Shown in pieces: positions 1 to 24,050 of a DNA stretch of 24,050 nucleotides. The notes under the pieces are model-generated. The model ran no database searches. It had not been told where the DNA came from and worked only from the letters and a program-made list of their open reading frames with translations. The DNA comes from Helicobacteraceae bacterium (GTDB taxonomy: Bacteria > Campylobacterota > Campylobacteria > Campylobacterales > SZUA-545), in contig JAABTA010000001.1 in the NCBI GenBank assembly GCA_011390075.1, forward strand, positions 1 through 24,050, read 5' to 3'. The first letter of the stretch is position 1. Each line of letters opens with the position of its first letter. Both the position numbers and the translations under genes were made by a program.

Positions 1-300
1 ACAAGCACTTTTGATGAAGCGTATGATGTTGGTAGATTTGCCCAAACAAGAGGGTATAAACGAGTGATTATTGTTACAGATAACTACCATACAAAAAGAG
101 CATTGTATGCCTTTACAAAGATATTTTCAAAGCTAGAACTTGAAATAGAAGTAGAGGCAATGGGCGCTTCTAACCTTGTATTCACGCAAGATAATTGGTA
201 CACAACAGAGGCAGGACTGCAGGCATATATCCCAGAAGGAATAAAGTATATCCTCTACCATTTTCTAGATACAAATTTACACAACATTAAACCTCACTAA
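1..300 (+). CDS. YdcF/DUF218 (ElyC/SanA-like) family protein, 5'-truncated by the window edge
   Basis: Frame 1 is open from base 1: TSTFDEAY...RVIIVTDNYHTKRA matches the DUF218 'T..(E/N)A ... iivT..yH..RA' pattern. The tail WYTTEAGLQAYIPEGIKY is typical. The track's start at 64 is internal. Confidence 0.8.
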   Translation, partial: TSTFDEAYDVGRFAQTRGYKRVIIVTDNYHTKRALYAFTKIFSKLELEIEVEAMGASNLVFTQDNWYTTEAGLQAYIPEGIKYILYHFLDTNLHNIKPH

Positions 301-302
301 TG

Positions 303-308
303 TATAAT
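303..308 (+). promoter_or_regulatory. Putative sigma70 -10 box (TATAAT) for the dsbC-like/thioredoxin pair
   Basis: TATAAT at 303-308 in the 36-bp gap, with AAGGA Shine-Dalgarno upstream of ATG 337. Confidence 0.55.
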
Positions 309-336
309 CTTTAAAAATCAACCAAGGAATCTATAC

Positions 337-1020
337 ATGAAAAAACTACTATTAGTCTCTATTGCTTTGGCAGTGACGCTTTTTGCTGGTGTCAAAGAGG
401 ATATTGAAGCTATTGATTTTATCTCTAAAAATCGAATTGTGATTCAAGAGTATAAAGATATGGGCTCATTCTATGTTGTTAAAGGCGAAATCAATGCCCG
501 TGGGCAAAAGCAGATTGCTAACTTTTTTGTCTCTAAAGATAAAAAGGCTGTTATTTTTGGCAAAGGCTACACCGCGTCAGGGGAGGAGATTACCATTCCT
601 GTAGATGTTGCCAGGTTTAAGGGAAAAGAGGCTGTAAAGATTGGAGGTGGCAAAAATGAGTATTTTGTCTTTACAGACCCAGAGTGCCCCTACTGCAAAC
701 GGTTTGAAGAGATGATACGAGAGAAAAATCTTACTAAAAATAACACATTTTACTTTTTCCTCTACCCGCTAGCGTCTCATAAAGAGGCTGTTCCGATGAG
801 TCTTTTTATCCTCAGCAAAGAGAGCAACGAAAAAAGATGGGAAGCTATGGAGGATGTGGCCAGTAAGTACAAAAAAGTTACTCTTTCTCAAAAACAGCAA
901 GAGCGATTGCAAAAAGAGCTAGACGCTCAAATGCAGATTGCCAACGAAATTGGTATTCGAGGGACACCAACTGTTTTTGATGGTAGTGGAAAAAATGTTG
1001 ATTGGACACAGATACAATGA
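337..1020 (+). CDS. Periplasmic DsbC/DsbG-like thiol:disulfide isomerase
   Basis: Signal peptide MKKLLLVSIALAVTLFA, N-terminal dimerisation-like region, FTDPECPYC active site, LYPL motif and GIRGTPT cis-Pro loop. Confidence 0.85.
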   Translation: MKKLLLVSIALAVTLFAGVKEDIEAIDFISKNRIVIQEYKDMGSFYVVKGEINARGQKQIANFFVSKDKKAVIFGKGYTASGEEITIPVDVARFKGKEAVKIGGGKNEYFVFTDPECPYCKRFEEMIREKNLTKNNTFYFFLYPLASHKEAVPMSLFILSKESNEKRWEAMEDVASKYKKVTLSQKQQERLQKELDAQMQIANEIGIRGTPTVFDGSGKNVDWTQIQ

Positions 1021-1397
1021 TACAAAAATTTATTTTTCTTGCGATATTTGCTGTCTCTTTGTTTAGCTACGAGACATTTACAAATTACCAAAAAGGGCTA
1101 GAGTATGCAAAGGCTAATGGTAAGTCTATGCTGGTGGTTATTGAACAAGAGGGTTGCCCTTGGTGTGCCAAGTTTCGTGGTACTCTCGCTAATGATAGAG
1201 TGCAAAAGGTTTTAGAAGAGCAGTTTGTGCTTATCTTTTTGGATAAAGATAAAAACCCTCCAAGCATCTTTAGTGTGCCTATGACCCCCGTCTCTTTTAT
1301 TATGAACAGTGATGAGGAGATCTTAATGGAGGTTATTGGCTACGCCCCGACCAAAAAGCTCCTGCTGGATATAGAAATAGCTTTCGAAGAGCTTTAG
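1017..1397 (+). CDS. Exported thioredoxin-fold protein (SoxW/Thioredoxin_2-like)
   Basis: ATG 1017 overlaps the upstream TGA (ATGA), a better start than TTG 1002. Signal peptide MIQKFIFLAIFAVSLFS, EQEGCPWC motif and MTP cis-Pro loop. Confidence 0.8.
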   Translation: MIQKFIFLAIFAVSLFSYETFTNYQKGLEYAKANGKSMLVVIEQEGCPWCAKFRGTLANDRVQKVLEEQFVLIFLDKDKNPPSIFSVPMTPVSFIMNSDEEILMEVIGYAPTKKLLLDIEIAFEEL

Positions 1398-1448
1398 ATT
1401 CCACTCTAAAGCTCTTTTTCCTACTTTTACAATTAAACACCCACAATT

Positions 1449-1467
1449 TTTGGAACACCTGTTGCTT
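1449..1467 (+). promoter_or_regulatory. Sigma54 (RpoN) -24/-12 promoter of the flagellin gene
   Basis: TTTGGAACACCTGTTGCTT: GG (1452-53) and GC (1464-65) are separated by exactly 10 nt, matching the Campylobacterota TTGGAAC-N5-TTGCTT consensus. Predicted TSS about 1477. No sigma28 box seen. Confidence 0.85.
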
Positions 1468-1515
1468 TACCTCCTTAGATAATTTTTGGACACAATTTTC
1501 AAGGAGTAGGTTCAA

Positions 1516-3015
1516 ATGGGTTTTTTAAAGATAAACAGCAATATTGCTTCTATGAACTCACTGACAAACTCTAAGGTTACTAATAGAAATTTAGATAGCT
1601 CTTTAGAGAAACTGTCATCAGGTCTTAGAATCAACAGAGCAGCAGATGACTCTTCTGGTATGGCAATTGCCGATAGCTTAAGAGCGCAGGCTAGCGGACT
1701 AGGTCAAGCATCTAGAAATGCCAATGACGCCATTGGTATTATTCAGATTGCTGATAAAGCGATGGATGAGCAGATTAAGATCACAGAGATGATTAAAACC
1801 AAAGCGATTCAAGCTGCTCAAGATGGTCAGAATACAAAATCAAGAACTGCAATTCAAAGAGATATTGAGAGGCTTATAGGGCAACTCGATAATATTGCTG
1901 TCCAGACATCCTATAATGGAATGAAACTTCTTGCAGGAAGTTTTACAAACAAAGAGTTCCAAGTGGGCGCCTACTCTAATGAGACTATAAATGCGACAAT
2001 TGGAGCCACCCAGTCTACAAAAATTGGTGGTATTAGATTTGAAACATCAGCCACTCTGACAGCCTCAGGCGAAACCACACTTACTTTTAAAAACCCAACC
2101 GGTGGAGCTGATATTGAGCTAGAGAGTGTCGTTATCTCCACGAGTCCAAATTCTGGCATGGGAGCCTTAGCAGCAGCAATCAACAAAGTGTCTGATAAAA
2201 TTGGTGCAAGAGCGACGGCCGTTGTCCAATCAACAGGTGTTGACTCTGTTGGATCGGGAACTGTGAGATCCCTTAATATTAATGGTGTGCTTATTGGGGA
2301 TATTGATAATATTCAAGAGAATGATAAAAACGGTAACTTAGTCAATGCTATTAACTCCCAAAGTCTTGTAACAGGTGTGCGCGCCAGTGTAGATGAGATG
2401 GGAAGACTCAACTTAAACTCCGATGGTCGTGGTATTGAGATTACAACCTCAAGCGGCGGAGAGGCTGTGTTTGGTCTTGCAAATCTCTCTACTTCTGGTC
2501 ATGAAAACTATGGAAGACTCTCTTTGGTTAACTCCAATGCAAGAGATATCAACTACAGCGCAACAGGACCAATGGCCAATATTATTAACTCCGCTGGAGC
2601 CCAATCATTTGGTAACTTAGCTACGGTTAATGGAAACTTTACCTCTGAACAAGGGCTCGCAGGGGGCGCTTATGCTAATGAAGTCCTTTCAGGGGACGCC
2701 GGTCCAAATCTTGGTGTTGGTGTGACAACACGAACTGGGGCGATGATGACAATGGACATTGCCGAATCTGCTATGACAGCCCTTGATGAGATTCGATCAG
2801 ACCTAGGTGCCGTGCAACAACAGCTAGAAGTTACTATTAGAAATATCCAAAATGCAGAGGTGAATGTTAAAGCTTCGGAATCGGGAATTAGAGATCTAGA
2901 CTTTGCAGAAGAGTCGGCTAACTTTTCTAAACAAAATATCTTAGCCCAATCTGGTAGCTTTGCAATGGCACAGGCAAATGCTGTGCAACAAAATGTATTA
3001 AAGCTTCTCCAGTAG
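1516..3015 (+). CDS. flaB: Flagellin (epsilonproteobacterial type; FlaB-like by its sigma54 promoter)
   Basis: N-terminal SLEKLSSGLRINRAADDSSGMAIADSLRAQ, C-terminal IRDLDFAEESANFSKQNILAQSGSFAMAQAN and a Ser/Thr/Gly-rich central region. AAGGAG SD. The A/B designation is inferred only from promoter type. Confidence 0.95.
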   Translation: MGFLKINSNIASMNSLTNSKVTNRNLDSSLEKLSSGLRINRAADDSSGMAIADSLRAQASGLGQASRNANDAIGIIQIADKAMDEQIKITEMIKTKAIQAAQDGQNTKSRTAIQRDIERLIGQLDNIAVQTSYNGMKLLAGSFTNKEFQVGAYSNETINATIGATQSTKIGGIRFETSATLTASGETTLTFKNPTGGADIELESVVISTSPNSGMGALAAAINKVSDKIGARATAVVQSTGVDSVGSGTVRSLNINGVLIGDIDNIQENDKNGNLVNAINSQSLVTGVRASVDEMGRLNLNSDGRGIEITTSSGGEAVFGLANLSTSGHENYGRLSLVNSNARDINYSATGPMANIINSAGAQSFGNLATVNGNFTSEQGLAGGAYANEVLSGDAGPNLGVGVTTRTGAMMTMDIAESAMTALDEIRSDLGAVQQQLEVTIRNIQNAEVNVKASESGIRDLDFAEESANFSKQNILAQSGSFAMAQANAVQQNVLKLLQ

Positions 3016-3018
3016 ACA

Positions 3019-4911
3019 GTGGACTTTTACCAAAAAAACCTAAAAGCCCTCAAAAAGGTTAATGGGGATCTCTACAAAAGATTAGAGGAGGTTGCAACCA
3101 ATCAAAGATACGAAGTCTTTACAGGAAAAGATCCTGTTGATATTAATATCTTAGATACTAAAGCGCAAATACCTCTCTATGATAATCCTGTTGCAGATAC
3201 TCAGCAAAGATTAGAGGAGTTTAATGAGTATAGCCGATATCCATTTCTCTTTTTCTATGGAATAGGCAATGGGATCTTTTTTAAAGCCTTGCTAAACCAC
3301 CCCTCATTCAACCATATTATTGTGACCGAGCCAGAGATAGAACTCATCTACATAGCTCTTAATTTTGCCGATTTTTCCAAAGATATTGAGAGTTTACGAC
3401 TTATGATTATTCACTCAAAAGATCTTAATAACTCTTTGGCACTTAAACTAGCCACCCTTCCTGAGATTGGAGTGTATGTGAAGCTCTACAACCTTCATAT
3501 TACCACCCCCTATTATGGATCGTACGAAGAGGATATTAAGCGGGTGAATGGGCTCTATATTAATGGGGTATTGCAAAGTGTTAAAAATCATGGAAATGAT
3601 GCAATAGATGCTTTGATTGGTATTGAACACTTTATTCAAAATATTCCAGATATGCTGAGTAACCCCTCTTTTAGAAAGTTATGCCAAAGCAAAAATAGCT
3701 CTTTGTGTGTCTGTGTGGCTACAGGGCCAAGCCTTACAAAACAGCTACCACTCCTTAAAGAGATGCAAGAGTATGTGACAATTATTAGTGTAGATGCTAG
3801 CTTGCCTGTGCTCTATAAATGGGGCATACGACCTGATATTGTTACTTCATTAGAGAGAATAGAGCTTACGAAAACTTTTTTTGAGAGAACTCCTAAAGCG
3901 TTTCATGATGGCATTGTCTTTGCCCACTCTGCTTTGCAGCACAGAGCTGTCATGGAGTCGAGCTTTGGGCAAAAGGTTGTGATTATGCGACCCTTTGGCT
4001 ATATGCAGGGTTTTTCTCTTGATGAATTTGGCTACGCTGGCATTGGAATGAGTGCAGCCAATCTCTCTTTGGAGCTTGCCTTCTATATGGGTTTTAAGAA
4101 AATGTGCTTTATAGGACAAGATCTCGCCTATGGTGAGGATGGCAATACCCACGCCAGTGATCACACCTTTGGAGCTAGAGATAGTAAATTTGAAGAGAAT
4201 ATAAAAAATGAAGAGCGACTTATTATTGAGGGCTATGGTGGAGAAAAAAAGGTAGAGACCAATGCTATATGGCTGATGTTTCTCAACTATTTTGTGCAAA
4301 ATGTCTATGAAGCAAGAGGGATATTAGAGTGCATTAACGCAACAGAAGGTGGAGCAAGAATAGAGGGCACTACCGAGATGGCGTTTGCTGATGTGATAAA
4401 AAATTATGTTGATACAACAGTGAAGAAAAAAGAGATTGTCTTAGAGAAAGACTCTCCATCAAAAATGCAGAGAAATATAGAAAAGGCAGTTGATAGAATT
4501 ACTGACATTTTAGAGTACGGCAAAAGCTTAAAAGATGAGGTCGAAACACTTTTTATTGATGTGGCAAGTGCTTGTGAAAAACTAGTGGAGCTTAACCAAG
4601 AGAATCAATTAGAGAGACTCGATTTTAAAAAGCTAAAAAAACTTCTGCAAAGAATAGACACAATCAAAGAGATCTTTAATGAGAAAAAATTTCGCCAATA
4701 CTTCTGGGAGGGACTTAGAGCCACAATTATCAACCAAGAGTTAGAGATAGCTAAAATTGTTGTCAAAAAGGCTGACAGCGAAGAGGAAGAAAAAGCGAGA
4801 GATGTGGAGTTTATTTTTGCCCATAAAGCGTGGCTCTACACGCTAGCTGGTGGAATAGACGCACAAGTGACAGTTATTGGAAGAGCTTACGAAAATACTT
4901 TTTTAAAATAA
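3019..4911 (+). CDS. maf: Motility accessory factor (Maf, DUF115/MAF_flag10; flagellin nonulosonic-acid glycosyltransferase family)
   Basis: F.KNL.AL N-terminus, VATGPSLTKQLPLLKE, PDIVTSLER, FIGQDLAY and INATEGGARIEG motifs. Directly downstream of flagellin. Confidence 0.9.
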   Translation: MDFYQKNLKALKKVNGDLYKRLEEVATNQRYEVFTGKDPVDINILDTKAQIPLYDNPVADTQQRLEEFNEYSRYPFLFFYGIGNGIFFKALLNHPSFNHIIVTEPEIELIYIALNFADFSKDIESLRLMIIHSKDLNNSLALKLATLPEIGVYVKLYNLHITTPYYGSYEEDIKRVNGLYINGVLQSVKNHGNDAIDALIGIEHFIQNIPDMLSNPSFRKLCQSKNSSLCVCVATGPSLTKQLPLLKEMQEYVTIISVDASLPVLYKWGIRPDIVTSLERIELTKTFFERTPKAFHDGIVFAHSALQHRAVMESSFGQKVVIMRPFGYMQGFSLDEFGYAGIGMSAANLSLELAFYMGFKKMCFIGQDLAYGEDGNTHASDHTFGARDSKFEENIKNEERLIIEGYGGEKKVETNAIWLMFLNYFVQNVYEARGILECINATEGGARIEGTTEMAFADVIKNYVDTTVKKKEIVLEKDSPSKMQRNIEKAVDRITDILEYGKSLKDEVETLFIDVASACEKLVELNQENQLERLDFKKLKKLLQRIDTIKEIFNEKKFRQYFWEGLRATIINQELEIAKIVVKKADSEEEEKARDVEFIFAHKAWLYTLAGGIDAQVTVIGRAYENTFLK

Positions 4912-4970
4912 GTAAAAATTAATCAAAAGACTATAGAATGTTCTCTAAATACTGATTTTAGGGGATGGTA

Positions 4971-6206
4971 GTGAAAAATTTTTTTGTAATGTTCTGTTTG
5001 GGGTGCTCGTTTGTATTGGCTAGTAGTGATATTGCTTTTAGTGCCCAAGGTAACGCTAAAGCCCATTTCCAGCAGGGAGACAGCGATCTCTTTGGCGTTG
5101 TGACAGGATTGCAAGCTGAAGGCAAAAAGAGTAGGCTCTTTAAGCAACCACTCTCGTTTGAGGCTGGAGTAACACTGTCTCAACCAATTGTAGAGGGTGA
5201 TGACGGAGATCTCTTTGCTTTGGGAGATGCTAGGCTTAATAACAACGGGGAGAGTATTGGAGGGTTTTATTTTCATAAACTCAATCTCTCTTATGAAGAC
5301 AAAAACTGGAGAGTCAAGTTTTTTAGGCAAACCATAAAAGCCAATCCTTTAGTAGGAGTTGGATCTTCTGAGTTTATGCCTAATGCGTATGAGGGGCTCA
5401 CTTATAAAAATAGAATGCAAAAGGGGTATGTTTTAGATTTTGCCTACTTAACCGCCATGGTGGGCAAAGACTCGCATCTTGCTCTAAGAGATAATTTTAA
5501 CTCCATTACCTCTGCTATCATAGGATCTAGTGTAGAGAGTTCGCCTCTTATCTATCTTGGAACAAAAAAAAGTTATGATGAGGGCTACGCAAGGGCTTAT
5601 GCCTACTATATACCAGAGTTTGATTCTAGTGCTAATAAAGAGTCCTTAACCTCCTTGTATATTGACTATAGAGGCAATAAACTCAAAATTCCTCAAATAG
5701 CAGAGGCTGTTGAGTTACAACTTCTCAGTAGTAGCTATACAAGCAAAAGTAGCTTTACTCTTTTAGGTGGAAAGTTAGACCTCGGACTTGAAACAAGCAC
5801 TTTTACAAATAACTCCTTAGCTTTGAGTGTTGTAGCTGGAGATGAGCAAGGAGTCGCGTACCATTTTGGCGCTAATCCTGAGTTTACAAAAACCAATGAG
5901 TTTAGCCTAGAAGATATTGGCGTAGCGCAGATGGGTTTAAAGTTAAGCTCGGATGTTATTGTTCCCAATCCCCATGGAATACTCCTAGATCTGGCTCTAG
6001 CTTTGTATATGGGCAAAGATAAAGCAGGAACCTATTCTAGTACAACTGTAAAAAATGCCAATGTTGTGGAGCTAAACGCTCGAGGGGTGCTCAGCGAAAA
6101 AACAGGGATTGGGGCAACACTTGCGTATCAAGATCTTGAGGCAATAAGCGGTCAGAGTGTTGATGATAGGGCGCTATTTACTCTGAGTGCTAGCTATAAA
6201 TTTTAG
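4971..6206 (+). CDS. Outer-membrane beta-barrel porin (OprD/Campylobacter porin-like)
   Basis: Signal peptide, alternating amphipathic strands, FMPNAYEG segment and terminal beta-signal TLSASYKF. GTG 4971 fits the AGGGGA SD spacing better than ATG 4965. Confidence 0.7.
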   Translation: MKNFFVMFCLGCSFVLASSDIAFSAQGNAKAHFQQGDSDLFGVVTGLQAEGKKSRLFKQPLSFEAGVTLSQPIVEGDDGDLFALGDARLNNNGESIGGFYFHKLNLSYEDKNWRVKFFRQTIKANPLVGVGSSEFMPNAYEGLTYKNRMQKGYVLDFAYLTAMVGKDSHLALRDNFNSITSAIIGSSVESSPLIYLGTKKSYDEGYARAYAYYIPEFDSSANKESLTSLYIDYRGNKLKIPQIAEAVELQLLSSSYTSKSSFTLLGGKLDLGLETSTFTNNSLALSVVAGDEQGVAYHFGANPEFTKTNEFSLEDIGVAQMGLKLSSDVIVPNPHGILLDLALALYMGKDKAGTYSSTTVKNANVVELNARGVLSEKTGIGATLAYQDLEAISGQSVDDRALFTLSASYKF

Positions 6207-6218
6207 GAGAGTGATAGT

Positions 6219-7523
6219 ATGAAAAAAATTGTTGTTGTGCTCTTTATTGCTACATTTTTATTTTCTGATAGTTATAAAGAGGGGTTGGGGTATTTTAAGG
6301 TCAATAACTTTGAAAAGGCTTATGAAAGCTTGGATGAGGTGCTTTTTGAGTATATTGCAGAAAATGAGTTTAACTTCTTTTATGGACGAAGCGCTTTAGA
6401 GATTGGAAAATACAATGATGCTATTGCTGCCTTTGAGAGAATGCTTACCCAAGATCCAAACCATGATAGAGCAAGGCTAGAGCTAGCTAGAGCCTACTAT
6501 GAGCTTGGGCTCTACAAACAATCACAAATAGAGTTTGAGAGAGTCAAAGCAAAACCTTCTACTCCACAAGAGGTCAGAGAGATTATTGATGAGTATCTAG
6601 TGAAGATGGAAGAGGAGCAAGAAAAGCACACTCTTAGCGCTATTGCTTCTGCTGGTTTAGAGCATGATTCAAATATTAATAATGGAAATGATAACTGGTT
6701 AGGAGGAAGTGCCAATCCTGAAGTAAGCTCCTCAGCTATTGCGCTTAGTGGTGTAGTCAGTAGCGATTATAGGGTCAGTGATGAAAAGTCAATCAAAACT
6801 GTTGGGGGAGTTTTTCTCAAAGAATACACTCAAAAAGAGGGGAAAGACTATATCTATCCATTTATTAGTAGTGGTCTAGAGTTTGAAACGAAAGAGTACG
6901 AAATTGCCACACCAATAAGTTTTTCCACTCTCTATTATGACTCAGAGCTGCTTTTATATCAACTCTCATTAAGGGGTGAGGCAAAGTTTAAGCAGACTCC
7001 TGAGTTTTTAAAGAGTAGATCCCTCAAAGCGTTTACAGTCTCTGGGGAGATAACGCAAAAGATGTTTAATAGTGACAACTCTAATAGTAACTCAAGAGTT
7101 CTAAGTTTGGCAACAAGTGCTAAAACAGATATAAAGAGTGGGTTTATACAATACTCTTTAGGTTATGAGTTCGAGCGAAAAGAGGGTGGTCATAGCACTG
7201 ATATAGACAAAGATACTCTCAAATTAGGGGCTAGCGCTCTATTAAGTAATCTAGAGCCTATTATTATCACTCCAACGGCCAATATAGATTTTGCCCGCTA
7301 TAAAGATAGCGATGTGAGCGAAAATAAAAAGAGAGAAGATTTGAAAATTGCTTTAGGTGTAAGTGGCATCTATTCACTGGATAAAAAGTCTGCTCTTGTG
7401 GGGAGTGTGAGCTACAAAGATAGCAACTCTAATTTGGAAAGAGCCAGTTACAACAAGCTAACTGTAGGAGTGTTTTATAAATACTTCTTTTCCAATGCTC
7501 AGATAAAAAACTGGTTGAAATAG
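6219..7523 (+). CDS. TPR plus C-terminal beta-barrel outer-membrane protein, Slam/DUF560-like
   Basis: Signal peptide, TPRs (YGRSALEIGKYNDAIAAFERML, RARLELARAYYELG), P..V...I..YL linker, HDSNIN at the barrel start and amphipathic strands to VGVFYKYF. Confidence 0.7.
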   Translation: MKKIVVVLFIATFLFSDSYKEGLGYFKVNNFEKAYESLDEVLFEYIAENEFNFFYGRSALEIGKYNDAIAAFERMLTQDPNHDRARLELARAYYELGLYKQSQIEFERVKAKPSTPQEVREIIDEYLVKMEEEQEKHTLSAIASAGLEHDSNINNGNDNWLGGSANPEVSSSAIALSGVVSSDYRVSDEKSIKTVGGVFLKEYTQKEGKDYIYPFISSGLEFETKEYEIATPISFSTLYYDSELLLYQLSLRGEAKFKQTPEFLKSRSLKAFTVSGEITQKMFNSDNSNSNSRVLSLATSAKTDIKSGFIQYSLGYEFERKEGGHSTDIDKDTLKLGASALLSNLEPIIITPTANIDFARYKDSDVSENKKREDLKIALGVSGIYSLDKKSALVGSVSYKDSNSNLERASYNKLTVGVFYKYFFSNAQIKNWLK

Positions 7524-7530
7524 GAGAGAG

Positions 7531-8280
7531 ATGATGAAAAAATTGATTCTATTGATTGTATTGGTAACTGGGATCTATGCAAAAATGGTAGGGGTTGTTT
7601 CTGCGGCCAAAGGAGATGTTGAGGTGCTTCGTGAAGGCGATACTATGGAAGTTCAAGTTGGATTTGAGGTCAATGAGAAAGATACGATCACAACCCATAG
7701 TAATGCTAAAGCACAGATCTTTTTCAAAGATAAAACAGTCATTACAATTGGAAAAGACTCAGAGTTTACAATTAGTGAGTTTATTCTCAAAAAAGGGGAA
7801 GAAAAAGCTAGCTTTAGTGTCTCTAAAGGGCTTTTTAAAGCCATGACGGGAGCAGTTGGGCAAAAATATCCTGAAAAATTTTCTATCAAAACAAGAACAA
7901 CATCCATTGGTATTAGAGGAACACACTTTTTTGGAAAGATTAGTAGCGAGCAAGACTCTATCGCCTGTACGCAAGGAGCAATCACTGTTCAATCGGATGC
8001 TGGCGGACTTCCTGTGGAGGTCAATGCCGGAGAGATAACCTTTGTTGCCCTAGGAGATCTCCCAACTCCTCCAAGAGCATTTAGCGCGCAAGAGATACAG
8101 CAGATCTCGAGTTCGTTGGATGAGAGTTCGGAAGAAATGACCACAGAGACGACCACAGAAAATGAAAAGATGCAAGAGACACAAAAGAGTTTTATATTCG
8201 AAAAATTTGCAGTATATGAAAGTTTTATTGATAAAATTATTACTGATGTAAAAGATAAGGTGACGAAGCCTAATCCGTAA
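7531..8280 (+). CDS. Exported FecR-domain protein with an acidic Thr/Glu-rich tail
   Basis: Signal peptide, then KGDVEVLR, DTITT..NAKAQIFFKDKTVITIGKDSEF, KGLFKAMTG and IKTRTTSIGIRGTHF (FecR TxTAxIGIRGT motif). The start may be ATG 7534. Confidence 0.8.
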   Translation: MMKKLILLIVLVTGIYAKMVGVVSAAKGDVEVLREGDTMEVQVGFEVNEKDTITTHSNAKAQIFFKDKTVITIGKDSEFTISEFILKKGEEKASFSVSKGLFKAMTGAVGQKYPEKFSIKTRTTSIGIRGTHFFGKISSEQDSIACTQGAITVQSDAGGLPVEVNAGEITFVALGDLPTPPRAFSAQEIQQISSSLDESSEEMTTETTTENEKMQETQKSFIFEKFAVYESFIDKIITDVKDKVTKPNP

Positions 8281-8310
8281 ATTGGTATCAACTATGGATT
8301 TTGTAGGTAG

Positions 8311-8964
8311 CTAAATAATCCTATACCCAGAGCCCTTGACATTCTCAATAAGGGGTTCTGGGAGTTTTTTTCTGAGTTTATAGACCAAAACCCGCAGACT
8401 GTTCATATCCACAAACCCGTCCCAAACATAATCGGCTATCTCTTCTGTAGGAAGAATTCTATTTCTGTTTTTGACCAAAAACTCAATAAAAAGCCTCTCT
8501 TTTGGGATGAGGTTGATAGGTCTTTCATCAAAGCAGAGGGTGTTGCTAAGGGTGTTGTAGGAGTAGTTGTTGCCTAGGTCTAAAATAGTTTTATCTGTTT
8601 GTATCACTTTTGTTTTGAGCTGTTCTTTGACTCTTAGGATGAGTTCTTGAAGGCTAAAAGGTTTTCTTAGGTAGTCATTGCAACCATACTCATAGCCTTT
8701 GCTTAAGTGGTCAATATCACTATAGGAGCTAATAAAAATAGCAGGGGAGTTGTTGCTGCATTCGCGGATCTCTTTGAGAAACTGATACCCATCCACCCCT
8801 GGGACATTAATATCTAAAAGAAAAAGATCGTAAGTGATTGTGAGTAAAGAGTCAAAAGCCTCCTCTCCGTTATTAAAGGCATACACCAAAAATCCAGTTG
8901 CTTCTAGCTCGTCTTTAATCACCTCTCTTAAGGAGAAGTCATCTTCTAATAGGAGTATTTTCAT
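8311..8964 (-). CDS. OmpR-family DNA-binding response regulator
   Basis: KILLLEDD, LLDINVP phospho-Asp, YLRKPF and winged-helix LRVLVYKLRKKL...IENVKGSGY. ATGA overlap with the kinase stop. Confidence 0.92.
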   Translation of the reverse strand: MKILLLEDDFSLREVIKDELEATGFLVYAFNNGEEAFDSLLTITYDLFLLDINVPGVDGYQFLKEIRECSNNSPAIFISSYSDIDHLSKGYEYGCNDYLRKPFSLQELILRVKEQLKTKVIQTDKTILDLGNNYSYNTLSNTLCFDERPINLIPKERLFIEFLVKNRNRILPTEEIADYVWDGFVDMNSLRVLVYKLRKKLPEPLIENVKGSGYRII

Positions 8965-10550
8965 CTGCTAATCTCTTTAAAATAGTATCTAAAAAGGCTT
9001 CCTTTGTTAGGCTCTGAGAGTACCTCTATGGCGATAGAGTTTCTATCACAGATCTCTTTAACAACTGTAAGCCCTATGCCAAAACCACCTTTGTAGGTAT
9101 TCTCTCTATAGTACCTCTCAAACACTTTTTCAGGGCTTTTAACCCCTTTTCCCTCATCTTGAAACTCTAAAATGACATAAGCATCTTGTTTATAAAGCGT
9201 TACAGAGACAGACTTTTTTTCTAAGTTGTATTTTATACTATTTGAGAGAGTATTATCAATGATTCTTGAGAGCTCTATGGTATTTATATTGACAAAAAGA
9301 TCTTGTTTGGCAGAAAAAGTGATGGTTTGGTTGTTGCCTTTGGCAATGTCATCAAAATAGTCGCATCTGCTTTTTGTAAACTCTGAGAGATTAACAGTCT
9401 CTTTTATATAGACTCCCTTGTCTTTATTGAGAAAAAAGTTAAAATCATCATAGATTGAGGAGAGAGTTTTTGTTGCAGAGATAATTCTTTGAAGATATTT
9501 TGGGTTTTGAATATCTCTTGAGAGCACCTCTAAATAGGTGTTAATCACTGCTATTGGAGTATTGATCTCATGGATAGAATTTTTAATAAAGATATCTTGG
9601 GTCTCTAAAAGTTTCTCTATTTTACTATAGGCAATTTCTAGTTTCTCCTCTTTGTCTTTAATATCGGTTATATCTGTATTGGATCCAAGCATACGAATAT
9701 GCTTATGCTTTTTTGACCAGATGGAGTGAGCTTTACAAAGCACCCACTTAAAACCACTGGAAGTTTTGATTCTAAATTCGCACTGAAAGGTGTCTTTGTG
9801 GTGCTTGTGTTTTTTTAGAGCGTGTAAAAGTTTGCTTCTATCTTTTTTTTCAATGAGATCTAAAAACTCTTTTTCGCTAAAGGGTTTGTGTCTGTTTGGA
9901 AGCCCTAGCATCTCATAAAACCGAGAGGAGCAAGAGACTTCGCTTTCTTGAATATCCCAATCCCAAACACCATCATTGGTTGTAAGGGCAATGACTTTGA
10001 GTCTCTCTTCGCTCATCTCTAGTTCTTGACTTTTTTTTCTATAATTCTCCTCTAGCTCTTTGTATAAAATAGCATTTTCTAAAATAGAGGAAGCGTAATC
10101 GGCCAAGAGTACGAGCATTTTTTCATCGTCCTTTTCAAAATTGCTCTGCTTTTTATTGAGCACTTGAAAAACGCCAATGGTCTCTTTATGGAGATTGATA
10201 AGGGGTACGGTGAGTATGTTGTGGGTAGTGTATCCTGTGTGCTCATCAATCTCTTTAAAAAAACGAGGATCACTATACGCGTCTTGCACTATTATAGGTT
10301 TCTTTTGCAAAATCGTATGGCCCGCAATTCCATTTTTTGCACAAATGGTAATGGTCTCTTTGACTCCTAAAGCCACCCGTGTCCAAAGCTCATCTTTTTC
10401 TTTATCAAGGATAAAAATAGAGGCCCTGTCTGCATCTACAATATCTTTTGCGATATTGCTCAGTGTCTCTAAAAGTGAATCGAGATCTTTTTCATCACCA
10501 ATAGCTTTACCAAGTTTAAGAAGAATTTGTAACTTTTTTTCGCAATCCAT
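8961..10550 (-). CDS. Soluble GAF-PAS sensor histidine kinase
   Basis: True start is ATG 10550 (MDCEKK, GGGAG SD), not 10721. GAF (ADRASIF...GIAG...VQDAYSDPRF...ILTVPL...VLNK), PAS (DGVWDWD...EFRI...KW...GSNTDIT), H-box SIHEINTP, N-box DNTLSNSIKY, G-boxes DEGKG and GFGIGL. No transmembrane helix. Confidence 0.9.
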   Translation of the reverse strand: MDCEKKLQILLKLGKAIGDEKDLDSLLETLSNIAKDIVDADRASIFILDKEKDELWTRVALGVKETITICAKNGIAGHTILQKKPIIVQDAYSDPRFFKEIDEHTGYTTHNILTVPLINLHKETIGVFQVLNKKQSNFEKDDEKMLVLLADYASSILENAILYKELEENYRKKSQELEMSEERLKVIALTTNDGVWDWDIQESEVSCSSRFYEMLGLPNRHKPFSEKEFLDLIEKKDRSKLLHALKKHKHHKDTFQCEFRIKTSSGFKWVLCKAHSIWSKKHKHIRMLGSNTDITDIKDKEEKLEIAYSKIEKLLETQDIFIKNSIHEINTPIAVINTYLEVLSRDIQNPKYLQRIISATKTLSSIYDDFNFFLNKDKGVYIKETVNLSEFTKSRCDYFDDIAKGNNQTITFSAKQDLFVNINTIELSRIIDNTLSNSIKYNLEKKSVSVTLYKQDAYVILEFQDEGKGVKSPEKVFERYYRENTYKGGFGIGLTVVKEICDRNSIAIEVLSEPNKGSLFRYYFKEISR

Positions 10551-10578
10551 AAAGGCTCCCCGCTTTTTGTCGATAGTG

Positions 10579-10585
10579 TATTGTA
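10579..10585. promoter_or_regulatory. Overlapping divergent -10 hexamers (TATTGT on +, TACAAT on -) between the kinase and the protease
   Basis: The 56-bp divergent gap contains + TATTGT at 10579-84 and - TACAAT at 10585-80. Confidence 0.45.
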
Positions 10586-10606
10586 ACCAAACAAAGTGAT
10601 GTTTCA

Positions 10607-12211
10607 GTGAAGCCAAAAATAAAAAAGCCAAAAATATCCATTGCTCTTTGTGGGATTTTACTGGCTGGATGCGCCAGCGAAAAAGAGAGTAGATATAGCA
10701 CACCTCAAACAAAAGAGCCAACGGCTAATACTCAAAACTCTAGCTATTTTCCTCCTCATCTTGCAGTTCCTTCACTGCAAGAAGACCCACTTGCAAAATA
10801 TCAGTGGCACTTAGTCAATATTGGGCAAAATTCTGGAGCCAAGCTCTCCTCTTCTGAGGGAGAAGATCTTAGACTAGAAGAGATCTGGAGCAGTTTTAGG
10901 GGCAGAGGGGTCAAAATTGCCATAGTGGATACAGGTGTGGAGCTTAACCATCCTGATTTGAATGAAAATATTGACTTAAGCCTTAGCTACAACTATAAAA
11001 CAAAACAAAGAGATCCTACCCCAACAGGAGCAGAAAAAGAGATAGCCCACGGCACTGCTTGTGCGGGGATCTCTGCAGGGGTTGGGTTTAATCAGGTTGG
11101 AGTCCGAGGGGTAGCCCCTGCTGCAAAAATAGTGGGGCTCAATGTTTTTTCCAATCCGACAACTGCAAGTTTTGCCCAAGCCCTTTTTAGATCTAGCGAA
11201 ATAGATATCTACTCAAACTCTTGGGGAGAAGCAGATATTTTGTCACAGGGTATATCTCAAATGGAATTAGATGCCATTGAAGATGGCATTACATACGGCA
11301 GAGGTGGATTGGGCTCTATCTATATATTTTCTTCAGGAAACAATAGAAAAAAGAGGCATAACGGAAACTACTTTCAAGAGCAAAATAACAGATTTGTTCT
11401 TTCTGTGGGAGCCCTTTCGGCAAGAGGAGAGGTTGCTAGCTACTCCAATCCAGGAGCCAATATTTTAGTGAGCGGATATGGTGGCGAAGATGGCTATAAT
11501 AGACCGGCTATTGTCACAACAGACACCACAGGATTAGAGCGCGGTTTTGATAAAGAGTATAGAGAACTAGGGGTGATGGATGTTGCAGGCAACGAAAATG
11601 GAGCGTATACCCATCTTATGAATGGTACAAGTGCTGCTGTTCCTATGGTTGCAGGTGTTGTGGCTTTAATGCTCGAAGCAGCGAGGAGTAATAATAACTT
11701 TTTAACCTATAGAGATGTTAAGTATATCCTAGCAACTACGGCAAGAAAAAATAGTCCAGGCAGTCCTTCGTGGTTTCGTAATGGAGCAGGGCATTTAGTG
11801 AGCCATAACTTTGGTTTTGGCGTGGTCAATGCCAAAGAGGCTGTCTTGGTAGCCCAGAATTTTCCATCCCTCAAAAAAGAGAAGATTTCAAAACTTTTTA
11901 TGGCAAAAAACTCTCAAATGATCACTATCGAAAACACCAATGTTGATCATATAGAGTTTGTAGATATTTGGGTGGATATAGGGGGACAAGACCCTAAAGA
12001 TCTTGAGATTTCTCTTATTTCACCACTTGGTACCCGCTCCGTTTTACAGACACAAGAGGCTCCCTTGCCACACAACTTCCTAAGAAAATGGCGTTTTGGC
12101 AGTGTGCAGTTTTTGGATGAGTCAAGCACGGGAGCGTGGCGTTTAGAAGTTGTAAGCAGACAGAACGAAGCAGAGATATATTCATGGGGAGTACAATTTT
12201 ATGGACATTAA
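10607..12211 (+). CDS. Kexin/furin-like S8 serine protease with P-domain; predicted lipoprotein lacking a propeptide
   Basis: Lipobox LAGC (Cys22). Mature-type start DPLAKYQWHL at residue 60. Catalytic VDTG, HGTACAG, oxyanion SSGN and NGTSAAVP. Furin-like DIYSNSWG, GRGGLGSIYIF and SHNFGFG. P-domain DLEISLISPLGT...GAWRLEV. Confidence 0.92.
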   Translation: MKPKIKKPKISIALCGILLAGCASEKESRYSTPQTKEPTANTQNSSYFPPHLAVPSLQEDPLAKYQWHLVNIGQNSGAKLSSSEGEDLRLEEIWSSFRGRGVKIAIVDTGVELNHPDLNENIDLSLSYNYKTKQRDPTPTGAEKEIAHGTACAGISAGVGFNQVGVRGVAPAAKIVGLNVFSNPTTASFAQALFRSSEIDIYSNSWGEADILSQGISQMELDAIEDGITYGRGGLGSIYIFSSGNNRKKRHNGNYFQEQNNRFVLSVGALSARGEVASYSNPGANILVSGYGGEDGYNRPAIVTTDTTGLERGFDKEYRELGVMDVAGNENGAYTHLMNGTSAAVPMVAGVVALMLEAARSNNNFLTYRDVKYILATTARKNSPGSPSWFRNGAGHLVSHNFGFGVVNAKEAVLVAQNFPSLKKEKISKLFMAKNSQMITIENTNVDHIEFVDIWVDIGGQDPKDLEISLISPLGTRSVLQTQEAPLPHNFLRKWRFGSVQFLDESSTGAWRLEVVSRQNEAEIYSWGVQFYGH

Positions 12212-12575
12212 AAAGCTACTTTTTTTTCTACCGGCACTCCTTTTTGCGGAGTACTCTTTTAAGGTAAGCCAAGAGAAATTTGCGACCTATAAAGAGCAAA
12301 GAACAAGCAGATCGCAAAATGCACACACTTTTCTGCGAGAGGGTGTGCAGATGAAAACGGATGGCAAAATGATTGTCTCTTTTAAACAACCTATGGCTAT
12401 TAAACAGTTTGAAACGAGCTATGGCGTCAAAATGGTGGCAAAGATCTCCCAAACAAGAGAGAGTTATATTTTTACAACCTCAAACTCTTTGGGAGCAACT
12501 TGCGAAAAAATTGGTAAAGACGACAGAGTGAGATTTGCATTTCCAAATTGGAAAGATAGAAAAGAGCTGTATTGA
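12201..12575 (+). CDS. Small secreted protein with subtilase-propeptide (I9-like) features; candidate external chaperone/inhibitor
   Basis: Signal peptide, DGKMIVSFK and DRVRFAFPNW resembling the propeptide 'IVkF' and 'V.YAEPN' motifs. 11-nt overlap with the protease, GGGGAG SD. Confidence 0.65.
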   Translation: MDIKKLLFFLPALLFAEYSFKVSQEKFATYKEQRTSRSQNAHTFLREGVQMKTDGKMIVSFKQPMAIKQFETSYGVKMVAKISQTRESYIFTTSNSLGATCEKIGKDDRVRFAFPNWKDRKELY

Positions 12576-12586
12576 TGAAGGACTAA

Positions 12587-12648
12587 GACACCCCTAGAGG
12601 TTCTAGAGGCGTCCGCAACCGACTTCGTGGTAGTATCGGTAGCACGCC
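12587..12648. other. GC-rich (37/62 nt) intergenic structured element with two overlapping stems; REP-like repeat, ncRNA or 3' UTR structure
   Basis: Stem A: GACACCCCTAGA/TCTAGAGGCGTC. Stem B: GGCGT...ACCGA...TCGGT...ACGCC. The two share GGCGT at 12608-12612. Confidence 0.5.
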
Positions 12649-12670
12649 AATTTTCTAAACCCTTTTTTAA

Positions 12671-12676
12671 TATAAT
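12671..12676 (+). promoter_or_regulatory. Putative sigma70 -10 box of der
   Basis: TATAAT preceded by a T-rich tract, 47 nt before GTG 12724. Confidence 0.5.
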
Positions 12677-12723
12677 TTATTCTGATCTAAAAGGTCAATA
12701 CTTTAATAACCAAAAGGTAGCAA

Positions 12724-14133
12724 GTGGTAAAAGTAGCATTAGTTGGTAGGCCAAATGCAGGAAAAAGTTCTCTGTTTAATCGTTTTGTAAAGTTTAGAGA
12801 TGCAATCACAAGCGATGTGGCAGGAACAACAAGAGATATCAAAAAAAGAGTGGCCACATTTAATGGATACGAAGCAGAGCTTTTTGATACAGGGGGACTA
12901 GAGGATAGGGATGAGATGTTTTTGCATGTAAAAAGAAAAGCATTAGAGTCTGCAAAAGAGGCAGACATTGTGCTTTTTATTGTGGATGCAAAAATTATCC
13001 CTGATGACGAAGATAAAAAACTTTTTTACTCCATCCAAGAAGCGTGTGGAAAAATTGCTCTTGTGCTTAACAAAGTGGATAACGAAAAGCAGGATGATAG
13101 GCTTTTTGAGTTCTACTCTTTTGGTGCGGAGAATGTGTTTTTAATCTCTTGTGCCCACAATAGGGGTGTGGCTACTTTAGAAAATTGGGTGGGTCACTCT
13201 ATTAAAGAGATTGGTGGATATATAGATGCAGCACATGTGGAAAAATTTGATGAGTTTGATGGTTTGTTGGATAATTTTGATGAAGAGGGAGAGCTATTAG
13301 AAACAGCGCAAGAGGAGGACTCTAATGAGATTAGAGTTGCGATTATTGGTCGCCCTAATGTTGGAAAAAGCTCTTTGCTCAACGCGCTTATTCAAGAGGA
13401 GCGATCGGTTGTGAGCTCTATTGCTGGAACAACTATCGATCCTGTAGATGAGACGATTACTGTAGGAGATAAAGCGATCACTTTTGTGGATACAGCAGGG
13501 GTTAGGAAGCGATCAAAGATACTCGGGATAGAGAAGCTAGGACTCAATAGAACCCAAAAGATGTTAGAAAAGGCCGATATTGCCCTTTTGACCCTTGATG
13601 CCTCAGAGGAGTTTACAGAACAAGATGAGAAGGTGGCAGGGCTTATTGACAGGTATAACCTTGCTACGATTATTGTGATTAACAAATATGACATAGCTGA
13701 GCACTCCTATGAGGAGTTGGCTAAAAGTTTAAGACAAAAGTTTAGATTTTTAGAGTACGCCCCCTCCATTACCCTCAGCGCAAAAACCCTCAAACGCACC
13801 CATAAACTCACAGATCTTATTTTGCAAGTGTATGACAACTACTCCCAAAGAATTCCCACATCGAAGCTCAATGAGCTTTTAAGAGTGGCAATGATCAAAC
13901 ACCACGCCCCTACATACAAAACAAAACCACTTAAAATATATTTTGCAACACAGTTTGAGACAAAACCTCCAAAGATAGCTTTGGTCTGCAACTATCCGAG
14001 TGGATTTCATTTTAGCTTTCTTAGATTTTTAAAAAACCAAATTCGAGAGGCATTTGATTTTACAGGAAGCCCTTTGGTGTTACTGACAAGAAAAAAAGGG
14101 GAACACTCAGACGAACAGGACCACTCAAGCTAG
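12724..14133 (+). CDS. der: Ribosome biogenesis GTPase Der (EngA)
   Basis: Tandem G domains GRPNAGKS/DTGG/NKVD and GRPNVGKS/DTAG/NKYD, an acidic linker and a C-terminal KH-like domain. Confidence 0.97.
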   Translation: MVKVALVGRPNAGKSSLFNRFVKFRDAITSDVAGTTRDIKKRVATFNGYEAELFDTGGLEDRDEMFLHVKRKALESAKEADIVLFIVDAKIIPDDEDKKLFYSIQEACGKIALVLNKVDNEKQDDRLFEFYSFGAENVFLISCAHNRGVATLENWVGHSIKEIGGYIDAAHVEKFDEFDGLLDNFDEEGELLETAQEEDSNEIRVAIIGRPNVGKSSLLNALIQEERSVVSSIAGTTIDPVDETITVGDKAITFVDTAGVRKRSKILGIEKLGLNRTQKMLEKADIALLTLDASEEFTEQDEKVAGLIDRYNLATIIVINKYDIAEHSYEELAKSLRQKFRFLEYAPSITLSAKTLKRTHKLTDLILQVYDNYSQRIPTSKLNELLRVAMIKHHAPTYKTKPLKIYFATQFETKPPKIALVCNYPSGFHFSFLRFLKNQIREAFDFTGSPLVLLTRKKGEHSDEQDHSS

Positions 14134-14149
14134 TAGTTACGGCTAGAAG

Positions 14150-14158
14150 TGCTACAAT
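14150..14158 (+). promoter_or_regulatory. Extended -10 promoter (TGcTACAAT) of serS
   Basis: TG-n-TACAAT at 14150-14158, 34 nt before TTG 14193. Confidence 0.55.
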
Positions 14159-14192
14159 AAGAACTTAAAACAACAGAAGCAAAGGCGAAAAT

Positions 14193-15458
14193 TTGATAGA
14201 TATTAAACTACTACAAAATGACTATGAGAGTGTAGCTAGCAACCTAAATAGAAGAGGGGTTGATGCGTCTTTATTAGAAGAGATGAAAACTATCTCTTTA
14301 GAGCTCAAAGAAGCAAAGAGAAAATTTGAAGATCTAAAAGCACATCAAAACAGATTATCAAAAGAGTTTGGCATCTATAAAAAAGAGGGCAAAGATATTG
14401 GTGAGCTTCAATTAAAGCTTGCAGAGAACAAAAAGAGTATTGCAAGGGCCCAAGAGAACCAAAGAGATCTAGAAAACAAGTTGGATGATATTGTGCTTAG
14501 TGTCCCTAATCTTTTGGACGAAAGTGTTCCAGATGGAGAGTCAGAAGAGGATAATAGAGAGATAGAAAAAATCTTAACCCCAAGAGCGTTTAATTTTACT
14601 CCAAAACCTCACTATGAAATTGGAGAAAAAATTGGCTGGCTCGATTTTGAGAGAGGGGTAAAGCTAGCTAAGAGTCGCTTTACTGTCTTAAAAAGCGAAG
14701 CTGCAAAACTAGAACGGGCTTTGATTAACTATATGTTAGATTTTAATGCAGAGAGGGGGTTTGAGCAGGTATGGCTCCCTGCGATTGTCAACCGAGAAGC
14801 AATGACAGCAACAGGGCAACTTCCAAAATTTGAAGACGATCTTTATAAGCTCAATGAAGAGGCGGAGAAAAAAGAGCATGAGCTGTTTTTAATTCCCACA
14901 GCAGAGGTGCCACTAGTGAATCTCTTTCGTGATGAGATCTTAGATGCTAGCGAGCTTCCTGTCAAGCTAACGGCGTATACTCCATGTTTTAGAAAAGAGG
15001 CAGGAAGCGCAGGAAGAGACACAAGAGGGATGATAAGGCAACACCAATTTGACAAAGTAGAGTTAGTGGTGATTGCGCAACCGGAAAAGAGCGATGCAAT
15101 CTATGAGCAGATGATTGAGTGTGCCTCTTCTTTGCTTGCAAGCCTAGAGCTTCCCCATAGAACCATGCAACTTTGCAGTAAAGATCTAGGATTTGCTGCG
15201 CAAAAAACTGTTGATTTAGAGGTTTGGATTCCTAGCGAAGGGCGCTATAGAGAGATTAGTTCAATCTCTAATGTAGGCGATTTTCAAGGAAGAAGAGCAA
15301 AAATTAGATATAAAGATGGAAAGAAAAATAGAGTTGTGCATACACTTAATGGATCGTCTTTAGCCGTTGGAAGAACTTTGATAGCAATTATGGAGAACTT
15401 TCAAACCGAAGATGGTAAGGTGGAGATACCAAAGGTTTTACACCCCTATATTAAATAA
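14193..15458 (+). CDS. serS: Serine--tRNA ligase
   Basis: MIDIKLL start, N-terminal coiled coil, [34 protein letters not shown] and [13 protein letters not shown]. Confidence 0.98.
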
Positions 15459-15469
15459 TAAGTGAAACA

Positions 15470-17896
15470 ATGGCAGAAGAGGAAAAAAACGAAGATCTAG
15501 AAGAGAACACTGAGGAGCACCTCGATGAAAATAGCGAGGATGATGACTCCTTTGATGGTGATGAGCTAGAGCCTGTAGATGATGATGGCGAAACGATCAT
15601 CTTAAAAGATGGTGAGGATGAGCTTCAAGATGATTTTTTAGATCCAGAAGAGTTTGCCGAAAAAAGCGAAGAAGAGAGCAGGCTTAAAAAATTTATTGAA
15701 AAACTTAAAAAGCCAAAAGTGCTTTTCTCTATTGCCATCTCCTTGTTGGTTGCTATTTTTGCCCTGCTATTTTCTCTTTTTGGCTCTGATGAAGCGATGG
15801 AAAACCCCTATACTGAAGCGGAACTTATCTCTAAAAGTCTGCAAGAAAAAGATCTCATTCAGTTAGATCTAAAACAAAATTCTATTGAAAAACTTATTGA
15901 AAAAGCAACCATTTTTTACGAGCAGGGAGAAAGAGAGAAATCTTTGGATCTTTTTAATGAGGTGGCTATCTACAATGAGTCGCTCTCATGGTATAACCTT
16001 GGGGTAGCGAGAGTCAAAGAGCGAGACTATGAAAATGCATTAGAAGCCTTTAAAAAGGCGCTTAATAGTAATGAGCACCGATGTGAGAGTGCCGTGAATG
16101 CTGCTGTGTGCTCTTTGGAACTAGGAGACAGAGCAGGATTTAATCACTACATAGATTTGGCTTATAAATATCTTCCTGAAAGAGTTTCTTCACCACTATA
16201 CTCCTATTTGTACTCTGTAATTAGCCACTATAGAGACAAGCCTTTTCAAGTTATTGTAAGCTCAAAAGAGCCAACAGTTGATAAGTATAGAGAGGAAAAG
16301 CACCGAGTGACAGCAAAATCTTTTTTGATGCTTGAAGATGCAAAAAGCGCTATTGATCATCTAGAGCTTGCAAAAACAGGGGACGATCTTTTGACCCTTG
16401 GTCTTTTATATGCAAGAATCGGTGAGTACGAAAATGCCCAAACTAGGCTCAGAGAGGCCATTAGTACCAAAGTGGATGTGAATGAGAGCAAAGAGGCACT
16501 ATTGCTCACCTATCTTAAAACAGGAGAGCTAAATAATGCAGGCAACACTATCAACTCCTCATTATCAGGTCTAGGCAGGTATCCAATTAAAGTGAAGCTG
16601 AAAAAGAGGCTCTTTGATATTGGTTTGGCGCAGGAGTATTTCTCAGAGAACCTTCTTTTGGATAAAGAGGTATTTCTAGGCACACTTTTTTATTTTACCC
16701 CTTATCAGATCTTAGATCCCACAAGAACTTTGAAGCTCATTCAAAAAGGAGAGCTGAGTATTGAAGGAAGCGATATTAGCGAGGCAAAAAACTATTTAAG
16801 CGATAGTGTTACTCTCTCTGGCATTCATGGAAGCCTTGCTTTGGGGGTAAAGCTAGCTATTAATAATCGTTTAATCGAGGCCAATGAGATCTTTAAGCGG
16901 GTCGAAGAGAACTATAGAAGCCACGATGTATTAGAGTATAATCTTGCGCTTTCTTATGCGCAACTTGGCAACTATAATGATGCGTATGATCACTTTAAAA
17001 GAGCCTATTTTCTGAATAAAAACAACCACATGGCAGGGGTGTTTGCTGTGATTACCTCTGCGTATGCTGGGATAGATGAGCAGGAAAATATGCAAGAGCT
17101 CTTAGAGTATTTTGGAGACAGAGAGGATGATGAGTCAAGATTTTATACAGCCATTCTCAACTTTTATTCTGACAATCTTTTAGCCTTTGCAAGATGGCTA
17201 GAGAGTGAGAAAAAAGATGATCCTAGATATGTACTTTTAGACATTTTTACAGCCGATAAGCTCGAGCGTTTTACAACCCTAAAAGAGAAAACCTCAAAAC
17301 TAAGAGAGATGTATCCAAGGGAGTTTCTATCAAATATCTTAGATATCTATGCGGATAATAGAAAATATACTATCAAACAAAAAGCTTTTGGTTTTCAAGA
17401 CTTTATGCACTTAGATAATTTTGATAAAACAGCCATCTACTACGGCTCGCCAACCATTAGAGACCTCTATATTAAACTAGGGCTCCTTACAGGGAACCTT
17501 CGTCAAATTAGAGAAAAGTTCCAAGAGCAGTTAGCTATAGAGGTTAATAATCCAAAAGGGCTTATGCAAGGGCTCGCTTTGGTGAATGTCTATTTGGGCT
17601 ATTTTGAGGAGGCTTTTTCAATATACAACCAGTTGATTGACGAGCAGGGTATGAACGATAGCAAAACGCTCCTTCAAGCTTCAGTAGCAGCTATAGGCGC
17701 AAATCATAAAGAGAATGCTATTGCTCTTTTAGAGCTTGCAATCTTGCAAAACAGACGCAATTTTGAAGCTAGGTATGGGCTGGCTCTTTTGTATATGGAG
17801 ATTGGAAACTATGAAGGGGCAGCTATTCAGCTCACCAATGTAGATAGTGGCATATATGACTCTAAATATTATGATTTTGATTTAGTCAATCAGTAA
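15470..17896 (+). CDS. pflB: Membrane-anchored TPR protein, PflB-like flagellar motor periplasmic disc protein
   Basis: Very acidic N-terminus, one TM helix (VLFSIAISLLVAIFALLFSLF), multiple TPRs (SWYNLGVA, LEYNLALSYAQLG, ARYGLALLY) and 808 aa. Position directly after serS matches my recollection of C. jejuni Cj0389-Cj0390. Confidence 0.7.
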   Translation: MAEEEKNEDLEENTEEHLDENSEDDDSFDGDELEPVDDDGETIILKDGEDELQDDFLDPEEFAEKSEEESRLKKFIEKLKKPKVLFSIAISLLVAIFALLFSLFGSDEAMENPYTEAELISKSLQEKDLIQLDLKQNSIEKLIEKATIFYEQGEREKSLDLFNEVAIYNESLSWYNLGVARVKERDYENALEAFKKALNSNEHRCESAVNAAVCSLELGDRAGFNHYIDLAYKYLPERVSSPLYSYLYSVISHYRDKPFQVIVSSKEPTVDKYREEKHRVTAKSFLMLEDAKSAIDHLELAKTGDDLLTLGLLYARIGEYENAQTRLREAISTKVDVNESKEALLLTYLKTGELNNAGNTINSSLSGLGRYPIKVKLKKRLFDIGLAQEYFSENLLLDKEVFLGTLFYFTPYQILDPTRTLKLIQKGELSIEGSDISEAKNYLSDSVTLSGIHGSLALGVKLAINNRLIEANEIFKRVEENYRSHDVLEYNLALSYAQLGNYNDAYDHFKRAYFLNKNNHMAGVFAVITSAYAGIDEQENMQELLEYFGDREDDESRFYTAILNFYSDNLLAFARWLESEKKDDPRYVLLDIFTADKLERFTTLKEKTSKLREMYPREFLSNILDIYADNRKYTIKQKAFGFQDFMHLDNFDKTAIYYGSPTIRDLYIKLGLLTGNLRQIREKFQEQLAIEVNNPKGLMQGLALVNVYLGYFEEAFSIYNQLIDEQGMNDSKTLLQASVAAIGANHKENAIALLELAILQNRRNFEARYGLALLYMEIGNYEGAAIQLTNVDSGIYDSKYYDFDLVNQ

Positions 17897-18337
17897 AACA
17901 TACTCTCCAGAGTACTGCACGCACACCTTATTATCTTCTTTGATACTAACATCAAGGGTGAGGGAGGCTCTTTTTTTTGTGGCTAGTTTCTCTATAAGAT
18001 CTTGGAGTCTCTCTTTTGGTGGAAAAGCAACAGTTGCCGTAAAGTCTTTTTTGATGGGTCTTGCATATTTCATCTGGCTTTTGTAAATTACAATATCCGC
18101 GTTAAGTGCATTGATTTGCGCAATAACCCAACAAAGAGACCACCCTGTAATAGTACACAAAGAGGCAATACTTCCGCCAAAAGCTGTCAGTTTATCGTTG
18201 ATATTGTGATCAAGCGGAGCTTGAAGAGACAGGTGTTTCTCATTGAGCGTCTCCACTGTAAATAGGAGGGTTTTCGTTGGTGGTATTTCGTTATGTAACT
18301 TCTCTTGAAGTTCTTGCTGTAATTTATTCCAATTCAT
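17882..18337 (-). CDS. Standalone YiiD C-terminal hotdog-fold protein (MadB-like)
   Basis: Real start is ATG 18337 (MNWNK, AGAGGGG SD); the longer track ORF is an antisense extension. APLDHNINDKLTAFGGSI, GWS and Y.RPI motifs. Confidence 0.75.
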   Translation of the reverse strand: MNWNKLQQELQEKLHNEIPPTKTLLFTVETLNEKHLSLQAPLDHNINDKLTAFGGSIASLCTITGWSLCWVIAQINALNADIVIYKSQMKYARPIKKDFTATVAFPPKERLQDLIEKLATKKRASLTLDVSIKEDNKVCVQYSGEYVLLID

Positions 18338-18359
18338 TGAATACCCCTCTTTGGTGTTA

Positions 18360-18377
18360 TATACTAAAGCAATTATA
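18360..18377. promoter_or_regulatory. Divergent -10 boxes in a 55-bp gap (TATACT on +, TATAAT on -)
   Basis: + TATACT at 18360-65 and - TATAAT at 18377-72. Direct repeat TTATATAC at 18357 and 18373. Confidence 0.45.
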
Positions 18378-18392
18378 TACGAAGGATGATAA

Positions 18393-18938
18393 ATGGCTGG
18401 AATGAATGCAGAGAATACACTGATTGTGATGGTCGATGTGCAGGAGAAGCTTTTCCCCCATATCCATAAAAATAGAGAGCTTGAGAAAAAAATGGGAATT
18501 TTGCTGCAAGGGGCTAAGACTTTAGGTGTGCCTATTATGGTAAATGAGCAGTATAAAAAAGGGCTTGGAGCGACCGTTGCCCCTTTGCAAGAGCTTATAG
18601 GAGCGTACCAATCTTTTGAAAAAACAACCTTTTCTTGCTGTAAAAATGACGCCACTTTTGAGGCAATTAAAGCGATGAATAAAGAGTTTGTTGTTGTATT
18701 TGGTGTGGAGACTCATATCTGTGTGATGCAAACAGTGCTTGATCTTAATAGCAAGGGGTATAAAACTATTTTGGTAGCGGATTGTGTGGGTTCAAGAAAA
18801 GAGAAAGATACAGAAGTGGCTATCCAAAGAATGGTGCAAGCTGGGGTCGTGCCAACGACTTATGAGTCCTTTCTTTTTGAGATCTTAGTCAATGCAAAAC
18901 ATGAAAAGTTTAAAGAGATTAGTAAGTTAGTTAAATAG
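18393..18938 (+). CDS. Isochorismatase-family cysteine hydrolase
   Basis: VDVQEKL, EQYKKGLG.T, EKTTFSCC and GVETHICV (catalytic Cys). Confidence 0.9.
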   Translation: MAGMNAENTLIVMVDVQEKLFPHIHKNRELEKKMGILLQGAKTLGVPIMVNEQYKKGLGATVAPLQELIGAYQSFEKTTFSCCKNDATFEAIKAMNKEFVVVFGVETHICVMQTVLDLNSKGYKTILVADCVGSRKEKDTEVAIQRMVQAGVVPTTYESFLFEILVNAKHEKFKEISKLVK

Positions 18939-18946
18939 TTTCTTAG

Positions 18947-18952
18947 TATAAT
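18947..18952 (+). promoter_or_regulatory. -10 box placed for a leaderless murB transcript
   Basis: TATAAT, then 5 nt (CTTGC), then ATG 18958. No SD in the 19-bp gap. Confidence 0.6.
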
Positions 18953-18957
18953 CTTGC

Positions 18958-19731
18958 ATGACAAAAGAGATAGATTTTTCTAAATATTCTGCAATAAAAA
19001 TAGGACCAAAGGTAGAGGTTACTGTCATAGAGGAGATCTCTACCCCCTTAAAAAGTTTTTACTTAATAGGTGGGGCTAATAATTTACTTATTTCAAATAC
19101 TCCCCCCGATTTAGCCATCCTTTCAAAAAAATATAGCTATATTAAACTTGCTCATAATATCCTCACTGTTGGAGGTGCTACCCCTAGTGGGAAAATCCAC
19201 TCATTTTGTAAAAAAAACAGTCTAGGTGGACTAGAGTTTCTAGGCAAGCTTCCTGGAACTGTTGGTGGGCTTGTGAAGATGAATGCGGGAATGAAAATAT
19301 ATGAGATCTCTCAAGGTCTCTTAGAGATAACCACGGAGTCTGGCATATTTACCAAAGAGGAGATTGCCTTTGGGTATAGGACAAGCAATATTCGAGGAGT
19401 GATTGTAGAGGCAAAGTTTAGGATGGACTCTGGCTTTGATAGGGTAAAAGAGAAGCTTTTTTCCACCATGCGTGCCAATCAGCCCTCCTATCCAAGTGCT
19501 GGCAGTGTGTTTAAAAATCCAGAAGGTGAGAGTGCTGGCAGACTCATAGAGGCGGTTGGTCTCAAAGGATTTCGCAAAGGAAATATGGCGTGGAGTGATA
19601 AGCACGCTAATTTTTTAGTGAATTTAGGAGATGGAACTTTTGAGGATGCCCTCTTTCTTCTTGCGCTTGCAAAAGAAGAGGTACAAAAGAGATTTGATAT
19701 TAAGCTAAAGGAGGAGGTTATCCTCCTTTAA
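18958..19731 (+). CDS. murB: UDP-N-acetylenolpyruvoylglucosamine reductase
   Basis: IDFSKYSAIKIG, IGGANNLL, GLEFL..LPGTVGGLVKMNAG, QPSYPSAGSVFKNP and HANFLVN. Confidence 0.95.
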   Translation: MTKEIDFSKYSAIKIGPKVEVTVIEEISTPLKSFYLIGGANNLLISNTPPDLAILSKKYSYIKLAHNILTVGGATPSGKIHSFCKKNSLGGLEFLGKLPGTVGGLVKMNAGMKIYEISQGLLEITTESGIFTKEEIAFGYRTSNIRGVIVEAKFRMDSGFDRVKEKLFSTMRANQPSYPSAGSVFKNPEGESAGRLIEAVGLKGFRKGNMAWSDKHANFLVNLGDGTFEDALFLLALAKEEVQKRFDIKLKEEVILL

Positions 19732-19735
19732 GGTA

Positions 19736-20098
19736 CTAGCAGCTTGGAACATTCCCGCTGTCGTTAGCGTAGCAAGTTAAGAAAGCTTTCATATAGTTTC
19801 TCACTTCCTCTTTTTCAAAAAGCTTTGTAAGAATAGCTTTTTTCTTATCAGTTGTGCCAAACTCTTCGATAAATGGTTGTGCTTCATTTTCGAAAAGCTC
19901 TTCCCACTCATAACCAGCGTGAAGTGCTGCAACTTTAGCTCCTGTGTCTCCATCAAAAATACTGTTTTTAAACATTTTTTGAAAGTATCTTTGACCCTTT
20001 GTGGTGTCTCTATCTGTTGTGCAGTTTGCACTGAGTGTAGCTGCACCAAAACCTAGTATTAGCATTGCTGCTAGTAAAACCTTAGAAAGTTTTTTCAT
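19736..20098 (-). CDS. Small secreted Campylobacterota protein ending DSGNVPSC; no CXXCH heme motif
   Basis: Start ATG 20098 (MKKLSKVLLAAML, AAAGGGG SD). Signal peptide, KGQRYF, H...EWEELF and C-terminal YANDSGNVPSC. Own TATAAT at 20131-20126. Confidence 0.7.
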   Translation of the reverse strand: MKKLSKVLLAAMLILGFGAATLSANCTTDRDTTKGQRYFQKMFKNSIFDGDTGAKVAALHAGYEWEELFENEAQPFIEEFGTTDKKKAILTKLFEKEEVRNYMKAFLTCYANDSGNVPSC

Positions 20099-20139
20099 TG
20101 TTTGCCCCTTTGCTTGTTTTAGGTAATTATACATATTTT

Positions 20140-21510
20140 TTAATAAAAAGTTAAGAAAATCCCCAACAAAAGTATAAAAATAAGACTTAAATAGTCTAAT
20201 ATTTTAGATAAGTTATTGTTTTTTATATTTTTTCGCAATTTTATTGAAAGCACTGCCGTCACAAAAATAACAAGACTCATGCCCACACTCATAACCAAAG
20301 CCGCTAAAAATCCTAGAAAATAGGCTCCTAGTGAGAGTGTAAAAATAAATATGGTCACCGTTCCCGGGCAGGGGATGATGCCTGCACTGATAATCACGCC
20401 AATGTCTGTTGTGGTATTGGAGAGATTGCAAGCAGAACATCCACATTCAGGTTTGTGCAAAGAGAACTTGTATTTTTTATTCTCTTTTGCTACTTGGAGC
20501 TTTTTTAAAAGCATATAAAGAGCGATAGCAATAATAACAACCCCGGAGATCTTTGTAATGAGATTTTCTGCTGAGTCAATGTATTTGGTAAAAAACTCAT
20601 TGAGAATATAGTAGATACCAAAGGTCATAATAAAAGCAGAAAAGACATGAACAAAAGCTATCATAGAGGCGATAAAAAAGGCCTTTTTTACATCTTTGTT
20701 GTGGCTAAGCATATAGCTAGCCACTAGTGATTTTCCATGCCCAGGGCCCGCAGCGTGAATAATGCCATAGATAAAAGAGAAAAGTAGCAAGGTAAAAAAT
20801 GACAATGCAGAGCTATTTTCTTTGATATCCATGACTAAACGGTTCATTTTGAGGCTTGTTTGACTAAGGATCTCTGCAAAATAGATAGAGATCCCTTTAT
20901 CTGGCTTCTCTTTTCGTGTAGCGCTCGTCTCAGTTTTTTTTGAGAGTTGTTTGTTAAAGGAGATCTCTAGTGGCAAGGTGTAGTCTTCTATATTGGAAGA
21001 GACGATAATTGGCTCCTCGATCGTATGGGTAAGGCCAGAGGGTTTTATGAAATAGGCTAGGATTCCGTTGTTGTCAATATAGTCAATTGCAAGGTTCAAG
21101 TCACTTGTAATTGGCTCATCTATCTTAATACGAAAATAAGAGGTGAGCTCTTCGTAGTCTAAAACAACTCTTTTGTCTACTATCTTGTCCATAATATCTA
21201 TGGCTTTATTGTTGATATGGATAGTGGTGTTGTACTTATTGTCTTCTAAGATCTCAAAAAAGATTTTTTCCACCTCTTCTTGCTCTTTTGGGTCTATCTT
21301 TCCATTAACATTCTCATCATAAGTTTGTGCTGATTTGGTGGCATAAAGCTGGGAAAACTCCCATTTAACCTCAATGTAGTAAATTTTCTCTTGGTCAGCA
21401 ATGAGTTTGGTGTAGGCGTAAACAGTTGGGTCTGTAACACTGCAAAGATAACATGCATGGAGATTAGAGAGAAAAATAAGAGTGATAAAAAATGCTTTAA
21501 TCCCTTGCAA
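20140..21510 (-). CDS. Fusion of a periplasmic DUF1007-like domain and a NicO/RcnA-family metal transporter
   Basis: TTG start with AGGAG SD. Signal peptide, CYLC, W.FS, DENVNGKIDPKE and YFIK segment, then the membrane domain YGIIHAAGPGHGKS, AFVH, GIIPCP and LGFLAALVMSVGM. One uninterrupted frame. Confidence 0.8.
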   Translation of the reverse strand: MQGIKAFFITLIFLSNLHACYLCSVTDPTVYAYTKLIADQEKIYYIEVKWEFSQLYATKSAQTYDENVNGKIDPKEQEEVEKIFFEILEDNKYNTTIHINNKAIDIMDKIVDKRVVLDYEELTSYFRIKIDEPITSDLNLAIDYIDNNGILAYFIKPSGLTHTIEEPIIVSSNIEDYTLPLEISFNKQLSKKTETSATRKEKPDKGISIYFAEILSQTSLKMNRLVMDIKENSSALSFFTLLLFSFIYGIIHAAGPGHGKSLVASYMLSHNKDVKKAFFIASMIAFVHVFSAFIMTFGIYYILNEFFTKYIDSAENLITKISGVVIIAIALYMLLKKLQVAKENKKYKFSLHKPECGCSACNLSNTTTDIGVIISAGIIPCPGTVTIFIFTLSLGAYFLGFLAALVMSVGMSLVIFVTAVLSIKLRKNIKNNNLSKILDYLSLIFILLLGIFLTFY

Positions 21511-22306
21511 ACATTCTCCTTAAGATAAAAAAGAGCATAAAGATAGCTGTAGCAACTAAAATTATAGAGGCTCCCGATGTCAGGTTGTACTCATAAGAGA
21601 ATCCAAGCCCTAAAAAAATAAAAACTAAAGAGAGCAAGGAGGAGTATACCATGGTTTTTCCTAAAGAGTTGCTAAAGTTTTCAGCAATATAGACAGGAAT
21701 GGTTAAAAGAGCTATGACCAAAATAAGCCCAACACTACGGATGGCTATGACAACTGTAAGTGCTGTGAGAACATAGATAAGAACGGTGTAGAAAACAGTA
21801 TTGACCCCCCGAACCTTTGCATATTCTCTGTCATAAGAGACAGCTAGCAAGGTTGGATAGAACAGAGTAACCGCGAGGAGAATTATGCCATCAAGTATCC
21901 CCATAAAAATAAGATCAGAAGAGGGGACTGTAAGAATACTCCCAAACAGATAACTCATAAGGTCCACATTGTAGCCAGGGGTGAGATCTACAAATATAAT
22001 TCCAATAGCCATGCCAAATGCCCACATTACCCCAATAAAGGTGTCTATTCTATGGGGGTATTTAAGAAAGAAAAATGCTGTTATAAGAGCAGCTAGAAGA
22101 GCAAAAACTGTTGTGCCTAAAAGAAATGGTAAAGAAAAATAAAGAGCCATTCCAATGCCTCCATAGGCACTGTGGGCAATGCCACCTGCTACAAAAACAG
22201 TTTTGTTAGCCACAACTAAAGTGCCAATCACCCCTACGGCAATGCTTACAAAAAAACCCGCTAGGAGTGCATTTTGGATAAAGGGATACGAGAGTAGTTC
22301 TAGCAC
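21497..22306 (-). CDS. znuB: Zn/Mn ABC transporter permease (ZnuB-like)
   Basis: FVAGGIAHSAYGG, DLMSYLFGSIL, SVGLILVIALLTIP and SGASII. GTG 22306 (AGAGG SD, overlaps the znuC stop) is preferred to TTG 22312. Confidence 0.88.
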   Translation of the reverse strand: MLELLSYPFIQNALLAGFFVSIAVGVIGTLVVANKTVFVAGGIAHSAYGGIGMALYFSLPFLLGTTVFALLAALITAFFFLKYPHRIDTFIGVMWAFGMAIGIIFVDLTPGYNVDLMSYLFGSILTVPSSDLIFMGILDGIILLAVTLFYPTLLAVSYDREYAKVRGVNTVFYTVLIYVLTALTVVIAIRSVGLILVIALLTIPVYIAENFSNSLGKTMVYSSLLSLVFIFLGLGFSYEYNLTSGASIILVATAIFMLFFILRRMFARD

Positions 22307-23037
22307 TGGCAACCTCTTTTTGTTTTGCCTAAAATCTCATTGATAAGTTCCACCTCACAAAAGTGCCCCTCTCTTTGTGAGAGTTTATGGGCCTCCTCTA
22401 CAGAGTGCATAGTAATTGTGCGGTTGATATAGGCAACTTTGGAGGCGTAGCCCAAAAGCAAAGAGATGTCATGACTCACAACAGCTAAGCTGAGATCTTT
22501 ATTTAAGGTTTTTAATAACTCAAAGATCTCTTGTTGTCCATTGGGGTCTATATTGGATGTTGGCTCGTCAAGCAAAAGCAGTTCTGGCTCACTCATTAAA
22601 CTTCTTGCAATAATGACTCTTTGTCTCTGTCCACCAGAGAGGGCTCCAATTTTTTTCTTGGCAAACTCTTTGACACCTGTAAGTTCTAGCTTCTGCTCGG
22701 CTTGGATTTTCTCTTCTTTTGAGTAGGAGAAAAACCTTTTTCTATCCCCCTCTAGTCCTGTTAAAACAACATCGAGTACAGTAATAGGAAAATCTTTATT
22801 GCTATTGGTATCTTGTGGTACATACCCAATTTTTTTTCTTCTTTTTACGCTCACTGACCCAGCACTAGGCAAAAGGAGTCCTAAAAAAATTTTAAAAAGA
22901 GTAGATTTTCCTCCTCCATTAGGTCCAATGATTGCTAAAAAATCTTTTTTTAAGATCTCTAATGAAATATTCTCTAGAACCGTCTGTTTATCGTCGTAGC
23001 TAAACCAGAGGTCGTGTACATCTATGAGCTTTTCTAT
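22300..23037 (-). CDS. znuC: Zn/Mn ABC transporter ATPase (ZnuC-like), apparent ATA start
   Basis: The frame is open from 23049 and contains Walker A GPNGGGKST upstream of the track's TTG 22872. Also GYVPQ, LSGGQRQR, LLLLDEPT and VVSHD. No ATG/GTG/TTG lies upstream of Walker A. ATA 23037 sits 8 nt after AAGGA. Confidence 0.85.
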   Translation of the reverse strand: MEKLIDVHDLWFSYDDKQTVLENISLEILKKDFLAIIGPNGGGKSTLFKIFLGLLLPSAGSVSVKRRKKIGYVPQDTNSNKDFPITVLDVVLTGLEGDRKRFFSYSKEEKIQAEQKLELTGVKEFAKKKIGALSGGQRQRVIIARSLMSEPELLLLDEPTSNIDPNGQQEIFELLKTLNKDLSLAVVSHDISLLLGYASKVAYINRTITMHSVEEAHKLSQREGHFCEVELINEILGKTKRGCQC

Positions 23038-23891
23038 TGTGAGTATCCTTTATCTATTGCTTTTGCAAAGTTTACCAAGTTTTCTAGATAGTTGCTGGCT
23101 AGAGGAGAAAAAGTTGTCACCTCCCCCCCTATCTCTTTGGCAATTACTAAGGCAGATTTTTTAGAAAACTCTGGCTGGGTAAAGAGGGTTTTTATATTGT
23201 CATGTTGTAACTCCTTAATAAGAGAAATGAGCTGTTTTGCTTTTGGAGATTTGCCTTCTATTTCAATAGCAACTTGTTCTAAGTGAAACTCTTTTGCAAA
23301 ATAACCCCACGATGGATGAAATACTGCAAAAGCTCTGTTTTTATGCGGCAACAGGATCTCTTGAATCTCTTTTTGTGTTGTCTCTATCTCTTGTAGGTAG
23401 TTTTGGTAGTTTTTTTCATAGGCACTGCTATTGTTTGGATCGGCTGCTATAAGAGCGTGTGCAATGTTTTTTGCGATAATTTTTGCATTTTCTAGGCTTG
23501 TCCAGATATGCGGATCTAGCCCAGTTTCCTCTTTTTTGTTCTCTTCCTCCTCTTCGTGGCGGTGCTTTGCTATTGGCACTTTTGTAATACCTTTGTCTAA
23601 GTAGACAACCCTCATGTTTGGATTAATGTCTTGAAATTTTGCAAGCCACGCACTCTCAAACTCGACTCCAATAGCCAAATACAGCGTTGAGTGTGCCATT
23701 TGTGTCATCTGTTTTGGTTTTGGCTCATATCCGTGAGGCGAGCTTCCAGGAGACACTAAAAGATTAATATCTACAAGATCTTTCCCGATCTTTTCTACCA
23801 TACTCTTTTGAGGCACGATAGAGACAGAAACCATCAGAGGTTTTGCTACCATTACGGCTGTGAATACAAGAAATATTGCTAATGTTTTCAT
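23034..23891 (-). CDS. znuA: Zn/Mn ABC transporter substrate-binding protein (ZnuA-like, cluster A-I)
   Basis: Start ATG 23891 (MKTLAIF, AGGAG SD). SPHGYEPKP, DPHIW and FHPSWGYF, with a short His/Glu loop HRHEEEEE. Confidence 0.88.
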   Translation of the reverse strand: MKTLAIFLVFTAVMVAKPLMVSVSIVPQKSMVEKIGKDLVDINLLVSPGSSPHGYEPKPKQMTQMAHSTLYLAIGVEFESAWLAKFQDINPNMRVVYLDKGITKVPIAKHRHEEEEENKKEETGLDPHIWTSLENAKIIAKNIAHALIAADPNNSSAYEKNYQNYLQEIETTQKEIQEILLPHKNRAFAVFHPSWGYFAKEFHLEQVAIEIEGKSPKAKQLISLIKELQHDNIKTLFTQPEFSKKSALVIAKEIGGEVTTFSPLASNYLENLVNFAKAIDKGYSQ

Positions 23892-23899
23892 TGTTGCTC

Positions 23900-24050
23900 C
23901 TATTGGCAGTTTTGGCAAAGACCATTAATATCTATTGAGATGCTCCTAACACTTTTTTGGCTTAGTTCTAAACCTATGTCCAAAGAGGTCTCTTTAAGAC
24001 ACTCAATTGTTTTGCAAGCATCACAAATAAAGTGCGGATGGATAGTGCTG
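23900..24050 (-). CDS. Fur-family metalloregulator (Zur-like), C-terminal fragment; start lies outside the window
   Basis: Manual translation of 24049-23900 gives STIHPHFICDACKTIECL...INGLCQNCQ*: the Fur-family H.HFIC..C and G.C..C motifs. The stop lies 8 nt before the znuA ATG. Confidence 0.85.
   Translation of the reverse strand, partial: STIHPHFICDACKTIECLKETSLDIGLELSQKSVRSISIDINGLCQNCQ

Follow-up and report, generated by a model that had tools for sequence, protein, structure and literature searches.

Introduction

Subtilases usually need an N-terminal propeptide to fold, and the kexin-like protease ASP of Aeromonas sobria is a described exception that is folded by a chaperone encoded downstream, ORF2, whose lysine at position C1 sits at the catalytic centre of ASP (PMC5638518). 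In other subtilases and in proprotein convertases the propeptide is intramolecular, as represented by the families I9 (PF05922), S8_pro-domain (PF16470) and PF22148. Free propeptide-fold proteins are also found as I9-type inhibitors, such as Pleurotus POIA1 and yeast PBI2; their target proteases have propeptides of their own, and the inhibitor is not known to share an operon with its target.

Here we analysed a window of 24,050 nucleotides, the whole stretch of DNA considered (Helicobacteraceae bacterium, assembly GCA_011390075.1, contig JAABTA010000001.1), in which a sequence-only reading had proposed that a propeptide-less lipoprotein protease is paired with a separately encoded, secreted propeptide-like chaperone. 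Taken as a whole, this interpretation is supported by the fold of the small protein, the predicted complex and the conserved pairing of the genes, and we consider it very likely that the pair is a pro-protease split over two genes, with the small ORF acting as the missing propeptide, as ORF2 does for ASP.

The protease gene

The protease and its upstream region comprise the following features.

10551..10606, no strand: short divergent intergenic region, presumably the promoter region, between the likely ATG of a GAF-PAS histidine kinase (minus strand, about 10550) and the protease GTG
10607-12211, plus strand: protease ORF, GTG start, 534 aa, S8 domain and P-domain
10607..10672, plus strand: lipoprotein signal peptide predicted by pattern, with the lipobox L-A-G-C at its end and Cys22 at 10670-10672
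10673..10783, plus strand: low-complexity linker of 37 residues (23-59), rich in S/T/P/Q/N/E/K
10784..11821, plus strand: mature-type start D60 (DPLAKYQWHL) and S8 catalytic domain, from Pfam and PDB alignments
10928-10930, plus strand: catalytic Asp108, from sequence
11048-11050, plus strand: catalytic His148, from sequence
11339-11341, plus strand: oxyanion Asn245, from sequence
11630-11632, plus strand: catalytic Ser342, from sequence
11957..12199, plus strand: proprotein-convertase P-domain, residues 451-531 (Pfam P_proprotein, E 1.7e-13, 50.9 bits against a cut-off of 21)

The protein has the architecture of the kexin/furin subfamily S8B, namely Asp, His and Ser together with the oxyanion Asn in an S8 domain (Pfam Peptidase_S8 on residues 99-405, E 8.5e-45), followed by a P-domain, and the Asp, His and Asn of the active site are invariant among 31 aligned relatives. 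Its matches in the PDB include furin (1p8j, E 1.2e-52) and ASP (3hjr, E 3.4e-43), the latter aligning to residues 60-520, and the alignments to mature kexin, ASP and furin begin at residues 45-83. Only 10 codons separate the GTG from the upstream in-frame stop, which leaves no space for an N-terminal propeptide, and the 37 low-complexity residues between Cys22 and D60 are too few for a folded one to fit; the protease is thus propeptide-less, as had been read from the sequence. With a K-rich n-region, a hydrophobic core and L-A-G-C carrying Cys22, its N-terminus has the pattern of a bacterial lipoprotein, and the N-termini of its relatives likewise show a K-rich n-region and an xxGC lipobox; the protease is predicted to be a lipoprotein that is lipidated on Cys22.

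Upstream, the histidine kinase is listed as a 586-aa ORF in the window versus 526 aa for its homologue in a near relative (L003). A scan for promoters and terminators, which performed no better than on shuffled sequences, gave no convincing sigma-70 promoter facing the protease, and Rfam yielded nothing over 10300-12900. The TPR protein further upstream (6219-7523), checked as a Slam translocon, has a sub-threshold TPR_Slam match and lacks the DUF560 barrel.

The small ORF and its fold

The gene that follows the protease is organised as listed here.

12186..12191, plus strand: GGGGAG, a putative Shine-Dalgarno-like motif read from the sequence, within the protease gene and 9 nt 5' of the small-ORF ATG
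12201-12575, plus strand: small ORF, 124 aa, secreted, starting with ATG at 12201-12203
12201..12211, plus strand: overlap of the small-ORF start and the protease stop (ATGGACATTAA), 11 nt, with the protease TAA at 12209-12211; candidate translational coupling
12201..12248, plus strand: Sec signal peptide by pattern, residues 1-16, predicted cleavage after L-F-A
12249..12350, plus strand: N-terminal extension of the chaperone, residues 17-50, with three beta strands in the AF2 model (16-23, 26-33, 42-46)
12351..12545, plus strand: propeptide-like body, residues 51-115, beta-alpha-beta-beta-alpha-beta, holding IVSFK and VRFAFP
12546..12575, plus strand: C-terminal tail N-W-K-D-R-K-E-L-Y (116-124) and stop codon, predicted to plug the active site in the manner of a product, Tyr124 taking the P1 position

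The ATG of the small ORF lies within the final codons of the protease gene, the overlap being the 11 nt noticed earlier, and the same overlap, ATGGNCATTAA, recurs in the two nearest relatives (L002 and L003); from this arrangement the small ORF appears translationally coupled to the protease gene. The signal peptide and the two motifs on which its propeptide likeness had been based, IVSFK (58-62) and VRFAFPNW (110-117), are all present, and a hydrophobic N-terminal segment is found in 27 of 27 aligned family members.

The AF2 model of the small ORF has a pLDDT of 87, rising above 90 in the body residues 51-115, and its best 11 Foldseek matches in the PDB are all subtilase prodomains. An independent VIA search over 48,161 chains placed the furin-bound PC1/3 prodomain on top (Z 7.5), with prodomains at ranks 1-5, and aligned Aeromonas ORF2 (3wqb_B, Z 7.3) over the greatest length, 90 of 99 residues, covering residues 15-124 of the model; RRM and other ferredoxin-like folds reached Z 5-6, and a Z of about 7 lies within the range that such common folds can yield. 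The N-terminal extension aligns with ORF2 only and not with ordinary prodomains, and the fold matches in AFDB include clusters labelled 'ASP external chaperone domain'. The model therefore has the beta-alpha-beta-beta-alpha-beta fold of subtilase prodomains plus an N-terminal extension, and its predicted division into extension, prodomain-like body and C-terminal tail is that of ORF2, whose three parts we took from the 3wqb_B alignment and from PMC5638518. The fold comparison that the sequence-only reading had put forward as a check thus gave a prodomain that is ORF2-like over its whole length.

Sequence relatives and gene neighbourhood

At the level of sequence families, the small ORF reaches no Pfam cut-off. 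PF22148 (Fervidolysin_NPro-like) stays below its cut-off of 21 on residues 54-116 (E 0.0031, 18.3 bits) and passes it in one relative (P0131, 21.9 bits), the model being matched by 4 of 7 family members. For PF18492 (ORF_2_N, cut-off 29.2 bits) the small ORF gave no match with E allowed to reach 1, nor did anything else in its genome; relatives scored 29.7 bits (P0145) and 24.6-27.6 bits (P0146, P0137, P0144, P0132, P0133), and hhalign connected the window's subfamily with that of the PF18492-matching relatives at a probability of 98% (E 1.4e-13). The family profile also recognises true fused N-terminal propeptides of S8 proteases, at E 3e-12 in one locus (L008) and, among protease homologues, at about 1e-11 to 1e-14 in four cases and 1.5e-5 in a fifth. 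Moreover, the protein stops exactly 9 residues past a conserved Pro in 26 of 27 family members and 6 residues past it in the remaining one, and this end point of the stand-alone ORF corresponds to the propeptide/protease junction of the fused relatives.

A word-index protein search with the small ORF returned the small ORF itself and nothing else, and an exhaustive phmmer search gave 6 short relatives and 4 long repeat proteins, the latter excluded as not comparable. HMM searches of PDB sequences with the small ORF and with alignments A1, A2 and A4 never reached ORF2 or a prodomain; matches to noelin, choline kinase and FtsH were regarded as chance. A search for related loci with alignment A3 recovered one locus, which was already known.

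Across 401 Campylobacterota genomes the profile gave 20 matches at E below 1e-4, 14 of them just downstream and 3 just upstream of an S8 gene, 2 fused and 1 on a contig too short to judge; matches with E above 1e-4 in which an S8 gene is absent nearby (L021, L023-L027, L031) were treated as chance. Seen from the protease, the small ORF is adjacent in 18 of 25 loci, and in 5 of the 25 neither a partner nor a fused propeptide was seen. Within Campylobacterota, the gene pair is found repeatedly outside the two largest families, and the expected conservation of its pairing with S8 genes is borne out. Its carriers are Sulfurimonas, Thiomicrolovo, Sulfurovum and other Campylobacterales, environmental, sulfur-oxidising relatives of Campylobacter, in which the partner genes are all annotated 'hypothetical protein' and mostly missed by Pfam. 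Sub-threshold Pfam matches, fold searches, profile matches to fused propeptides and the conserved neighbourhood concur that the propeptide likeness first noticed in two short motifs goes beyond chance.

Predicted complex and specificity pocket

The best of 3 controls had an ipSAE of 0.17, whereas the predicted complex of protease and small ORF scored 0.91, a mark that 51 of 78 solved complexes attain, as do 2 of 108 mismatched pairs; the score may in part stem from prodomain complexes of known structure that the model had learnt. All tail residues (116-124) form part of the predicted interface, with protease residues 108-109, 145, 148, 244-245 and 340-342, as do residues 22-24, 28, 46-47 and 49 of the N-terminal extension. 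In line with the earlier expectation of a tail in the active-site cleft, the C-terminal tail is predicted to lie on the catalytic Asp108/His148/Ser342.

The furin residues that govern specificity were mapped by hand from the furin alignment and a MAFFT table. Four of the six are not acidic in the protease, where furin D154, E236, D264 and D306 correspond to T109, F189, Q214 and F256; only D191 and D258 correspond to acidic residues, E145 and D210. The full set of acidic S1, S2 and S4 pockets that marks dibasic specificity in S8B is therefore not retained, and the description of the protease as furin/kexin-like holds for its fold and P-domain and is not supported for dibasic specificity. Among the relatives, 8 proteases have an acidic residue at 256/257 and all 8 of their partners end in Lys or Arg, although 6 of these proteases are S8A-type with an uncertain loop alignment and the sequences are mutually related; in one locus (L051) the protease has the acidic residue of furin at each of the four positions, and the partner ends in R-V-K-R. 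Such covariation between the last residue of the chaperone and the S1 pocket is suggestive only. If the two do co-evolve, the last residue would report the specificity of each protease.

Discussion

What was observed or computed here, namely the fold, the sequence relationship with fused propeptides and with the ORF2 family, the conserved pairing and the predicted complex, is consistent with the following mechanism. The protease would be exported by Sec and lipidated on Cys22, from which a short flexible linker would lead to a start where mature kexins, furin and ASP begin. The coupled second gene would give a secreted protein of 108 residues, composed of the N-terminal extension, the prodomain-fold body and the 9-residue tail. 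In the periplasm, the sheet of this small protein might dock on two surface helices of the catalytic domain, and its tail might thread the substrate cleft and place Tyr124, the free C-terminal residue, in S1. Like ORF2 with Aeromonas ASP, the small protein may in this way serve as a folding template and as a transient inhibitor that resembles a product. Its later release or degradation would yield an active protease that is still lipid-anchored. The proposal that the chaperone could double as a reusable periplasmic inhibitor is not supported; in the ASP system, free ORF2 is degraded by the protease (PMC5638518). That the chaperone inhibits the protease, where it acts and what becomes of it afterwards are inferred. 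Some subtilases fold without a propeptide, and a requirement for the chaperone in folding is likewise inferred.

That capacity of some subtilases gives room for a reading in which the small protein is only a stand-alone I9-type inhibitor that guards the periplasm, in the manner of fungal POIA1 and yeast PBI2, while the protease folds on its own. Fold and binding mode are those of such inhibitors, POIA1 (1itp) is among the Foldseek matches, and ORF2 itself is an inhibitor of ASP (IC50 about 84 nM; PMC5638518). Nevertheless, the protease is without any other propeptide, the ORF ends at the exact processing junction of the fused relatives and appears translationally coupled to the protease, and its closest characterised full-length structural match, ORF2, is a proven chaperone, for which reasons we regard a role in inhibition alone as unlikely.

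Much less probable still is that the small ORF encodes a periplasmic protein that has a common ferredoxin-like fold but no relation to propeptides, and whose position beside the protease is functionally meaningless. The Z scores of RRM and ferredoxin-like folds are not far under those of prodomains and the single Pfam matches have weak E-values, but the profile matches fused propeptides at E 1e-12 to 1e-14, adjacency to an S8 gene holds for 19 of 20 matches, the complex score is far above the controls and the C-terminus keeps a constant register relative to the junction. In a genome assembly that is 60% complete and in 280 contigs, one might suspect that the split stems from misassembly or a frameshift error, or that a formerly fused pro-protease gene is decaying; yet the propeptide-like gene follows the catalytic domain instead of preceding it, carries a start codon and a signal peptide of its own, and occurs in the same arrangement with the 11-nt overlap in independent assemblies and complete genomes, which leaves this explanation with hardly any probability.

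Why a split pro-protease should be maintained may be related to the lipid anchor. A lipobox is present in 21 of 21 split proteases with a readable N-terminus versus 0 of 8 fused ones, which suggests that the propeptide is supplied in trans because cleavage of an N-terminal propeptide would take the lipid anchor away. It is quite possible, if short of probable, that the separate secreted propeptide is an adaptation that keeps the subtilase N-terminally lipid-anchored, and that the last residue of the chaperone co-evolves with the S1 pocket and so reports specificity. In that case, the occurrence of split propeptides among bacteria should follow that of lipoboxes, and the protease of the window should be a Tyr/Leu-directed enzyme with a kexin fold rather than a dibasic one; as a reason for the split, compatibility with an N-terminal lipid anchor is testable. 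Beyond this, the trans-propeptide way of making subtilases would extend from one studied Aeromonas enzyme to a set of environmental Campylobacterota, and a stand-alone prodomain ORF that ends 9 residues past the conserved Pro, at the junction of its fused relatives, could serve as a rule for annotation. In practical terms, co-expression with the partner is advisable for such proteases.

Comparison with known systems

With intramolecular propeptides the small ORF shares the fold and, by prediction, the docking surface and the tail-in-cleft geometry; it is homologous in sequence to propeptides that are fused to related kexin-like proteases of bacteria, and its end point is identical to theirs. 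It differs in being a separate downstream gene that is not covalently N-terminal to the catalytic domain, which, together with its own signal peptide, would make an autoprocessing step unnecessary, and in carrying an extra N-terminal extension. Like the I9-type inhibitors POIA1 and PBI2, it is a free propeptide-fold protein predicted to bind a subtilase. Compared with furin, Phe256 of the protease stands at the position of the S1 residue Asp306.

The closest system is Aeromonas sobria ASP/ORF2 (3HJR, 3WQB; PF18492), in which a propeptide-less, kexin-like S8 and P-domain protease is likewise followed directly by its partner gene, and the partner likewise consists of an N-terminal extension, a prodomain-like body and a C-terminal tail whose last residue lies, here by prediction, at the catalytic centre. 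In contrast to the freely secreted ASP, the protease of the window is a predicted lipoprotein; the tail of its partner ends in Leu-Tyr instead of Gln-Pro-Lys, the small ORF stays under the PF18492 cut-off, the pair belongs to Campylobacterota, and in relatives the partner may also sit upstream. The ASP/ORF2 mechanism itself is already known, and the pair described here is very probably a further, unannotated case of it.

Results

The protease and its partner are arranged as follows.

10607-12211, + strand: protease ORF, 534 aa (ORF listing)
12201-12575, + strand: small ORF, 124 aa (ORF listing)
9 nt upstream of the small-ORF ATG: GGGGAG motif (sequence reading)

The small-ORF ATG falls within the final protease codons, giving an 11-nt overlap (ATGGACATTAA) of identical form in the window and in its two closest relatives, L002 and L003. 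The protease begins with a K-rich n-region and a hydrophobic core, then L-A-G-C (Cys22), and a 37-residue segment enriched in S, T, P, Q, N, E and K separates this cysteine from DPLAKYQWHL, which starts at D60. As only 10 open codons precede the protease GTG and the gene upstream is a histidine kinase on the opposite strand, the protease has no space for a propeptide. The overlapping pair, lipobox, low-complexity spacer and DPLAKYQWHL start described by the sequence-only reading were thus all present, and the propeptide-like motifs it had noted lie at small-protein residues 58-62 and 110-117. A GC-rich stretch (12587-12648) between the small ORF and der matched nothing in Rfam at E up to 1, and a terminator scan called no terminator-like site there.

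Pfam matches Peptidase_S8 at protease residues 99-405 (E 8.5e-45) and the proprotein-convertase P-domain at 451-531 (E 1.7e-13). Among solved structures the protease is closest to furin (E 1.2e-52), the Aeromonas sobria protease ASP (E 3.4e-43, in a single stretch over residues 60-520) and kexin, and Asp108, His148, Asn245 and Ser342 are all in place. Six furin specificity residues, mapped by hand from the furin alignment and a MAFFT table of relatives, proved non-acidic at four positions (T109, F189, Q214, F256) and acidic at two (E145, D210). The earlier label 'furin/kexin-like' holds for the fold, which judged from sequence is kexin-like, but not for dibasic specificity, which would not be expected given the four non-acidic positions.

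For the small protein, sequence searches by themselves make a weak case. The match to PF22148, the fervidolysin-type N-terminal prodomain of Pfam, was sub-threshold (E 0.0031), a search of PDB sequences returned nothing, a word-index protein search returned only the protein itself, and exhaustive phmmer found six short relatives; an ORF of this kind lies directly downstream in three close protease homologues. The AlphaFold2 model, from a 7-sequence alignment, was confident (pLDDT 87), with three N-terminal strands, a beta-alpha-beta-beta-alpha-beta order and a C-terminal strand/tail. Its top eleven Foldseek matches in the PDB were all subtilase prodomains (PC1/3 free and on furin, PAM protease, pro-subtilisin E, fervidolysin, the subtilisin BPN' prosegment and Aspergillus alkaline protease), and in a Foldseek-independent search of 48,161 chains prodomains filled ranks 1-5, led by that of PC1/3 bound to furin (Z 7.5). 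Among re-aligned Foldseek candidates, 3wqb_B, the external chaperone ORF2 bound to ASP, reached Z 7.3 with the longest alignment of all (90/99 residues, model residues 15-124); ordinary prodomains aligned to residues 50-124 only, the N-terminal extension being matched by ORF2 alone. AlphaFold DB cluster matches include 'ASP external chaperone domain-containing protein' and 'Fervidolysin-like N-terminal prodomain', and a language-model atlas indicates the same two Pfam families.

Complex prediction with the protease from residue 58 and the small protein from residue 17 scored 0.91 in three runs versus 0.17 for the best of three controls; the score mark is reached by 51/78 solved complexes versus 2/108 mismatched pairs, and a high score may mirror likeness to solved complexes and is not proof of binding. 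The confidently predicted interface comprises the catalytic neighbourhood of the protease (108-109, 145, 148, 244-245, 340-342) and helices around 184-230, and, in the partner, the entire tail (116-124), the sheet and N-terminal-extension residues 22-28 and 46-49. Docking so predicted is the canonical prodomain binding mode. The propeptide-like fold proposed by the sequence-only reading is what the structure comparison returned, and the modelled complex places the C-terminal tail in the active site, as that reading expected.

A 27-member alignment of the small-protein family recruited 26 further proteins from Sulfurimonas, Thiomicrolovo, Sulfurovum and Campylobacterales MAGs; every one that has a name is annotated 'hypothetical protein'. 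One of these, P0145, scored above the curated cut-off of PF18492 (ORF_2_N; 29.7 versus 29.2 bits), five others scored 24.6-27.6 bits, and hhalign linked the window's subfamily to the P0145-type subfamily (probability 98%, E 1.4e-13). Since PF18492 did not match the window small ORF in the Pfam or own-genome search, its ORF_2_N membership rests on this indirect link and on structure.

The family profile also matched N-terminal regions of full-length S8 proteases, both in the genome sample (L008, E 3e-12; L017, 6e-6) and among the protease's own homologues (P0117, P0115, P0107 and P0106, about 1e-9 to 1e-14; P0112, 1.5e-5). The fused propeptide ends 9 residues past the conserved Pro in L008, L017, L045, P0106 and P0117, with a register one or two residues shorter in P0107, P0112 and P0115; junctions include PNWLRTRSKR, PDWLKQRAKR and PDFAIQKRRR, and DPLxxxQWHL, the start motif of the window protease, comes within a few residues after the fused propeptide. 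Stand-alone ORFs stop exactly at this end position in 26 of 27 cases and three residues earlier in the other. Because the two end points coincide, the small gene has its stop codon where the fused form has its processing junction.

Across 401 sampled Campylobacterota genomes, 20 matches to the small-protein profile had E below 1e-4: 14 directly follow an S8 gene, 3 directly precede one as separate ORFs, 2 were fused and 1 was on a 1.7-kb contig. Searching from the protease yielded 25 loci in 15 genomes: the small ORF adjoined it in 18 (14 downstream, 4 upstream), a weakly matching fused propeptide was present in 2, and 5 had no clear partner. The anticipated pairing therefore recurs in Campylobacterota, and both genes occur in 3/3 genomes of the window's own family. 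The protease had no match in the two largest sampled families (0/118 and 0/158), where the only two chaperone-profile matches were taken as chance (E near 0.01, no S8 gene nearby).

Stand-alone propeptide-like ORFs lie upstream in L009, L012 and L013 (one genus), L038/L050 and L054/L055, ending just before, or overlapping, the protease's own lipoprotein signal peptide; the split form thus occurs in either gene order. One contig (G153 contig 61; L006, L028, L037, L049) carries protease, partner, protease, partner in tandem; the partners end differently (IEMK versus VAIQ), and the S1 position differs between the two proteases.

Discussion

Splitting of the propeptide goes together with the presence of a lipobox. 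All 21 split proteases with a readable N-terminus have a lipobox-like xx[GAS]C after the signal sequence, whereas all 8 fused proteases have an ordinary signal peptide and none a lipobox (Fisher's test, p = 2e-7, which overstates the association because these are related sequences). Under a looser rule of our own, a hydrophobic run plus [GAS]C, 91 of 120 protease homologues have a lipobox, and 0/91 carry a fused propeptide-like region before the catalytic domain. An N-terminal propeptide, once cleaved off, would take the lipidated Cys along, and for this reason we favour the reading that a lipid-anchored subtilase must get its propeptide in trans, although in ASP the split is present without a lipid anchor.

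The small-protein tail ends K-E-L-Y, and Phe256 of the protease occupies the place of furin S1 Asp306; in L051, the protease retains all four furin acidic residues examined and its partner ends R-V-K-R, the furin consensus. These sequences would fit a tail that mimics the cognate product, in a comparison of few data with uncertain loop alignment for distant members.

Divergent from the protease (8311-10550, minus strand) lie a response regulator of the OmpR type and a GAF-PAS histidine kinase, which may control the protease operon; the pair occupies the equivalent place in L003, whereas the regulator in L002 is a different one. With its listed start (TTG at 10721, 586 aa), the kinase ORF would run into the beginning of the protease gene. 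As the L003 homologue has 526 aa, the kinase more likely starts at an ATG near 10550 (MDCEKK...), in which case 56 nt of intergenic DNA separate the two divergent genes. Further upstream (4965-8280) are three exported-protein genes: the first product (413 aa) has no match in Pfam; the second, a TPR protein, shows only a sub-threshold TPR_Slam match (22.6 versus 35.2 bits) and a faint sign of a beta-barrel; and the third has a FecR domain. Should the TPR protein turn out to be a Slam-like translocon, the lipoprotein protease might be one of its surface cargoes. A flagellin gene and then a Maf/MptE-like flagellin glycosylation gene (1516-4911) have no evident link to the protease.

The split-propeptide mechanism itself is already known and not new. 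ASP requires ORF2, encoded just downstream, whose last residues, Gln-Pro-Lys, lie at the ASP catalytic site; ORF2 is also an inhibitor of ASP (IC50 ~84 nM), and in free form it is degraded (PMC5638518). Homologous operons are reported from Vibrio, Shewanella, Chromobacterium and Pseudoalteromonas (PMC5638518; see also PMC13492141). Our literature search brought up no account of pairs of this type in Campylobacterota, nor of a lipoprotein subtilase whose propeptide is supplied in trans. What is usefully added to the known mechanism is the association with a lipobox and the fixed end point. That the window pair is an unannotated member of the ASP/ORF2 external-chaperone kind is well supported, and it differs from ASP/ORF2 in the putative lipid anchor of its protease and in the non-basic tail of its small protein.
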